Shown one piece after another: positions 1 to 64,000 of a DNA stretch of 64,000 nt (the first letter of the stretch is position 1; each line of letters begins with the position of its first letter). Source of the stretch: Waterburya sp. Its GTDB lineage: Bacteria; Cyanobacteriota; Cyanobacteriia; Cyanobacteriales; Xenococcaceae. The translations under genes were made by a program, and so were the position numbers. The DNA lies in assembly GCA_965217895.1 (NCBI GenBank), contig CBDCJV010000002.1, positions 4,640,001 through 4,704,000 of the forward strand, written 5' to 3'. The notes below the pieces were generated by a model. It worked only from the letters and a program-made list of their open reading frames with translations. It ran no database searches and was not told the DNA's origin.

Positions 1-1287
1 TGCTTCAATTGAACCAACATGATTGGCGATGCCGTGCATGATAGCGGGGTTGATAGTGTATTTAGCGATGTAGCGTTTGGCGCGGAAGTTATCTGCTTTT
101 GACTCAGTAGGAGAAGATAAAACACCTCGTTGCACTTTCATTTTGTGTGCCGTTTGCCAAGTACGAATAACTACTTCTCCTACTCTACCCATTGCTTGAG
201 AATCAGAGGCGATCGCACTAAATGCCCCTAAATCGTGTAGGATATCTTCGGCGGCAATGGTTTCTTGGCGTATACGAGATTCAGCAAAGGCTACGTCTTC
301 AGGAATACTTTTATCGAGGTGGTGACACACCATTAACATATCGAGATGTTCTTCTAAAGTGTTAACTGTGAAGGGGCGAGTGGGATTAGTCGAAGAAGGT
401 AAAACATTACTAAGGGCGCAGACTTTAATAATATCGGGTGCGTGTCCGCCTCCTGCACCTTCGGTATGGTATGTATGAATTGCTCGATCTTTAAATGCGG
501 CGATCGTATCTTCAACAAAACCTGCTTCGTTGAGAGTATCGGTGTGGATGGCTACCTGGACATCATATTCATCTGCTACACCCAGACAAGTATCGATCGC
601 AGCGGGAGTTGTTCCCCAATCTTCGTGGAGTTTTAATCCCATTGCACCTGCTTTAACTTGTTCGGCTAATCCTTCGGGTTTGGCACTGTTTCCCTTACCT
701 AAAAAACCCAAATTCATCGGAAAAGCATCGGCAGCCTGTAGCATCATAGCGATATTCCACGCACCAGGAGTACAGGTAGTAGCGTTTGTACCAGTTGCAG
801 GACCAGTACCACCGCCTATCATAGTTGTAATGCCTGATGCGATCGCGGTTTCGATCTGTTGGGGACAAATAAAGTGGATGTGGCTATCTATTCCCCCCGC
901 CGTAACAATATGTCCTTCTCCAGCGATAATTTCTGTGCTAGCACCAATGATAATGTCAACGTTATCTTGAATATAAGGATTACCCGCTTTCCCAATTTTA
1001 TATATCTTGCCGTCTTTAATCCCAATATCGGCTTTGACTACACCCCACCAGTCGAGAATTAAAGCGTTAGTAATTACCAGATCTACCGCACCATCTTCAC
1101 GAGATATCGGCGATTGCCCCATACCGTCGCGGATTACTTTACCACCACCAAACTTAACTTCATCACCGTAGGTAGTGTAATCTTGTTCGACTTCGATAAA
1201 CAATTCCGTATCTGCCAACCGAACGCGATCGCCTACTGTTGCACCAAAAGTATCGGCATACGCCCTTCTATCCATACGATAACTCAT
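1..1287 (-). CDS. ureC: Urease alpha subunit (3' part outside window)
   Basis: Manual translation from ATG at 1287: [58 protein letters not shown], continuing through [12 protein letters not shown] and LKLHEDWG; open to the window edge and absent from the ORF track because it has no stop in the window. Confidence 0.97.
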
Positions 1288-1463
1288 AGTTTTAATTCCT
1301 CTCTAATTGAAATAATTAAATATTCGCCACAAATAGCTGATTTGGGGACTTAGGGACTTGGGAAAAGTTTATCTGTATCATTCTTTTTTGTATTTCATAT
1401 CGACGTTATTAATTTTATGTGTGAATTGTTAATGACGGTATTTGTATAGCTAATAACTAATAA

Positions 1464-2162
1464 CTAATTAGCAAACAACCTTTGAGCCATTTTTGAATGT
1501 TGCATCTGGGCAATATCGATCGCGAGAGTACAAGACCACATCTGCTCTAGATTCATCGATCTAGCCGTAGACCAGACTGCCTCGATATCTGGTGCTAGCG
1601 AGCGCAAAATTTGCTGTGTTTGGATGTGTCCCAAAACACCCAAACGAATAGCTGCGCTCAATATACTAGTAACCAAACCGTGTAAAAAAGTCAGTACTGC
1701 ATTTTGTTCGCCCAAACCTGCGATCGCTGCCACCACGCCAAAGATCACTGGATGCAAACCGTGTATTTCACCCGTGGCTGCCTCTCGGTTGAAAATTTCT
1801 AATCGTTCGTCTTGCCAGGTAGAACTAGCCACCATTAGCAAAGCCCGTCCACTTTGACGCTGAGTTTCTCTAATTTTAGCGATCGCCGTTTGGGCAAAAA
1901 GCTGCCGATCCGCTTGTCTTGCTGCCTCTAGATTGCCGTCTTTAATACCCCGATGACTATGGAGTACGGCTACTAGATCGGTCGTTCCTACCTTGTTATG
2001 TAACAATAGCTGCAAAAAAACTTGTAAGTCTTGCACCGACTGAATTTTTCCAGTTTGAACCAAGCTTTCTAGCCCGTGAGAGAGGGTAAAAGAACCAGTG
2101 GGGAAAAAAGAATCGGCTAACTGCATCATTGCAAGTTGCTGGGTGATTTGGGACTGGATCAT
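1464..2162 (-). CDS. ureF: Urease accessory protein UreF
   Basis: QLADSFFPTGSFTLSHGLE N-terminus, SAAIRLG motif, RLFAN C-terminus; urease cluster. Confidence 0.93.
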   Translation of the reverse strand: MIQSQITQQLAMMQLADSFFPTGSFTLSHGLESLVQTGKIQSVQDLQVFLQLLLHNKVGTTDLVAVLHSHRGIKDGNLEAARQADRQLFAQTAIAKIRETQRQSGRALLMVASSTWQDERLEIFNREAATGEIHGLHPVIFGVVAAIAGLGEQNAVLTFLHGLVTSILSAAIRLGVLGHIQTQQILRSLAPDIEAVWSTARSMNLEQMWSCTLAIDIAQMQHSKMAQRLFAN

Positions 2163-2167
2163 TGGCT

Positions 2168-2671
2168 TTAATGATGAGGATGAGTATGGTCGGAAAAATT
2201 GAGGTGTTCGCTGGGCGAGCGCGATTCGTAATCTATTTTCAAACCAGGAATCTGAAAATCGGCGATCGTCGCTTCCATCACCGCTTCATCTACTGCTAGC
2301 TGGAGATAAATTTTGTCTTTTCGGACAATTATCGGGCAGTGATGATTGCCTAAAACGTGACCTAGATGAATTAATTTAGCAGGTAAAGTATTCGTTGAAC
2401 TAGAGAAACTCAGCACCATCAATTTTTGTGGCTGTAGATGAATTGAGACTAATTTTCCCGACTCGGTTTGAAATACATCTCCTTCTTGTAAAGAAAGTTC
2501 GCGACTTTTGACAATTCCTACAGCAACGCCAGAATCAGTATGAACATGAATTCTACCTTTAACGCGATCGCTTTGACTTAGAAGAACTTCTAAACAATTT
2601 TCTGTTGTCAATTGTCGAGACAAATTGACGTTTTCTTGGATATTTCCCAAATATTTATTGGCAATTTCCAT
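2168..2671 (-). CDS. ureE: Urease accessory nickel chaperone UreE
   Basis: LGHVLGNHH motif, His-rich C-terminus, cluster context. Confidence 0.9.
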   Translation of the reverse strand: MEIANKYLGNIQENVNLSRQLTTENCLEVLLSQSDRVKGRIHVHTDSGVAVGIVKSRELSLQEGDVFQTESGKLVSIHLQPQKLMVLSFSSSTNTLPAKLIHLGHVLGNHHCPIIVRKDKIYLQLAVDEAVMEATIADFQIPGLKIDYESRSPSEHLNFSDHTHPHH

Positions 2672-2693
2672 AATTTTATTTAATCCTCAACTT

Positions 2694-3545
2694 TTATTTC
2701 GGAATATAAGGCAAATTAGCTCGCTCAGTTAAATTACGAATACAATTTAAAACTAGATTAAAATAGTGTTTGAGTTGAATAGTTTTATTAGCAAAAGCGC
2801 GAATTAATAAGCCACAATCACTCGGTAAAACTGAAGTTGCAACCATAAGATTAGGAAAATTAGTTACTTGTATCTCTTCTAGTTCTTTGCTTAATAGTTC
2901 TAGATCTAGATCGGGATAAACTGCGATCGCATTGCCCATAATGGGCAAAGGTGCAAATAACTTATCATCTTTAAAGAGATTTGATTTCCCTTGTAAGTGT
3001 ATGGCATCAGTAAACAATAATTCTTCTGTTAGATCGGTAAGTTTTAAACGATTAAAATAATAACGAAACTGATAAGATTCTCCTCTAGCTAGTCTTCCTG
3101 GTAAGATAATTTCGCTTAAAAATAATTTAGCGGTGGGATGGAGTTTAATTAAGATATTTTGAGTTAAAGCAGCATCGCTATAGAGGATAACTGGTTCTGG
3201 CACTAATTCTAAATTAGCTTCTTGTCGCAACTCTATTTGATAATCAACTGTTGCTTGGCTATGCTCAATTGGCATTTGATGAACCTTAGTTGCAGCTTGG
3301 TCTGTAAGATACAAATTAGTATTATTTTCCAGTTGCAAAGATATTTTTAATTTATCTTTTGCTAATAAACCTGGTGATGTATTCATTGTATAAAGATATG
3401 CCCTGTTACTATTAGCACCATCTAAACGAAATACAGTCGATAAACGCAGGGGATAAGTTGTATATTGATGGGTGCAAATGGTTTTGTTGGTGCGATCGCA
3501 TTTGAGGTTTAATTCTAAATTGTTTTGATATTTCTCGTACATCAC
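2694..3545 (-). CDS. ureD: Urease accessory protein UreD
   Basis: [21 protein letters not shown] and PGRLARGE motifs. Confidence 0.92.
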
Positions 3546-4192
3546 AATCTCTGTAAGGGTGAATGGATCTTCGCCCCTACTGGTTTAAATAACAATGTTT
3601 CTAAAATAAAATCCTTGACTGTTTCTAAACCTTCTCCAGTTTTACAGTTGGTGTAGGCAATAGGTTTACCCCGACGGTGTTCTGGTGCTTGCTGGCGAAT
3701 CAAATCTAGGTCTGCACCTACATAAGGTGCGATGTCAATTTTATTAACTACTACTAAGTCGGCTTGGACGAAACCAGGGCCATTTTTACGGGGAATATCA
3801 TCCCCCGCACCGACATCAATCACAAAGATATAAGCATCTACCAAATCGTAACTAAAAGTAGAGGCTAAATTATCGCCACCGCTTTCTATAAAAATTAAAT
3901 CCAACTGGGGATAGAGTAATTCCAAATCCTTTACCGCTAGTAAATTCATCGTCGGGTCTTCTCGGATCGCCGTATGGGGACAGCTACCAGTTTCGACACC
4001 GATAATTCTTTCTGGTGCTAGAAATCCTTTACCCTTCAGACGATCTGCATCTTCGGTGGTTAAAAGGTCGTTAGTGACAACAGCCACTTCAATCCCCTGC
4101 TGCGTCAACATGGGGACTAAACATTCTAACAGCGCAGTCTTACCGCTACCAACAGGTCCCCCAATACCCAATCTTGCTACAGATTTATTCAT
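3542..4192 (-). CDS. ureG: Urease accessory GTPase UreG
   Basis: GPVGSGKT P-loop, [20 protein letters not shown]. Confidence 0.97.
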
Positions 4193-4221
4193 TTAACATT
4201 TAACATTTAACATCGATTTAG

Positions 4222-4527
4222 CTAAACTTTGCCTTCAACTAAGGCGTTAAAACCATATATTTCTTTACTTCCTGCGATCGCAACTAAAGTAACAGTTTTT
4301 TCATCCCCTGGTTCAAATCTTACTGCCGTACCTGCGGGAATATCGAGTCGCATTCCTTTAGTAGATTCGCGCTCAAATTGTAGTGCAGAATTTACTTCAT
4401 AAAAGTGGAAATGAGAGCCAATTTGAATCGGGCGATCGCCTGTATTACTAACCTCAAGCGTAATAGTTTCTTTTCCTGTATTTAGTTCAATTTCGCCTGG
4501 CTGGGTAATAATTTCACCTGGAATCAT
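4222..4527 (-). CDS. ureB: Urease beta subunit
   Basis: [36 protein letters not shown]. Confidence 0.97.
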
Positions 4528-4625
4528 AATTGTTGTTCCGAATTTGATGTTTGAATCTGTTAATAATACTATTTTGAGCTTTTAGCTTTTTGATTGGTCA
4601 ATGTTCAATGATGAATGTTCAATGT

Positions 4626-4928
4626 TCATTGAATAGGATTGTGTACCGTCACTAACTTAGTGCCGTCGGGAAAGGTTGCTTCTACCTGTATTTCATCAAC
4701 CATTACTGGTATTCCTTCCATTACTTCATCAGCTTTTAAGAGAGTTTGACCGTAGCTCATTAATTCAGCTACCGCTCTTCCTTCTCTAGCACCTTCTAAA
4801 ATAGCAGCAGAAATATACGCTACTGCCTCAGGATAGTTTAGCTTGATGCCTTTTTCTTTACGTCTTTCGGCAACTAGAGCAGCAGTAAAAATTAGTAGTT
4901 TATCTTTTTCTTGGGGTGATAGTTGCAT
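4626..4928 (-). CDS. ureA: Urease gamma subunit
   Basis: [11 protein letters not shown]...LNYPEA...[17 protein letters not shown]; likely start is the ATG at 4928. Confidence 0.97.
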
Positions 4929-5057
4929 AGATATTGTTTGTTTGAGGCACAATGGCGATTGTATCAGTAGATAAGCAGTAGAAAAGCTTTATTTTATACA
5001 GATTTTCTACTATCTATTTGGTTAAATATTTTGACAATCCCTGCTATAAATCGTTTG

Positions 5058-6200
5058 TCAAGTTAACAGTAATAGTTCAATAAACTGATTCCAAGTAAAT
5101 GAGGGACTATTGGTTCGCTGCTGTAATAGATCGATCTCTTCTCTGGTTAGGGCTGGTTCACTAACGCTAGTCATGGCAACGTTCATTTCTTGAATACTAA
5201 GGAAATCGTTCTCATCAGCATCAATTGGCACAAAGTAAGTCGTAAAGGCATCATATTCCATCATCAGGCGTTGGTGTCTGAGTATTAATTCCCCGAACTC
5301 CTCAAAGTCAATCGTGCCACTATTATCTCTGTCCATACAATTGAAAAGATAACTTAACTCATCTTCAGAAGTAGCCCGATCTGCCTGAATTAAATAGTTT
5401 GCCAATTTTTGAGTCGATAGCTCACCACTACGATCTGTGTCGATCGCTTCAAACACATAACGCAGATCTCCCTTAGTTGCAGTAGAAGCTTTGTCAAATA
5501 GCAAGTTAACACTTTCACCATTAATTGCTGCTTGTAGTTGACGGCGAAAGTTAGAGATTGTCTTTTTAGCAACTAAATAGCGATATCGATGTTCCTCTGG
5601 AGAGGTAATGGCATAGAGTGCCACTGGTACGAGAGAAGACAAAGACCCCCGTAACAAGGCAAAGAAAGCGATGGTGGCAACACAAAAAGGCGGGGAACAT
5701 CTAAAGGTAGTCGCCCACCAGACACCACAAGTCTTCATCATTACTGTAGTTAGGGCTGAAAAAATAATAACGGCGATCGCCCACCAAAGATTCCAGCCTC
5801 CATTACCCGATAATCCAAAAGTCCCTAATGCTGCCCCGACTAAAATTCCGTTGTAGCCAAAAATACCACTACGGATTGTGTCTCGGTCTAACTGAAGCGC
5901 GATCGCGGTTGCTGTGGAACTTACTACAGCCACTAGGCTCATCAGTCCGATCCAAGGTGACTGAATAAATAAAGCCAGCAGAATTAACAAGCCACTGAGG
6001 GGATTATTGACAAAAATGACTTGCCCAACCCCCCGTAGATTGTAGTTAATAAAATCTAAGCCTGGTTGATTTGCCCAACGCTTATTGAGCCGAGGCATTG
6101 TTCCCAGTCCCGCCCAAATTGGCAAGCGATCGGTTGTGTACTGTGCGGGAACGCCAATTCGAGAAATTATTTCCTGTAACGGTAAAGATCGATTTTTCAT
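5058..6200 (-). CDS. Urea transporter (UT/Utp family, apparently internally shortened) fused to C-terminal EF-hands
   Basis: LRGVGQVIFVNNPLSG and GIFGYNGILVG UT motifs; EF-hand-like loops DTDRSGELS, DRDNSGTIDFEE, DADENDFLSIQE; first gene of the urease cluster. Confidence 0.8.
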   Translation of the reverse strand: MKNRSLPLQEIISRIGVPAQYTTDRLPIWAGLGTMPRLNKRWANQPGLDFINYNLRGVGQVIFVNNPLSGLLILLALFIQSPWIGLMSLVAVVSSTATAIALQLDRDTIRSGIFGYNGILVGAALGTFGLSGNGGWNLWWAIAVIIFSALTTVMMKTCGVWWATTFRCSPPFCVATIAFFALLRGSLSSLVPVALYAITSPEEHRYRYLVAKKTISNFRRQLQAAINGESVNLLFDKASTATKGDLRYVFEAIDTDRSGELSTQKLANYLIQADRATSEDELSYLFNCMDRDNSGTIDFEEFGELILRHQRLMMEYDAFTTYFVPIDADENDFLSIQEMNVAMTSVSEPALTREEIDLLQQRTNSPSFTWNQFIELLLLT

Positions 6201-6231
6201 TTAGCCAGGAAGATTAATTCTTTACTTCTGT

Positions 6232-6273
6232 ACCTTAAGTTTCCGTCAGCGCAGAAACCGTAGCAAAATTATC
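6232..6273 (-). promoter_or_regulatory. Putative NtcA-type promoter of the urea transporter/urease cluster
   Basis: Minus strand GAT-N8-TAC (imperfect GTA-N8-TAC) at 6273-6260, followed exactly 22 nt later by TAAGGT (TAN3T). Confidence 0.5.
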
Positions 6274-6627
6274 TAAATCAAAAAACTATCTAAATCAACG
6301 TGAATTCGGGTTAAGAACATTTATCTTTTGAGATAGCTCTAAGCTTTCCCTGAAAAGATACCGCTTCCTACGCATCCGCGATCTTGCCAGACGTACTTAA
6401 CGTTTACTTATAAGTAATCGCGCAAAATTAATTTCCTCTTGGCGATCAAGAAATAAACACAGGAAGAAATTTTTTTCTATATCTTTAGCTGGAAGCAAAT
6501 TAGGTTCTCAATCCCTATGTTGGAAGCAGGAATGAAAATGAGATTGACCGTAAAATATTTGCACTACAATTTTTGAAATTCAATTCTATCTTGATAAGCA
6601 AAACTTATAACCATCACGAAAAAAATT

Positions 6628-7074
6628 ATGACTCACGAAAAATTCATGGGCGAAGCATTAATAGAAGCTAAAAAAGGTGACTTGCCCTATGGTGCTGTAA
6701 TCGTCAAGGATAATGAAATTGTGATGCGTGGTTACAATACGACACAGACAGATAATGATGTCTCGGCACACGCCGAACTTAATATTTTGCGGGCATTTAC
6801 TAAACAGCATGGCTATTCTTTAGATGCTTTATCTGGCTATACTCTTTATACAACTTGCGAACCATGCCCTATGTGTGCAGCAGCTTGTGTTTGGGCAGGA
6901 GTTTCAACAATAGTCTTTGGTGTATCTATCGAACAACTAAGTAATTTGGAGTCAAAGCAAATCAAATCGTTTAATCTCTCCTGTAAAACTGTTGTCGCCA
7001 AAGGTTTCCAGAATATAGAAATTGTGGACGGTATTTTGGCTGAAGAATGTTTAGAGTTATTTAAACAGCTATAA
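6628..7074 (+). CDS. Zinc-dependent nucleoside/nucleotide deaminase (CDA/TadA/GuaD-like)
   Basis: HAE and PCPMC zinc motifs, PYGAVIV. Confidence 0.88.
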   Translation: MTHEKFMGEALIEAKKGDLPYGAVIVKDNEIVMRGYNTTQTDNDVSAHAELNILRAFTKQHGYSLDALSGYTLYTTCEPCPMCAAACVWAGVSTIVFGVSIEQLSNLESKQIKSFNLSCKTVVAKGFQNIEIVDGILAEECLELFKQL

Positions 7075-7115
7075 ATTAGACTACCCTCGAACGATTTTGG
7101 GAACTGCTAAGATGA

Positions 7116-7325
7116 GTTCTGGCTCTAAAATCAGCAGCATTCGCCCAAATTAATACTCTCCCTAATGGCTTGACGGTAGCAATCATTATCTATGAAGAAT
7201 GCGCGCGCTTGTTTAAAAAACTAAAGGAAATAGTAACTTACAAAAGAGGTGGCACAATCGTTACTCAAGATTGGAAAAAATTAGCAGCAGTAAGTGGCGT
7301 TACATCATGTCGCAAAAAATTATAA
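7116..7325 (+). pseudogene. Possible remnant of a Crp/Fnr-type regulator C-terminus
   Basis: Open frame without an obvious start, containing IIYEECARLFKKLKEIVTYKRGGTIVTQDWKKL, reminiscent of a Crp winged-HTH end; recognised by eye only. Confidence 0.3.
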
Positions 7326-7503
7326 CTTTAGTTGGAGGAATTAATGTTTGTGAGTTAGTTAATCTATATTTGTGTAGATAATTAGCCAAATAAATTTGTT
7401 CTTTAGTTTATTTGACTACAATCGAATAAATTATAAATAAATTTACTCAAAATTTTAGCTGTTTACACTTAAAAAAGACGCACGTTTACCTACCAAACTA
7501 ACT

Positions 7504-7857
7504 ATGATACATTTAATTTCTCAAGCTATAAATCGCATCAGTTCTGTTTTAAAAACAATTCAAGTTAAAAGTTTTCTAACTAGTGTTTTATTAGGAGCTA
7601 TTTTATTAACGAATGGTGTTAGTAGTTCTGCCGCAAATGGCAAGACTGCTGCTGATGTTCTCGGCAGCGATGTCGTGGAAAATAATCCCGAAAGACCGAC
7701 AACAACTCGCGAGTGGAGACAAGAAGCTCGTCGAACCGAAGATGCCCCCTTAGAAAGAGCCAAAGAGATTGGAAAAGAAACAGGAGAAGCATTAAAAGAT
7801 TTTGGCGGACTTTATCCAGATGTGGCTGAAAGAACTGTTCCCGACGAGATAAAATAA
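7504..7857 (+). CDS. Hypothetical exported/membrane-anchored protein
   Basis: Hydrophobic N-terminal segment, charged helical C-terminus, followed by a hairpin at about 7878-7906. Confidence 0.7.
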   Translation: MIHLISQAINRISSVLKTIQVKSFLTSVLLGAILLTNGVSSSAANGKTAADVLGSDVVENNPERPTTTREWRQEARRTEDAPLERAKEIGKETGEALKDFGGLYPDVAERTVPDEIK

Positions 7858-8077
7858 TCAATATTTAGTTATTTAGATAGTAAATCTAATTAGGCTTAGA
7901 TTTACTGTCGAATATTCTTGGTCAAAAGCTACAAGCCTTAAGCTTCAAAAAAAGTTTTCCTAGAATGGAATTGCGCTTTAAGCTAAGTCCAAAAGTCGCT
8001 TTTCTAATTAGTCTTCAAAACCGAACCTAAAAATTTTGGGCGTTGCATCAGAGCTGGATCGATAACCGAACCCGATT

Positions 8078-9142
8078 TTATAAGTCGTGTCGTAAAATTG
8101 TGCCATATTTTCCAGTAATTGAAGCTGGAAGTTCTTCTAAAGAAATTAATTCCCAGGTTGTTGCATCATAGGTGCTATAAAAAAGTTGAGCTGTTTTTAG
8201 CTCTATGTCAACCACCGTAAGAGTTTTACGCGGAGGTAAGTCACTATTGATTAATTGCCTTGCACCTTGTCCTAATGCTCCTGCGTTGAGCAACTCTAAT
8301 TTACCTTTCTTTCCAGGATAATAGGCATGATGATGTCCGCTTATGTAAACTTGAACTCGATTTTGTTCTAGAAGCGATCGCAATTGTGAACCGTTAGCTA
8401 AATATTCCCCTGGCTTATTTTTAGCTGTAGCGACAGGATAAAGAGGTAAATGTCCAATAGCAACTCGTGCTGCTGCCTGTTTGGCTTGGGGGCTAGCTAA
8501 TGTTTTCTTGACCCAAGCTAGCTGCTGTTGGTCAATATTTTGGCTAGAGGCATCCCAGATTAAGAAGAATATATCATTTTGTTGGAAACTATAGTAAAAA
8601 GGAAACTTGGCAAGATCTACGAAGTTCAAGCCTAGTTGATGCTGATGTTGATGCCAATAAGCCTGAGCGAGATCTCTTTCCTGCTTAAAAATAAAAGTCT
8701 GCTCTTTAACTGCTCCAGAGCCATCATGATTACCAATAGTAAAGCCAAAAGGAACTTTATCCTGGCGCAGCGGTGCAGCAATACGATCGTCAAAAGCTTG
8801 CCACATGGCTTCAATTTGCGATCGCGTCAAAGAGGCTTTTTGTCCTGCAATCATGTCCCCACCGCATAAAACTAAATCAGGCTGCCATTGGGGAATTAAA
8901 GCGATCGCCTTTTCTACTTCAGGCTCATATTCGGTTGAGCCATATTGACTATTAAGATCGCTAATAACTACAATCCGAAAGTCTTTGCGGGGTGATAAAT
9001 ATAAGCTTTTGGTCGGACTTGCATCAGCAGTGTTTGTGGCTAAGAAGGATTTAATTCGACTTTGATTATTACTGGCATTCAAGCACAGACTTAAGATCGA
9101 TCCCCAGATTAATAGCCAAATAAATCGTTTGTAATTGCTCAT
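8078..9142 (-). CDS. Calcineurin-like metallophosphoesterase with signal peptide
   Basis: ISDLN, GGDM, GNHD, GH, GHHH motifs. Confidence 0.9.
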   Translation of the reverse strand: MSNYKRFIWLLIWGSILSLCLNASNNQSRIKSFLATNTADASPTKSLYLSPRKDFRIVVISDLNSQYGSTEYEPEVEKAIALIPQWQPDLVLCGGDMIAGQKASLTRSQIEAMWQAFDDRIAAPLRQDKVPFGFTIGNHDGSGAVKEQTFIFKQERDLAQAYWHQHQHQLGLNFVDLAKFPFYYSFQQNDIFFLIWDASSQNIDQQQLAWVKKTLASPQAKQAAARVAIGHLPLYPVATAKNKPGEYLANGSQLRSLLEQNRVQVYISGHHHAYYPGKKGKLELLNAGALGQGARQLINSDLPPRKTLTVVDIELKTAQLFYSTYDATTWELISLEELPASITGKYGTILRHDL

Positions 9143-9470
9143 TCTTGAAAGGCTCTAATCCACAGGCTTTAATATGTCGTTAAAATATTATCCGTCTCTT
9201 TAATTAAAATCAACCTATTTGTCCCTTCTTCGGCTGCAATAGACTTATGCGCACAAATCACAACAGGCTACTTTGGCAAGAGATAAATTATAGGTAACAG
9301 GTAATTGTTAGTAGTTGGTAGTTCGTCGTTTGTAGTCTTTTTAAACTACTAACTATAAACTTTTAGTAATAGGTCTAATGTTTATATTTGACAGATATTT
9401 TTTGGTCATCTGGGTAACTTAAGAGTAAATCACTCGTTTTTCTAGCAATTAAAGCCAACAAACCAAGAAT

Positions 9471-10265
9471 ATGTCACAGCTTTGGATATCAACCGAGGGA
9501 CAGCAGCCGATAGTTGCTGTAGCTCTTCACGACGGTCATTATGTGCGCCCAGAAGTTGAACGGTTACTAGCTATTAGTGCAGATGATCGTCAGCGTGAAG
9601 AAGATCCTTTTACGGCTGCCTGGACAGACATTGCCGAGACGCGACTGATTGTTTTACGATCGCGTTTTGAAGTCGATCTCAATCGTCCCCGCCATCGGGC
9701 TATTTACCTCAAGCCTAAAGATTCTTGGGGATTGCAGGTTTGGAAAGAGAAACCACCTCAAGACATTATTGAACAGACTTTAGCGGAGTATGATGCTTTT
9801 TATGCTGAGGTTGGTCAAATCTGTCGGACATTAGAACAACGCTACGGACGCTTTGTGATTTACGATCTCCATACCTATAATCACTACCGTCAAGGAATGC
9901 ACGCTTCCCCTGCTGAGGAATTATACAACCCAGAGATTAATCTAGGCACGAAGACTGTTAACCGAGAATATTGGCAGCCTGTTGTGGAACGATTTATCCA
10001 CGACATGAGAGGCTTTGATTTTTTAGGCAGGCAGTTGGACGTTCGAGAGAACGTCAAGTTTGTAGGAGGGCATTTTGCTGAGTGGATTCATACGCATTTT
10101 CCTCATTCTGCCTGCGTGCTATCTGTTGAAGTCAAAAAGTTTTTTATGAGCGAATGGACTCATCAGCTAGACTTAGCAAAAATGTCAGCCGTACATCAGG
10201 CGTTGAGAGCTTCTGTATCGGGAGTCTTGGAGGAATTGCAGCACTTGGCTAAAGTATCGGCTTGA
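9471..10265 (+). CDS. N-formylglutamate amidohydrolase family protein
   Basis: HDG, EEDP, SRFEVDLNR, DLHTY, ENVKF motifs. Confidence 0.85.
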   Translation: MSQLWISTEGQQPIVAVALHDGHYVRPEVERLLAISADDRQREEDPFTAAWTDIAETRLIVLRSRFEVDLNRPRHRAIYLKPKDSWGLQVWKEKPPQDIIEQTLAEYDAFYAEVGQICRTLEQRYGRFVIYDLHTYNHYRQGMHASPAEELYNPEINLGTKTVNREYWQPVVERFIHDMRGFDFLGRQLDVRENVKFVGGHFAEWIHTHFPHSACVLSVEVKKFFMSEWTHQLDLAKMSAVHQALRASVSGVLEELQHLAKVSA

Positions 10266-10279
10266 ACTTATCAAAGAGT

Positions 10280-10670
10280 TTGTAGTTCGTAGTCTGTCGT
10301 TTGAAGTCGAGGGACGCGTCGCCGAAGGGCGCAAGTCCACCCTCGACAACCAAGGGTTACTCCCCGCAGGTATCTCAACGGGGGGAATCCCCGCAACGGT
10401 TTTGCGAAGCAGCTTATTCCACGCTTGCGGCGGGGGTTTCCCCCATGAGCGACTGCTGAGGGTGTCTCGCAACGGGTCACAGACAAGGCGCGTTTTGAGG
10501 CGAGGAAATGCTCTCGGTTAGAGAGCATATTCCACTCGCCTGTTGAGTAGGAAGCTTCCCACTCAACAGCCACCGTCCGCAACGCAACTGTCTCGCAATC
10601 GACTTGTTGTAGTCGGATATAAACTACCCATTACCTACTAACTACCAACTACTAACCACTAACCACGAAC
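10280..10670. repeat. GC-rich nest of small palindromic dispersed repeats flanked by heptamer-like tandem repeats
   Basis: Hairpins gtcgaggg/ccctcgac, atgctctc/gagagcat, ctgttgagt/actcaacag; motifs ggggaatccccgcaac and ggggtttcccccatgagcgactg; flanks tagttcgtagt and actaactaccaactactaaccactaacc. Confidence 0.6.
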
Positions 10671-10727
10671 TTTTTTATTTAGTAGTTAAAAAATCTTTAA
10701 TTGTCTATTTATTTAACTAGAGCCAAA

Positions 10728-10801
10728 TCGGGATGAAAGGATTTGAACCTTCGACCCCTGCTTCCCGAAAGCAGTGCGCTACCAAGCTGCGCCACATCCC
10801 G
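10728..10801 (-). tRNA. trnP: tRNA-Pro(CGG)
   Basis: Reverse complement CGGGATGTGGCGCAGCTTGGTAGCGCACTGCTTTCGGGAAGCAGGGGTCGAAGGTTCAAATCCTTTCATCCCGA folds as a cloverleaf with anticodon CGG. Confidence 0.97.
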
Positions 10802-10978
10802 CATTCGCATATATGCTAGCATACAAGGCATATAAAAAAGACGATAGCTTCCCCAAAGAAAATATAGTCTGTCCGATCTTTTAGGAAAAAAAAGTCTTAT
10901 CAAGCGGGATAATAAGGGCTAAAGAATGAGTGAAAATTCAGATGTAGTTAATCTCTCATTCTCAATCCCCTAAACTCA

Positions 10979-11590
10979 CTAACGATCGGCTACCGAACGC
11001 CAAATACCGACTAAAATCCCCTGAACATCAACATTATTAGCCTCTACTTTTATTGGTTCATATTTTTGATTAGCAGGTTTGAGGATCACTTTTTCCTGTT
11101 CTTGATAAAAATGTTTCAAAGTTGTACCGTATCCAGAAACTCTAGCAGCCACAATATCGCCGTTTTTAATTTCTGTTGAAGATGAAAGCGATCGCATAAT
11201 GGCATAGTCACCTTCATTAATCAAATCTTCGATCATACTATCTCCCACCACACGCAATACGTAGCAATCTGATTGAGAAAATAGATCTGACAAATCTAAC
11301 CTGTTTTTTTCATCGTTAAAAGGTTCAACCAAACCCCCCGCAGCAATCTCACCCTCAATTGATAATCCCTTATCAGGTTGATGCAATATTCTTATAGTTC
11401 GAGCTTTGCCGTCAGTCCAATCGATGTAACCCTTGTTTCTTAATCTTTCTAAACGGCTTTGAACAGGAGCAGGCGATCGCAAATTCATCGCCTTCATCAT
11501 CTGCCTAATAGATGGCGCATATTGAGTAGATTTGATATATTCCACCAGCCAATCATAAAGTTCCTTTTGCGCGGGAGTAAGACTTTCCAT
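10979..11590 (-). CDS. lexA: LexA repressor
   Basis: N-terminal wHTH (APSIRQMM), Ala-Gly cleavage site (IAAG), catalytic Ser (GDSM) and Lys (TLKH). Confidence 0.96.
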   Translation of the reverse strand: MESLTPAQKELYDWLVEYIKSTQYAPSIRQMMKAMNLRSPAPVQSRLERLRNKGYIDWTDGKARTIRILHQPDKGLSIEGEIAAGGLVEPFNDEKNRLDLSDLFSQSDCYVLRVVGDSMIEDLINEGDYAIMRSLSSSTEIKNGDIVAARVSGYGTTLKHFYQEQEKVILKPANQKYEPIKVEANNVDVQGILVGIWRSVADR

Positions 11591-11661
11591 AACTTTTATC
11601 TAGAGTATGTTTGTGAGGACAAGCATTTGGCAATTACAGACAAAGCTTGATATGTCCATTC

Positions 11662-11675
11662 AGAACATAGGTACT
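11662..11675 (-). promoter_or_regulatory. Cyanobacterial LexA box upstream of lexA
   Basis: Minus strand AGTACCTATGTTCT matches RGTAC-NNN-DGTWCB. Confidence 0.75.
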
Positions 11676-11794
11676 AAATATTAGAAACTATTGACCCCAG
11701 AAAAGTCAAGTATGTTAGGCGATCGCAAATTCTGTGACGCAGAATTAGCTAGGTGGTTATCACAAGAACAAAAAGTATCTCAAAAAAAACTGTT

Positions 11795-12091
11795 CTAACT
11801 GTTACTAACTTCTTTAATGACAACAAAAGGTTGCACAATTAAAGCTGCAAATTCCTTTTCTAGGTGACTGTTCCACTCTGTTAACTGTTCGACAGTCGGC
11901 TTGGCAATTAATTGATTAGTAATCCAATTTTGAACTGAAGCGGTATTATCTTCGGCGATCGCTGCTGCCACTTCGGGTAGAGCTAATTTGTCTTGAATCA
12001 CAATTAGGGCATCTCTTTTAGCGTGAGGCTGCAAATCCTTCCAGGTGATCTCTGCAACGTCCTGGCTTAGTTTTTCTTGTAGATCGGACAT
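11795..12091 (-). CDS. DUF2288 family protein
   Basis: WKDLQPHAKRD...ALIVQPFV signature. Confidence 0.8.
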   Translation of the reverse strand: MSDLQEKLSQDVAEITWKDLQPHAKRDALIVIQDKLALPEVAAAIAEDNTASVQNWITNQLIAKPTVEQLTEWNSHLEKEFAALIVQPFVVIKEVSNS

Positions 12092-12191
12092 GGTAAATTA
12101 AATTTTGTTCAAGCTGAAATTATCTTAAAGCGATCTGGGGAAATTTAGCAAATCAATCATTAGCGATCGCTAGTGATTGATTTGGTGGATC

Positions 12192-12339
12192 TATAGCGTT
12201 TCTTGTATTAACGAGGTACACCTTAGTTCTGTCTGGGGACTGGAGATTGGGGATTGGGTACTAGTTTTTTCCTAATCCCCGATCCCTAATCCCTAAAAGC
12301 AATTCCCTTTTGTATCTCATTAGTTTGAGAACCGCTATA
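12192..12339. repeat. Short inverted-repeat element with internal STRR-like heptamers
   Basis: Imperfect terminal inverted repeats tatagcgtttct...gaggtaca / tgtatctc...agaaccgctata enclosing ggggact/ggggatt and cctaatc heptamers. Confidence 0.55.
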
Positions 12340-12346
12340 TAAAAAG

Positions 12347-13225
12347 TTATCTATCAAAAAAGCCTTTAAACCAACTTTGAATTTTGTTTTTAAATTTGGG
12401 TTCGGTCAAAATTCCCTGACTTGGGCTAAAGATAAATGCTAATAAGAAAAAAGCAAATATTACCATAACGATCGCAGCACCAGAAGGTAGATCGAAATAA
12501 TAGCTACAGTACATTCCTGTAATGCTAGAAGCTGCACCAATAATTGAGCCTAAAAACATCATTTGTGATACTTCTTTAACCAGTAGATAGGAGGTGATTG
12601 CAGGACCAACTAATAAAGACATCACCAGCAATACCCCTACGGTTTGCATACTGGCAACAATTGTAAGGGTGATAGCACAAATCAAGCCAAAATAAAGCAG
12701 ATTAACTGGTAAACCACAGGCTTTTGCCCCTAGAGGATCGAAGGTATAAAATTCTAATTCTTTATAAAATAGCTTGGTGAGTAACAGAATAATCCCTGTA
12801 ATAATCACTGTACGCCAGACATCAGTACTGGTAACGCCTAAGATATCTCCAAATAAAATTTCATCGAGATTAATTTGATCGGTTTTTAGAGAGGTAATTA
12901 AAATCACTCCTAATGCTAAAAAACTGGTTAGGGTTAACGCCATGGCTGCATCAACTTTAATCCGCGATCGCTTTTGGATACCCATGACCACTAAAGCACT
13001 TAATATTCCTGCTATAAATGCGCCAATGGCTAAATTTATTTCTAAGAAAAAGGCAATCGAAATTCCTGGCAGCACAGCATGGGAAATCACTTCGCTCATC
13101 ATGCCCATCTGCTGCAAAATCAAATAGCTACCCACCACCGCACCTATAATACCCAAGGATATGCCAATGGCGATCGCCTGACGCATAAATTCAAATTCTA
13201 GGGGTTCAACTAACCAAGTTAACAT
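12347..13225 (-). CDS. Zn/Mn ABC transporter permease (ZnuB/MntB-like)
   Basis: ISHAVLPG, LFGDILGV, multiple TM segments. Confidence 0.9.
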   Translation of the reverse strand: MLTWLVEPLEFEFMRQAIAIGISLGIIGAVVGSYLILQQMGMMSEVISHAVLPGISIAFFLEINLAIGAFIAGILSALVVMGIQKRSRIKVDAAMALTLTSFLALGVILITSLKTDQINLDEILFGDILGVTSTDVWRTVIITGIILLLTKLFYKELEFYTFDPLGAKACGLPVNLLYFGLICAITLTIVASMQTVGVLLVMSLLVGPAITSYLLVKEVSQMMFLGSIIGAASSITGMYCSYYFDLPSGAAIVMVIFAFFLLAFIFSPSQGILTEPKFKNKIQSWFKGFFDR

Positions 13226-13970
13226 TGGCAGGCTGCTGATTAATTGTTAGTGATTGATAGCTAGGCTTAAAATATCTGTCGTAAGCTTGATTGATATTGG
13301 CGTTGGTCAATACTTCGGCTCTTGTTCCAGATGCCACCAAAGTTTTATTTAATAGTAGTATTTGGTCGTAGTTTTTTAGAGTTTCGCCTAGATCGTGACT
13401 GATAACTAAAAGTGTTTTTTGTTGGGCTTTTAGTTCAGCAAAGATCTCAAAAATAATCGCTTCTGTCTGTCGATCTACATTGTTAAATGGTTCGTCCAAC
13501 AGAAATAAATCTGCCTCTTGAGCGATCGCTCTAGCTAAAAAAACCCGCTGCTGTTGTCCCCCTGAAAGTTCCCTAATCTGATGCTGGCGATACTGCCACA
13601 TTCCTACTCTTTTTAGAGCATTTCTAACTATCGATCTTGACTGACGACTGTGGTTGCGAAACCAGCCTGTAGAAACTATTCGCCCCATCATCACTACTTT
13701 CTCAACGGTTACGGGATAGTCCCAGTCAATTTGCGATCGCTGAGGTACATAAGCCACCCTGTGTAATTGTTTGCAGACAGGCTTACCTTTCCATTGGACG
13801 ACTCCCTCAGCTATAGGAACTAAACCTAATATAGCTTCGATCAGAGTGCTTTTTCCTGCTCCATTTGGACCTAATAAACCAGTTAGCTGTCCTGGCTGTA
13901 GCCGAAAGGAGACGTTTTCAACTGCCCAAGTGTGGCGATAATTTACGCTTAGGTTACGAATTTCTAACAT
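13206..13970 (-). CDS. Zn/Mn ABC transporter ATP-binding protein (ZnuC/MntA-like)
   Basis: GPNGAGKS, YVPQRSQIDWDYP, LSGGQQQRVFLARA, LLDEP. Confidence 0.92.
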   Translation of the reverse strand: MLEIRNLSVNYRHTWAVENVSFRLQPGQLTGLLGPNGAGKSTLIEAILGLVPIAEGVVQWKGKPVCKQLHRVAYVPQRSQIDWDYPVTVEKVVMMGRIVSTGWFRNHSRQSRSIVRNALKRVGMWQYRQHQIRELSGGQQQRVFLARAIAQEADLFLLDEPFNNVDRQTEAIIFEIFAELKAQQKTLLVISHDLGETLKNYDQILLLNKTLVASGTRAEVLTNANINQAYDRYFKPSYQSLTINQQPANVNLVS

Positions 13971-13983
13971 TAATGATCAATAA

Positions 13984-14029
13984 TGAGATTCATTATCATT
14001 CTACCTTAAAATAATTAGAATCATTATCA
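13984..14029. promoter_or_regulatory. Two Zur/Fur-like boxes in the divergent metal-ABC promoter
   Basis: TGAGATTCATTATCA (13984-13998) and TTAGAATCATTATCA (14015-14029), each two mismatches from TGATAATNATTATCA. Confidence 0.65.
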
Positions 14030-14144
14030 TTATTATGCTGCCGACGAATTAGCAAGGTTCAGATTTGTCAGTTTAAAGCTCTTAGCTATTAGCCACTAAA
14101 AGAAAAGCTCAAAATCGAAATGTTTTATTCAATCGATCGCCATT

Positions 14145-15125
14145 ATGTTTAAGAATACTAAAGTCAAAAATATTATTAATTTTGCTGTTTTAAGTATTGC
14201 AGCTAGCTTAGTCGGATGTAGTAACAACGCGGTACAAGCTCAGGCAAAGCCAAAAGTCGTAGCCTCCCATAATGTTATTTGCGATCTAGTCAAGACTATC
14301 GCCCAAGATACTGTTGATTTAACCTGTCTGATCCGTGGAGATCAAGATCCTCATACTTTCCGCCCTACCCCTTCCCAACGTAAGGCAATAGAAGAAGCAC
14401 AAATAATTCTCTATGGAGGTTATCAGTTAGAGCCTCAAGTAATTAAACTATTAAATGCCACAAAAACTCCTGCACCTAAGATAGCAGTATATGAACAGGC
14501 AGTTACTAAGCCAATTCTAGCTGAACATGATGAATACGGCGAGATAGAAGCGAAAAAGCCAAATATTGATAAAAAAGCAGATTTAGAACCAGATCCTCAT
14601 GTATGGAACAACGTAGAAAATACCGTGGCAATGGTTGAACTACTTAAGGGATTATTTCTCCAAGCAAATCCCGCAGCAGCCGATGTGTATCTAAAAAATA
14701 GCGTGGATCTCACTCAAAAACTTTGGCAGCTTGATGCTTGGATTAAAGATCAGGTTGCTACTATACCTGAAGGTCAGAAAGTTCTGGTAACAACTCACGA
14801 TTCTTTTAACTACTATGTGAAGGAATATCGTTTTGATGATTATGAAACCTTAGAAGGATTGAGTACGGATGCCGCTCCTACTGCTTCCCAAGTGCGAGAA
14901 TTAGTAACACAAATAAAAAAAACAGGCACACCCACTATTTTTGCTGAATTAACAGCCAATAATCGCGTCATCGATAATGTTGCCCGTGCTGCAAATGTCA
15001 AGCTATCAAAGGAAGAATTATATGCCGATGGTTTGGGAGGCAGCAAGAATTATACTGAAATGATGTCCCATAACACCTGTGCGATCGTCAATGGTTTAGG
15101 CGGTAAATGTCAGCCTTTTAAGTAA
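14145..15125 (+). CDS. Zn/Mn ABC transporter substrate-binding lipoprotein (ZnuA/MntC-like)
   Basis: Lipobox LVGC; DPH, DPHVW, THDSF, ADGL motifs. Confidence 0.92.
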   Translation: MFKNTKVKNIINFAVLSIAASLVGCSNNAVQAQAKPKVVASHNVICDLVKTIAQDTVDLTCLIRGDQDPHTFRPTPSQRKAIEEAQIILYGGYQLEPQVIKLLNATKTPAPKIAVYEQAVTKPILAEHDEYGEIEAKKPNIDKKADLEPDPHVWNNVENTVAMVELLKGLFLQANPAAADVYLKNSVDLTQKLWQLDAWIKDQVATIPEGQKVLVTTHDSFNYYVKEYRFDDYETLEGLSTDAAPTASQVRELVTQIKKTGTPTIFAELTANNRVIDNVARAANVKLSKEELYADGLGGSKNYTEMMSHNTCAIVNGLGGKCQPFK

Positions 15126-15201
15126 CTGATGTTACGCACTAATTAATCTATGAAACCTAGGTAGTGGGTAGTAAGTAGTGGGTAGTGGGTAGCAACCTCT
15201 T

Positions 15202-17109
15202 CTATCCAAAGACAAAAGACAATAAGCCCATAAACAAAAAAGAAAATAAAGTTCTTAATAAAATTAGAAGTAGTGCCGTGACGGCTACAAATGGGTAGCC
15301 ACAATTCCAATCTATAGTAAATCCTTTAACACAACCACTCGTGATGCCTAAAGCTAAGCATTCCATAGGAACAAGAATCGACAAACCTATTGCTGGAAAA
15401 AAACTCAAAATAGATTTAGTCATCCCTAAAATAAATGATGCTTGATATAGAGTATCAAGAGAATCTACCCTAATTGCCATACCAGATATAGCTATAAGGT
15501 AAATTGCGATCGCCGTAAAAAATGTATCTATGCCAAAAATGCTCAAAAAACTGTAGGTGCGTACAGTCTTATTTAATGTATGTAAGGATTTTATTTTTTC
15601 TGTCGGTTCATAGACTACTGTTGGCCATTCAACGTCTATTTGATCCATCCCTAAGAATTTAATGTCATCTGGTTTAGATGTTTTTTTCACTCTGTAGAAG
15701 AAACAAGCAGTTCTTACTATGGGATTTCCCGCTTTCAGATTAGTTTGCTCTATATCGGCGACATAAAAACCTGGCAGTATTTCTTTTGTAGATGAAGATA
15801 ATGGAGCTATTTTGGATGATGCTGCTTCTTTAAAAGGAACTCCCGCTGCAATGTTGCCATAAAGCTCACAGTTCAGCAAACCTTTTCCCATCATAGATTC
15901 TGGTACTAAATTTTTCTCTTCTTTTAAAGGTTCAGGTAGATTATTAATTACAGCATTTAACGATTCTTCTCCTACAATTTTTCCAGCCAAAGAACAGTAA
16001 GCTTGATTTTCTGCTGCAATATTTTCACAGGCAACAGGCAGAGAAATTAGAGGCTTATGAAGATCGATAATTGCAAAAGATAAGGTGATAAATAGCCAAA
16101 TGATAGGCACAAGTAATTTTTTTTTAGATGAAGTACCTTTTTTTGACTTTATTTCTGAATCCCTATTTGCATTTTTACGTTTATTGCTACTACTAGAGGG
16201 CGATACTCGCTCATCTTGCTTTAGTATCTTATGAGAGTATTCTGTTGAAGAATGAATGTTTTTTTCTGTTTCTAATGTTTGTTTTTCAGCTTCTTCTATA
16301 GAAGCTTGAGTTATGAAAACTGATTCTATAGTTAAGAGAGTTTCTTCTAAATTAAAACAATACCGACTTAACCAAATTGCTGTTTTTCTTTGTTCTTCTG
16401 AGCTTAATTCCAGAACTTTATCCCACCATAATTTTACTTCTGAATTAAAATTGGCTGTGCTAGGATTACAAGCTTTCTGAAAATAATTATCTAAGATTGG
16501 TAATTGTTTGTCTTTGACAGAGCTTTCAAATTCATGAAAAGTTTTAATTAAATAAGCTACATTAAACTTAGGAGCAAGAAGTTCACTAGATAAAAGAGTT
16601 TTGTTACGAATAAAACAATATGACTTTAAATCTATTTCTGTCTCCGCTAAAGTTTTCTTTTCTTTTGAATTATCTTTAATATCGCTTGATATTTCACAAT
16701 CTTGAAGTGCTTGTGACTCATGAGCTAAATTAACGGCAGATATTTTTACTTCATTTTTATATTGGTTAGCAAAAGAATTCGATACTCCCAAGTCCGATTC
16801 GCTATCAATTGCTACGATTTCTAATTCTGTTTTATTTGTATTATCTTGCTCTAAATTAATAATTGTTTGCCAATCTGGTTCTATGTTTCCTGATATACGG
16901 CTATATAAATAAACTTCTTTTATCTTTAAATCATCTAAATTAGATATTGCTAACAGTATATTATTTTTTAGTTTTTCATAGTCTATATTATCTTCGGTTT
17001 CTCGATTTATATAGATATAAAGTTTGGTATTCTGGGTGATTATCTGAAAAACAATATTGTCATCTTGGCAATATTTTGTAATTGCGTTGAGTATTTGTTC
17101 TTCACTCAT
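15202..17109 (-). CDS. Hypothetical membrane protein
   Basis: 635-aa AT-rich ORF with a central TM helix and C-terminal TM bundle; no family recognised. Confidence 0.75.
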   Translation of the reverse strand: MSEEQILNAITKYCQDDNIVFQIITQNTKLYIYINRETEDNIDYEKLKNNILLAISNLDDLKIKEVYLYSRISGNIEPDWQTIINLEQDNTNKTELEIVAIDSESDLGVSNSFANQYKNEVKISAVNLAHESQALQDCEISSDIKDNSKEKKTLAETEIDLKSYCFIRNKTLLSSELLAPKFNVAYLIKTFHEFESSVKDKQLPILDNYFQKACNPSTANFNSEVKLWWDKVLELSSEEQRKTAIWLSRYCFNLEETLLTIESVFITQASIEEAEKQTLETEKNIHSSTEYSHKILKQDERVSPSSSSNKRKNANRDSEIKSKKGTSSKKKLLVPIIWLFITLSFAIIDLHKPLISLPVACENIAAENQAYCSLAGKIVGEESLNAVINNLPEPLKEEKNLVPESMMGKGLLNCELYGNIAAGVPFKEAASSKIAPLSSSTKEILPGFYVADIEQTNLKAGNPIVRTACFFYRVKKTSKPDDIKFLGMDQIDVEWPTVVYEPTEKIKSLHTLNKTVRTYSFLSIFGIDTFFTAIAIYLIAISGMAIRVDSLDTLYQASFILGMTKSILSFFPAIGLSILVPMECLALGITSGCVKGFTIDWNCGYPFVAVTALLLILLRTLFSFLFMGLLSFVFG

Positions 17110-17347
17110 ATCTAACTAATAACAACAATAATTATATAATTCCCAAAATCTATAACCAATTAACATCAACCGAGTTTTTGTTTTTGCCTCAAAAAAACTT
17201 ATTGGCAATACAGAGTAAAATTTAAGCTTAGTATTGGTCTGAGATGAAAAAAAGCTATTCTCTTACAATTAGGTTCTGGTAATATATTTATGTATGACTC
17301 AAAAAAAGGCGATCGCTTTTTTATAACATTGCCCCTGCTGCTAATGT

Positions 17348-17542
17348 AAAACTATTAAAGGAAAAACTGTATGTTGATGGTTTGGAAGGCAGTCGAAGAA
17401 AAAGGAACTAGCTACAGTGAAGGTATCTATGCGTTTAGATGCGATCGCTTCTGCTGGCTTGGGAATCTTCCGTAGTAAAATATTAAGTGTCGTCTCTAGC
17501 AACGATGTCCGAGTTAATTGGAAAGAGATAATTTAAGCTAGT
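17348..17542 (+). pseudogene. Eroded duplicate of the S4-domain gene (upstream region joined to a 3' coding part)
   Basis: 17397-17542 reads KKKELATVKVSMRLDAIASAGLGIFRSKILSVVSSNDVRVNWKEII*AS versus KKKEMTTVEASMRLDAIASAGFGISRSKMASAISSNDVRVNWKEITQAS at about 18850-18995; 17363-17393 resembles 18249-18279. Confidence 0.85.
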
Positions 17543-17621
17543 ATAGCTTCGCTCTTTTTAGGAAGTAGGAAGTTAAATAAACTAAAAAATCATAGATCTA
17601 AACTAGCGGTATTTAAAATTT

Positions 17622-17750
17622 GGCGTTGGTGAATCAAAGTACGAAATATAAAAAGTTTAATTTGATGTACATCTTTAAGAAGCCTAGAGCTAAAAGCTAA
17701 AAGCTACGAACCGTATTATTATCAGTTTTATACCTAAAATCGCCAACGTC
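17622..17750. repeat. Short inverted-repeat (MITE/REP-like) element
   Basis: Ends ggcgttggtgaatcaaagtacgaaa and ttttatacctaaaatcgccaacgtc are imperfect inverted repeats; internal taaaagc heptamers. Confidence 0.5.
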
Positions 17751-18130
17751 TAAAATTTATATATGGGTATAGACACAGAGTATCGCTCTCCACTTCCAAA
17801 CTTGTCCCAAGTCCTCTCTACATTTAGACTTCTTTGCTTTTGTTCCGTAGAAATATTAAACTGACCTAATTGATCTAAATTGTTGTCTATAGATTTAGAT
17901 TCTGATGCGCTAGAAAAACCCCAGGGACTATCTCCTGCTTCTATACCATTGAGATAATCAGAATCATCACTAGAAACGGGGTCAGCAGCGGGTGTGTATT
18001 GTTTGGAATTGCTCTGAGCATTCGCCTGGACGCTATAAAACCCCGTTAATAAGAAGCTTAAGGCGATCGCCAAGCTACTAGGTATCACGCTACATTTATT
18101 TAAAAATCTTGTTTTATTAGCAATATTCAT
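17750..18130 (-). CDS. Hypothetical exported protein
   Basis: Signal-peptide-like N-terminus ending ANA. Confidence 0.65.
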   Translation of the reverse strand: MNIANKTRFLNKCSVIPSSLAIALSFLLTGFYSVQANAQSNSKQYTPAADPVSSDDSDYLNGIEAGDSPWGFSSASESKSIDNNLDQLGQFNISTEQKQRSLNVERTWDKFGSGERYSVSIPIYKF

Positions 18131-18333
18131 CAGAAAGTCTTAAGTTCTATATATTTAGAACTGTAGAAATTTCTGGGAACTACGACATCTCTACAAAGAC
18201 ATATTTTGCCATCTATCAAAAGTATTAAAGGCTCAATAAATTGCTGGAAAAATTGTATATCGATGGTTTAGAAGGCAGTTATAGTCATACAATTCTCGCT
18301 AAAATATAATATAAATCAGAGAATCATAACTAA

Positions 18334-19113
18334 ATGCTGCCAAAAGAAGACTTACTAAAGCGCGTCGAAAATAAAGAAGAAATTACTCGCGTTATAGATA
18401 AAGCTGACCAAGCAATAAACAACTGGGAAGTGGTCGTCACAGATTTTTTATCTCCGCCAGTGGTTGCCGAAGTTGAGGCTATTTTGCAAAATCTTACGGA
18501 AATCAAGGCTTTGCCCTGGGGAGGATATGCTCAAGCAGAAAGAAGGCGTATTGCTTTATCTCGCCCAGACATTCCCTTAGATGAATTACAGGTTGAATTA
18601 GCAGCATTAGATATTGCGGGAAATTTTCTATTTGACCCTGCTACCCACCGAGATTTTTTGGGTTCAATATTAGGTACAGGTATTGTCAGGGAAAAAGTAG
18701 GCGATATTCTAGTATTGGGAGAGAGAGGCGCGCAGGCTATCGTTGTCCCAGAAATGGTTGATTTTTTGACAGCTTCTTTGACTCAAGTACGCTCTGTAGC
18801 AGTTAAAACTCAGCAGATAGAATTTAGCGAATTAAAAATTCGTCCACCAAAGAAAAAGGAAATGACTACGGTAGAAGCATCCATGCGTTTAGATGCGATC
18901 GCCTCTGCTGGCTTTGGAATATCTCGTAGTAAAATGGCAAGTGCTATTTCTAGCAATGATGTTAGAGTTAATTGGAAAGAAATAACTCAAGCTAGTCACA
19001 ACGTTAAGGCAGGGGATTTGATTGCAGTCAGGGGGAAAGGAAGATTAGAGGTAGGAGATATTTCAGTTACCAAAAAACAACGCTACCGTGTTAATCTAGT
19101 CCGCTATAAGTAG
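18334..19113 (+). CDS. Photosystem II S4-domain protein (Sll1252/YlmH family)
   Basis: TDFLSPP, WGGYAQAER, HRDFLGSILG, SMRLDAIAS S4 domain, RGKGR. Confidence 0.92.
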   Translation: MLPKEDLLKRVENKEEITRVIDKADQAINNWEVVVTDFLSPPVVAEVEAILQNLTEIKALPWGGYAQAERRRIALSRPDIPLDELQVELAALDIAGNFLFDPATHRDFLGSILGTGIVREKVGDILVLGERGAQAIVVPEMVDFLTASLTQVRSVAVKTQQIEFSELKIRPPKKKEMTTVEASMRLDAIASAGFGISRSKMASAISSNDVRVNWKEITQASHNVKAGDLIAVRGKGRLEVGDISVTKKQRYRVNLVRYK

Positions 19114-19141
19114 CTAATAGCTAATAGCTATCAAAGAAGTT

Positions 19142-19804
19142 ATGATTACTCATATTATTTATGATATGGATGGATTACTGTTGGACACAGAATCTCTCCA
19201 CGAACGAGTAAATAAAGAAGTTGCCCAACGCTACGGTAAAATTTTTAATCGAGAGCTTAAAATGGCGATCGCTGGTAGACCGACTTTAGATTCTGCCAAA
19301 ATATTAGTCAAGACTCTTAGACTTCCTCTTACCCCCGAAGAGTATTTAGTTGAGCGCAATAAATTACTTTATCCTCTTTATCAGACAGCAGAGGCTTTAC
19401 CAGGTACACAAAAACTAACTCAACATTTATTTAAGCATAATATTCCCCAGGCGATCGCCTCTAGCTCTAGCCGTCATCACTTTGAGATGAAAACTATTAG
19501 GCATCAGCAGTGGTTAAAGCATTTTCAAATAACTACCCTGGGAGATGATGCAGAAATTGTCCAAGGAAAACCCGCACCAGATATCTTTCTGTTGGCAGCC
19601 AAAAGATTAAATGTTGCGCCCCAAAACTGCTTGGTGTTTGAAGATTCTTTAGCAGGAATGGAAGCTGCGATCGCTGCGGGGATGTCTGTAGTCGTAATTC
19701 CTGACTCAATATTTGATAAAAAGCTGTTTCAAAAGGCCAATCAAGTATTTAATTCCATGACAGAATTCAAGCCTGAAACATGGAGTTTACCAGGATTTAA
19801 ATAA
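19142..19804 (+). CDS. HAD-superfamily hydrolase (subfamily IA)
   Basis: DMDGLLLDTE, GKPAPDIF, VFEDS. Confidence 0.92.
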   Translation: MITHIIYDMDGLLLDTESLHERVNKEVAQRYGKIFNRELKMAIAGRPTLDSAKILVKTLRLPLTPEEYLVERNKLLYPLYQTAEALPGTQKLTQHLFKHNIPQAIASSSSRHHFEMKTIRHQQWLKHFQITTLGDDAEIVQGKPAPDIFLLAAKRLNVAPQNCLVFEDSLAGMEAAIAAGMSVVVIPDSIFDKKLFQKANQVFNSMTEFKPETWSLPGFK

Positions 19805-19810
19805 TTCCTG

Positions 19811-20080
19811 TTACGACGATCGCTCTTCGTCTTGACTATCTAATAATTCTTTTTTAGAAGTTTTCAACTGCTGCCATAGCTGTTTAATTTGCTTATAAGC
19901 CTCATCAGCAGATATTTTACCGTTGGTTTCCAATGCGCAAATATAAACCACTTTTTGAGCGAATTCTTGTAAATTGGCGTTAAATACTAAATTATTAGCA
20001 TTTTTGGGGGTGAGTTCACCCCGATAATTTACCTTGGGATACAAAAAGTTATTTTTACTATTGTCTGATTCTGGACTCAT
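19811..20080 (-). CDS. Conserved cyanobacterial small hypothetical protein
   Basis: FLYP..YRG..P.NLVFNANLQEFAQKV.YICALET.GK motif. Confidence 0.8.
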   Translation of the reverse strand: MSPESDNSKNNFLYPKVNYRGELTPKNANNLVFNANLQEFAQKVVYICALETNGKISADEAYKQIKQLWQQLKTSKKELLDSQDEERSS

Positions 20081-20564
20081 TTTCTATTTGCTATTCTGTG
20101 ATTCCCCTCTACTTAAAGAATTAAAGCATCAAGGTTAATAAAACAAAAATTAATGATTAATTTTAGATTAACTAAAGCAAATGTTATGTACCTGACTCTT
20201 TGTTCTGATGTCAAATGGTTTTTGGCTAGCATCTTCTAAACGCGATCGCTCGGTCTTTAGCTTTGTTATCATAGCCAATCTAAATGCTTAACAGTTTACT
20301 TACTTATTGTTTGATTAAATCTTCTGCTTATATTAGGCAATATATTCAGCAAAAATACTGAAAAAGCCAAGAACACATGGTGACTTAGGTAAGATTACGG
20401 TTGATTTAGACTCAAAAAAAAAGCCTAATATAAGTTATATCTCAAACAAATAATAGTAAATACAATAATATTCAAAGCAAAATTGCGAGAAAACTATTGT
20501 CTAAATTTTTATTAATAACTGAGATTAAAAACCATACCGCTAAGCAACTATTCTCATCTAGGAG

Positions 20565-20774
20565 TTGGCAATGAAAATTGAAAATGTAATAGGAATCGAT
20601 GGCTACACTTTGCTAATTTATCGTTCCGTAGATCATTTATATCGTTTCAGTATTATTGATTTTTCAGGAACAGCATTTAATTTTGATAGTATTTTCTTAA
20701 CTGCTGAAGAAGCTAACCTTAAAGGGCGTGCAGCCGTTAAAATGGCTTATGGTTTCGATCATAATCAACATTAA
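20565..20774 (+). CDS. Small hypothetical protein
   Basis: 69-aa ORF preceded by an AGGAG RBS (ATG at 20571 is an alternative start). Confidence 0.6.
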   Translation: MAMKIENVIGIDGYTLLIYRSVDHLYRFSIIDFSGTAFNFDSIFLTAEEANLKGRAAVKMAYGFDHNQH

Positions 20775-20825
20775 TATTAATAGTATTAATTTAAAATTAA
20801 GCAATTGCCAGTTGGCTATTTTTAC

Positions 20826-21024
20826 CGTCGTTCTGGGTTTAAAGTGCAAGTCCCTTCTAAGACAGCTTTTCGTATTTTGTAAGCTGTAAGCTCTCCAGCT
20901 AGCCTTCGGGTATAGCGAAGTTGGTTGATTAAATCACGCTAGGCAGGGACTTAAAGCTTAAAGCTTAAAGCCTATAGCTGGAGAGCCAGAATCACCAACC
21001 CGTTCACGGCGGTGAGTATGTCAA
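20826..21024 (+). mobile_element. Non-autonomous IS200/IS605-family element (both ends, no transposase)
   Basis: TTAC immediately left (20822-20825), AAAG (20841-20844) before a degenerate left hairpin; GAAT (20989-20992) before the right hairpin, ending TCAA (21021-21024). Confidence 0.7.
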
Positions 21025-21080
21025 ATTGATTTGGTCTATCTCTGCAAAAGCTAGGCATTAAAGGCTTTAAACAGTTATCA

Positions 21081-21180
21081 TGAATCTTTTAACGCTAATC
21101 TACATTGTAAATCAGCAGAGATTGCTACTGCACGTTGCGGGAAGTTGGAAATTATAGTTTATAGCGATCGCAAATTTAAC
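21081..21180 (+). pseudogene. Relic of the 5' end of the downstream Mg-chelatase H paralog
   Basis: ESFNANLHCKSAEIATARCGKLEIIV then a frameshifted SDR, versus ESFNANLYRQAASMATARCAELEVIIFSDR at 22264-22353; both end at a HIP1 site. Confidence 0.8.
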
Positions 21181-21192
21181 AATTATAAATTT

Positions 21193-21652
21193 TTACCTTG
21201 TTCTAGATTTATATCCTAAACCTGCACCAAATCCACCACCAAATATGATTAATATCCTAATAATGTCTTGATAAGTTGATGAATCTTTATTACCAAGAAA
21301 TACTGTTATAAAACCCAAGAAAATTAATACGATAACTAGAGTAATCAAGTTATATAGTCTGGTTGATTTTGTATTTTCAAATTCTCTTTCATTGTCTTGC
21401 TCTGCTATGTTCTGTGTTTATTTTGTTGGATAAAGAATTAGATAGAGAAGAAGAACGAGTAGAGATACTTCTGCTACTTAGAATCATCTTCATTACAGCT
21501 TGAGCTTCTTCTGGCAAATCTTCTATGTCTAATTCTTCTTTTGAACTTGAAGATTCAGACTGATTTATTTCACCACTATTTGATTTCTCAGATGATATCT
21601 CGCTTGAACTTATATTATCTATTTTATCTCGCTTATCTTCTCCATCAGACAT
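21193..21652 (-). pseudogene. Frameshifted membrane protein gene
   Basis: The 87-aa ORF stops at 21389, but another frame continues AEQDNEREFENTKSTRLYNLITLVIVLIFLGFITVFLG...IIFGGGFGAGLGYKSRTR* to 21193 with two TM segments. Confidence 0.6.
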
Positions 21653-21983
21653 AAGCTTTTTTCAATGACCTAATTATTTTAGAGCCTTCTTCATAAGAAT
21701 ATAAATCATCAAACTCACTTTCAATATTTGATATCTCTAACTCCCATAATTTGGAAATTTGATTTTCTATAACTTTTTGAAATATGTTTTCTATTTGGCT
21801 TTCTACAAATAAAGCACAAGAATACTTGGTTAACTGGTGTAAAGTATCATCACTAATCTTATTTTCATTTCGCAATTTATAAAAATAATATACGGAAGCT
21901 TTCAACAGTTTCAAATCTTGCCGAGAATAATTTATTTTTTGCTCTAACTTACCTTTGTTTTTAAGCTTTAACAAATTAATCAC
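21645..21983 (-). CDS. Hypothetical protein
   Basis: AT-rich 112-aa ORF overlapping the start of the next gene. Confidence 0.55.
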   Translation of the reverse strand: MINLLKLKNKGKLEQKINYSRQDLKLLKASVYYFYKLRNENKISDDTLHQLTKYSCALFVESQIENIFQKVIENQISKLWELEISNIESEFDDLYSYEEGSKIIRSLKKAYV

Positions 21984-22233
21984 TTCCCATTTTTTATCTG
22001 CTATTTCTATTCCTAAAGTCTATTGTATTATAAAAACTAGTAATTTAATATCAGATATTAAATTGTCAATCATAACATTTTTTTCGCTTTGCGTATTGAC
22101 TATGTAATTAAAATTTGTTGTCTTCCCGTTGATACTGTAATTTTGGTCTCTGTAGTTAGTGTATTTCTGACAGAAATTTCCTTACAATCATAGGTAAGGA
22201 TATATAAAGAAACTTTAAGAGGCAAGAGAGTAT

Positions 22234-25200
22234 ATGAAACGGATTGTCTTGATTGCAGGATTTGAATCTTTTAATGCCAACCTCTATCGCCAGGCTGCAT
22301 CGATGGCTACTGCAAGATGCGCGGAATTAGAAGTAATTATCTTTAGCGATCGCGACATCACGACATCTCCTGATAAGGTAGAAACTGCGCTACAAACTGC
22401 CGATGTTTTCTTTGGTAGCTTGCTTTTTGATTACGACCAGGTAATGTGGTTAAGAGAAAGAGTTAAAAACATTCCTATCAGGTTGGTTTTTGAGTCGGCT
22501 TTAGAATTAATGAGTTTGACCCAGTTAGGGAAGTTTGCTATTGGCGATAAACCAAAGGGAATGCCCAAGCCTGTTAAGTTTATCCTCAGTAAGTTTGGCA
22601 ATGGCAAGGAAGAAGATAAGCTTGCTGGCTATATTAGCTTTTTGAAAACAGGACCTAAATTACTAAAATACATTCCTGGGAAAAAAGTACAGGATTTGCG
22701 TAACTGGTTGATTATTTACGGTTACTGGAATGCAGGAGGCACGGAGAATGTTGCTTCGATGTGTTGGACGCTAGCAGAAAAATATCTTGGTTTAACCGTT
22801 GGCGACATTCCTCAACCAGTTGAAACCCCCAACATGGGTTTACTGCATCCTGAATATCAGGGTTATTTTACATCCCCGCAGGATTATTTGAATTGGTACA
22901 ACAACCACGTAGGTGCTTTTCGCGCGACGCGAAGCGAGTCCTTTGGGGAAAAGCCCCTGCCGACAATTGGAATATTGTTGTATCGCAAGCACGTAATTAC
23001 CAAACAACCATACATTCCCCAGTTAATCAAACATTTTGCATCCCAGGGTTTGATTCCCTTACCTATATTCATCAACGGTGTAGAAGGTCATGTAGCGGTT
23101 AGAGACTGGATGACTACTACCTATGAACAAGAACAAAGACAGCAGGGCAATAAAGAAATCCTCTCGCTAAAAGATGATGCAGTAAAAGTCGATGCAATTG
23201 TTTCGACTATTGGCTTTCCCTTAGTGGGAGGGCCCGCAGGTTCTATGGAAGCAGGACGACAGGTAGAAGTTGCTAAACGAATACTTACTGCTAAGAACAT
23301 ACCTTATATAGTTGCTGCACCTTTACTCATTCAAGATATCCATTCCTGGACTCGTCAGGGTATTGGTGGTTTACAGAGTGTAGTTTTGTATTCCCTCCCA
23401 GAATTAGATGGTGCGATCGATACTATCCCTTTAGGTGGTTTAGTAGGAGAAGATATTTATCTTGTGCCTGAAAGACTTCATCGCCTCACTGGTAGAGTTA
23501 AAAAATGGATTGAGTTAAGACACGCACCTACCCCAGAGAGAAAGCTGGCAGTTATTCTCTATAATTTTCCCCCTGGCTATGGCGCAACGGGGACAGCAGC
23601 ATTATTAAATGTACCTAAGAGTTTATTAAACTTTCTTTATGCTTTAAAAGCCCAGGGTTACGATGTAGGAGAATTACCCGAAGATGGAGAAGAAATAATC
23701 AAGCAGGTAAAAGAAGCCGATGAAAAACCTCTTTGCGCCTCTTGCTCGGTCAGCATTCCCTTGCGCCTGACGGCGACGCGGGGTCTGACCGCTTTGCGCG
23801 AGACAAAAGTAAATGTTCGCACCTTAGAAAAATGGTTAGGTTATCTACAAACAAATAGAGTCGAAAAGCAGTGGAAATCTCTTACAGGTACGGGAATAAA
23901 AACCTATGGCGACGAATTTCAGCTTGGAGGTATTCAATTAGGCAATGTTTGGATAGGAGTACAGCCACCATTAGGCATAGCAGGAGATCCTATGCGGTTG
24001 ATGTTTGAAAAAGATTTAACTCCCCATCCCCAATACACGGCTTTTTATAAATGGTTGCAAAACGAATATCAGGCTGATGCGGTAGTTCACTTTGGGATGC
24101 ACGGCACAGTAGAATGGCTTCCTGGTTCACCTTTGGGCAATACGGGTTATTCGTGGTCAGATATTTTGTTAGGTAATATTCCCAATTTATATATCTATGC
24201 AGCCAATAATCCCTCAGAATCAATTTTGGCAAAACGTCGCGGTTATGGCGTTTTAGTTTCTCATAATGTTCCTCCTTATGGCCGCGCTGGTTTATATAAG
24301 GAATTAATTGCCCTGCGGGAATTGATTGGAGAGTATCGAGAAGACACTGAAAAGAATTATGCTTTGAGAGATATTATCTGTCAGAAGATTGTTGATGCTG
24401 GTTTGGAAAAGGATTGCAAGTTTACCGAGGGTTTAAAACAAGGAATTAGTTTTACTGTCGAGAACGGGAAGTTATTTAGCAAAAATGTAATCAATCAATA
24501 TTTTGTTCAGGTATATGAATACTTGCAGGTATTGGAACAGCGTTTGTTTTCTTCTGGGCTGCACGTTTTAGGGGAAAAGCCTAGTAAAGAAGAGTTGAGG
24601 TCGTATTTGGAGGCGTATTTTGACGGAGAGTTGTCGGAGAGTGAGATTGATGGGATTTTCTCGCGCAGAGACGCAAAGACGCAAAGAGTTTTGGAGAATG
24701 ATTCGGTCTTAGTTCACAGGTTAGAAGAGGGGGAGAGAATTAGAGACTTGTTGGTGCAGAATACGGATGAAATAACTAACCTGTTGCGGGGTTTGAACGG
24801 GGAATATATTCCTCCTGCGCCTGGAGGAGATTTATTACGGGACGGTAGCGGTGTGTTACCTACTGGTAGAAATATCCATGCTTTAGATCCTTATCGGATG
24901 CCTTCTCCTGCTGCTTATGAACGAGGAAAAGAGATTGCTAAAAAGATTCTTCAGCAGAATTTAGAGGAAAAAGGTGCTTATCCTGAAACTGTAGCGGTCA
25001 TGTTGTGGGGATTGGATTCAATTAAAACTAAAGGAGAATCTTTAGGTATTTTATTAGAGTTAGTCGGTGCTGAACCTGTTAAGGAGGGTACTGGGAGGAT
25101 TGTCCGCTATGAATTGATCCCTTTAGAAAAATTAGGACATCCTCGCATTGATGTTTTAGCTAACCTGTCGGGTATCTTCCGCGATACTTTTGTCAATATT

Positions 25201-26037
25201 ATTGAATTGCTAGATGATTTATTTCGACGGGCAGCAGAAGCTGAAGAATCGGCAGATAATAACTATATCCGCAAGCATTGTTTGACATTAAAAGCCCAGG
25301 GTGTAGACAACGCTAGTGCCAGAATGTTTTCTAATCCTGCTGGTGATTTTGGTTCTTTAGTTAACGACCAAGTGGTAGATAGTAATTGGGAATCTAGTGA
25401 TGAACTGGCAGATACCTGGAAAAACCGTAATGTGTTTAGTTATGGACGCAAAGACAAAGGACAGGCTAGACCAGAAGTATTATCGCAGTTATTAGAGACA
25501 AACAGTCAAATTATCCAAGAAATCGACTCTGTTGAATACGGCTTAACAGATATCCAGGAGTACTATGGTAACACTGGCGGTTTAAAACTAGCAGCGGAAA
25601 AACAAAGCGGGAAAGAAGTAGAAACCTCATTTGTCGAAAGCTTCTCTAAAGATACCAACCCCCGCAAATTAAAAGATTTACTCCGCATGGAATACCGTAC
25701 CAAATTACTTAATCCTAAATGGGCAGAAGCGATGGCGGATCAAGGTTCTGGTGGTGCGTATGAAATCTCTCAACGCATGACGGCTTTAATCGGTTGGGGT
25801 GGCACAGCCAATTTTAAAGATGATTGGGTATACGACCAAGCAGTTGATACCTATGCTTTAGATGCAGAGATGGCACAAAAGTTACGAGATGCCAACCCTG
25901 AAGCCTTTCGTAATATTGTCGCACGATCGCTTGAAGCTCATGGACGAGGTTTATGGAATGCTGATGAAGAAAAATTGGAGAAACTGAGAGAATTATATGA
26001 GTCTATTGAGGATGAACTAGAAGGTGTAGTAGTGTAA
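22234..26037 (+). CDS. Magnesium chelatase subunit H paralog (BchH/ChlH-like)
   Basis: GFPLVGGPAG, LPELDG, HFGMHG, NNPSE..AKRR, LPTGRNIHALDP, LLNPKW motifs; divergent from the chlH at 32607. Confidence 0.92.
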   Translation: MKRIVLIAGFESFNANLYRQAASMATARCAELEVIIFSDRDITTSPDKVETALQTADVFFGSLLFDYDQVMWLRERVKNIPIRLVFESALELMSLTQLGKFAIGDKPKGMPKPVKFILSKFGNGKEEDKLAGYISFLKTGPKLLKYIPGKKVQDLRNWLIIYGYWNAGGTENVASMCWTLAEKYLGLTVGDIPQPVETPNMGLLHPEYQGYFTSPQDYLNWYNNHVGAFRATRSESFGEKPLPTIGILLYRKHVITKQPYIPQLIKHFASQGLIPLPIFINGVEGHVAVRDWMTTTYEQEQRQQGNKEILSLKDDAVKVDAIVSTIGFPLVGGPAGSMEAGRQVEVAKRILTAKNIPYIVAAPLLIQDIHSWTRQGIGGLQSVVLYSLPELDGAIDTIPLGGLVGEDIYLVPERLHRLTGRVKKWIELRHAPTPERKLAVILYNFPPGYGATGTAALLNVPKSLLNFLYALKAQGYDVGELPEDGEEIIKQVKEADEKPLCASCSVSIPLRLTATRGLTALRETKVNVRTLEKWLGYLQTNRVEKQWKSLTGTGIKTYGDEFQLGGIQLGNVWIGVQPPLGIAGDPMRLMFEKDLTPHPQYTAFYKWLQNEYQADAVVHFGMHGTVEWLPGSPLGNTGYSWSDILLGNIPNLYIYAANNPSESILAKRRGYGVLVSHNVPPYGRAGLYKELIALRELIGEYREDTEKNYALRDIICQKIVDAGLEKDCKFTEGLKQGISFTVENGKLFSKNVINQYFVQVYEYLQVLEQRLFSSGLHVLGEKPSKEELRSYLEAYFDGELSESEIDGIFSRRDAKTQRVLENDSVLVHRLEEGERIRDLLVQNTDEITNLLRGLNGEYIPPAPGGDLLRDGSGVLPTGRNIHALDPYRMPSPAAYERGKEIAKKILQQNLEEKGAYPETVAVMLWGLDSIKTKGESLGILLELVGAEPVKEGTGRIVRYELIPLEKLGHPRIDVLANLSGIFRDTFVNIIELLDDLFRRAAEAEESADNNYIRKHCLTLKAQGVDNASARMFSNPAGDFGSLVNDQVVDSNWESSDELADTWKNRNVFSYGRKDKGQARPEVLSQLLETNSQIIQEIDSVEYGLTDIQEYYGNTGGLKLAAEKQSGKEVETSFVESFSKDTNPRKLKDLLRMEYRTKLLNPKWAEAMADQGSGGAYEISQRMTALIGWGGTANFKDDWVYDQAVDTYALDAEMAQKLRDANPEAFRNIVARSLEAHGRGLWNADEEKLEKLRELYESIEDELEGVVV

Positions 26038-26117
26038 ATAACGTTTACATCATTTCCATACAATTGTACTATTATCCTACAGTATTAGAATTGGAGTATA
26101 AATAATTTGATGTCTAA

Positions 26118-26666
26118 ATGGAGAAAAATATCAAGCTGTTGCGAGTCAAAGATGATATGGCTGTTGATGCAAAATTATCAACATTAACAGACAAGCATTT
26201 AGATGACTTTGAAACGTTCTGGAAATCCAGATTGCAAGCTTCTAACGAAGAAGACGGGCATTGGAATTGGATAAAAAAAAATCAATTCACTTTATTTTCC
26301 TCCGATTATGAAAAGTATGCAGTTGAATGCGAACAAATTACTCAAGGATTAATGATGCTTGAAGTAAGTAACTACTACTCTAGAAATAATCCTCAGCAAA
26401 AAATAATCTATGTTGATTTCTTATCAACAGCACCTTGGAATCGGATTTCTCTCAAAAATCCTCCAGACTACAAAGGCGTAGGATTAACTTTATTATCTTT
26501 TGCAAAACAAAGAAGCAAACAACTTGGATATGAAGGAAGAGTCGGGTTACACGCGCTACCCAAAGCAGAAAACTTTTACAAGAGAAGAGGAATGATTAAT
26601 TTTGGCTTTGATACAGAAAAAGAGGACTTAATTTATTTTGAATGGCTAAAAGTTTCGGCAGAATAA
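26118..26666 (+). CDS. GNAT-family acetyltransferase
   Basis: YVDFLSTAPWNR, YKGVG acetyl-CoA loop, LHALPKAENFY. Confidence 0.82.
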   Translation: MEKNIKLLRVKDDMAVDAKLSTLTDKHLDDFETFWKSRLQASNEEDGHWNWIKKNQFTLFSSDYEKYAVECEQITQGLMMLEVSNYYSRNNPQQKIIYVDFLSTAPWNRISLKNPPDYKGVGLTLLSFAKQRSKQLGYEGRVGLHALPKAENFYKRRGMINFGFDTEKEDLIYFEWLKVSAE

Positions 26667-26711
26667 ATTTTTATTTTAAGTTTGTTACTTTAAGTTTGGA
26701 GAAGCAAAATA

Positions 26712-26993
26712 ATGACACATATAAAATTTGACGAAAAATGGTTAAGAGAAGCAGTCACAATGGAAGATGAGGCTGATTGCGACATTCATGCTGGATTAGA
26801 ATTAGGGCAAAACTTAGGCGAATATGTTAAAAATGCGAAGAGCTATATTAATCGTCAAAAGCTTATTTCAGTTCTGAAAGATGGATTTGACGAAGTTTTA
26901 TCCCCAACAGACATTGAAGAAATAGCAGACGAGTTACAAAAAGAAGCCCAAGAAAAAGCTAGAAAAATAATTCAAGCAAAAAAAACTGCATGA
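26712..26993 (+). CDS. Small acidic hypothetical protein
   Basis: 93-aa ORF with GGAG RBS, co-oriented with the GNAT gene. Confidence 0.7.
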   Translation: MTHIKFDEKWLREAVTMEDEADCDIHAGLELGQNLGEYVKNAKSYINRQKLISVLKDGFDEVLSPTDIEEIADELQKEAQEKARKIIQAKKTA

Positions 26994-27003
26994 AATAAAA
27001 ATT

Positions 27004-27528
27004 ATGTCTGAAAAGAGTCGTTTAAGCCAGCCTGTTTCCCTTAGCCAAGCCAAAAAAATTCGTCGAGACAATCAAAACAATAACAAAATTGAAGTTTCAG
27101 AAGCAAGACTCAGGACAATTATGTCTGAAGTTGTCAATGCAGAAGTCTCTTCAAAAATAGTAAGACTTGAAAATAGCATTAATAGAATGGTTTCTCAATT
27201 TGAAGGAGTAAAAAATGGAAACTCTAATGATGCTGCCCTAAGAATAACAACTGACAGTGACGCTTCTGATTTAGCTCTAGTTAATGTCAATTTGCCTAAA
27301 GAAGAATTATATCCATATACCTGTGGAATTCTTGCAGATAAACTAGATCTACATAAGCATGACGTTGTTCAAATGATCAAAAAGTTCAATTTGAGAAATG
27401 ATGATAAATATCATTGCTCTTTTAAAACAGGTATTAAAAGCGAAGTACAGAAATGGTCTGAAGCTGCATATAAAAGATTGGAAAATGCTTTGGATTCAGA
27501 AGAATATCCTCGACCTATTATTAATTAA
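27004..27528 (+). CDS. Hypothetical protein with a possible C-terminal HTH-like domain
   Basis: 174-aa ORF 10 bp after the previous stop; YPYTCGILADKLDLHKHDVVQMIKKF resembles an HTH. Confidence 0.7.
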   Translation: MSEKSRLSQPVSLSQAKKIRRDNQNNNKIEVSEARLRTIMSEVVNAEVSSKIVRLENSINRMVSQFEGVKNGNSNDAALRITTDSDASDLALVNVNLPKEELYPYTCGILADKLDLHKHDVVQMIKKFNLRNDDKYHCSFKTGIKSEVQKWSEAAYKRLENALDSEEYPRPIIN

Positions 27529-27530
27529 AT

Positions 27531-27646
27531 TACTATTACTGGTTTAAAATTAGCAATTATTGAAACTCAAACTACTAAAAAAGTTGCAGAAATTCAGAGA
27601 GTTATATAAGTCTACTGAAGATGAGTCAGAAGAAGTTACAGTATAA
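27531..27646 (+). pseudogene. Relic of the 3' end of the Mg-chelatase H paralog
   Basis: 27578-27646 reads KKLQKFRELYKSTEDESEEVTV* versus EKLEKLRELYESIEDELEGVVV* at 25969-26037; 27531-27555 resembles 25561-25593 with deletions. Confidence 0.82.
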
Positions 27647-27681
27647 AAATTAGTTTCAGCTTACTTTTAACTAGATAATTT

Positions 27682-28377
27682 TTAAATTGTCTCAGCGAAA
27701 CGTAACGCAGCCAAATCTAATGATAATAGCTGTTCATAGGCGTTATCGATGTAACCCATCCCCCGTAAATAACCTGTATTTGCGCCTGGTAAAATATATT
27801 TAAGGGTATTTTGATCAAGGCGATCGCGTAATTTAGCGATATTATCTAACTGTCGCCACCAATGAAAAGTTTTAGCAGTGCGAAGAGGAGCAATTTCTGT
27901 TGGAGATTTTGGTAGTAAATGTCTGCCAGAAAATAGAACGCCCCCATGTTGAGAATAGTAAAGACAAGATGAGCCAGGAGAATGTCCAGAAGTCCAAATA
28001 AGCTCTAAATCTGGGCTTATAGTTAAATTATCAGCAAAAGAGACAACTTTGATTTCTGGTAGCAAATAAGCCTCCTGTTCTTGTACTGTTACCTGACAAT
28101 TCAACTCTTGCTGTATCTGCATAATGCTCTTGCTAATTCCCCCTCGATGGGTAATGATTAGGTGTTTAATTCCGCCTTGAGACTGTAAAAATTTTGGATT
28201 AACTTCATTCCAAGCAGGACAATCGAGGAGAATATTGCCACTTTTATCTACAATTAAATAAGAGGTAGCACCTAAAGTGTCTCTATTAGGCGAAAACGCA
28301 AATATCCCTGGCAAAATAAGACGAGGAGATTTGGCGTTACCAAGGCTTGCAGTAATTTCTGTAGAGTTTTGGGGCAT
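27682..28377 (-). CDS. Metallo-beta-lactamase-fold protein
   Basis: ATSYLI, LLDCP, ITHRG, GHSPGS, LFSGRH. Confidence 0.85.
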   Translation of the reverse strand: MPQNSTEITASLGNAKSPRLILPGIFAFSPNRDTLGATSYLIVDKSGNILLDCPAWNEVNPKFLQSQGGIKHLIITHRGGISKSIMQIQQELNCQVTVQEQEAYLLPEIKVVSFADNLTISPDLELIWTSGHSPGSSCLYYSQHGGVLFSGRHLLPKSPTEIAPLRTAKTFHWWRQLDNIAKLRDRLDQNTLKYILPGANTGYLRGMGYIDNAYEQLLSLDLAALRFAETI

Positions 28378-28505
28378 TCTAGAAAATAAGGTGCTATAAA
28401 TAATTGCCTAATGGCATCTTCTTTTTATATTTATATACTTAAATCCACAGTCCAAAATAGTTTTTTGAGCAAAGAATCCCCCATATAGATTCGGAACACT
28501 TTTTT

Positions 28506-30005
28506 ATGAAATTCTGGTTAATATTAGTTGTCCTCAGTCCAATTACTTATCTGCTCGTTGATCGCAGCCTCAAAAACAAGACTACAGCACCAGTATGGTT
28601 ATGTTGGCTGATCATCATGACGCCATCCTGTATTTGGACGATTTGGACTTATATTTTTGGGGAAGAACAGCCTTTGCCCATACCAGTACTTTTATTTCCT
28701 CTGATTATATGTCCCTTGCTGTACGGATGGCTAGTTCAGAGAGGAAGAATAGACAAACCAAAAGATGCTAAAGATTCTGTTGAAAAAAGTAACAATAAAA
28801 ATATAGCGATGGCTCAACCTACTGCAAAAACTACCACGCCTCGCCCAATCGATCAAACCGAAGAAACTGCTCTACGCAACTGTTTTCCTTGGAACGTTTA
28901 TTATTTACAAAATATTGATTATCGCCCTCAAGCAATTTTCTGTCGGGGAAAGCTCAAGACTATTCCTGAGAAAGCTTACTACGAAATAAAAAATAACGTC
29001 GAAAAAGCTTTTGGCGATCGCTTTTTTCTAATTTTTCAAGAGAGTTTTAAAGGCAAACCGTTTTTTGCCCTTGTGCCTAATCCTCAGGCAAAGGCAGAAG
29101 AAGAAAAAGAGGTGAAAAGCGATCGACGGGTGGTGTTTGCCTTGGTAATGTTTGTGATTACTCTAATTACTAGCACCGTCGCTGGAGCTACCATTAATGG
29201 CACTTCTTCAGAAAAACTGCTGTCTAATTTCAGCTTAGTAATACCAGGATTATTTTATAGCTTGCCTTTGCTATTGATTATTGCCGTACAAAAGTTTAGT
29301 AATTATTTTGTAGCTGCTTACTATAAAGTTCGTACCACCCTGCCTTACTTTATTCCTTTTCCTTTTTTACTAGATAGTTTTTCTTTAGGGACTTTGGGAG
29401 CAATTTTACAGAGGAAGTCCCCTATTCCCCATCGCAAAGCCTTATTTGATATCGCCATTGTTGGATCTTTATTAGGATTATTGGTGGTCATTCCCACTTT
29501 AATCTGGGGTTTATCTCTTTCTAGCGTTGTTCCTCTAGACAAATCATCCATATTCAACATTCAAGCTCAAGATCCGCGCTTATCTTTTCTACTTAGTCTC
29601 TTAGCCAAATTAGCTTTAGGCTCTTCTCTAACGGCAAAAATGGGAATTGAACTACATCCTCTAGCAGTAGCAGGTTGTGTCGGCTTGTTTCTTACCGCAG
29701 TTAATTTGATGCCAATTGGACAGCTAGATGGAGGTCATATTGTTCACGCTGTATTTGGACAAAAAATGGCGATCGCCATCGGACAAATCACCCGTATTCT
29801 AGCTTTATTATTTGCCTTGATCCATCCTTATTTTTGGATTTGGACAATTGTAATGTGGTTAATTCCCTTAATCGATCAACCTGCTCTTAATGATGTGACC
29901 GAGCTTGATAATAAACGAGATTTCTTAGGTTTATTAGCTTTAGCCTTGTTAATCGTAATTGTATTACCGCTTCCTGAGGCGATCGGTAGCTGGTTAAATA
30001 TTTAG
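28506..30005 (+). CDS. Site-2 protease (M50) family membrane protein with degenerate zinc motif
   Basis: LPYFIP, ALFDIA and NLMPIGQLDGGHI retained; the HExxH position reads QKFSN. Confidence 0.85.
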   Translation: MKFWLILVVLSPITYLLVDRSLKNKTTAPVWLCWLIIMTPSCIWTIWTYIFGEEQPLPIPVLLFPLIICPLLYGWLVQRGRIDKPKDAKDSVEKSNNKNIAMAQPTAKTTTPRPIDQTEETALRNCFPWNVYYLQNIDYRPQAIFCRGKLKTIPEKAYYEIKNNVEKAFGDRFFLIFQESFKGKPFFALVPNPQAKAEEEKEVKSDRRVVFALVMFVITLITSTVAGATINGTSSEKLLSNFSLVIPGLFYSLPLLLIIAVQKFSNYFVAAYYKVRTTLPYFIPFPFLLDSFSLGTLGAILQRKSPIPHRKALFDIAIVGSLLGLLVVIPTLIWGLSLSSVVPLDKSSIFNIQAQDPRLSFLLSLLAKLALGSSLTAKMGIELHPLAVAGCVGLFLTAVNLMPIGQLDGGHIVHAVFGQKMAIAIGQITRILALLFALIHPYFWIWTIVMWLIPLIDQPALNDVTELDNKRDFLGLLALALLIVIVLPLPEAIGSWLNI

Positions 30006-30092
30006 CAATTCAAGTTAATCATCATGGCAAATTGCTTTTGTATTGGCTGGCGATCGCTATAATATCGATATTGGTTAATATTTGCGCAAAAT

Positions 30093-30127
30093 TAAACCCA
30101 GTCAGATAGTTTTCTGGCTGGGTTTAA
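30093..30127. terminator. Probable bidirectional intrinsic terminator
   Basis: taaacccagtcaga-tagttt-tctggctgggttta hairpin between convergent genes. Confidence 0.7.
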
Positions 30128-30149
30128 ATCTTCAAGATTATTTTAATGC

Positions 30150-32045
30150 TTAAGCGTCAATTACTATTGAACTCACAGGCTTAGAGCAACAGGTTAAAAT
30201 TTTTCCAGGTTCTAAATCACTGAGGGCATCATAATCCTGTTCATAAGTTACTTCTCCCTTTAAAACTGTTGCGGTGCAGGTGCCACAAGTGCCGGCACGA
30301 CAGCTACTTTCAATTTCTAAGCCTACTTTTTCGGCTGCTTCTAAGATGTATTCACCGTCAGAACAAGCTGCTTCTTTCCAAGAGTTAGCAAAAAATACTT
30401 TGGTAGTTGTACTATTTGTGTTATTTGCTGGCGATTTTTCTGGGTCAGACTTTGGTGTTTCTACTGTAGGCAAAGGTTCTTCGATAACTACACCATCTTT
30501 GAGCTTGGCATCAAACTTTTCAATTAATAAACTTCGCAACGTGGTTTTGAGATCTTCGCAGGCAACACCTTTATTGATTTCTGTTCCTAATTCTGCACCA
30601 TGACCAACCTTGCCTCCCGTAAATATTTTTGCTCCTTCTACAGCTTTACCGTCTTTACGTACCTTAGTCCCCATTAAGCCAATATCCCCTGCTTGAGGCT
30701 GTCCACAAGAGTTGGGGCATCCTGTCCAATGAAGACGTACACGGTTAGGTATCTCTAATTCGCGATCGAGTTCTTGAGCTAGTTTTAAGGCTCTTTGCTT
30801 AGTCTCAATTAAAGCAAAATTACAGTAACGCGCTCCTGTACAGGAAATAACTGAGCGAGTAAGAGTACTAGGACTAATCGTAAACTTTTCTAATAAAGGT
30901 TCACTTAAAAAAGTCTCGACATTTTCATTAGCAATGTGAGGAATAATGGCGTTTTGTTCTACCGTCAAGCGAATTTCACCATTACCGTATACCTCAGCTA
31001 ATCTGGCTAACTCAAACATGGGTTCAGCAGTTAATCGCCCCATAGGAACGTGCAAACCAACATAGCTGTAGCCTTCTTGCTTTTGAGGATGTACTCCTAA
31101 ATGATCTTTCTTATCTTGGGTAATTTCGTCTTCGGATGCAGCATCAGCTAGGGGTTTACCAAATTCTTTGGCTATCTCTGCACGAAACTTTTCCATTCCC
31201 CAAGTTTCGATCAGCCACATCATACGGGCTTTAGGGCGACTAGCTCTTAGACCTTCTTTACCGCCGTTTTCGGTGTAGACAGTTAATACGGCGCGGGAAA
31301 ATTCCACCACATCATCATCATTTGCAGGTATCCAAACTCCCATAGGAATCGATTCAGCGCAGCGTTGAGCGGAAAGATATCCTCCTACCAAGACGTTAAA
31401 GCCCAAAACACCATCTTTATAGGCTGGAATAAAGGCTAAATCATTTAATTCTGCATGAATGGAATTATCTCTGCCACCTTCGATCGCAATATTAAATTTA
31501 CGGGGTAAATTGCTAAAAGAATAGTTACCCTCGCCACTGTTAGTAATCATATCCTGAACCTTTTGGTTCATGGTGCGAGTATCAACTAATTCATCGGGAT
31601 CGATTCCTGCTGTGGGCGAACCTGTTAGATTGCGGACATTATCCATCCCCGACTGGATGCTGGTTAGACTTACTTCTTTAAACTTACTAAAAATATCAGG
31701 AATATCTTCTAGTCTTACCCCGCGCAGCTGTATATTTTGACGAGTGGTAATATCTGCTGTACCTTCGTCACCATAGCGTTCAATTGCACCAGCCAATACT
31801 CGCATTTGCTCACTGGTAACAAAGCCATTGGGAACGCGCATCCGCACCATAAACTGTCCTGGCGTAACAGGACGATAAAAAATCCCTAACCATTTAAGGC
31901 GTGTTTCTAAATCCGTTTTATCAACTGCCTCCCAGCCAATTTTGGCAAAATGCTCTAGCTCACCCTTTACATCTAGCCCGTCTTTAGCTGCTTTGGCTTT
32001 TTCTACTTTGTTGAGTTTGATTGTGGTGTTAGCTTCAGTACTCAT
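30150..32045 (-). CDS. nirA: Ferredoxin-nitrite reductase with C-terminal [2Fe-2S] ferredoxin domain
   Basis: TTRQNIQ, NLPRKF, SCTGARYC, WTGCPNSCGQ; C-terminal CRAGTCGTC...LTCC. Confidence 0.95.
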   Translation of the reverse strand: MSTEANTTIKLNKVEKAKAAKDGLDVKGELEHFAKIGWEAVDKTDLETRLKWLGIFYRPVTPGQFMVRMRVPNGFVTSEQMRVLAGAIERYGDEGTADITTRQNIQLRGVRLEDIPDIFSKFKEVSLTSIQSGMDNVRNLTGSPTAGIDPDELVDTRTMNQKVQDMITNSGEGNYSFSNLPRKFNIAIEGGRDNSIHAELNDLAFIPAYKDGVLGFNVLVGGYLSAQRCAESIPMGVWIPANDDDVVEFSRAVLTVYTENGGKEGLRASRPKARMMWLIETWGMEKFRAEIAKEFGKPLADAASEDEITQDKKDHLGVHPQKQEGYSYVGLHVPMGRLTAEPMFELARLAEVYGNGEIRLTVEQNAIIPHIANENVETFLSEPLLEKFTISPSTLTRSVISCTGARYCNFALIETKQRALKLAQELDRELEIPNRVRLHWTGCPNSCGQPQAGDIGLMGTKVRKDGKAVEGAKIFTGGKVGHGAELGTEINKGVACEDLKTTLRSLLIEKFDAKLKDGVVIEEPLPTVETPKSDPEKSPANNTNSTTTKVFFANSWKEAACSDGEYILEAAEKVGLEIESSCRAGTCGTCTATVLKGEVTYEQDYDALSDLEPGKILTCCSKPVSSIVIDA

Positions 32046-32118
32046 AAATCTAAATCTTGGGGGTTTATAAAGGGATGAGGGATGAGGAATAAAGATGTGT
32101 TTGGCATCATTACCTACA

Positions 32119-32160
32119 AGATTATGTAGATTTTCCAGTACAGTTTGTATATCTTGTTAC
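32119..32160 (-). promoter_or_regulatory. NtcA-activated promoter of nirA
   Basis: Minus strand GTAACAAGATATAC (GTA-N8-TAC, 32160-32147), 22-nt spacer, TAATCT -10 element. Confidence 0.85.
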
Positions 32161-32175
32161 GAGATATAATCTGCT

Positions 32176-32190
32176 ATGCGTTTACTGCAT
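32176..32190. promoter_or_regulatory. NtcB (LysR-type) binding motif
   Basis: ATGC-N7-GCAT just upstream of the NtcA box. Confidence 0.7.
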
Positions 32191-32606
32191 TGATTAAAAG
32201 CGCAATAAGCATATTGCCTTTAGGCAAAAACGGCTAAAAATAAGGTGTCCAAAGTAAAAACTAAGCTGCTTGCTCTTTATCTGACTTGTTGGCTAATTTG
32301 CCGTCTTCTAAATGAATGATGCGATCGCACTAGTGTATTTGGTGTATCAAAGCAGATTTTGTTCAATTTTACATTGTTAAGTAATGCAAATAAAGCCTGA
32401 GTATATACTCATCTTTTTTGATAAAGTTTGTTACGTAATGTTTAATTATTGTTATCGAATTGTTTCAGATAAGGTGTTTGACAGATTTTGAGTATCTTTT
32501 TTTGATAACAATATTCTACATAAGACCTTTGTATCGGATAGGTAAAGAGCGAGCTTATCCTCCATACCCCGTTCAGATCGCCATTATTTAAGGAGAGTAA
32601 AGTTAT

Positions 32607-35600
32607 ATGTTCACCCAGGTCAAGTCAACCGTTCGTCACGTTAAGCCAGATGCCGTTAACGGACGCGATCTGCTCAGGGTGGTCTATGTCGTGCTAGAGC
32701 CTCAGTATCAAAGCACCCTGACTGAGGCAGCTAAATCGATCAATAGCAATAATCCCCATTTAGCCATTGAACTTAGTGGCTATTTAATCGAAGAGTTGAG
32801 AGACGAAGAAAACTTTAGCAACTTTAAAAAAGATGTTGCCCAAGCCAATATATTTATTGCGTCTTTGATCTTTGTCGAAGATTTAGCACAAAAAGTAGTC
32901 GAGGCAGTAACTCCCCACCGTGATAACTTAGACGCTGCGGTAGTTTTTCCTTCCATGCCAGAAGTGATGCGCCTCAACAAAATGGGCAGCTTTTCGATGG
33001 CGCAGTTAGGACAGTCTAAAAGTGCGATCGCTCAATTTATGCGTAAGCGCAAAGAGAAGTCTGGCAGTTCTTTCCAGGATGCAATGCTCAAGCTATTGCG
33101 AACTCTGCCTAAAGTCTTAAAATATCTGCCTGTAGAAAAGGCGCAGGATGCCCGTAATTTTATGCTGAGTTTTCAGTATTGGTTGGGGGGTAATGCCGAT
33201 AACTTAGAGAACTTCTTATTAATGCTATCGGATAAATATGTTTATCCAGATAGACCAGGGAGTCAAAAGCAATACGCCGAACCCATTACCTATCCAGACA
33301 TGGGTATCTGGCATCCTCTCGCACCCAAGATGTTTGAGGATATTCAAGAATACATAGACTGGTTTAACAGTCGTACAGATATTGCTGACGATCTCAAAGA
33401 TCCTTTAGCACCCTGTGTTGGTCTAGTCTTGCAGCGTACTCATTTAGCTACCCAAGACCATGCTCACTATGTGGCAATGGTGCAGGAACTAGAATGTATG
33501 GGTGCAAGAGTTATTCCCGTCTTTGCTGGGGGATTGGACTTTTCTAAACCCGTCGATGCTTACTTCTGGCAAGAGGGTCAACAGCAGGCAATAGTTGATG
33601 TAGTAGTTTCCTTAACAGGTTTTGCTTTAGTTGGTGGCCCAGCCAGACAAGATCATCCCAAAGCGATCGAGTCACTAAAACGCCTTAACCGTCCCTACAT
33701 GGTGGCGTTACCTCTGGTATTCCAAACTACAGAGGAATGGGAAGAGAGCGAATTGGGTTTACATCCTGTCCAGGTAGCACTACAAATTGCTATTCCCGAA
33801 TTAGATGGGGCAATTGAGCCGATTATTGCCTCTGGTAGAGATGGGGCAACAGGTAAATCTATTGCCCTCCAAGATCGAGTAGAAGCGATCGCTCGTCGGG
33901 CGATGAAATGGGGTAGTTTACGTAAGAAACCCAAGCTAGATAAGAAAGTAGCAATTACCGTTTTTAGTTTTCCTCCCGATAAAGGTAACGTGGGTACAGC
34001 AGCTTACCTCAATGTCTTTGGCTCAATCTACGAGGCAATGAAAGGTTTAAGAGATAACGGCTATGATATTCAAGACCTGCCAGATTCTCCTGAAGAATTA
34101 ATGCAGGCAGTAATCCATGATGCTCAGGCGCAGTATGCTTCTCCTGAACTTAATGTTGCCCATCGGATGTCCGTAGAACAGTATGAACGTCTGACTCCCT
34201 ACTCCGTGAAGCTAGAAGAAAACTGGGGGTCACCACCAGGACACCTTAACACTGATGGCAAAAACCTGCTGATCTACGGGAAAGAATTTGGCAACGTCTT
34301 TATCGGCGTACAGCCTACCTTTGGCTACGAAGGCGATCCCATGCGCTTATTGTTTTCTCGCTCTGCTTCTCCTCATCATGGTTTTGCAGCCTACTATACT
34401 TACCTAGAGCATATCTGGAAAGCCGATGCGGTGCTGCACTTTGGTACTCATGGCTCACTAGAATTTATGCCAGGGAAACAAATGGGTATGTCTGGAGACT
34501 GCTATCCCGATAGCTTAATTGGGAGTATTCCCAACATCTATTATTACGCTGCCAATAACCCTTCTGAGGCAACTATTGCTAAACGTCGTAGTTACGCAGC
34601 AACTATTTCTTACCTCACTCCTCCCGCCGAAAATGCAGGACTGTATAAAGGCTTAAAAGAACTGGGTGATTTAATTGGTTCGTATCAAAGCCTTAAAGAT
34701 GGCGGACGAGGTGTTCAAATCGTCGATACGGTTATGGATCAGGCGCGGATTTGTAATTTAGATAAAGATATTGCTTTTCCCGACCACTCGGCAAAAGAGA
34801 TGACTCAAGAAGAGAGAGATACGATAATTGGTTTGGTTTACAAGCAGCTAATGGAAATCGAGTCTCGTTTACTCCCCTGTGGCTTACATATTATTGGTAA
34901 ACCGCCGACTGCCGAAGAAGCGATCGCCACGTTAGTCAGTATCTCTAATCTAGACCGCGAAGAAGAAGGAATTATTTCTTTTCCTCGCCTCATTGCTAAC
35001 AGCATCGGTAGAGACATTGATGAGATCTACATCAACAACGACCGCGGTATCTTAACAGACGTTCAACTATTTCAAGATATTACCCAAGCAACTCGTGCTG
35101 CGGTTGGTGCCTTGGTTCACGCTCAAATTGATGCTGATGGCAGAGTATCAATGGTGTCTAAGCTAAATTTCTTTAACATTGGTAAAAAAGCACCTTGGTT
35201 AGAAGCATTAAGCGAACATGGTTACAAAAACCTGGATATTGATGCTCTCAAACCTTTGGTTGAATATCTAGAGTTCTGCTTAGAACAAATATGTGCCGAT
35301 AACGAACTAGGTGGCTTACTTCAAGCTTTAGAAGGAGAGTATGTACTACCTGGCCCTGGCGGCGATCCGATCCGTAATCCCAACGTTTTACCAACAGGTA
35401 AAAACATTCACGCTTTAGATCCTCAGTCTATTCCTACATTGGCAGCAGTTCAATCAGCCAAAATTGTCGTAGATAGATTAATCGAGCGTCAAAGACTTGA
35501 TAACGGTGGTAACTATCCCGAAAGCATTGCCTGTGTCCTCTGGGGAACAGACAACATTAAAACCTATGGTGAGTCTTTGGCACAAATCATGTGGATGGTA

Positions 35601-36584
35601 GGTGTACGTCCTGTACCTGATGCTTTAGGTCGAGTTAATAAGCTAGAGTTAATTTCTTTAGAAGAATTAGGTCGTCCCCGTATTGATGTAGTAGTTAATT
35701 GTTCTGGTGTATTCCGTGACCTGTTTATCAACCAAATGAATTTACTCGATCGCGGTGTCAAAATGGCAGCAGAAGCCGATGAACCTCTTGCCATGAACTT
35801 TGTGCGTAAACACGCCTTAGAACAAGCTGAAGAAATGGGCATCAACATCCGCCAAGCAGCAACCCGTATCTTCTCTAATGCTTCTGGTTCATACTCTTCT
35901 AACATCAACTTGGCAGTCGAAAACAGCAGTTGGGAAGAAGAAAAAGAATTACAGGATATGTATTTAAACCGTAAATCCTTTGCCTTTAATTCTGATAATC
36001 CTGGGGTAATGGATGAAAGTCGCGGCTTGTTTGAATCTTCCTTAAAAAGAGCCGATGTAACTTTCCAAAACTTAGACTCATCAGAGATTAGTCTGACCGA
36101 TGTATCTCATTACTTTGATTCCGATCCGACTAAGATCGTCTCCAGTTTAAGAGATGACGGCAAAAAACCTACGGCATATATTGCAGATACTACTACCGCC
36201 AATGCTCAAGTTCGTACCCTATCAGAAACTGTGCGTTTAGATGCTCGTACTAAAATGCTTAACCCCAAATGGTATGAAGGAATGCTTAGTAACGGTTACG
36301 AAGGTGTGCGGGAACTTTCCAAGCGTTTAGTTAACACAATGGGTTGGTCGGCTACAGCCGATGCAGTGGATAACTGGGTTTATGAAGATGTCAATACTAC
36401 CTTTATTGACGATCCCCAGATGTGCAAACGTCTTATGGATATGAACCCTAATTCCTTCCGCAAGATTGTCGGTACTTTGTTGGAAGTTAACGGTCGCGGT
36501 TATTGGGAAACCAATGAAGAAAACCTCGACAGACTGCGAGAACTGTATCAAGAAGTGGAAGACAGAATTGAAGGAATTGATTAA
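32607..36584 (+). CDS. chlH: Magnesium chelatase subunit H
   Basis: [65 protein letters not shown]. Confidence 0.97.
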
Positions 36585-36622
36585 TAGTTAATTCAATTTA
36601 AGCAATTGAATTTTGTAAATAG

Positions 36623-36652
36623 ATAGGGAGGTGCTTTTATTGCCTCCCTATT
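36623..36652 (+). terminator. Hairpin downstream of chlH
   Basis: atagggaggt-gcttttatt-gcctccctat inverted repeat. Confidence 0.6.
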
Positions 36653-36687
36653 GCTATATTTGGCTAATATTAAAATATGTAGAATTG

Positions 36688-37278
36688 ATGAAGGATAATT
36701 TTTGGGGCATAATTTGGTCGAGTTTTTTGGAAGTTCAAGGTGCGTTAATCACGTTTATTGGGATTTTTGTATCCATTGGATTGGCTCGTTTTCCAGTAAA
36801 ATCTCAAGTATCTTTAGACATACTCATAATCATAGTTTTGATTTTGTTGCTTATGATAGTAACTGCCGTTAATGCTTGCAACAGATTGTTTGTAGAGTAT
36901 AGAAAATTAAACCACAAACTAGAAACAGTCGAGCGAGAAAACGAGCAACTTAATAAAATCTCTCAAAAGCGTTTGATTCCAGAAATTTTATCAGCGCGTG
37001 ATTATCAAATCAACAATATCTCAGGAATATTTTGTCTGCTAGAAAAGTCAGAACTTTTCTCTCACAATATTTATGTATCTTGTTACTATACAGACAATGA
37101 TGATTTTGAAATAATAATTGGCGTTGGAAGCGTTATTAATATTCAGACAGATGGGAAAATACAAGTATTGATAGATGAATTTGTTAATAATTATGAGGAT
37201 ATTTTAAAAAAATTAGCCAATAACGATAATAAAATTGTTTCCAGAATTTTAATTAAACCCACCATGATTAAAAGTTAA
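36688..37278 (+). CDS. Hypothetical membrane protein (2 TM, coiled coil, beta-rich domain)
   Basis: Likely ATG at 36688, since the upstream GTG lies within the hairpin; AT-rich. Confidence 0.7.
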   Translation: MKDNFWGIIWSSFLEVQGALITFIGIFVSIGLARFPVKSQVSLDILIIIVLILLLMIVTAVNACNRLFVEYRKLNHKLETVERENEQLNKISQKRLIPEILSARDYQINNISGIFCLLEKSELFSHNIYVSCYYTDNDDFEIIIGVGSVINIQTDGKIQVLIDEFVNNYEDILKKLANNDNKIVSRILIKPTMIKS

Positions 37279-37312
37279 TTATCAATAAATATTTGAAAAT
37301 GTATTAAAAATC

Positions 37313-37708
37313 ATGAAAAGTTCAACAGATAGCCCAAAATTAGAACAAAAAGTTTTTCCTGCCCAAGTAGTTAAAATCATTAGTAATACTAGATTAGCTA
37401 TAAATCGCGGTTCAGAACATAAAATACGTCCCAATCAAAAAGTATTAGTTTATTGTTTAAGTGATGAAGAAATAAAAGACCCCGAAACAGGGAAATCTTT
37501 GGGCTATTTAGAAATATATAAGGGAACAGGCAAAATAATTCATATTCAGGAAAAAATGTCTATCATCGAATCTGATAGATCTCAGACTAAAACTACTAAA
37601 AATACACCATCATTAGCATTTTTAGGCAGAGGAGACGAAGTTTACCATGATTCTTATTTATTAGATTTTGAAGATCCAGAGATAGGAGACATGGTAAAAC
37701 CAATTTAG
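37313..37708 (+). CDS. Hypothetical beta-barrel protein (FlgT C-terminal-like motif)
   Basis: AINRGSEHKI...VY...IKDPETGKSLG pattern. Confidence 0.65.
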   Translation: MKSSTDSPKLEQKVFPAQVVKIISNTRLAINRGSEHKIRPNQKVLVYCLSDEEIKDPETGKSLGYLEIYKGTGKIIHIQEKMSIIESDRSQTKTTKNTPSLAFLGRGDEVYHDSYLLDFEDPEIGDMVKPI

Positions 37709-37720
37709 AAAATTTGCAAG

Positions 37721-38014
37721 ATGAGGCAACAGCGGAGTGGAATAAGCTGCTTGAAAAGCAGCATTTCATCCGCTCAAAATAAACAAACCGAACGCCAACC
37801 ATTAGAATATTATCTCTCTTTAAAATACCCTATTTCGATTTACCCAGAAGAGGTCGGTTATATAGTAATGATTCCCGATCTTCCTGGATGTATAACACAA
37901 GGAGAAACTTTAGAAGAATGTATCGTTAATATTGAAGAAGCAAGAGAAATTTGGATTGAAACCGTTTATAAGAGTGTCAAAAAAGATATTCCCCTGCCAT
38001 CAAAAAGAATTTAG
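37721..38014 (+). CDS. hicB: HicB-family antitoxin (no hicA seen)
   Basis: LEYYLSLKYP, IPDLPGCITQGETLEE, IEEAREIWIE, DIPLP. Confidence 0.88.
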   Translation: MRQQRSGISCLKSSISSAQNKQTERQPLEYYLSLKYPISIYPEEVGYIVMIPDLPGCITQGETLEECIVNIEEAREIWIETVYKSVKKDIPLPSKRI

Positions 38015-38066
38015 ATCGCTTCGTAAATTATATCAAGAAGTGAAAAATAAGATTAAAAATATTGAT
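38011..38066 (+). repeat. Degenerate copy of the chlH 3' end
   Basis: LDRFVN/ttagatcgcttcgtaaattatatcaagaagtgaaaaataagattaaaaatattgat; main frame RKLYQEVKNKIKNID versus [15 protein letters not shown]. Confidence 0.75.
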
Positions 38067-38125
38067 CATGAGTAAAATTGAAGAAGCGAGAAAACTTTTC
38101 TGATTTAATTTAGTAACTTTAATAT

Positions 38126-38806
38126 TTAAGTAATTATTCTAAATGTCAAATTAATTCTTTCCGTCAATACTTTAGAAGTTTTTGGTACTTGATGTTTCCA
38201 AAAATGTTGTGTCGCTCCTTTCATGAACAGTAGACTACCGTGCGTCAAAGCAACTTCGACTGTATCTAAATCTTTATTTGATTTATGTTTTAACTGAAAA
38301 CGTCTTGTTTCACCAAAACTTACTGAAGCAATAATTGGATTTCGATCTAACTCCGGCTCATCGTCACTATGCCATGAAACGTAATCTTTTCCATTACGAT
38401 ATAAGTTTAATAAAACACTGTTGAAGTTTAGCTCTACTACTTTTTCAACTTTTTCTTTGATTGAAAGTAGTGTCGGTGTCCAGGTATCGGGATTCATGTT
38501 AATACCTGAATATTTATAGGATTTACCTTGATCTCCGTACCAAGCAGTCAATCTGGGTAACTTAACTTCTTTACCAAACATTTTTATTTTATCTTGTCGC
38601 CAATTTATACTATCTAGTAACTCGTCGAATAGTTGGTCGCTTTCTAATTCGTCAAAAAAATTTCGATAAATAATCACTTCTCCATCAGGCATAGATTCAC
38701 CTGATGGCAAAGTTATAATTTCAGGATATTTTTGATTATTAGTTCTTTCTACACCAAATAAGTCAAGACTAAATTGTTTCGCCATATCATCCTGAGTAAC
38801 AATCAA
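38126..38806 (-). CDS. AlkB-family 2OG-Fe(II) dioxygenase (ALKBH2/3-like)
   Basis: PRLTAWYG, NLYRNGKD, WHSDDE (HxD), WKHQVPK, RINLTFR. Confidence 0.92.
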   Translation of the reverse strand: MIVTQDDMAKQFSLDLFGVERTNNQKYPEIITLPSGESMPDGEVIIYRNFFDELESDQLFDELLDSINWRQDKIKMFGKEVKLPRLTAWYGDQGKSYKYSGINMNPDTWTPTLLSIKEKVEKVVELNFNSVLLNLYRNGKDYVSWHSDDEPELDRNPIIASVSFGETRRFQLKHKSNKDLDTVEVALTHGSLLFMKGATQHFWKHQVPKTSKVLTERINLTFRIIT

Positions 38807-38823
38807 TAAATTTAAGACATGAA

Positions 38824-39672
38824 CTATGTAGCATATGTCTTGAAAATTTTATGATATCTGGGTATCGAACGATTTTCATATTTACTGACTTTCATCATCC
38901 AAATATTTTTGCCTGTAATGTCTTCATCTTTAATAGATATATCTGATAAGTTGACCAAGTTCGACAACTTATTGTAAAAATCATCAATTCTACCTATACT
39001 TTCTGAATTTTTGGGATTAATACAGACAAAGTAATTATCTCCTTTTTGAGTCTTTTTAATTAGTGAGGTTAAATTCTGTAGATTTATTTTTTCTATGTCA
39101 AGAACATTGGAAAATATATGTAATTTCAAATTTTCAAATTCAGAATCAACATCGTTTTCTTCTAGTTTGTCAAGAGTTTTATATATTTCTTTGATCTTTA
39201 TCTGATCTAATTCTTCAGGAGACAAAGCCTGGTTAATATATTCAACTCCTCTTTTAAGTGCAATCTGAGAAGGTTCAATTAGTGTAAGTTTTTTAAAAGG
39301 TAAATTTATTTGTTTTGAGCGACAATAGCTTATTAATGAACAAGTATCAGTGGCAGCACCACAGCCATAACTAAAAATTTCTAGCTGTTGATCGCGAAAT
39401 CTTGGCATATCTAGCGCATCAAATGCTTCCACCAGTTTATAGTAATGGTGTGCGCCATAGAAAGCGATATAAATATCTACTTCCTCATCAGATTCTAGAA
39501 TTTTTCTACCCTTTTGAATTGCATTCTGAGCATCTTGCCAACTTCTGTAATTTATATTGTTACGATAGCTTTCTAAGCAAACTTCATATACATTTTTAAT
39601 ATAATCGAAGTTAGGCTTGACTCGACTTACTCTTGAAAGTTGACTTACCATCCTTATTTTTCCTTTTGACAT
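38824..39672 (-). CDS. Hypothetical protein with class I SAM-methyltransferase-like motifs
   Basis: EIFSYGCGAA (motif I-like), LIEPS (motif II-like), FSNVLD; 17 bp upstream of the alkB-like gene. Confidence 0.6.
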   Translation of the reverse strand: MSKGKIRMVSQLSRVSRVKPNFDYIKNVYEVCLESYRNNINYRSWQDAQNAIQKGRKILESDEEVDIYIAFYGAHHYYKLVEAFDALDMPRFRDQQLEIFSYGCGAATDTCSLISYCRSKQINLPFKKLTLIEPSQIALKRGVEYINQALSPEELDQIKIKEIYKTLDKLEENDVDSEFENLKLHIFSNVLDIEKINLQNLTSLIKKTQKGDNYFVCINPKNSESIGRIDDFYNKLSNLVNLSDISIKDEDITGKNIWMMKVSKYENRSIPRYHKIFKTYAT

Positions 39673-39784
39673 TTACTGGTTTCAATCCAATGTGTCTTAA
39701 AGAAAATTAAGTAACAGTGATCTCGTTACTGCTAGTTTTAATAAAAAGTGCGATCGCAATTTCTATTTCTCGCCCTCTACTCAA

Positions 39785-40156
39785 ATGATTGAAGTTACTG
39801 TTGCAGATTTAATCTTTCCACTAAATATTGCTGATGAAAGTTGTGTGTTGATATTGTGGGACGAAGTAAATCGTCGGTTACTGCAAATTTTTATCGGAAT
39901 TCCGAGAGAAGCGATCGCTCAAATTCTTACAGATACTTCTCAATCCAGACCGATGACTTTTCAATTTATATCAAATATGTTGAAGGCTGCCAATATAAGT
40001 TTAGAGTCCGTTAAAGTAGAATCTCTTCATAAAGATACTTATTACGCCACGGCATTTTTGGGTTGTGACAGTCAAGTTAAAGAAGTAGATGCACGACCAA
40101 GTGATGCGATCGCATTAGCATTATTAATGAATAGTCCGAAGAAAAATCTGTTATAA
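39785..40156 (+). CDS. Bifunctional nuclease (DUF151) family protein, probably C-terminally truncated
   Basis: LQIFIG, RPMT, YYA, VDARPSDAIALAL; ends abruptly where the hicB-like relic begins. Confidence 0.75.
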   Translation: MIEVTVADLIFPLNIADESCVLILWDEVNRRLLQIFIGIPREAIAQILTDTSQSRPMTFQFISNMLKAANISLESVKVESLHKDTYYATAFLGCDSQVKEVDARPSDAIALALLMNSPKKNLL

Positions 40157-40239
40157 ATATTGAGGAAGCAAGGAAACTTTGGATTGAAACAATATACGCC
40201 AGTGGGAAAAAAGATATTCCTTTACCATCAAAGAGAATT
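40138..40239 (+). pseudogene. Second, partial hicB copy (C-terminus)
   Basis: NIEEARKLWIETIYASGKKDIPLPSKRI versus NIEEAREIWIETVYKSVKKDIPLPSKRI at 37928-38011. Confidence 0.85.
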
Positions 40240-40298
40240 GCGATCGCTTACGTGAACTGTATCAAGAAGTGGAAGACAGAATTGAAGGTATTGATTAA
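40240..40298 (+). repeat. Near-perfect direct repeat of the chlH 3' end starting at a HIP1 site
   Basis: 40254-40298 matches 36540-36584 at 44/45 nt; GCGATCGC at 40240-40247. Confidence 0.92.
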
Positions 40299-40571
40299 GC
40301 CATTTCAAAGCCTCGTCTTTACTAATTCGGTGTTGTTCTTACCCACCCTACTACAGGCTCAATTTAAGAGCGATCGCTTACTAAAAAAGTAACGTTTGTT
40401 AACGAAGTTGTTAAGCAGTATTTCAACTTTAGACAAATAAAGCGATCGCCTGAAAATAAGGCAATACAGCATGATAATATCCATTTCAGGATAAATAGGG
40501 TGAAGCTCCTAATTGAGTCACGTTTGTCCTCAGCTTCAAAAAAGATTTTATAGAGATTCAGGAGAAAAACT

Positions 40572-41795
40572 TTGGGATTAAGAGTAGCTGTTGTCGGTTC
40601 GGGACCCGCAGGTTCATCAGCCGCAGAAGTTTTAGCCAAAGCAGGTATTGAAACTTATTTATTTGAACGCAAGCTAGATAACGCCAAACCCTGTGGTGGT
40701 GCAATTCCTCTTTGCATGGTAGATGAGTTTGATTTGCCTCAAAAGATTATCGATCGGCAGGTCAAAAAAATGAAAATGATTTCGCCATCAAATCGGGAAG
40801 TTAATATCGGCTCAACTCTTAAAGACGGTGAATATATCGGTATGTGCCGCCGAGAAGTTTTAGACGGCTTCTTACGTAATCGCGCTGCCGAGTTGGGTGC
40901 AAACCTAATTAACGGTACTGTATATCAGCTAGATATTCCCGATAGTGAGAAAGAACCCTACACGCTTCATTATGCCGATCATTCGACTGGTGCTGTCAAA
41001 GGGGTGATGAAAACCCTCAAGGTAGATTTAGTAATTGGTGCTGATGGTGCTAACTCTAGAATTGCTAAAGCTATAGATGCTGGTGATTACAACTATGCGA
41101 TCGCTTTCCAAGAGCGTATTCGCTTACCAGAAGATAAGATGGCATACTACGAAGATCTAGCCGAAATGTACGTCGGTGACGATGTTTCTACAGATTTTTA
41201 TGCTTGGGTGTTTCCCAAATTCGACCATGTAGCAGTCGGTACAGGAACTATGAAGGTTAATCAAGCCGACATCAAAAAACTACAGGCTGGTATCCGCAAG
41301 CGTGCTGCTAAACGACTAGAAGGTGGCAAAATCATCAAAGTCGAAGCCCACCCCATTCCCGAACATCCTCGCCCTCGTCCTATTCGTGGCAGAGTTGTTT
41401 TAGTCGGCGATGCTTTAGGCACTGTAACTAAGTCTTCTGGTGAAGGTATTTACTTTGCAGCCAAGTCTGGTCGTATGTGCGCCGAGATGATCGTAGAGCG
41501 ATCGCAGAATGGACAAAAAGTTCCCACTGAAAAAGATCTCAAAGACTTTATGAAACTCTGGAACAAAGAATACGGTGCGACTTACCTTGTACTGGATATT
41601 CTGCAACGAGTTTTCTACCGCAGTGATGCCACTCGTGAAGCATTTGTCGAAATGTGCGATGACATCGACGTACAAAAAATGACTTTTGATAGCTATCTCT
41701 ACAAAACTGTCGTTCCTGCTAATCCTTTAACTCAAATGAAGGTAACAGCTAAAACTCTTGGTAGTTTGCTTAGAGGTAATGCTTTAGCACCTTAA
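40572..41795 (+). CDS. chlP: Geranylgeranyl reductase
   Basis: VVGSGPAG, AKPCGGAIPLCM, AHPIPEHPRP, SGEGIYFAAKSGR; TTG start with AGGAG RBS. Confidence 0.96.
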   Translation: MGLRVAVVGSGPAGSSAAEVLAKAGIETYLFERKLDNAKPCGGAIPLCMVDEFDLPQKIIDRQVKKMKMISPSNREVNIGSTLKDGEYIGMCRREVLDGFLRNRAAELGANLINGTVYQLDIPDSEKEPYTLHYADHSTGAVKGVMKTLKVDLVIGADGANSRIAKAIDAGDYNYAIAFQERIRLPEDKMAYYEDLAEMYVGDDVSTDFYAWVFPKFDHVAVGTGTMKVNQADIKKLQAGIRKRAAKRLEGGKIIKVEAHPIPEHPRPRPIRGRVVLVGDALGTVTKSSGEGIYFAAKSGRMCAEMIVERSQNGQKVPTEKDLKDFMKLWNKEYGATYLVLDILQRVFYRSDATREAFVEMCDDIDVQKMTFDSYLYKTVVPANPLTQMKVTAKTLGSLLRGNALAP

Positions 41796-41876
41796 GTAAT
41801 TATGATTTGCGGATGAGTAGGTAAAATAAAGCCTTATCGTTACACATTCAGCAATGCCCTAATAATTAATTTATAA

Positions 41877-41910
41877 CAGCATCAGATCACAGCTTTGGTG
41901 CTGATTTTTT
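41877..41910 (+). terminator. Intrinsic terminator after chlP
   Basis: cagcatcaga-tcacagc-tttggtgctg hairpin followed by a T-run. Confidence 0.65.
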
Positions 41911-42021
41911 ATGCTTAACATTAGTAAATCAAAACATCTCTCAAATCCCTTTGCGTCTTTGCGCCTCTGCGCGAGATAATAGTCTCAACCCTTATTACAA
42001 CTGCCATATTAATTATCCTGA

Positions 42022-43017
42022 ATGACTGATTCTATCCAAGAACAACTAAAAGAACTAAATACCATAGCCGTCAAGGCGATCGCATCAACAGATAGCTTAG
42101 AAGAGCTTGAACAGCTAAGAATCAAGTATTTAGGTAAAAAGGGTCAACTATCTCAAATTCTCAGGGGAATGGGCAAGTTATCCGCCGAAGAACGACCTGC
42201 GGTTGGTTCTCAAGCTAACGTAGTCAAAGAAGCAGTTCAAACTGGCATAGAACAGCGTAAGCAAGCATTACAACAGGCAAAGATAGAAGCGCAAATCAAA
42301 GCCGAAACCATAGATGTAACTATGCCAGGAGTCAGTCGTCCTTTGGGTCGAGTACATCCCCTAAATGGCGTAGTAGATAGAGTATTAGATATCTTTGTAG
42401 GCTTGGGCTATACCGTTGCCACTGGTCCTCAGATTGAAACCGATTACTATAATTTTGAAGCTCTTAATACTCCTCCAGATCATCCCGCTAGGGATATGCA
42501 GGATACCTTCTATTTGCCAGGAGGAAACTTATTACGGACTCATACCTCTTCGGTGCAAATTCGCTACATGGAAAACCATGAACCCCCCATCAGAATTATT
42601 GCCCCTGGTCGAGTTTATCGTCGGGATACGGTGGATGCTACCCATTCGGCAGTGTTTAATCAGGTGGAAATATTAGCAATTGATAAAGGTATAAAATTTA
42701 CTGACTTAAAAGGCACGATCAAAGAATTCTTACAGCGGATGTTTGGGGATGAACTCCCCGTTCAGTTTCGCACCAGCTATTTTCCCTTCACCGAACCCTC
42801 AGCAGAAGTAGATGTGCAGTGGAAAGGTAAATGGTTGGAAGTGATGGGGTGCGGAATGGTTGACCCGAATGTTCTTAAAGCCGTTGGCTACGATCCTGAA
42901 GTGTATACAGGTTTTGCAGCAGGTTTCGGGGTAGAAAGATTTGCCATGGTATTACACCAAATTGATGATATTCGCCGTCTATACAATAGCGACTTACGCT
43001 TTTTAAATCAATTTTAG
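42022..43017 (+). CDS. pheS: Phenylalanine-tRNA ligase alpha subunit
   Basis: [34 protein letters not shown]. Confidence 0.98.
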
Positions 43018-43126
43018 TTATTTTAGTATTAAGTCAGAATGCTCAATATTTACAGAAACAAGACTGATAAAAACATATATAATATTCGAGCTAAACTAAA
43101 AATCTTTCTAAATTACGACGCTTTAT

Positions 43127-45193
43127 ATGGAAAGTTCATCTAGCGCGCTTTTGACTTCAGAAGTCGAATTGCTGATATTATTGCTTATCGCCTGTTTAGG
43201 AGCCGTTACTTTTGAAAAATTTAATATTCCCTATACAGTTGGCTTAGTCCTAGTTGGTTTGGGGTTAGGATTTCTCACTCCTCTGCTTTTTGCTGTCGAT
43301 CCTTTGAGTTCTCTAACTCTATCTCCGAATGTAATTCTATATGTTTTTGTTCCACCATTAATCTTTGAATCGTCAATCAATCTCGATAATCAGCTTCTTT
43401 TCGAGACACTAACTCCTTCACTGATTTTAGCTGGATTGGGACTCCTGGTTTCGGCAGCCGTTGTCGGTGGCTTCATGGTTTGGCTGACACCTTTGTCTCT
43501 GAGCGGTGCTTTCGTTTTTGGATCTTTGATTTCTGCCACAGATCCAGTGGCGGTAATTGCCCTGTTCAAAGAACTGGGCGTTCCCAAGCGTTTAACGATG
43601 GTGGTAGAAGGGGAAAGTATGCTCAATGATGCTACGGCGATCGTTCTCTTTGATGTAGTCATGGCGATAATTGCTAGTGGTACGGTTGGTGTAGCAACTC
43701 TTGGAGATGCTTCAGTTAACGTTTTTGTGGTGTTGTTCGGCGGGATTTTGGTCGGCGTAGTTGTTGCTGTAATTATTTTTGGTTACTCCATTAACTTAGC
43801 CAAAAATAATGCACTGATTCAAACTACTGTAAGTATTATTATTGCCTACGCAGCTTTTATGGTTGCCCAACGTTATCTGCAATGGTCTGGAGTGATTGCA
43901 GTGATGTCAGCGGGATTGGTGGTTGGTTGGTATCTTAACCATAAAGTCAATGTAGAGGTAAGAACATATCTGCGGGAGTTTTGGGACTATGGAGCTTTTA
44001 TTGCCAATAGCCTCATCTTTTTGCTAGTGGGGCTGACAACTAGTGACTTTATTATCCGACTTGGTACTGAAAGTCCAAGATTTTGGATTGCTATTGGCTG
44101 GGCAATTATCGCCACGCTTATAGCCCGTGCAGTTGCAGTTTTTAGTTTAATACCGTTTTCCAACTGGTTACAAAAGTCCGAGCCATTTGGCTGGCGTTAT
44201 CAGATGGTAACTTTTTGGGGTGGACTACGAGGAGCGGTTGCTTTAGCCTTGGCACTGAGCCTCGATCGCTCGTTTCCTAACCGAGACTTAATTATCGCTA
44301 TGACTCTAGGGGTAGCATTATTTACTATTTTGGTTGCTGGTACGACTACAGGAAAACTAATTAGCTGGCTCAAAATAGATGAACCGCCAGTTTTAGAGCG
44401 ATTAGGAAAAGCTCAGGCGATTATTCTAGCAAAACGCGAAGCCCTAAAATTACTGCATAAGCTAGGTTTAATGGGATTGTTTGATAGCGAGGTTATTGTA
44501 GGAATAGAAGAAGATTATCAGCGGGTTCTAAATACCGCCGAAGCTGATGTCACTGAGATTTGGGAGGAACTAAAACTCGATCCGGGCATGGCGCGTCAGA
44601 TTTTATGGTTACAAATACTCAGAATCGAACATCAGGCTCATGTCGATTTATATGATCGCGGGCTTTTGTTAGAAAGTGCGATGCGCAAGCTAGAACTTAT
44701 GGTAGAGGCTAAGCGAGATAGCGTTTTAAATCGTCAGATCCCGCCTCCAGTACCAGCCTTGTGGTCGTTAGAAACTCCTTTAGAAAAGCTGATTTTCAAA
44801 CAACTACGGCATTTTTTCCGTCACCATCAGTTTTTTGGACAACGCCGTGGACACGTAGCAGCAATTCGTTACGAATACGATGCCGTAACTGCATATGTAA
44901 GCCAAAAAATTGTCAAACAGGTAAAACAATTGGTTAAGGCAAATGCAGTCGAATTAGCAGTAGCTCAAGACTGCATTATGTTTTATCAGCAAACAAGCCA
45001 AAGCGCGTTAAAGCGGGTAAAAGCAATGGGAACTAGCCGACATGAACTGGCGATCGCTCTTCAAAAAGAGGTAGCGACTCATGCTGCTCGAACCAGTGAG
45101 GGAGAGGTAATTGAACAGCTTGTAGCCGAAGGCGTAATTCCCCAAAATGCCCTAGATCGAATTCAAGATTTAATTGCCAAGGAAAATATCTAG
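43127..45193 (+). CDS. Na+/H+ antiporter (CPA1/NhaP-like)
   Basis: SATDPVAV, EGESMLND, WGGLRGAV; long cytoplasmic tail. Confidence 0.9.
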   Translation: MESSSSALLTSEVELLILLLIACLGAVTFEKFNIPYTVGLVLVGLGLGFLTPLLFAVDPLSSLTLSPNVILYVFVPPLIFESSINLDNQLLFETLTPSLILAGLGLLVSAAVVGGFMVWLTPLSLSGAFVFGSLISATDPVAVIALFKELGVPKRLTMVVEGESMLNDATAIVLFDVVMAIIASGTVGVATLGDASVNVFVVLFGGILVGVVVAVIIFGYSINLAKNNALIQTTVSIIIAYAAFMVAQRYLQWSGVIAVMSAGLVVGWYLNHKVNVEVRTYLREFWDYGAFIANSLIFLLVGLTTSDFIIRLGTESPRFWIAIGWAIIATLIARAVAVFSLIPFSNWLQKSEPFGWRYQMVTFWGGLRGAVALALALSLDRSFPNRDLIIAMTLGVALFTILVAGTTTGKLISWLKIDEPPVLERLGKAQAIILAKREALKLLHKLGLMGLFDSEVIVGIEEDYQRVLNTAEADVTEIWEELKLDPGMARQILWLQILRIEHQAHVDLYDRGLLLESAMRKLELMVEAKRDSVLNRQIPPPVPALWSLETPLEKLIFKQLRHFFRHHQFFGQRRGHVAAIRYEYDAVTAYVSQKIVKQVKQLVKANAVELAVAQDCIMFYQQTSQSALKRVKAMGTSRHELAIALQKEVATHAARTSEGEVIEQLVAEGVIPQNALDRIQDLIAKENI

Positions 45194-45200
45194 GATTAGG

Positions 45201-47465
45201 TCAAGAAGCTGTATAAACAAATACAGGTACTCGCTTAAAAGCAGGAGTTCCACAGCGGGACTCCACAGGGGCATTAAAAATCACGTTAACTTCAGGGTAG
45301 AACATCAAAGCAGCACCTTGACGCACTTCACCATAGATAATCTCAATATTGTCCAACTGACTAGCGTTTCCTTTCACAGTTACCCGCTGGTGTTCTTGTA
45401 AACCAGCACTTTCTGCATCGGCACGATTCATTAAAATACAGTGTCGGTGAGTTATTCCCCGATACTTGTCCTCAGTTTTATAAACCACCGTGTTGTGTTG
45501 AGAATAACTTCTTCCCGTCATTAATGCTACGACGATACCATGAGTATGACTGGTCACATCAAAGTCTTGAGCTTGGGGAAGAGATAATTGAGGCAAAGTC
45601 GTAACAAACATCATCGCCTTGCCAGAGGGAGTAGGAAAATGAGGCTGCTCAAAAATTCGTCCGCCAATGGTAAACTCTTCTTTTGTTTCGTCAATTTCGC
45701 CTATTTTCTCGTAGCCAGGAATGGTTTGCGAGATTAACTGTCTTACATACTTAGTATCTTGAAGTTTGCGCCAGTCGATCGGGTTTTCTCCATGCAGACG
45801 ATGGGCAAGTTCGGTTAGAAAATCTACTTCAGCAATTAAATCAGAATCTTGGAGATGGGTTTGACCTTCATCGTTAAGACGCACAAAGTTATTACCAGAC
45901 TCTACCGTAGTTTTATGGGGATTTTCAAAGCGATTAAGAACGGGAATGACAATTGTTTGTTGTGCTAAACCGTGAAAATGACCTAAATTGGGCTTGGTAG
46001 CTACATAAATAATTGTTTTGATTTTGCCCAACGCCCGCTTGACTTTGTTGCTATCTGGATTTGCTCCGTATAAATTACCACCGAGACAAATCAGCGTGTC
46101 TACTTTTCCCGCATCTGCTGCTTCAATCAAAGCCTGAGTGTCGTATCCTGGCTCCTGACTAAGAGAACGACCAAAAAGTTTTTCTAAAGACTGTTGAATT
46201 TCTTTTTTGAGCCTAACTGTCACGCCCATCGAACCAAAGCCCTGAACATTAGAATGCCCCCGCACAGGCATCAATCCAGCCCCAAACTTACCCACGTTTC
46301 CAGTAAGCAAAGCAGTGTTGGCAATACTGCTTACATTATCGACACCGTTTTGCTGTTGCGTAATTCCCATCGCCCAAGCAAAGACGACTTTTGGTGATGA
46401 ACCAATAATTTGAGCAGCAGCTTCAATTTCTGCCTGAGAAACGCCACAGGTTTCGGTAATTGTCTCCCAGGGCGTAGAATTAGCATAAGATACAACTTCT
46501 GCCCAATTTTCAGCGTGTGCATGTAAAAATTCTCGGTCAATTTTTCCCTGTTCGATTAAAGATTTTTGAATACCCACAAAGAGAGCGACATCACTTCCAG
46601 GAATGGGCTGAAGATAAATAGAAGCAATATCTGAACCTGCTAACAAAGATTTTATAAATGCAGGAGAAGCAAACTTAACTAATCCTCTTTCTTTAACTGG
46701 ATTAATAACGACAACTTTTCCACCACGTTTTCGTAGCTTAATCAATTCATTCATCAGACGAGGATGGTTATAGGAAGCGTTAGAACCCGCCAGCACAACA
46801 CAATCGGTTTCTTTTAAGCCCTTTAGACTAACCATTGATGTACCTGTGCCAAAGATCTGTTTGAGTCCAAAAGTCGAGGGTGCATGACAAAGATCGGAAC
46901 AGTCTGCCAAGTTATTAGAACCCAAAGCACGCATCATTAGCTGTAATAAAAAGGCTGCTTCGTTAGAAGAACGACCCGAACTATATGATGCTACCTTTTC
47001 TGGTGTAGCCTTAAAAGCGGTTTCTGCCAGTTGATAAATTTCATCCCAGCTAATTTTTTGATAGTGAGTACTGCCTTGAGAGAGAATTACAGGAAAACCC
47101 CATCTGCCTAGCTTATCTGCTTCTAAAGATGTAAGCTGCTGAAGTTGCTTTATGCTTTGAGTGTCAAAGAAATTAGTCTTAATTGCTGGCTGAATTTCGG
47201 CAGATATAGCCTCAACGCTTTTCATACAGCGTTGTAACTTCTCTCCTTCCTCATTGGTAAATCCTCCTTTTTGTCCCCCTGTTCCCCAAGAACATGATAA
47301 GCAAGCACTTTTATGTAATAAGGTTTTCCAAAGCTTTATGCCTTCTGGGGACAGCGTATGTTCAGCCCAGTATTCGATTACTGGCAAGCCTCCTCCCGCA
47401 TCGGGTAAGTTTTTGTCCTCTGAATCCAATGCTGAAGTGCTTTGATGCTGCTCATTCTCTTCCAC
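45201..47465 (-). CDS. FdhF/YdeP-family molybdopterin oxidoreductase
   Basis: YSSGRSSNEA, NNLADCSDLCH, PVRGHSNVQG, LMTGRS, TPAFK. Confidence 0.9.
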   Translation of the reverse strand: MEENEQHQSTSALDSEDKNLPDAGGGLPVIEYWAEHTLSPEGIKLWKTLLHKSACLSCSWGTGGQKGGFTNEEGEKLQRCMKSVEAISAEIQPAIKTNFFDTQSIKQLQQLTSLEADKLGRWGFPVILSQGSTHYQKISWDEIYQLAETAFKATPEKVASYSSGRSSNEAAFLLQLMMRALGSNNLADCSDLCHAPSTFGLKQIFGTGTSMVSLKGLKETDCVVLAGSNASYNHPRLMNELIKLRKRGGKVVVINPVKERGLVKFASPAFIKSLLAGSDIASIYLQPIPGSDVALFVGIQKSLIEQGKIDREFLHAHAENWAEVVSYANSTPWETITETCGVSQAEIEAAAQIIGSSPKVVFAWAMGITQQQNGVDNVSSIANTALLTGNVGKFGAGLMPVRGHSNVQGFGSMGVTVRLKKEIQQSLEKLFGRSLSQEPGYDTQALIEAADAGKVDTLICLGGNLYGANPDSNKVKRALGKIKTIIYVATKPNLGHFHGLAQQTIVIPVLNRFENPHKTTVESGNNFVRLNDEGQTHLQDSDLIAEVDFLTELAHRLHGENPIDWRKLQDTKYVRQLISQTIPGYEKIGEIDETKEEFTIGGRIFEQPHFPTPSGKAMMFVTTLPQLSLPQAQDFDVTSHTHGIVVALMTGRSYSQHNTVVYKTEDKYRGITHRHCILMNRADAESAGLQEHQRVTVKGNASQLDNIEIIYGEVRQGAALMFYPEVNVIFNAPVESRCGTPAFKRVPVFVYTAS

Positions 47466-47665
47466 GCTGCTTGCCTCTTTATTGATAAATATTCAGTATG
47501 GGAAGGAATGTAGATATCTCAACCCAGACTTTCTGACTCATTTCATTAATTTTAGGCAATTAATTTGAGGTTTATCAATATTAAGTTTAATTATAGCGAT
47601 CGCCTTGACTATAAATCCCGAATAACATTTTTAGAAAAAGTATTAATTTTTGCATTAATTAGCTT

Positions 47666-48457
47666 CTAAAGTTCATATCCTCTCATCCAAAATACTGATA
47701 TTAACAAAAACAGCACAGTCAAAATAATCGTCACGCCCATCGCCATCCAAGCTTGATTGGGAAATTGACCTACCAAAGTTGCTGTAGCATCATTTTGTAA
47801 TGCCCATACGGTATAAGGCTTAATCTGCTGTAATTGAGGATTAAAATTTAAACCCGCACCGCCAAAAACAACAAAAAGTGCGATCGCGCTGACGGCTCTA
47901 ATTTGATTAAAAATAACCCCTAGCATCAGGGTCAATGCCAAAGTAAACAGCATCACTAGGTAAACCATCAAGACACTTATAAGGTAATTAAATAGAGAGA
48001 TCTGTGCAGGTAATCCAACTACAAGTGCTGCAATATACATAAAGATGCCAGGCACTCCCAAAGCAATTACACCAATGAAAACTGAATAAGCTGCAAATTT
48101 CCCTAGGATAAATCCAGCAGTTGACAAGGGCTTAGAATAGATCCACAGCAGAGTTTGGGTTAGCTTTTCCTCAATAATTGCGCCTTGAGTCAAAATGATT
48201 GTGCCGATAGGTATCAAAGTACTGCCCAGCCAGAGAAACAAAGTTAAAAATGAAATTCCGCGATCGCCTGCATTACTTGGGGTCATCCAAATTGCGGGCA
48301 AAGCTGTAAGTGACATCCAAATAATGAGTTGAGAGATCCAGCGACGAGGGTTAAACCAGTAAGCAATTTCTTTGTGATAGATAGGGCGAAAACCCCGTAA
48401 CCAACTCCGAGAAACACGCTGCAATTGTGATTCGTCAACAAGATTTTGACTGCTCAT
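47666..48457 (-). CDS. ABC-2 type transporter permease
   Basis: Six TM segments, EEK...LLWIYSKPLS...ILGKF; adjacent to the ATPase. Confidence 0.82.
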   Translation of the reverse strand: MSSQNLVDESQLQRVSRSWLRGFRPIYHKEIAYWFNPRRWISQLIIWMSLTALPAIWMTPSNAGDRGISFLTLFLWLGSTLIPIGTIILTQGAIIEEKLTQTLLWIYSKPLSTAGFILGKFAAYSVFIGVIALGVPGIFMYIAALVVGLPAQISLFNYLISVLMVYLVMLFTLALTLMLGVIFNQIRAVSAIALFVVFGGAGLNFNPQLQQIKPYTVWALQNDATATLVGQFPNQAWMAMGVTIILTVLFLLISVFWMRGYEL

Positions 48458-48458
48458 A

Positions 48459-49427
48459 TTATGATTTTTGAATTAAATTTACAAAGACATCTTCAAGCTC
48501 ATAAGATGAGCGTTCAAATTGGGTCACAACAACTTGAGGATTTTCTAGTACAAGCCTCAGTAGTTCGCTTTGGGCAGCGTTTGGATTGTTAACCTGGATT
48601 TGTAATTTAGTAGTCTGAGTATTTTTTAGATCTGGCATCCCTGTCTCAACTGTAATCTTCTCGATCCAAGGTATTTGCTGCAAGCGATCTTGAACCGCCA
48701 ATCCGTCTCCGCATACCGTAACGCAAAACAAACTGTGATCGCCTGATAGCAGTTGCTCAATATTTCCTTGAGCTAGCAACTTGCCCTGTTCGAGAATCAC
48801 AACCATGTCGCTAACTCGTTGTACATCATCGAGAATATGAGTGGAGTAGAAAACTGTACTTTGTTGCCCAAAACTCTTGATAATTTGTAATACATCTCGT
48901 CGTCCTATTGGATCGAGTGCCGAGGCTGGTTCATCTAGAATTAGCAAGTCGGGATTATTAATCGCTGCTGTAGCAATACCCAGACGCTGACGTTCACCAC
49001 CCGAAAATTCCCGCACTGGACGATCTGCTTTTCCGCTTAAGCCAACCAGTTCGATCAGTTCCTCTATGCGAGCTTTAATTGCACTCTTCGATCTTGTGAA
49101 GAAAAATGAAGCGACAAACTGTAAAGTCTCGCGAGCAGTCAAATGTCCATAGAAGCGAAGTTCCTGTGGCAAAAAACCAACTCGCTCGCGAATCGCAATA
49201 CTATCTCGTACAATGCTTTTGCCAAAAATTGTCCCTACTCCCTCAGAAGGCTTCACAAGTCCGAGCAAAAGTTTGATTGTAGTACTTTTTCCTGCCCCGT
49301 TTGAGCCAAGAAAACCGCAGATAGAGCCTCGTGGCACAGCCAGATTCAACTTATTTACAACGTGCTTTTGACTATAAGTCTTAGTCAGATTTTTAGTAGA
49401 GATAATGAGATCGGACTCAATCGTCAT
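48459..49427 (-). CDS. ABC transporter ATP-binding protein
   Basis: GSNGAGKST, FSGGERQR, ILDEP, STH. Confidence 0.92.
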   Translation of the reverse strand: MTIESDLIISTKNLTKTYSQKHVVNKLNLAVPRGSICGFLGSNGAGKSTTIKLLLGLVKPSEGVGTIFGKSIVRDSIAIRERVGFLPQELRFYGHLTARETLQFVASFFFTRSKSAIKARIEELIELVGLSGKADRPVREFSGGERQRLGIATAAINNPDLLILDEPASALDPIGRRDVLQIIKSFGQQSTVFYSTHILDDVQRVSDMVVILEQGKLLAQGNIEQLLSGDHSLFCVTVCGDGLAVQDRLQQIPWIEKITVETGMPDLKNTQTTKLQIQVNNPNAAQSELLRLVLENPQVVVTQFERSSYELEDVFVNLIQKS

Positions 49428-49533
49428 AGCGCGATAAGCAGTGAGTATTTTCTATTGCATTTTAACCGCTCGATTTTATCTCATAATTCTTAGAAATAGG
49501 GCGATCGCTTAAAAACTAAAGATTTCCTAAAAA

Positions 49534-49968
49534 TTACTTTGCTTCTTTAGCTGGTGCTTGTTTCTTTTCCGTTTTAGCTGGCTGACCACCTTCCTGCTGT
49601 TTAATTATTTGCAAAATACCCGCATATTCTTTTTGCTCTGGATAATATTTAGCCAGTTTTTCTAAAGTAGGGATAGCCTTTTTAGGGTCTGTTTGCATAT
49701 AGATTTGAGCTAGTCCTTGGAGAGCGGTAACATTTTTAGGTTCTCGTTCTAATACTTTTTTGTACCCCTCAATCTGCATTTGCATTTGTTTTTCTGCCAA
49801 GGCAGGATCTTCGGTATTTTGTGTATTTGAAGCGGTAGAATTATTTTGACTAAAAACACTAGCTAAAGCGATCGCTAGGGTCGAACCAGCAAACCCTAAA
49901 CCCATTACCAAAGTTACAACACGCAGCAAAGTCTTACTTTTTTTCTCTTGCTTTTTTTTCTTCTCCAT
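49534..49968 (-). CDS. Membrane-anchored TPR protein
   Basis: N-terminal TM; GYKKVLEREPKNVTALQGLA TPR-like helices. Confidence 0.8.
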   Translation of the reverse strand: MEKKKKQEKKSKTLLRVVTLVMGLGFAGSTLAIALASVFSQNNSTASNTQNTEDPALAEKQMQMQIEGYKKVLEREPKNVTALQGLAQIYMQTDPKKAIPTLEKLAKYYPEQKEYAGILQIIKQQEGGQPAKTEKKQAPAKEAK

Positions 49969-50038
49969 ATTTTCACCTGTAGAGACAATAACCTAATTAA
50001 TTCCTTATTCGTGATCCTTTCATGCTTTATCCTAAAGC

Positions 50039-50518
50039 TTATCTCCAGGTATGAAACGCCAGTACGCCTCCTGCAAATCCTAATAAACAGAAGATAGTTA
50101 AAATCAATGTACCAAGCCAACGATTGTATCCTGCCAACTGTAGATCTAGCTTAAATAATAAGGCTGCTGCTACAAATACTAAAAATCTGGCAAAGTAATC
50201 TACTCGCTGCACAATTAAAGCAAACGCGAATGCTCCCAGCAAAATTGACATAAAAGCTCTGGTGTCAGATTTTAACCAGCCATCAAGACTACTGGCGATC
50301 AAGGATATAGGGGAGATAAAAAGAACCACCAAAAATAAAATATTGACGATCGCCGCACCATAGATCAGGACAAGGTGAATGTCTTCAGTGAGCATACTCA
50401 GTATAGCTCCTCGCTCAAGCATCTTGTCGATCCATGAGCTATACATCCATCCTTCAACACCGTAAGTTAATAGTAATATTACTAGAGAAAGCTTAGGGAC
50501 TTTTTTTGACCAAGCCAT
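50039..50518 (-). CDS. Conserved hypothetical membrane protein
   Basis: Multiple TM segments, KSDTRAF motif, downstream of apcD. Confidence 0.75.
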   Translation of the reverse strand: MAWSKKVPKLSLVILLLTYGVEGWMYSSWIDKMLERGAILSMLTEDIHLVLIYGAAIVNILFLVVLFISPISLIASSLDGWLKSDTRAFMSILLGAFAFALIVQRVDYFARFLVFVAAALLFKLDLQLAGYNRWLGTLILTIFCLLGFAGGVLAFHTWR

Positions 50519-50644
50519 TAAAAATAATTAAAGGTAATTGACAGTCGATCATCGTGCCGATAACACATTATAGTGCAACCACACAATTACCAATTACCAA
50601 TTACCTATTTAGTATTAATTAACGCTAGATAAAAGTTAAGCAAA

Positions 50645-51130
50645 CTAAGCCATGCTTTGAATAATATAGTCAAAGTAAGGGCTGGCTTCTTGAGCGTCTT
50701 CTTTGCCTAAAAGATCGAGGGATGCCTTTTTTAGACAGCGAATAGCATCAATCATTCCAGGTACAGGGACTTCAAGAGAGTTGTACATTTCTCTAACTCC
50801 AATTAAACCAGACTTTTCAATCGGGCCTTTGTCTCCTGCCATCACACCATAGGTAACTAGGCGTAGATACCAGCCAAAATCTCTGAGACACTGGTTGTAT
50901 TGTTTTTGTCCAGAGGCATTACCACCTTGAGAACGATATTCAGGATGTAACTTAAAAAGCTCTTTTCCTGCCTGATCGACGATTTTCTTTTCGCTATTGG
51001 CTAAAGTTTCAGCGATACGGAAACGCTTTTCACCTGTAGTTAAAAAGTTTTTGATGCCTTCTAGCTCACCGCTACTGGGGTAGCGTAGTTCGTCATCTGC
51101 TTTTAAGATGACTTGACTAACTATGCTCAT
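50645..51130 (-). CDS. apcD: Allophycocyanin alpha-B subunit
   Basis: [40 protein letters not shown]. Confidence 0.93.
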
Positions 51131-51216
51131 AATATCTGAATAGATTTAATTAACTTTAATATCTTTAGTATCTCAATAAAGAGAAATCATTGTTAGAAGG
51201 AAATGCTGGGATTTCC

Positions 51217-52014
51217 CTAGCTTATTTCGACTCCCGTGTTGGCAATAATATCTTGCCATTCCTTGGTAGACAAAGGTTGATTTACTATATTAATCTTAAA
51301 AGTTGCCTTTGCTGCCTCGGTTAAGTTATGTATTATTTTAACAGCAGAGCAGTTTTTTTGATGTCTGGTTGACCGATCTTCTGAAAATGGGAAAACCTCC
51401 AATAAATTTTCTGATAAAGGGCTGGTAAAGACCTGTTTGTATAGCTTGGGGTCTGTATTGAGGATCATTGAACCGTGCTGCAAAACGGTCTTACCACGAC
51501 GTAATTGCGCGCTACCAATTACCTTATTTCCTGTGGGCGTAACTAAATCTGAACCTGTCGCTGTAGCAAAACAGTTTTGTTGCTGAATGTATTCTTTAGT
51601 CGCCGTACCGTAATCTAAGTTTACACCAAGCGATCGCCAGCCAGCAATTAAAAACTCACAAATTTGTTGATATACTTCTAATCGTTTACCTGGAGGAATA
51701 GAAGTCACTACCATATAGGTTAAATCACCCTGGTGTAGCACTGCCCTACCGCCCGTGGGACGACGGACAATATCTAGAGATTTTCCTTGCCAGGTCAAAT
51801 CATTCCATCTACTAGGATAATCTTTTTGGTGATAACCCAAAGAAATAGCAGCAGGCTGCCAAGTATAAAAGCGCAACACTCCATTGTAAAAAGTGTTGCC
51901 ACAAATTGAAGAGTCATATTTTCTGGCGCGATGTTGTTCGAGCAAATAGCGATCGATTGCCATCTGCACTTCTCCAGACGCAACCACAGGAGGTATAAAA
52001 CGCCAAGTGTTCAT
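51217..52014 (-). CDS. Lipoate-protein ligase/octanoyltransferase family (LplA/LipM-like)
   Basis: MAID, LRFYTW, VRRPTGGRAVLH, KVIGSAQ, LQHGS. Confidence 0.88.
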   Translation of the reverse strand: MNTWRFIPPVVASGEVQMAIDRYLLEQHRARKYDSSICGNTFYNGVLRFYTWQPAAISLGYHQKDYPSRWNDLTWQGKSLDIVRRPTGGRAVLHQGDLTYMVVTSIPPGKRLEVYQQICEFLIAGWRSLGVNLDYGTATKEYIQQQNCFATATGSDLVTPTGNKVIGSAQLRRGKTVLQHGSMILNTDPKLYKQVFTSPLSENLLEVFPFSEDRSTRHQKNCSAVKIIHNLTEAAKATFKINIVNQPLSTKEWQDIIANTGVEIS

Positions 52015-52042
52015 ACAAGTCTAGTATGCTTGGTAAAGAAAA

Positions 52043-52519
52043 CTATGAACCACCAAATTCTTCTTTGAGGATTTCGTCATTGTCATCGGCAATATTAGCA
52101 ACAAGGGTAACTAAACGGGAAATCTCTCCAGGATACATATCCGCAACCGTACGTTGAGCCGAAGCCATGACCTTATTATCATGAATACTAAAGCAAGTTT
52201 CAAAAGTACCTGTCCAGTTCATTTCTAAAAGACGACGCATCAATCCAGGCTCATCTTTAGCGGGTAACTTTAGCAAACTAGACCAAACGGTTAAAAGGTC
52301 TTCATCGCTTTCTCCTGTAAGCTGAACAAAAACCTCTACACTGCCGTAATTAAATTTCCACAGGCTTCCTTCGGCAGTATGATTTACCATTGCTGTATTG
52401 TCTTGATCGAGGCTAGAAATTACAGTTTCGATAACTTCTTTATGACTAGATTTTTCTTCCATCAAATCATTCACAGCCTTGGCGGTGTCTACTTCTAAAT
52501 TGGAAATTTGCTCGATCAT
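52043..52519 (-). CDS. YbjN-domain protein
   Basis: WKFNYGSVEVFVQL, LMRRLLEMNW. Confidence 0.8.
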   Translation of the reverse strand: MIEQISNLEVDTAKAVNDLMEEKSSHKEVIETVISSLDQDNTAMVNHTAEGSLWKFNYGSVEVFVQLTGESDEDLLTVWSSLLKLPAKDEPGLMRRLLEMNWTGTFETCFSIHDNKVMASAQRTVADMYPGEISRLVTLVANIADDNDEILKEEFGGS

Positions 52520-52854
52520 GATAGCTTTCCTAATATTTAAATTAATGCCGACATCGTGAATTTAGCATCAAGTGTTGATAATTGCTAATTTTGGATTTCT
52601 TTATGGCAATGAAATGTAGTAATACCTCCCATTGTACTCATATTTATATCAAGCGTATAATAAGAAGTCTGATTCTATAGATAGATGTTTACTTAGTACC
52701 TTAGCAATAATGCTAGATTAAGAAGTATAAATGCTTAGTTGCACTAAACTTTAACTAAAGAGCCACTTTTTTACAGCTAGAGGTTAAGCAATTACTGCAA
52801 CTGGATAGATAGTCGTGGCATAATACAAATTTAAATTGAAATAAGAGGACTCAT

Positions 52855-53079
52855 ATGAGCGATATACAAGAACAAATACAAAGAGAAAGAGAATCTGCCA
52901 GGGCAGTCTGTAGCACCGAAGGAGATACTTCAGGAGAATGTGCTGCTGCCTGGGATACAGTAGAAGAGCTATCGGCAGAAGCATCCCACAGAAAGCAAAA
53001 AGTTCCCCAAAAAAGCTCTCTAGAGCAGTATTGTGATGATAACCCTGATGCTTTAGAATGCCGAGTCTATGAAGACTAG
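52855..53079 (+). CDS. cp12: Calvin cycle protein CP12
   Basis: CAAAWDTVEEL and YCDDNPDALECRVYED. Confidence 0.96.
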   Translation: MSDIQEQIQRERESARAVCSTEGDTSGECAAAWDTVEELSAEASHRKQKVPQKSSLEQYCDDNPDALECRVYED

Positions 53080-53327
53080 TAATATAGTCTACTTTGGGTC
53101 AACGTTATAGTCTAAGGTTGAATAATTATTAATTAAATTGGGTGAGAATACGATCTATTCTCATCCTTATTTTTGGCTGTATACCTGAATTACAAAAAGC
53201 AAGATTGTTCCTCTGTAAGGTAACGTTGACTTTGAGCGATTGTTGATGCACTCTTAGAAATAATCTGGAGTTGTTTAAAGCTCAGGCGCAAATAAATAGT
53301 AATAGACACACTTTCGGCAGAACAATA

Positions 53328-53921
53328 ATGGATATTTGGTTTAGACCTTTAGTATGGATGGACTATCGCTTAGGAGTATTACTGGCGGTAATTGTTCCTT
53401 TTGTGCTGTTAATTTGGGCTTTGTTTCAGAAACAAGAAGCCATGCAAAGATTACTGATTATCTATTGGCGAGTTGCCAGCTTGTTAATGATTACAGTTTA
53501 TCTATTAATTCCTGGTTGGAAAATTGGCTTTATCAGTGGTTTTGCTGCCCGTGTTTTAATCCCTATTTCTTTGTGGTTTTGGGTAGATTTAAATGAAGAA
53601 ATTCGCGACATACCCCAAAGTCTCCTCAAGCTAGTCTTCACTTCCTGGCGTTGGGCAATGACTGGCTATTGTGTTTTAGGTGCGATCGCCAAAGCTTTCT
53701 TTCTCCCCTGTGGTATATCTGATACTAGAATGAAGACTTCTTTCTGCCAAGTTTGGTTGGAAGCACCTCAAGCCTATCGCGACTTTTTTCATACTAAGTC
53801 GGGAAACGAAGGTTTCCTAGGCTTTTTGGGCGCAGTTGGTTTAGTAATTTATATTATTTATTTAGTCTATTTTGTGCTGATTCGTTTAGGTAAACAGGGA
53901 CGATCTGCGCTGGAACAGTAG
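53328..53921 (+). CDS. DUF3177 family membrane protein
   Basis: LVWMDYRL, IYWRVASLL, LWFWVDLNEE, RLGKQGRSA; likely ATG at 53328. Confidence 0.82.
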   Translation: MDIWFRPLVWMDYRLGVLLAVIVPFVLLIWALFQKQEAMQRLLIIYWRVASLLMITVYLLIPGWKIGFISGFAARVLIPISLWFWVDLNEEIRDIPQSLLKLVFTSWRWAMTGYCVLGAIAKAFFLPCGISDTRMKTSFCQVWLEAPQAYRDFFHTKSGNEGFLGFLGAVGLVIYIIYLVYFVLIRLGKQGRSALEQ

Positions 53922-54011
53922 AATTATAACAATCAAGATTATTTTAGAATCTACAAAAATTTATCTTAGGCTAAAAGCTAAAAGCTAAAAGCTAAAAGCT
54001 AAAAAAAGTTT

Positions 54012-54314
54012 ATGTCTGAATCTATTGGTCTGCGCCTAGAAAAATATACCCTGAAGCAAAAACAAGAAGTGTTGCTGGTCAACTTAGAAACAGCTTCTGG
54101 TGAACCAGATATAGTAATGATCTTTGCTGGTTTTTCTAGTTCTTTGATGAAAGAGACTGCTTTTGATCCTGATGTTCCAGTAATTGCTGCCGATTCTAAA
54201 ATTATTTCTATAGATCGTCTTATTGCGCCTTACAACCCAGATAACCCTCAATACATTACAACTGGATTAACTTGGGAGGCGATGCAGAATATTCTACAGA
54301 AAATTAATCTCTAA
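54012..54314 (+). CDS. Conserved hypothetical protein
   Basis: LEKYT, FAGFSSSL, DPDVPV, APYNP pattern typical of cyanobacteria. Confidence 0.78.
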   Translation: MSESIGLRLEKYTLKQKQEVLLVNLETASGEPDIVMIFAGFSSSLMKETAFDPDVPVIAADSKIISIDRLIAPYNPDNPQYITTGLTWEAMQNILQKINL

Positions 54315-54545
54315 TTTTTATCTGCTACTCACTTTATCAATAACTCACTAAGCATCTATACTCAAGGTAAATATATTTAACCCAAAATTAAAATCGATCG
54401 CTTAATTTATTTAATAAACTTGAGCAATCAAAAGCAAAAATTCAGATTTATATAGTAAAATTTCTGCTAATTATAAATTTTTTCATAAGACTAAAGTTAC
54501 TATTAATTTTCGCTCTAGATTTATGGATATAGGAGTATATTTGGT

Positions 54546-55955
54546 GTGAGTAATTTTGCAAAAACTATATTAGATACAAATCAGTTACCCCAAACACCTT
54601 TATTTGGTACAGATGGAATTCGTGGCAAGGCGGGAGATATTTTAACCGCGCCTTTTACTCTTCAGTTGGGTTATTGGGCAGGAAAAGTGCTTGAAGAATC
54701 TGCCAAAAACAAAGGTCCGATAATTATTGGACAAGACTCTCGTAATTCTAGCGGTATGCTATCGAGTGCGATCGCAGCAGGATTAACTTCTGCGGGATTA
54801 GAAGTTTGGCACTTGGGCTTGTGTCCTACTCCCTGTGTTGCTACTCTAACCAGCAAAAGTGAAGCAGTAGGAGGAATTATGATCTCTGCTAGCCATAACC
54901 CGCCTCAAGACAATGGGATTAAGTTTTTTGGTAAAAAAGGAACTAAATTGGCTGATAGCTTGACCCAAAAAATAGAGGCGCACCTCAGAAAAAATCATTT
55001 ACAAGACGAGGTAAACGTAAACTGGGGGAAAACTTACTATCGCCCAGAATTGGTTAAACAATATGTTCGGGTACTTAAAGCATCATTACCGAAAAATTTA
55101 AATTTTCAGAGAATGCGAATTGTCTTAGATTTAGCTTGGGGGGCATCTGTGGAAGTCGCTCCTGCTATATTTCAGGAATTAGGTGCAGAGGTGATTTGTC
55201 TTCATTCCTTAGCCGATGGAGATCGCATTAACGTCAACTGTGGTTCAACTCACCTAGACACGATTAAGCTAGCAGTCAAAGAGCATCAGGCTGATTTAGG
55301 ATTTGCCTTTGATGGAGATGCCGATCGAGTTATGGCAATTGATAGCCAAGGTAGAGTAATTGATGGGGACTATATCCTCTATTTATGGGGCGATAAACTC
55401 AAGCAACAACAGCAGCTACCAGATGATTTAATTGTGGCTACTGTGATGGCAAATCTTGGCTTTGAACGCGCTTGGCAAGCTAAAGGGGGCAAAATGCAGC
55501 GGACGGCGGTAGGCGATCGCCATGTTCAAGAGGCTATGTGGCTTACAGGAGCAATGCTGGGGGGAGAACAGTCAGGACATATTCTTTGTCATCATCATGG
55601 TGTTTCTGGTGATGGAATTCAAACCGCATTACATTTAACTTCTTTGGTATGCCAAGCAGATACTTCTTTGGCAAATTTAGTAGATAACAGCTTCCAAACC
55701 TATCCCCAAATTCTGCGTAACGTAATAGTTGAAGATCGCGAACGTAGGAGTAGATGGCAAGAATGCGAACTCGTGCAACAGGCGATCGCTCAAGCAGAAG
55801 CAGCTATGGGAGAACAAGGACGCATTTTAGTTCGTGCTTCGGGAACAGAGCCTTTAATTCGCGTAATGGTAGAAGCTGTCGATCGCAAGTTAACTAGTTA
55901 TTGGACAGATAAGTTAGTGCAAGTTGTAGAACAAAATTTGGCAGCGAAAGCTTGA
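54546..55955 (+). CDS. glmM: Phosphoglucosamine mutase
   Basis: [43 protein letters not shown]. Confidence 0.95.
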
Positions 55956-56065
55956 AGGGATTAAGTATGAGATAGGAAGTAGAAAGTAGGAAATACGATA
56001 ACTACACAATCTCTTTGATCCCTACACCTTTTTAAAGCCTTTGTTCCCCATCCCTTAAAAATCCT

Positions 56066-56650
56066 TCATCCTTTTAAAGCCATATCTGGTTGCTCTACCT
56101 GAGCTAATTTTTCTTTATTCTGACGACGTTTTTTAGCATAAAGCTGGATACTCGCCACCATAGCTAATACCAAACCTGCTATTAGCCAAGTAGTTAAATC
56201 TAAAGGTAAACTGTTTTTAAATACTGCCAAAAGAACAATTAAGACCAAAAGTATTGTTGGTGCTTCATTTAAAGCTCTAAACTGTTGTCCTGTCCAGCCA
56301 CATTCTCCAGCAGCTAATTGCTTCATTATTCTCTTGCAGAAAAAATGATAGCCAATCAGCAAAAGCACAAAAGTTAATTTAATATGCAGCCAAGTAGATT
56401 TGAGAATTTCTGGTTCAGTAGAAATTAAGCCGATCGCCATGACTACAGTTACAATCATTCCTGGAGTGGTAATGATGCCGTAAAGACGTTTCTCCATTAG
56501 CTCGTATTGCTTGGTAAGAATGCTACGAGCAGGTTCGCTTTCTTGTTCTGCTTCTGCGTGATAAACAAACAGTCGCACAAGATAAAATAAGCCTGCAAAC
56601 CACACCACTACACCAATTAAGTGAAATGCTTTAAACCAGTAATAAGCCAT
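56066..56650 (-). CDS. hemJ: Protoporphyrinogen oxidase HemJ
   Basis: WFKAFHLIGVVVWFAGLFYLVRLFVYHAE, MEKRL, FRALNEAPT. Confidence 0.95.
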   Translation of the reverse strand: MAYYWFKAFHLIGVVVWFAGLFYLVRLFVYHAEAEQESEPARSILTKQYELMEKRLYGIITTPGMIVTVVMAIGLISTEPEILKSTWLHIKLTFVLLLIGYHFFCKRIMKQLAAGECGWTGQQFRALNEAPTILLVLIVLLAVFKNSLPLDLTTWLIAGLVLAMVASIQLYAKKRRQNKEKLAQVEQPDMALKG

Positions 56651-56765
56651 AAAAAAATATCTCGATCAAAATTATTCCGTCTGTATGTGAGTCTATATTC
56701 TTCTCACGGTACAAATCACTACTACGCAATAAAATTTTAAAGACTAACAAAATAGAATGAGATAG

Positions 56766-57113
56766 CGGGACTGGCCAGATTTGAACTGGCGACCTAGCGC
56801 TTCAGATTGGTGTGAGTTTCCCCACTCTCTGGACTATCCCTTCACCCTGGGTAAATTACCTTTAGGCGGTGGCCGTTATGTTGTAGGCTAATTTAGATAA
56901 ATTTAGCTCTTTGCTCTTTCCTGATTTTAGACCTACAACCAGTCTCTGCACCTTCTCTACCAGGAACTATAGAGCTTGGCTCAAGATTACCGTGGTTGTA
57001 AATAACCACAACTTTAGGCTTCCTTGAATTTGACCACATTCATAAATGAAGTTTCCTTCACCATGCCCGATTTTTCAGGAGGCGCTTGCTCTATCCTACT
57101 GAGCCACAGCCCC
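56766..57113 (-). tRNA. trnR: tRNA-Arg(CCU) interrupted by a group I intron
   Basis: Exon 1 57113-57077 GGGGCTGTGGCTCAGTAGGATAGAGCAAGCGCCTCCT plus exon 2 56802-56766 AAGCGCTAGGTCGCCAGTTCAAATCTGGCCAGTCCCG give a 74-nt cloverleaf with anticodon CCT. Confidence 0.93.
56803..57076 (-). ncRNA. Group I self-splicing intron (IC3-like), 274 nt, no ORF
   Basis: P1 CCU|GA-AAAA-UCGGG with U-G at the splice site; core AAUUCAAGGAAGCC, AAUCUUGAGCCAAG, GUGCAGAGACU, AAGGGAUAGUCC; terminal G. Confidence 0.92.
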
Positions 57114-57300
57114 CAGCATATCTCAATCTAAACATAAACTAGGATCAAAAGCTAAATTGAAGAACTCTATTTTTGTATATAAAACTTTACTTGATTAATA
57201 AATATTGCAACATCGATTAATACTTCTGTTAACTAAAGAAATAAAATTATTATCGATTCAGCAAAGATAAACAAATAGACAATATTAGGAGAAATTTACT

Positions 57301-57564
57301 TTGACTTATTTAACATTATTAGCAGCAACAGTACCCAACACCGTATCCTGGAGTCCTAAAGTGGCTATTGTGATGATTGTTTGTAATATAGCTGCGATCG
57401 CTTTTGGTAAGTTTACCATCAAAAATAAAAGTGCTGGACCTGCCTTGCCTTCTCCAGCCTTATTTGGCGGCATGGGACTACCTGCACTGTTAGGTACTAC
57501 TAGTTTCGGTCATCTTTTAGGTGCAGGGGTGATTTTAGGCTTGGCTAATGCTGGCGCACTTTAA
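57301..57564 (+). CDS. psaK: Photosystem I reaction centre subunit PsaK
   Basis: WSPKVAIVMIVCN, LLGTTSFGHLLGAGVILGLAN; TTG start with AGGAG RBS. Confidence 0.93.
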   Translation: MTYLTLLAATVPNTVSWSPKVAIVMIVCNIAAIAFGKFTIKNKSAGPALPSPALFGGMGLPALLGTTSFGHLLGAGVILGLANAGAL

Positions 57565-58052
57565 TCGAAATTAAAAATAATTTTATCAGGAGCTAGTAAT
57601 TTTACTGGCTCTTAATTTTTTGTAATGACCCAAGTACAATGGTTTGGACAAAATTTTATTGTTAACGAAATAATAGATGTTTGACCCTTGTTTGAGATTA
57701 AGATAGTTAACGGTAAATTGGGGTTTTAAACTGCTCTAACTGTCCTAACTGTCCTAACTGTCGAAGTAGCTAGGCGAAATTAAATGTAAAAAGTAAAATT
57801 CTCCAAATGATAATTACCTATTTCGCTATGATTTTTCATATTTTGTATAATCATTAGCTAGTTCTTTATAAAGAATAGAAATATCTCTGTGTTTTTGGTA
57901 ATATGTGTGAACTAAACAAAAGTCGGGTATATACACTGAACTACAATACTTAATACTTAAAACAAGATAACTCTTCCATATATCTTACCTATCTAACCTA
58001 TATAATTATCGCCATTATCGCCAGTAAATCAAATCATAATTTTAAACCTAAA

Positions 58053-61000
58053 ATGTTACATAAAAGAAATAATTCTGTAATTACATTAGCTGTACTATTG
58101 GCTTTGGTCGGAGTATCAAAACCAGCAAAGGCTTTCCTTTTGGCTCAAGCTGATGAAGTTAAAACAACTTTTACTCTTCCCGATCAACTTCCTAAGAATG
58201 CCACAGTAAAAGTGGCAGCCTCTAATAGTATTAATAGCATTGACCAAGGATTAAAAAAAAGTTTTACGGAAAAATATCCTAATGCAAAAGTTAACATCAA
58301 AACCCAAAGCTCGGACGAGGCTTTAAACGCTGTAGCAGCAGGAAAAACTGACATAGCAGCAATTGGCAGATCTTTAACTGAAGCAGAAAAAGGCAAGGGA
58401 TTAATTGCAGTTCCTGTAAGTCGAGAAAAAATCGCGATCGTCGTTTCTAAAAATAACCCTTACAGTGGCAATTTAAGCTTCACTCAATTTGCTCAGATAT
58501 TTAAAGGAGAAATTACAGACTGGTCTGAAGTGGGCGGAGATCCTGGTGCTATTAAGCTAGTAGACTTACCAGATAGCAACGATACAAGAAGAGCTTTTCC
58601 TAACTATTCAATTTTCCAAGATGGAGAATTGGCGACGGGATCTAATGCCGTAAAAGTAGATCGAGACAACATTGACGCAATGGTTAGTCAGTTAGGTAAT
58701 AACGGTATTAGTTATGCAGTGGCAGATGATGTGATCGATAGAGATGATATCAAGGTAGTATCGATGCACCAGACTCAGCCTGACGATCCTCGGTATCCTT
58801 TTTCTCAACCTTTTAATTTAGTATATCAGGGAACTCCCAGTGAAGCTACCCAAGCTTTCTTGGGTTTTGCCACTACCAAAGAAGGACAAAAGACAATTGC
58901 TAGTAGAGTAGGTTCTATTCCTGCAACCACAGCAGCAGCAACCGCGATCGCGCCTAATCTAGGCAATAAGACACCTAGAGCAACTCTTGCTACTGCCGAT
59001 TCTTCAGCCAATGGCAATGGCGATGTTAAAAACAAAGTGGCTCAAGCTAACGGCGATGCTAATGCTGGCATTGCGTTAGCTGACGGCAATGCCGATACAA
59101 AAGACAAGATTGCTCAAGCTGATGGCAATACTCCGACACAGACAAATCCTAATTTAGAAGGTAGTGGTACAGCTAGCACCGATTTAGAAGATAGTGGTAC
59201 AGTCAATCCTAATTTAAAAGGTAGTGGCACAGCTAACACCGATTTAGAAGATAGTGGTACAGCCAATCCTAATTTGAAAGGTAGTGGTACAGCTAATACC
59301 GATTTAGAAGGTAGTGGTACAGCCAATCCCGAATTTCAAGACAGTGGCGTAGTTAATTCTGATGTAAAAGAAAGCGGTGAAGTTAATCCTGATGTAAAAG
59401 AAAGCGGTGCAGCTAACATTGATGCAATTGCTCAAGCAGATGCCAATCCAAACGCAGCAGATGCGGAAAATGCTCAGGGTGAGGCGAGCGCTACAAAAAA
59501 GGGTAATTGGTGGTGGTGGATACCTTTAATAATAGGATTACCACTTTTAGGATTACTGGGTATGTCCTCTTTAAAACGTGGAAACAGAAGCGATCGAGAA
59601 CCTGCTATCGGCAATACTCCTTCACCTAACGATCCTCAAGGAGGCAGTGTTGCCTTCGATCCAGATATTGATGGTGTATCAGCTAGAGGAACGACTGCAA
59701 CCAGTGATTTGGGAACAACCTCTAACTTAGAAGGTGCTGCCATAGCAACTGGAGGAGCAGCATTAGCAGGAGGTGCAGCAGCTACTAATAGAATAGGCGA
59801 TCGCCATAATCAAAATATTGAAGATGTTGATACCGATGAGGTTGAGTTAGAAAATGCGGTTGCTCAACCAGAAACTGATATCGATAATCTTATAGTTGAA
59901 ATACCTCCCGATCCCGTAAATGAATTTACAACAGATCAAGAAACAAAATTACAAACTACTGAACAGTCAACAAGACTACAGGTAGATGATACAAATGATT
60001 CTTCTGGTTTACTTGACAATGTATCGGCAACTGGTGCAGCCTTAGGAGGCAGCGCAGCAGCGGCTTCTGGATTTTTTGGCGATCGAGAAGATTCTGTTGA
60101 AGAAACTACAGAGTCATTGGCAGAAGATAATGACATCACCTACGCTCAACCTGATTATATTGATGATCGATCAAGAAGATCGCAGGTTGATGAACCAGAT
60201 TACTCTGAAGCCAATGCTAATTTTGATCGAGCAACCGAAGAAGATACTGCCTTTGAGACTGAAAATGCTAGAGAGTTTAGAGGTGATTATGTCCTCAGAG
60301 AAGAAATTCCAAATGAAGAAATCAGTTCAGAAATCGAAGAGGACGATACAACAGCTATTGGAGACAGCAATTGGGTAGACAGCACCACTAACGATTGGAA
60401 TGCACCAGACAGCACAGTCTCAAGTTCTATAGATAATACCGTCACTACTGATAATGATTTAGATCTAGATTTATCAGAGGATGAAGATACAAGCTTTGAG
60501 CAAACATCAGGTTTTGCCAATGATGCGACTCAGACTGAAGGCGCGACAGCAGGAGGAGCAGCCCTTGGTGGTGCAGCAGCATCTGGATTTTTCGCTAATC
60601 AAGACAGTGAGCAACCGACGGAAATAGATTCAGAAGACAGCAACTGGGTAGACAGCACCACTAGCGATTGGAATGCACCAGATAGCACAGTCTCAGATTC
60701 TGTAGATAATACCGTCACTACTGATAATGATTTAGATCTAGATTTATCAGAGGATGAAGATACAAGCTTTGAGCAAACATCAGGTTTTGCCAATGATGCG
60801 ACTCAGACTGAAGGCGCGACAGCAGGAGGAGCAGCCCTTGGTGGTGCAGCAGCATCTGGATTTTTCGCTAATCAAGACAGTGAGCAACCGACGGAAATAG
60901 ATTCAGAAGACAGCAACTGGGTAGACAGCACCACTAGCGATTGGAATGCACCAGACAGCACAGTCTCAGATTCTGTAGATAATACCGTCACTACTGATAA

Positions 61001-62411
61001 TGATTTAGATCTAGATTTATCAGAGGATGAAGATACAAGCTTTGAGCAAACATCAGGTTTTGCCAATGATGCGACTCAGACTGAAGGCGCGACAGCAGGA
61101 GGAGCAGCCCTTGGTGGTGCAGCAGCATCTGGATTTTTCGCTAATCAAGACAGTGAGCAACCGACGGAAATAGATTCAGAAGACAGCAACTGGGTAGACA
61201 GCACCACTAGCGATTGGAATGCACCAGATAGCACAGTCTCAGATTCTGTAGATAACACCGTCACTACTGATAATGATTTAGATCTAGATTTATCAGAGGA
61301 TGAAGATACAAGCTTTGAGCAAACATCAGGTTTTGCCAATGATGCGACTCAGACTGAAGGCGCGACAGCAGGAGGAGCAGCCCTTGGTGGTGCAGCAGCA
61401 TCTGGATTTTTCGCTAATCAAGACAGTGAGCAACCGACGGAAATAGATTCAGAAGACAGCAACTGGGTAGACAGCACCACTAGCGATTGGAATGCACCAG
61501 ATAGCACAGTTTCAGATTCTGTAGATAATACCGTCACTACTGATAATGATTTGGAGATAGAAGATAGTGATTTTATATTAGACAACAGAATTGACAATGA
61601 CTTTGAAACTAATATTATCGCTGATGCTGAAGTTACTTCTTATGATACGGATCATAGCTTAGATGATCTCGCTAATTCAGACGACATTAGCTTAGACGAG
61701 ATTACCTTTGATGATGCGGATAGTTCGCTTAGTCCTAGTTCAAATGAATTCGCTTTTGATGAGACTACTGACTCAAGCGACATTAGCTTAGACGAGATTA
61801 CCTTTGATGATGCGGATAGTTCGCTTAGTCCTAGTTCAAATGAATTCGCTTTTGATGAGACTGCTGACTCAAGCGACATTAGCTTAGACGAGATTACCTT
61901 TGATGATGCGGATAGTTCGCTTAGTCTTAGTTCAAATGAATTCACTTTTGATGAGACTACAGACTCAAACGACATTAGCTTAGACGAGATTACCCTTGAT
62001 GATGCTGATAACTCCATTGATGATTTAATTAATAGTATTGGTACAGATACTATTAATCAAAGAGTTGATTTAAATGAACTTGGTTTTGACCAAGGATTAG
62101 AGAGAAAAGGCAATTCACCTTCTGATTTATTAAGTGATAAAACCGCGGAAATAGACGACTTAGCCAATGATAAATCTGACGATATGGATAATATTTCTAC
62201 CTGGTTGGACGGATTAGAAACACCCGATCAAAATACCGAAAATATTTCAGAGTGGTTAGAAAATCTTAATGCTGATAGTGCTATTACGGATAACGAAGAA
62301 AGCAGCAATGATAAAAATCTAAGCTCGAATGAGGAAAATGAGGATATTTCATTTCAATTCCTTGAAGATTTATTAGATAGAGATCCAGATGCTAACCAAG
62401 ATAATAAATAG
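58053..62411 (+). CDS. PstS-like periplasmic binding domain fused to a TM helix and a long acidic repeat tail
   Basis: Signal peptide; DIAAIGRSL, IAIVVSKNNP, IFKGEITDWSEVGG; TM WWWWIPLIIGLPLLGLLG; about 940-aa D/E/S-rich tail. Confidence 0.8.
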   Translation: MLHKRNNSVITLAVLLALVGVSKPAKAFLLAQADEVKTTFTLPDQLPKNATVKVAASNSINSIDQGLKKSFTEKYPNAKVNIKTQSSDEALNAVAAGKTDIAAIGRSLTEAEKGKGLIAVPVSREKIAIVVSKNNPYSGNLSFTQFAQIFKGEITDWSEVGGDPGAIKLVDLPDSNDTRRAFPNYSIFQDGELATGSNAVKVDRDNIDAMVSQLGNNGISYAVADDVIDRDDIKVVSMHQTQPDDPRYPFSQPFNLVYQGTPSEATQAFLGFATTKEGQKTIASRVGSIPATTAAATAIAPNLGNKTPRATLATADSSANGNGDVKNKVAQANGDANAGIALADGNADTKDKIAQADGNTPTQTNPNLEGSGTASTDLEDSGTVNPNLKGSGTANTDLEDSGTANPNLKGSGTANTDLEGSGTANPEFQDSGVVNSDVKESGEVNPDVKESGAANIDAIAQADANPNAADAENAQGEASATKKGNWWWWIPLIIGLPLLGLLGMSSLKRGNRSDREPAIGNTPSPNDPQGGSVAFDPDIDGVSARGTTATSDLGTTSNLEGAAIATGGAALAGGAAATNRIGDRHNQNIEDVDTDEVELENAVAQPETDIDNLIVEIPPDPVNEFTTDQETKLQTTEQSTRLQVDDTNDSSGLLDNVSATGAALGGSAAAASGFFGDREDSVEETTESLAEDNDITYAQPDYIDDRSRRSQVDEPDYSEANANFDRATEEDTAFETENAREFRGDYVLREEIPNEEISSEIEEDDTTAIGDSNWVDSTTNDWNAPDSTVSSSIDNTVTTDNDLDLDLSEDEDTSFEQTSGFANDATQTEGATAGGAALGGAAASGFFANQDSEQPTEIDSEDSNWVDSTTSDWNAPDSTVSDSVDNTVTTDNDLDLDLSEDEDTSFEQTSGFANDATQTEGATAGGAALGGAAASGFFANQDSEQPTEIDSEDSNWVDSTTSDWNAPDSTVSDSVDNTVTTDNDLDLDLSEDEDTSFEQTSGFANDATQTEGATAGGAALGGAAASGFFANQDSEQPTEIDSEDSNWVDSTTSDWNAPDSTVSDSVDNTVTTDNDLDLDLSEDEDTSFEQTSGFANDATQTEGATAGGAALGGAAASGFFANQDSEQPTEIDSEDSNWVDSTTSDWNAPDSTVSDSVDNTVTTDNDLEIEDSDFILDNRIDNDFETNIIADAEVTSYDTDHSLDDLANSDDISLDEITFDDADSSLSPSSNEFAFDETTDSSDISLDEITFDDADSSLSPSSNEFAFDETADSSDISLDEITFDDADSSLSLSSNEFTFDETTDSNDISLDEITLDDADNSIDDLINSIGTDTINQRVDLNELGFDQGLERKGNSPSDLLSDKTAEIDDLANDKSDDMDNISTWLDGLETPDQNTENISEWLENLNADSAITDNEESSNDKNLSSNEENEDISFQFLEDLLDRDPDANQDNK
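59145..59420 (+). repeat. 30-bp (10-aa) coding tandem repeats
   Basis: Alternating NPNLKGSGTA / NTDLEDSGTA units, degenerating to NPDVKESG. Confidence 0.85.
60362..61551 (+). repeat. 273-bp (91-aa) near-identical coding tandem repeats, four full copies plus a partial one
   Basis: Unit starts agacagcaa(t/c)tgggtagacagcacc at 60362, 60635, 60908, 61181 and 61454. Confidence 0.95.
61682..62010 (+). repeat. 96-bp (32-aa) coding tandem repeats, three full copies plus a partial one
   Basis: cgacattagcttagacgagattacc at 61682, 61778, 61874 and 61970. Confidence 0.93.
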
Positions 62412-62618
62412 TTAGTTTTTTTGGCTATTGCTGCTTCTTGAAAATTATCGAAAATCCCTAATTTAAAAACTTGAACTGGGTTTTTTTTGCTCACATATTA
62501 GACAATGAAGTAAAGCTGTTGCTAAATATTTAAGAGCGATCGCCAAGATTAATTCCGCATTTAGGTTCTACCATTTATTAAACCGATAAATTTCAAAACA
62601 TCTCTTTTAAAATAAGTT

Positions 62619-63515
62619 ATGTCTGATGATACGTCGATGCAAAAAGAAGATTCAAAAGTTCCAAACGAGCGATTACCAAAAAAAGGTAGTGGTAATTTGT
62701 TAGTTAGAGCAAAAGCTAGCTTCAATAAAGGCAATGAATTACGAGAACAAGGATTATTGAGAGAATCGATCCTTAGCTATCAAAAGTCAATTAAACTCAA
62801 GCCTGATTATGTTCAACCATTGCTCAATCTGGCAGAGATATACAAAACTCAGAAAAACTGGCTAGAAGCAACAAAATGCTATAGACGTGCTATTGGTATA
62901 AATCCAGATAGACATGGCTTCTATCTTAGATTAGCCCAGGTTCTAAAACAGCAAAACAAAATTTATGGTGCGATCGCTGCCTATGCCGAAGCAATTGAGC
63001 TTAATCCTGATTTATCGGCTGGGGCATATAAAACTTACGCCGATCTTTTGGTTCAAAAAAATGATACAGCTAACGATGCACTTTTAGCTTATCAAAAAGC
63101 AGCAGAAATTAAGCACGATTGGCACGCTGACTTTTATGTTAAATTAGCTAGGCTATTAATGGATAATAAAAAGTTTGATGAAGCAATCAAATACTTGCAA
63201 AAAGCTATTGGCTTAGAATCAAATAATCCAGCACTGTACTTTTCCCTTGGAAATGCTCATCATCAGCTAGGAGAAATAAACGAGGCAGTAAGAAATTATC
63301 AAAAAGCGATCGCCTTGAAATCCGATTACGGTGAAGTTTACCAGAAGTTAGGCGATTTACTAAAGCAAAGAAATAAGCTAGATGAGGCGATTAAATGTTA
63401 CCAAAAAACATTAGCAATTAAGCCTGATTTTAAGATCGTTTATCGTTCTCTCGGAGATATTTTTATGGCTCAGGGTAGAGAAATTGAAGCTAAACAATGT
63501 TATCAAAGAGCATGA
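62619..63515 (+). CDS. Tetratricopeptide repeat protein
   Basis: Repeated A...Y.KAI...P 34-aa helical units. Confidence 0.9.
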   Translation: MSDDTSMQKEDSKVPNERLPKKGSGNLLVRAKASFNKGNELREQGLLRESILSYQKSIKLKPDYVQPLLNLAEIYKTQKNWLEATKCYRRAIGINPDRHGFYLRLAQVLKQQNKIYGAIAAYAEAIELNPDLSAGAYKTYADLLVQKNDTANDALLAYQKAAEIKHDWHADFYVKLARLLMDNKKFDEAIKYLQKAIGLESNNPALYFSLGNAHHQLGEINEAVRNYQKAIALKSDYGEVYQKLGDLLKQRNKLDEAIKCYQKTLAIKPDFKIVYRSLGDIFMAQGREIEAKQCYQRA

Positions 63516-63705
63516 TCGCTAGGTTACTTTGATTACTTGTCAAATGTTAGCAAATGATTGAGTTTAATTTTGTATTTGAGACTATAATACTATTGTAATA
63601 ACACAGCTAGCTATGAAAGTGAAAGACCTAGCTAGCTGCAAATTCACAAATTCAATTTTGTTGAATTTATTTAATTTTACTTTATAAACTATTAAGCTTT
63701 AGGGT

Positions 63706-63816
63706 TTAATAGTTTTTTTCATTGGCAAAATAAGCCCATGTGCCTATACCGACTGCCGCTACGTAGCCAATTGTTAAAACTAGGATCAAAGCGATCGCTG
63801 TTGGAGATAAAGTCAT
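63706..63816 (-). CDS. Putative 36-aa single-TM small protein
   Basis: MTLSPTAIALILVLTIGYVAAVGIGTWAYFANEKNY*, with GAGG 7 nt upstream of the ATG; below the ORF-track cutoff. Confidence 0.6.
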   Translation of the reverse strand: MTLSPTAIALILVLTIGYVAAVGIGTWAYFANEKNY

Positions 63817-64000
63817 AATTGAACCTCGTTATTGGTGTTCCTCCATAAGTTAACAAGAATGTCAATACTCTTCAACAAATATTAATGATCCCCAAAAATT
63901 GTTACAAACGGAAACAAAAAACTCAGATTTAGTTTATTTGCCTCACCCACAATCGTAAATATTTACAATGTTCACCCTGTTAAGCGCAAAATACTTTTTA

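Follow-up and report, generated by a model that had tools for sequence, protein, structure and literature searches.

Homology-facilitated illegitimate recombination (HFIR) combines a homologous anchor with a microhomology of 3–10 bp (PMC3240628); the summaries in PMC3240628 and PMC2884548 name Acinetobacter, Streptococcus and Pseudomonas as bacteria from which it is known, and no description of it in cyanobacteria was found in the literature searched. Classical HFIR deletes recipient DNA; gene-end duplications in E. coli conjugation came from re-circularised donors (PMC3240628). HFIR was also proposed as the builder of arrays with displaced 3' ends (PMC5361080). The function of the cyanobacterial octamer HIP1 has been unsettled for three decades (PMC13756078). 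Homologous HIP1 raises integration in PCC 7002 (10.1101/2024.09.10.611283), and the HIP1-associated recombination in Synechococcus which is cited in PMC4390886 and PMC13756078 comprises the smtB deletion, plasmid recombination at HIP1 and the SDR5 insertion.

The region behind chlH described here lies in a window of 64,000 nt (the whole stretch of DNA analysed) of the genome G000; other G-numbers denote comparison genomes and L-numbers loci, L187 being a metagenome contig. The region resembles HFIR products by one homologous anchor, one microhomology joint, inserts of about 1 kb and the lack of an integrase, and it differs from them, since scars of the chlH type duplicate the recipient gene end instead of deleting it and the joint prefers one genome-wide motif, HIP1 or its core CGATCG. 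As in the T6SS effector-immunity arrays of V. cholerae and the Rhs/CDI orphans (PMC5361080), a block would have entered behind an anchor, with the old 3' end shifted and growth free of integrases; here, however, a housekeeping gene is the anchor and receives a near-identical end in place of its own, the cargo consists of unrelated small genes, dozens of loci are concerned and the joints are tied to HIP1. An old 3' end behind the new block, as in C-terminal displacement, is present (relic 3 matches the clade allele), while a variable toxin tip with its cognate immunity gene is absent, the exchanged end being the conserved ChlH C-terminus. With Synechococcus HIP1 recombination and HIP1-enhanced transformation the locus shares HIP1/CGATCG as a strand-joining point and the benefit from a site in the homologous arm; those cases are single deletions, plasmids and two-arm laboratory constructs, whereas the present scars would be traces that gene gain has left naturally in chromosomes. 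Integrative elements and prophages at tRNA or gene 3' ends, as well as integrons, are similar in the duplicated 3' end which restores the target and in the tandem accretion of cargo rich in toxin-antitoxin genes. The scars differ in having neither an integrase nor a conserved crossover core, in their many unrelated target genes and, compared with integrons and their attC-type unit repeats, in units bounded by chlH relics and broken genes.

Arrangement of the region downstream of chlH

The following features were recognised (positions in the window):

32607..36584, plus strand: chlH, 1325 aa, the homologous anchor
36631..37278, plus strand: ORF of 215 aa, no family; also directly behind chlH in G002 and G032
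37313..37708, plus strand: ORF of 131 aa, itself without Pfam match; behind chlH in G014
37721..38014, plus strand: orphan hicB antitoxin ORF, native homology from about 37773
37727..37778, no strand: dispersed hairpin repeat, many copies genome-wide
38012..38066, plus strand: joint 2 (TAGATCGC, 38012-38019) with a decayed chlH relic; its orthologue is the distal joint of G008
38126..38806, minus strand: AlkB-like 2OG-Fe(II) oxygenase; directly behind chlH in G047
38824..39672, minus strand: ORF of 282 aa, accompanying alkB in G007, G008, G011, G022 and G054
39750..39757, no strand: HIP1 near the boundary of the alkB block and the DUF151 fragment
39785..40156, plus strand: DUF151/BFN ORF, with a gene fragment at 39785..40139
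40140..40239, plus strand: hicB 3' fragment; 40210-40249 agrees in 39/40 positions with both G008 joints
40240..40298, plus strand: joint 3, HIP1 GCGATCGC at 40240-40247, with chlH relic 40241-40298
40370..40377, no strand: HIP1, start of homology to the chlP upstream region of G023; a separate, lineage-specific join
40572..41795, plus strand: chlP (geranylgeranyl reductase), a bystander

The first-pass annotation had seen in this region a cassette array with an intact hicB, a methyltransferase-like gene and a DUF151 gene as stress or defence cargo. The cargo is rather a mosaic of intact and broken genes: hicA is missing and the native hicB start is overlaid by the hairpin repeat; the 282-aa ORF has no match in Pfam, NCBIfam or PADLOC; the DUF151/BFN ORF is present, but as a fragment, cut at both ends, of an ECF-sigma/DUF151 fusion gene. 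Toxin-antitoxin pairs are indeed frequent as cargo of other scars, while here hicB is orphaned and DUF151 broken. PADLOC matched one of six ORFs, namely the AlkB-like one (CARF_2OG domain), of which a 79% copy is located on a plasmid. The stop codon TAG of the hicB ORF overlaps joint 2, and fragments of a hicA start and a hicB middle were found behind the middle relic. In G032 the second ORF behind chlH matches FlgT_C.

The repeats themselves were recovered where they had been reported. The last one (40254-40298) is identical to the chlH end (36540-36584) in 44 of 45 positions, with a BLAST E value of 8e-16, but the true relic comprises 58 bp (40241-40298) and starts with CGATCGC at the HIP1 of position 40240. 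The degenerate middle relic (38022-38066) has 71% identity to the chlH end, and the two hicB ends (37912-38021 and 40140-40249) are 77% identical. No further copies of the chlH end were detected by BLAST elsewhere in the 5.29-Mb genome. These chlH-end repeats are real: they are single-copy in the reads, and public contigs, from runs of possibly the source sample, span 36545-38213 and 38313-40280 with 0 differences and flat depth and bridge both joints. An assembly artefact, for which no supporting point was found, has a negligible probability, since the copies are 71–96% alike, exact contigs cross both joints and the joints recur in independent assemblies.

Of the two relics, the distal one is the younger. 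It agrees in 57/58 positions with the chlH end of the closest relative, G023, vs. 51/58 with the resident end (36527-36584), which lacks the CGATCG site and differs from the closest clade; thus, this relic probably represents the former gene end, which an additive insertion moved downstream. Counted over its last 178 bp, the resident chlH shows 13 private sites, and 10 of these lie upstream of where the relic starts; 18 private sites occur in another chlH bin. One old tandem duplication in place of the chlH end and hicAB, followed by decay and later fill-in by other genes, would agree with the hicA and hicB fragments behind the middle relic, which look as after local shuffling. Such an origin is nevertheless very improbable, as the distal relic is the younger one and closer to a relative than to the resident gene, cargo varies between strains, and empty sites exist.

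Comparison with related cyanobacteria

The joint between hicB end and relic occurs twice in G000, twice, with other cargo, in G008, and also in G049 and L187; the downstream neighbours differ. The order in G049 and L187 is chlH-hicAB-relic, and the relic of L187 together with its downstream region aligns to the chlH end and downstream region of G004 (84% over 362 bp), where the site is empty. Every block of the cargo is found as a native neighbour of chlH in some genome: hicAB in G005, G050, G054 and G031, the 215-aa ORF in G002, the 131-aa ORF in G014 and alkB in G047. The joints within the genus may descend from one event. In L092, L091/G082 and G378, relics start at the same Leu-Asp-Arg codons between unrelated flanks. 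Among five chlH relics found blind in other families, two start at the same CGATCG site; the other three (G037, G060, G403), as well as a short relic in G008, do not start at HIP1. Of the working chlH ends, 7/50 possess CGATCG at that position and 14 GATCG.

The recurrence of the same joint before differing neighbours, the empty site in G004 and the occurrence, in unrelated families, of relics starting at identical codons support the proposal that insertions have landed repeatedly at the 3' end of chlH. An interval identical in all relatives, which had been named as the sign of a single duplication, was not encountered, as cargo varies and empty sites occur. The suggested interval from chlH to chlP proved not to be a conserved unit, since both genes are not neighbours in any relative checked; the chlP upstream region was present in 0/50 chlH-downstream loci, some of them short, and the gene preceding chlP is a different one in each of the four closest relatives. 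Islands elsewhere carrying the 45-bp sequence were not found in G000, and extra copies in 3/39 genomes of the genus are all located beside chlH.

A class-wide search for chlH ends yielded 16 genomes with two matches; in 10 of these the second match was short and weak (≤41 bp), 4 were examined, and G373 and G265, with long second copies on other contigs, were left out. One class-wide search scored two candidates per genome. The metagenome scan for the hicB joint gave five stretches: two represent the G008 locus (counted once), one is the real L187, and two were rejected as chance matches in GC-rich genes of non-cyanobacterial origin.

Search for recombinases

As stated in the first-pass annotation, the window contains no integrase or transposase, judged from 38 further ORFs and 10 ORFs checked by family and from tblastn with 12 recombinases. 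The same 12 queries gave no match in 53 chlH-downstream loci (569 kb); no recombinase was present among 32 cargo ORFs of 13 other scars, and no integrase match among 81 of the 127 listed downstream ORFs from 43 loci. The nearest recombinase match is 167 kb away from the chlH locus. The integron integrase TIGR02249 had no match over the cut-off in G000 and none in the window or the 53 loci. comEC is intact; dprA is frameshifted in this assembly, a point against the origin proposed below, in which a linear donor would depend on RecA and competence.

It had been considered that the chlH end is an att site for an integrase encoded elsewhere, with hicB marking the attP arm and the blocks being decayed integrative elements. 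Target-restoring duplication of a 3' end is typical of such elements, the same hicB arm repeatedly precedes the relic, the genome has 10 tyrosine-recombinase matches and 1 serine-recombinase match, and the L091 relic abuts an integron integrase. On the other hand, the would-be attL and attR have no identical crossover core, reading CGACAGAC in the resident chlH end and CGATCGCT in the relic at the same place (51/58), and the resident end is devoid of CGATCG; no recombinase occurs within 167 kb or in the 53 loci, none of the recombinases of G000 has a chlH end beside it, no second copy of the site lies elsewhere, no integron integrase passes the cut-off, and the same scar is found at about 30 unrelated genes, which share only HIP1. 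A remote integrase appears therefore improbable, and the locus is very probably not an integron or att island.

Distribution of similar scars and HIP1

About 30 other genes of G000 bear the same type of scar; a special role of chlH as an essential gene is thus not supported. The scan detects duplications only, and its filters were set after a first list had been seen. Nine of 32 genes carry a full HIP1 at their cargo-facing joint, compared with a background of 1.6% (binomial P ~1e-9), the chlH pair itself being scored as negative; for terminal 3' relics the count was 8/18. A looser count gave 16/36 cargo-facing joints vs. 4/36 outer ends with HIP1, whereas the all-pairs contrast against outer ends was not significant (9 vs. 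3 of 32, Fisher 0.11). HIP1 or CGATCG is thus more frequent at scar joints than by chance in G000; the blind replication is thin (2/11): a scan of 1.6 Mb from four other genomes gave 11 scars, none of them in G028, with HIP1 in 1 gene copy or, counting either copy, in 2 (Poisson P ~0.04). In 1.18 Mb of retrieved loci, 16 distinct scars had CGATCG at the joint in 6 cases vs. 2 at outer ends; since chlH relics and orthologues of G000 loci are among them, these scars do not serve as replication.

Three loci with a HIP1 joint have empty sites in close relatives, and in one of them the match to the native cargo copy of G017 extends as far as the final base of HIP1. At C2:127980 HIP1 is present on both parental molecules; it is absent from native hicB ends in 4/4 examined. 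CGATCG(C) is common to both sides in L092, G378 and several scars of G000, and at the genus joint the hicB end and the chlH codons have a few matching bases. The relic is the recipient allele at chlH and at 2/7 other loci (2 ambiguous, 3 reversed), and no clear upstream donor tract was seen at most of these seven. Since scars of G000 start at HIP1 far above chance, it is likely that incoming DNA is joined at HIP1.

The order of events could also be reversed, i.e., longer or arbitrary duplications came first, and later HIP1-to-HIP1 deletions trimmed the relics or near-matches became HIP1 by substitution. Spread of HIP1 by substitution and deletions bounded by HIP1 have been reported (PMC13756078; PMC4390886), and 23 of the 32 scars have a joint without HIP1. 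The orthologous middle joint reads TAGATCGC in G000 and GCGATCGC in G008, where it is the distal one, so that a full octamer can arise after the joint; going by these two readings, HIP1 may be secondary at the chlH joint between hicB and relic. As a general explanation this is rather unlikely: several relics begin inside the HIP1 of the gene (offsets +2, +3) and keep no full octamer on the relic side, which a HIP1-HIP1 deletion would not give, and the young, near-identical relics of G378, L092 and L187 already start at the core.

Proposed origin of the scars

The proposal, also made in the first-pass annotation, of additive recombination assisted by homology and HIP1 is the best reading of the landing site. 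We would give about even chances to the view that the relics are former chlH 3' ends, and that DNA from related cyanobacteria was added through chlH homology on one side and a HIP1/CGATCG joint, 58 bp before the stop, on the other. A linear donor carrying chlH and its own downstream genes would pair with the chromosome through chlH; strand exchange would stop at the HIP1-core site of the recipient, where the foreign end could be joined through a short stretch of matching bases, in many cases a HIP1 of its own. The donor chlH end would then restore the gene, and the old end of the recipient would be displaced downstream. Once a relic-flanked hicAB block has formed, its relic could act as a short second arm for later insertions, which would explain why the joint of hicB and relic recurs before different neighbours, and twice in G000. 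The middle relic, which is more decayed, was probably brought in as part of the cargo. A one-sided homologous anchor, foreign DNA beyond it and an empty site in relatives are found at chlH and also at other loci; instead of a deletion of recipient DNA coupled to the insertion, there is a duplication of 58 bp, the scan being one which sees duplications only. On this reading, the chlH locus is an accumulation of insertion scars and not a dedicated mobile element.

The same scar, with the same role of HIP1 and a different order of steps, would result if, in the donor, recombination between the HIP1-core site in the gene end and a site beyond the cargo released a small circle (gene end plus cargo), and one crossover within the gene end then integrated it. 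What counts against this route is that natural transformation works poorly with small circles. In the resident chlH, differences from the clade begin with the first bases of the repeat and occur also upstream of it, a pattern not produced by one crossover within the repeat, and contigs from the four runs X1–X4 contained no joint skipping the cargo, although contigs drop rare forms and excision may thus escape them. A circle would account for duplication instead of deletion; E. coli conjugation yielded duplications of this kind roughly ten times as often as HFIR (PMC3240628), and HIP1-HIP1 excision is reported for smtB, as cited in PMC13756078. The cargo-side HIP1 is native at one locus, and the upstream donor tract is missing at most loci. 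On balance, we consider a circular intermediate unlikely, though the least so of the alternatives.

Under the preferred reading, one-sided recombination anchored by homology with a free end joined at HIP1/CGATCG, the chlH locus alone is only a well-preserved example of a genome-wide phenomenon. HIP1 is known to help two-arm transformation in the laboratory, and a natural genomic footprint was absent from the literature searched. The scars are joints exact to the base pair, which can be counted in any cyanobacterial genome and reproduced by a one-arm transformation assay, so that the question whether HIP1 is where foreign DNA joins becomes directly testable. Tentatively, and with more doubt than for the locus itself, HIP1 with its methylated CGATCG core could be a phylum-wide signal for the addition of genes by one-sided homology, of which the scars are the fossil record; toxin-antitoxin pairs would spread in this way without integrases, and relic-flanked blocks such as hicAB would re-insert via the relic. 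If true, this would account for the arrival of toxin-antitoxin and other small modules at chromosomal sites free of integrases, and it would suggest a one-arm insertion tool for cyanobacteria.

Structure of the chlH interval

The source genome, with 5798 HIP1 sites in a 5.2-Mb chromosome, is that of a HIP1-rich cyanobacterium. The ORFs and repeats named in the first-pass annotation were present between chlH and chlP; the names chlH and chlP and the roles of hicA and hicB follow family matches where cited and are otherwise presumed.

36631-37278, ORF215
37313-37708, ORF131
37727-37778, dispersed hairpin repeat overlying the hicB start; many copies genome-wide
38012-38066, middle relic (displaced copy of the chlH end), about 71% alike to it
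38824-39672, minus strand, 282-aa ORF
40241-40298, last relic (relic 3), 44/45 identical to the chlH end; this extent is reached when it is read back to CGATCGC

Both relics are preceded by a hicB 3' end, and a genome search found no further chlH-end copies elsewhere. Positions 36545-38213 and 38313-40280 were covered by contigs of two public runs with 0 differences and flat depth, and the middle joint (the cargo-facing boundary of the relic) was bridged by a contig from a run of another study (10 differences in 260 bp); thus, the repeats and their order are real. GC content is low across the interval (AT-rich, 0.27-0.36, versus 0.41-0.47 in chlH and chlP).

Some gene assignments had to be revised: hicB, first called intact, no longer has its hicA partner, and the hairpin has replaced its native start; the 282-aa ORF, called methyltransferase-like, had no family match; the DUF151 ORF represents only part of a 406-aa ECF-sigma/DUF151 gene, with one break close to the HIP1 at 39750 and a fusion to the hicB fragment at 40140. 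Directly after the middle relic, 38067-38100 resembles a hicA start followed by a hicB middle, in common with the relative G008. On the plasmid (G000:C1, 75668-76404) there is a further alkB-like gene, 79% identical to the one in the window, together with a small remnant of the partner ORF.

The region behind chlH in relatives

The proposed comparison of chlH-chlP intervals found the two genes apart in the 41 genomes compared. DNA behind chlH differed between nearly all genomes, with HicAB, Phd, Uma2, AAA_21, restriction and HTH genes abundant there. No integrase was found among 81 of 127 listed ORFs downstream of chlH (43 loci), and a search for 12 recombinases gave 0 matches in 53 chlH-downstream loci (569 kb) and in the window, in agreement with the initial reading that the latter holds no integrase or transposase.

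Every block of the interval directly adjoins chlH in some relative: hicAB in G005, G050, G054 and G031, ORF215 in G002, ORF131 in G014 and alkB in G047. The minimal form, chlH-hicAB-TAGATCGC-relic, was found in G049 and in the marine metagenome contig L187; sequence past the L187 relic corresponds to that past chlH in G004 (84% over 362 bp), an empty site relative to L187. The chlH end was matched in 35 of 39 genus genomes, with extra copies in three, all adjoining chlH.

G008 carries two hicB-end/HIP1/relic joints separated by two other small genes, and after them the same alkB block as in the window. This locus (L036) is the most array-like case among the loci examined; three chlH relics lie in the first 2.7 kb past chlH, and a HIP1-containing unit of about 120 bp, twice repeated, separates two small membrane-protein genes. 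The orthologous joint reads differently in G000 (the source genome) and G008, and native hicB ends lack HIP1; both points favour HIP1 as a later product, secondary to the joint, an explanation which we consider rather unlikely.

The gene preceding chlP is different in each of the four closest relatives (L066-L069); in G023, a HIP1 that follows a transposase-like gene and a hairpin marks the start of homology upstream of chlP.

Origin of the chlH ends

Relic 3 agrees at 57/58 positions with the chlH end found in G023, the closest relative, versus 51/58 for the resident (working) end. Private sites of resident chlH number 13 in the last 178 bp versus 134 in 3978 bp, and extend upstream of the relic boundary; one internal bin carries 18. 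The allele pattern fits a donor-derived resident end, the recipient's old end having been displaced downstream. The middle relic probably came in with the cargo, since it is more decayed despite lying nearer chlH and is common to G008.

Since the foreign character of resident chlH sets in upstream of the repeat and is present at its very first bases, a linear donor is favoured over a circle, at about even probability; a circle as donor appears unlikely.

Genome-wide test

An initial list of 3'-end copies had pointed to HIP1 on the side facing the cargo. When the chromosome was compared with itself, 355 close direct repeats emerged, 183 of which passed copy-number and length filters; from these, 36 gene/non-coding pairs (at least 40 bp, at least 75% identity, 0.1-10 kb spacing) were retained as scars, i.e., gene/cargo/relic layouts. 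At the cargo-facing joint, 16/36 pairs had CGATCG no more than 10 bp away, versus 4/36 at outer ends (background 3.4%). A stricter count took one pair per gene and required the full octamer in the working copy, by which the chlH pair scored negative.

Full HIP1 octamers in the source genome (background 1.6%)
All genes: joints 9/32 (binomial P 1e-9); outer ends 3/32 (Fisher 0.11)
Terminal 3' relics: joints 8/18 (binomial P 2e-10); outer ends 1/18 (Fisher 0.018)

The three HIP1 hexamers ranked top of all hexamers at joints. Clean empty sites were present at three of eight scar loci searched in the four closest relatives. At C2:127980 (chromosome), the native copy of the cargo in G017 matches through the last base of HIP1, a HIP1-to-HIP1 join. 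An allele test at seven loci gave relic = recipient at two, ambiguity at two and the reverse at three. Cargo genes at 13 scars include PemK, BrnT/CopG, DUF433/DUF5615, Phd and GNAT; no recombinase was found in their 32 cargo ORFs.

As a blind replication, four other genomes (G028, G030, G041 and G035) were scanned over 400 kb apiece; this yielded 11 scars, none of them in G028, with HIP1 in one gene copy, two in either copy and 0 at outer ends (expected 0.16 per copy); the direction is right, the power low.

Other copies were noted. In a second scar of the window, 21081-21171 and 22263-22353 (91 bp, 71%) share the 5' part of a CobN/Mg-chelatase gene (22234-26037); the copy lies 1.1 kb upstream, both end exactly on HIP1, and the pair was excluded from the count due to low identity. 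A 147-bp non-coding copy (82%; 17396-17542 / 18850-18996) of part of an S4-domain gene (18334-19113) has a joint without HIP1. At locus L114 in G023 and G020, a relic starting at HIP1 stands alone, without a matching gene upstream.

The chlH site in other families

A first pattern scan, which required HIP1, yielded L092 (chlH, 170-aa cargo, HIP1, relic) and L091, a contig without chlH. In L091 (3329-4461) the chlH relic, which starts at HIP1 and includes the terminator, points towards a complete integron integrase (TIGR02249, over cut-off), and a group of several HIP1-like sites lies immediately upstream. A second search of 401 class genomes with follow-up dispensed with HIP1. G378 showed chlH, two short ORFs and a relic beginning CTCGATCGA, at the same codons, as did G082, whose DNA is that of L091 and was counted once; G060, G403 and G037 had longer relics starting elsewhere than at HIP1. 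Thus, 2/5 relics from this search begin at the same codons and HIP1 core, a position at which only 7/50 working chlH ends carry CGATCG.

Mechanism and significance

Beyond the observed layout, joints, empty sites, motif excess and lack of recombinases in the loci searched, one side of an insertion would arise by homologous recombination inside the gene and the other by joining of incoming DNA at the HIP1 core; the relic could then be reused as a short homology arm. Of the competence genes, comEC is intact, and dprA is split in this assembly by a frameshift (C2, about 1742320), either a real loss or a sequencing error.

In Microcystis, a TA pair lies behind a gene between two 152-bp direct repeats, HIP1 being unmentioned in the passage concerned (PMC7935541). 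Background on HIP1 and homology-anchored insertion came from 10.1101/2024.09.10.611283, PMC13756078, PMC4390886, PMC2884548, PMC5101192, PMC3119063, PMC5361080 and PMC3240628; primary HFIR, plasmid-HIP1 and SDR work is cited as summarised there. In cyanobacteria, neither HIP1 at natural insertion joints nor gene-end relics were reported in any paper listed by a full-text literature search; supplements and subscription papers, outside its scope, may bear on novelty.

The repeats at chlH are real, and the locus is best read as a homology-anchored additive insertion with HIP1/CGATCG as the preferred joint. It is one example; the result is the genome-wide pattern.

Follow-up and report, generated by a model that had tools for sequence, protein, structure and literature searches.

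A group I intron with a predicted P11-like pseudoknot in the tRNA-Arg(CCU) gene of the cyanobacterium Waterburya sp.

Background

Bacterial tRNA genes harbor four classical types of IC3 introns, one of which, Arg.5Ug, resides in tRNA-Arg(CCU) and is characterized by an insertion site after the anticodon, U at position -1, a terminal G and a compact core; longer introns may hold genes (Williams 2020, 10.1101/2020.01.27.920355). The text of that paper leaves the phyla of Arg.5Ug unstated and mentions neither P7.1, nor P11, nor the nature of the intron ORFs; cyanobacteria are probably counted in its Table 1. The Arg(CCU) introns of Alphaproteobacteria (in Agrobacterium, and BbgpI in Bartonella) share this gene and site, in a host tRNA that likewise went unannotated, and BbgpI splices both in vivo and in vitro (10.1101/2020.08.04.235903). 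The IC3 ribozymes from the Azoarcus tRNA-Ile and the Synechococcus pre-tRNA consist of compact P4-P6 and P3-P9 domains without P5abc, and the models described have no extension between P7 and P3 (PMC4498298). Such an extension, whose loop pairs with an extension of P6, is found in subgroup IA, e.g. in td (P7.1/7.2, PMC4498298) and in the Candida mtLSU intron, in the cryoEM structure of which P11 joins P7ext to P6 and is cited as a subgroup IA feature (PMC12088405).

The cyanobacterial genes for tRNA-Leu(UAA) and for tRNA-fMet also contain group I introns in the anticodon loop, but these occupy other sites and belong to other lineages (58% mean identity). The homing enzyme of the fMet intron, I-Ssp6803I, represents another nuclease family than the LAGLIDADG proteins discussed below. 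Split tRNA genes of this kind are easily overlooked, as tRNAscan-SE is not designed for such introns (PMC8450103). The parts of the literature that we covered (including PMC11395459, PMC2853384, PMC3610870, PMC12702839 and PMC7902536, but excluding older J. Bacteriol. papers) describe neither cyanobacterial Arg(CCU) introns or their LAGLIDADG and HNH genes, nor P11 in an IC3 tRNA intron. The "group I introns" of 22-49 nt reported in tRNA-Arg(ACG), tRNA-Gly and tRNA-Lys (PMC5733544) are a different claim, and their length rules them out as the element described here.

Results and discussion

Organization of the split tRNA-Arg(CCU) gene

The DNA analyzed here, referred to as the window, is a stretch of 64,000 nucleotides from the genome of Waterburya sp. 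(G000). An earlier note, made from its letters alone, had proposed that two tRNA halves form a 74-nt tRNA-Arg(CCU), cut directly after the anticodon by a 274-nt group I intron that lacks a homing-endonuclease ORF, and that standard tRNA annotation could miss the gene. The locus is organized as follows:

57113-57077, minus strand: exon 1 of tRNA-Arg(CCU), 37 nt, its 3' end formed by the anticodon, with U at -1 (ARAGORN)
57076-56803, minus strand: ORF-less group I intron, 274 nt, 42% GC, terminal G at 56803 (ARAGORN and Rfam)
56802-56766, minus strand: exon 2 of tRNA-Arg, 37 nt, CCA not encoded (ARAGORN)
56066-56650, minus strand: UPF0093 gene, which we take to be hemJ; downstream neighbor, kept across the genus
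57301-57564, plus strand: psaK gene; divergent neighbor, kept across the genus

All these proposals were borne out. The joined exons fold into tRNA-Arg(CCU), and ARAGORN with introns allowed reports the gene as i(38,274); run with default settings, it makes no call of the split gene. The group I covariance model of Rfam (RF00028) matches positions 56810-57089 with 58.7 bits (cut-off 50, E 2.5e-12), and the longest stop-free run in the three sense frames of the intron is 48 codons, i.e. there is no endonuclease ORF. The host gene, the site after the fifth base of the anticodon loop and the U(-1)/G(omega) pair of splice-site residues are those of Arg.5Ug. ARAGORN lists no second tRNA-Arg(CCU) in this genome, in which tRNA-Leu(UAA) and an initiator-type tRNA-Met are both intronless. 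The UPF0093 and psaK neighbors mark the host as a cyanobacterium. A plasmid search gave no match and a phage search gave four, all restricted to exon 1; a promoter and terminator scan returned 0 and 0 (no consensus promoter). Elsewhere in the window, positions 58053-62411 (plus strand) encode a protein of 1452 aa that has a PBP-like substrate-binding domain at its N-terminus and a long acidic tail, within which lie about four near-identical repeats of roughly 75 aa each.

Secondary structure of the intron

We mapped helices P1-P9 on the window's sequence and compared them with 28 aligned relatives (all elements on the minus strand):

57066-57079, minus strand: P1, 5 bp, U-G at the 5' splice site, invariant in 28/28 rows
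57041-57065, minus strand: P2 with GAAA loop, changes on both sides in 6/10 pairs
57032-57037, minus strand: 5' strand of P3, partner 56874-56869
56950-57027, minus strand: P4-P5-P5a-P6-P6a domain (mapping and covariation)
56961-56966, minus strand: L6a loop strand of the predicted P11-like pseudoknot, UUCCUG
56940-56946, minus strand: 5' strand of P7 with a bulged A and the G-binding G-C pair, partner 56836-56831
56880-56939, minus strand: P7.1 extension, 9-bp stem of 56939-56931 with 56888-56880; site of the LAGLIDADG ORF in relatives
56918-56923, minus strand: P7.1 loop strand of the predicted P11-like pseudoknot, CAGGAA
56843-56868, minus strand: P8 (mapping and covariation)
56804-56830, minus strand: P9.0 and a single P9 hairpin with GAAA loop (mapping and covariation)

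In the relatives 95.7% of the cells pair and 31 of the 86 pairs show changes on both sides, a level reached by 0/500 shuffles; slid partners pair in 32-40%, a control over which the mapped structure is favored by its derivation from the window itself. The U-G-containing P1, the core helices, the terminal G and the extra stem all lie at the places given in the earlier note, and the intron has an intact ribozyme core backed by covariation, comprising P3-P7-P8, P4-P5-P6 and the G-binding site in P7. Minimum-energy folding (z -2.7) recovered some of the helices, by a method that cannot show P7 or P11.

The earlier assignment to the IC3 tRNA type was right. The intron is of the IC3 tRNA type and has a compact core, with P2 and P9 present and P5abc absent, which is part of the IC3 feature set; an extension between P7 and P3, absent from the IC3 models, is nevertheless present, and the intron is an IC3-derived variant rather than a typical IC3 member. 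This extension is the extra peripheral stem that had been noticed earlier, now placed as P7.1, with changes on both sides in 7/9 of its pairs. The earlier note had missed two of its properties: relatives carry a LAGLIDADG gene at the position it marks, and L6a is complementary to its loop. The bulge in P7 is an A (56945). A bulged C at this place belongs to the IA-type core, the two subgroups IA and IC differing in this bulge. Introns of subgroup IA with both a P7 extension and P11 are reportedly treated by Jaeger et al. (1991).

A predicted pseudoknot between L6a and P7.1

The complementarity between L6a (56966-56961) and the P7.1 loop (56923-56918) was spotted in the alignment and was analyzed across 165 distinct cyanobacterial introns taken from 190 loci; that these introns agree in their first and last bases is in part a product of the search patterns. 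Of these, 141 were parsed and 24 were left unparsed; the sets compared below were drawn on length after the alignment had been seen, and kin among them are not independent. In the ORF-less set with medium P7.1 and short P6a, 54/56 introns score at least 12, compared with 18% of letter shuffles, and loops paired with their own partner average 14.6 against 11.8 for swapped partners (0/5000). When a single row per loop type was retained, 17/19 still scored at least 12 (0/5000). The sets with small P7.1 and with ORFs remained at chance level, with 3/19 each; in the ORF-bearing introns P11 was sought twice and was not found, a wider test giving p 0.46. The independent pair types (among them UUCCUG/CAGGAA, CCCCG/CGGGG, CUCUG/CAGAG, GCUGU/ACAGC and GCUCC/GGAGC) vary among lineages, with compensatory changes on both strands. 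When the MAFFT alignment is left unadjusted, no more than 68.5% of the cells in the columns of P11 show pairing, because outside the genus the partner shifts by a few bases.

The predicted helix comprises 6-7 bp (about -6 to -8 kcal/mol) and starts 12-19 nt into P7.1. It corresponds to the pairing of a P7 extension with a P6 extension that characterizes subgroup IA1, in our case as judged by covariation, while in Candida the pairing has been solved. The likeness to subgroup IA is likely convergent, given that the core here is that of an IC3-type tRNA intron whose P7 has an A as its bulge. We are fairly confident that this P11-like helix forms and stabilizes the fold; it is predicted that it would staple the P3-P9 domain onto P4-P6. 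P7.1 with its covarying pseudoknot would then be the unusual part of an intron whose host gene and site are ordinary.

P7.1 as the site of a LAGLIDADG gene in relatives

The introns fall into three length classes, 204-358 nt (142 introns), 649-712 nt (3) and 832-969 nt (20), and the 20 members of the longest class carry an ORF of 199-230 aa in P7.1. All four of the encoded proteins tested belong to PF03161 (LAGLIDADG_2), and the one searched against the PDB resembles I-SceI; they form one family (43-92% identical) at one site. The ORF starts just inside the stem, and its last codons cross the 3' strand of P7.1, P3 and P8, i.e. the same bases that are kept in the window's intron. As relatives hold the LAGLIDADG ORF at this exact spot, P7.1 is likely the stump of a lost gene. 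The loop itself contains no ORF remnant: likeness to the ORF-bearing introns ends at the stem and linker, and blastn against them found just four short matches, all outside P7.1, so the direction, loss or insertion, rests on the tree. A mini-ORF of 29 codons across P7.1 was rejected as unselected, being open in only 5/57 relatives. The sole LAGLIDADG-like match in the Waterburya genome is distant (26-30% identity); it is a 233-codon stop-free frame (G000:C2, 2185049-2185747, plus strand) coding for a LAGLIDADG_2-like protein with both acidic motifs kept.

The cyanobacterial tree, rooted on the Chloroflexi-type rows described below, comprises two lineages, I (99/98) and II (96/85). Lineage I, which includes the window's intron, contains all 20 ORF-bearing rows, 23 P11-type rows and 5 rows with small P7.1, intermixed, as well as 4 rows without P7.1. 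The parsed rows of lineage II have no P7.1; three of its introns carry an antisense HNH gene in P5. Resolution inside lineage I is poor (P11-type rows require 8 changes); one mixed pair of ORF-bearing and ORF-less rows, L036 with L050, is supported (99/95). The simplest reading that we infer from this distribution would be a single insertion followed by repeated loss: the intron lineage probably spread earlier by LAGLIDADG homing, and the gene would have been lost several times, with P7.1 left behind because the ORF ends overlap P7.1, P3 and P8. One lineage-I intron with a LAGLIDADG gene (L034, genome G163 of family f7) encodes a protein that groups with one from Oscillatoria (95/94), and the two other f7 rows lie outside lineage I (L037) or are unplaced; this placement hints at homing transfer.

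The proteins themselves may have changed their role. Compared with I-SceI, both catalytic acids are kept in only 1/20 of them (that of L079), and 19/20 lack one or both; the median dN/dS is 0.17 for the 70/190 pairs that are unsaturated. Lost acids and a low dN/dS fit a second job such as that of a maturase, and a route from homing enzyme to maturase has been described (PMC3984707). A bolder, quite tentative extension is a handover from protein to RNA, in which the LAGLIDADG protein would have turned into a splicing helper and then been deleted (in Xenococcaceae, Microcystaceae-type cyanobacteria, Prochloron and diatom endosymbionts), while its leader evolved into the stabilizing P11.

The order of events could also be the reverse, with P7.1 and P11 as an older structural element into whose loop the LAGLIDADG gene was inserted later, destroying the pairing. 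The loop free of any ORF remnant agrees with such an order, a single clade of P11-type rows is not rejected (p 0.30), and loops that already exist are the usual targets of ORF insertion (PMC3984707). P7.1 is, however, lacking in each of the sister lineages (cyanobacterial lineage II, Chloroflexi-type and alpha-type introns), and a single ORF family occupies a single site among mixed ORF-bearing and ORF-less rows, the supported L036-L050 pair included. We therefore regard insertion after P11 as rather unlikely and retain the loss of the LAGLIDADG gene as the preferred reading.

A stable brace or a transient pairing

Of the parsed introns, 40 have no P7.1 and about 20 have a small P7.1 and no P11; with so many relatives devoid of it, the brace is not needed family-wide. 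Together with the helix length of only 6-7 bp, this absence would suit a pairing that is real but transient or alternative, acting as a folding guide or trap, with in-cell splicing dependent on host proteins, such as the chaperones that group I introns often require (PMC3984707). Nevertheless, the predicted helix links the same two elements as P11 in the cryoEM structure, its position is narrow and both its strands are loops outside the core helices, which makes a merely transient role improbable by comparison with the stabilizing P11-like helix.

Occurrence and inheritance

The earlier note had considered tRNA-Arg(CCU) in cyanobacteria a less familiar combination of host and site. Our searches contradict this. 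The intron-containing gene was found in 23/24 other genomes of the genus (22 with the whole gene and 1 with a gene cut by a contig end), and the sole genome without a match is 85% complete. Among 351 genomes of the class, there were 28 matches to the intron junction, one of which (G129) arose by chance, leaving 27; the intronless junction is present in 261, 0/27 have both, and the remainder fit neither pattern. In GTDB at least 119 records contain the intron, 114 of those titled Cyanobacteriota; taxa among the matches listed include Trichodesmium, Planktothrix, Microcoleus, Moorena, Fischerella, Nostoc, Prochloron and diatom endosymbionts. The host/site pair is thus ordinary: it belongs to the known class Arg.5Ug and is common in cyanobacteria. 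One further record, titled Sphingobacterium (L148), has a cyanobacterial-type tRNA-Arg exon and intron and is probably a mis-binned contig.

Within the genus, intron distances correlate with those of hemJ (rho 0.42, 0/2000 permutations, 21/23 loci), a correlation that co-transfer could also give, as hemJ adjoins the intron gene. psaK is the neighbor in 23/23 long parsed loci of family f1, and hemJ in 21 of these. Because the intron tracks hemJ and the psaK/hemJ neighborhood is kept, vertical inheritance within the genus appears very likely. Outside the genus the distribution is patchy, e.g. in g151, where 8 genomes have the intron and 9 do not, so that the intron moves or gets lost. The neighborhood varies as well: psaK lies beside the gene in this genus and several Xenococcaceae, while in many other lineages (loci L033-L340) the gene adjoins a tocopherol cyclase and a DUF218 gene, so that the locus underwent rearrangement while carrying the intron. 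Two genomes show additional matches to exon 1: G003 has a second match, and in G109 (C1, 2026925-2027065) two matches stand 67 bases apart, in an intronless tRNA-Arg(CCU), which suggests a partial tandem duplication or an integration scar.

Relationship to other tRNA introns

A metagenome scan added 119 loci, mostly non-cyanobacterial judging from their exon sequences, by which they were grouped. As each host name depends on a single neighbor protein (Agrobacterium for L173, Tokpelaia for L194, a Chloroflexi bacterium for L209), the label "Chloroflexi-type" is used tentatively here. A first tree, rooted on the thyX intron described below, was uninformative due to long branches; later trees were calculated without L001, L297, L301 and L287 and contain no Ile(CAU) intron. 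In the tree of 140 rows and 196 columns, cyanobacterial and Chloroflexi-type introns, plus one unassigned row, form a branch supported with 99/99, apart from the alpha-type, Leu and fMet introns. Of the named introns placed in our other trees, those closest to the window's intron belong to Pleurocapsaceae records. A second set of 45 rows, partly hand-picked and partly random, also excluded L275, L318 and L211; when the P9 region was removed from it, the support of the Chloroflexi branch fell to 78/68. The AU test on this set rejects a clade of cyanobacterial and alpha-type introns (p 0.0003 with all columns, 0.026 without P9), while on 140 rows the same clade is not rejected (p 0.21); a clade with the Leu introns is not rejected either (p 0.12, 0.39). 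Over the 196 columns, mean identity is 60% to alpha-type, 67% to Chloroflexi-type and 78% to cyanobacterial rows, and the alpha-type introns, probably a separate lineage, differ in their longer 3' domain and the absence of P7.1.

These results bear on the origin proposed earlier, namely horizontal acquisition or reverse splicing. The host gene and site shared with the Agrobacterium type, the 140-row AU test and the patchy presence in other genera such as g151 agree with a recent, isolated gain in this lineage, whether from Alphaproteobacteria or through reverse splicing. Against it speak the presence of the intron in 23/24 genus genomes at a conserved locus, tracking hemJ, the 99/99 branch with Chloroflexi-type rather than Agrobacterium-type introns, the rejection on 45 rows, the lower identity to alpha-type introns and their different 3' domain. 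Judging from these comparisons of sequences, a recent alphaproteobacterial origin is unlikely, and for this genome a recent gain by either route is already largely refuted and seems very improbable; within the genus, vertical inheritance remains the preferred reading.

Other intron-borne nuclease genes

Apart from the LAGLIDADG family, several Arg(CCU) introns (L104:1279-1740, L322:1294-1758 and L328) contain in P5 an antisense gene for a 154-aa zinc-finger HNH protein. The cyanobacterial carriers are Pelatocladus and, according to the NCBI name of one protein, a Leptolyngbya. The gene also occurs in metagenome loci such as L193:1034-1498, and in L209 only its two ends are kept. Proteins from cyanobacterial and Chloroflexi-type introns, encoded at the same spot, are 47-52% identical, which suggests transfer across phyla. 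Our data suggest that a single family of tRNA introns has been invaded by two different nuclease genes, LAGLIDADG at P7.1 and HNH, in antisense orientation, at P5, with the HNH form spanning phyla.

Group I introns were also encountered in other genes. In the Waterburya genome, the thyX gene (locus L001, G000:C2 about 198664-199518, minus strand; RF00028 79.8 bits) has Thy1 on both sides of an intron with a 247-aa HNH_3 ORF that runs into the core; the same arrangement was found in G019 (L298). In locus L301 (G157:C1 about 1153600-1153970) a 302-nt group I intron interrupts a cyanobacterial tRNA-Asn(GUU).

Splicing of the tRNA precursor

In vivo, removal of the intron would almost certainly follow the established chemistry: a free guanosine held in P7 attacks behind the U-G pair of P1, and the exon released in this way attacks behind the terminal G. 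Overall, we consider it likely that this 274-nt group I intron, whose core is intact, excises itself to give the mature tRNA and that its P7.1, the probable stump of a lost LAGLIDADG gene, pairs with L6a and braces the core. Of 24 candidate sequencing runs (RNA holders at shares of at most 0.15), 8 were compared with the locus; the splice joint 56802/57077 was absent from these, all of which are contigs of related organisms. One X1 contig, which runs from exon 1 into a sequence that is like exon 2 but differs from that of this genome, is what an intronless allele in another species would give and was set aside.

Splicing may not be essential for the cell, since AGG is rare, at 6% of the Arg codons in long ORFs (3274/54379, a crude count), and a tRNA-Arg(UCU) is present in this genome. 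That the locus is dispensable or decaying, AGG being read by tRNA-Arg(UCU), would accord with these two facts, with the missing consensus promoter and with the lack of spliced RNA in the relatives' contigs of the 8 runs, but it is hardly credible given the (near) invariance of the exons, of P1 and P7 and of the terminal G next to diverging loops and covarying helices, a pattern that points to selection on splicing.

Conclusions

For cyanobacteria, the host/site pair amounts to a correction of annotation: a tRNA missed by default tools across many members of the phylum. The introns themselves form a naturally occurring series of small, closely related ribozymes that differ in one peripheral module, which may be missing, code for a protein or fold into a pseudoknot. 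If the handover from protein to RNA were true, an IC3 ribozyme would have reinvented the brace of subgroup IA, with every stage still alive (no arm, arm with protein, small arm, arm with pseudoknot). With this series, the gain of peripheral braces by group I introns can be tested directly, as can the idea that a maturase may be replaced by RNA structure.
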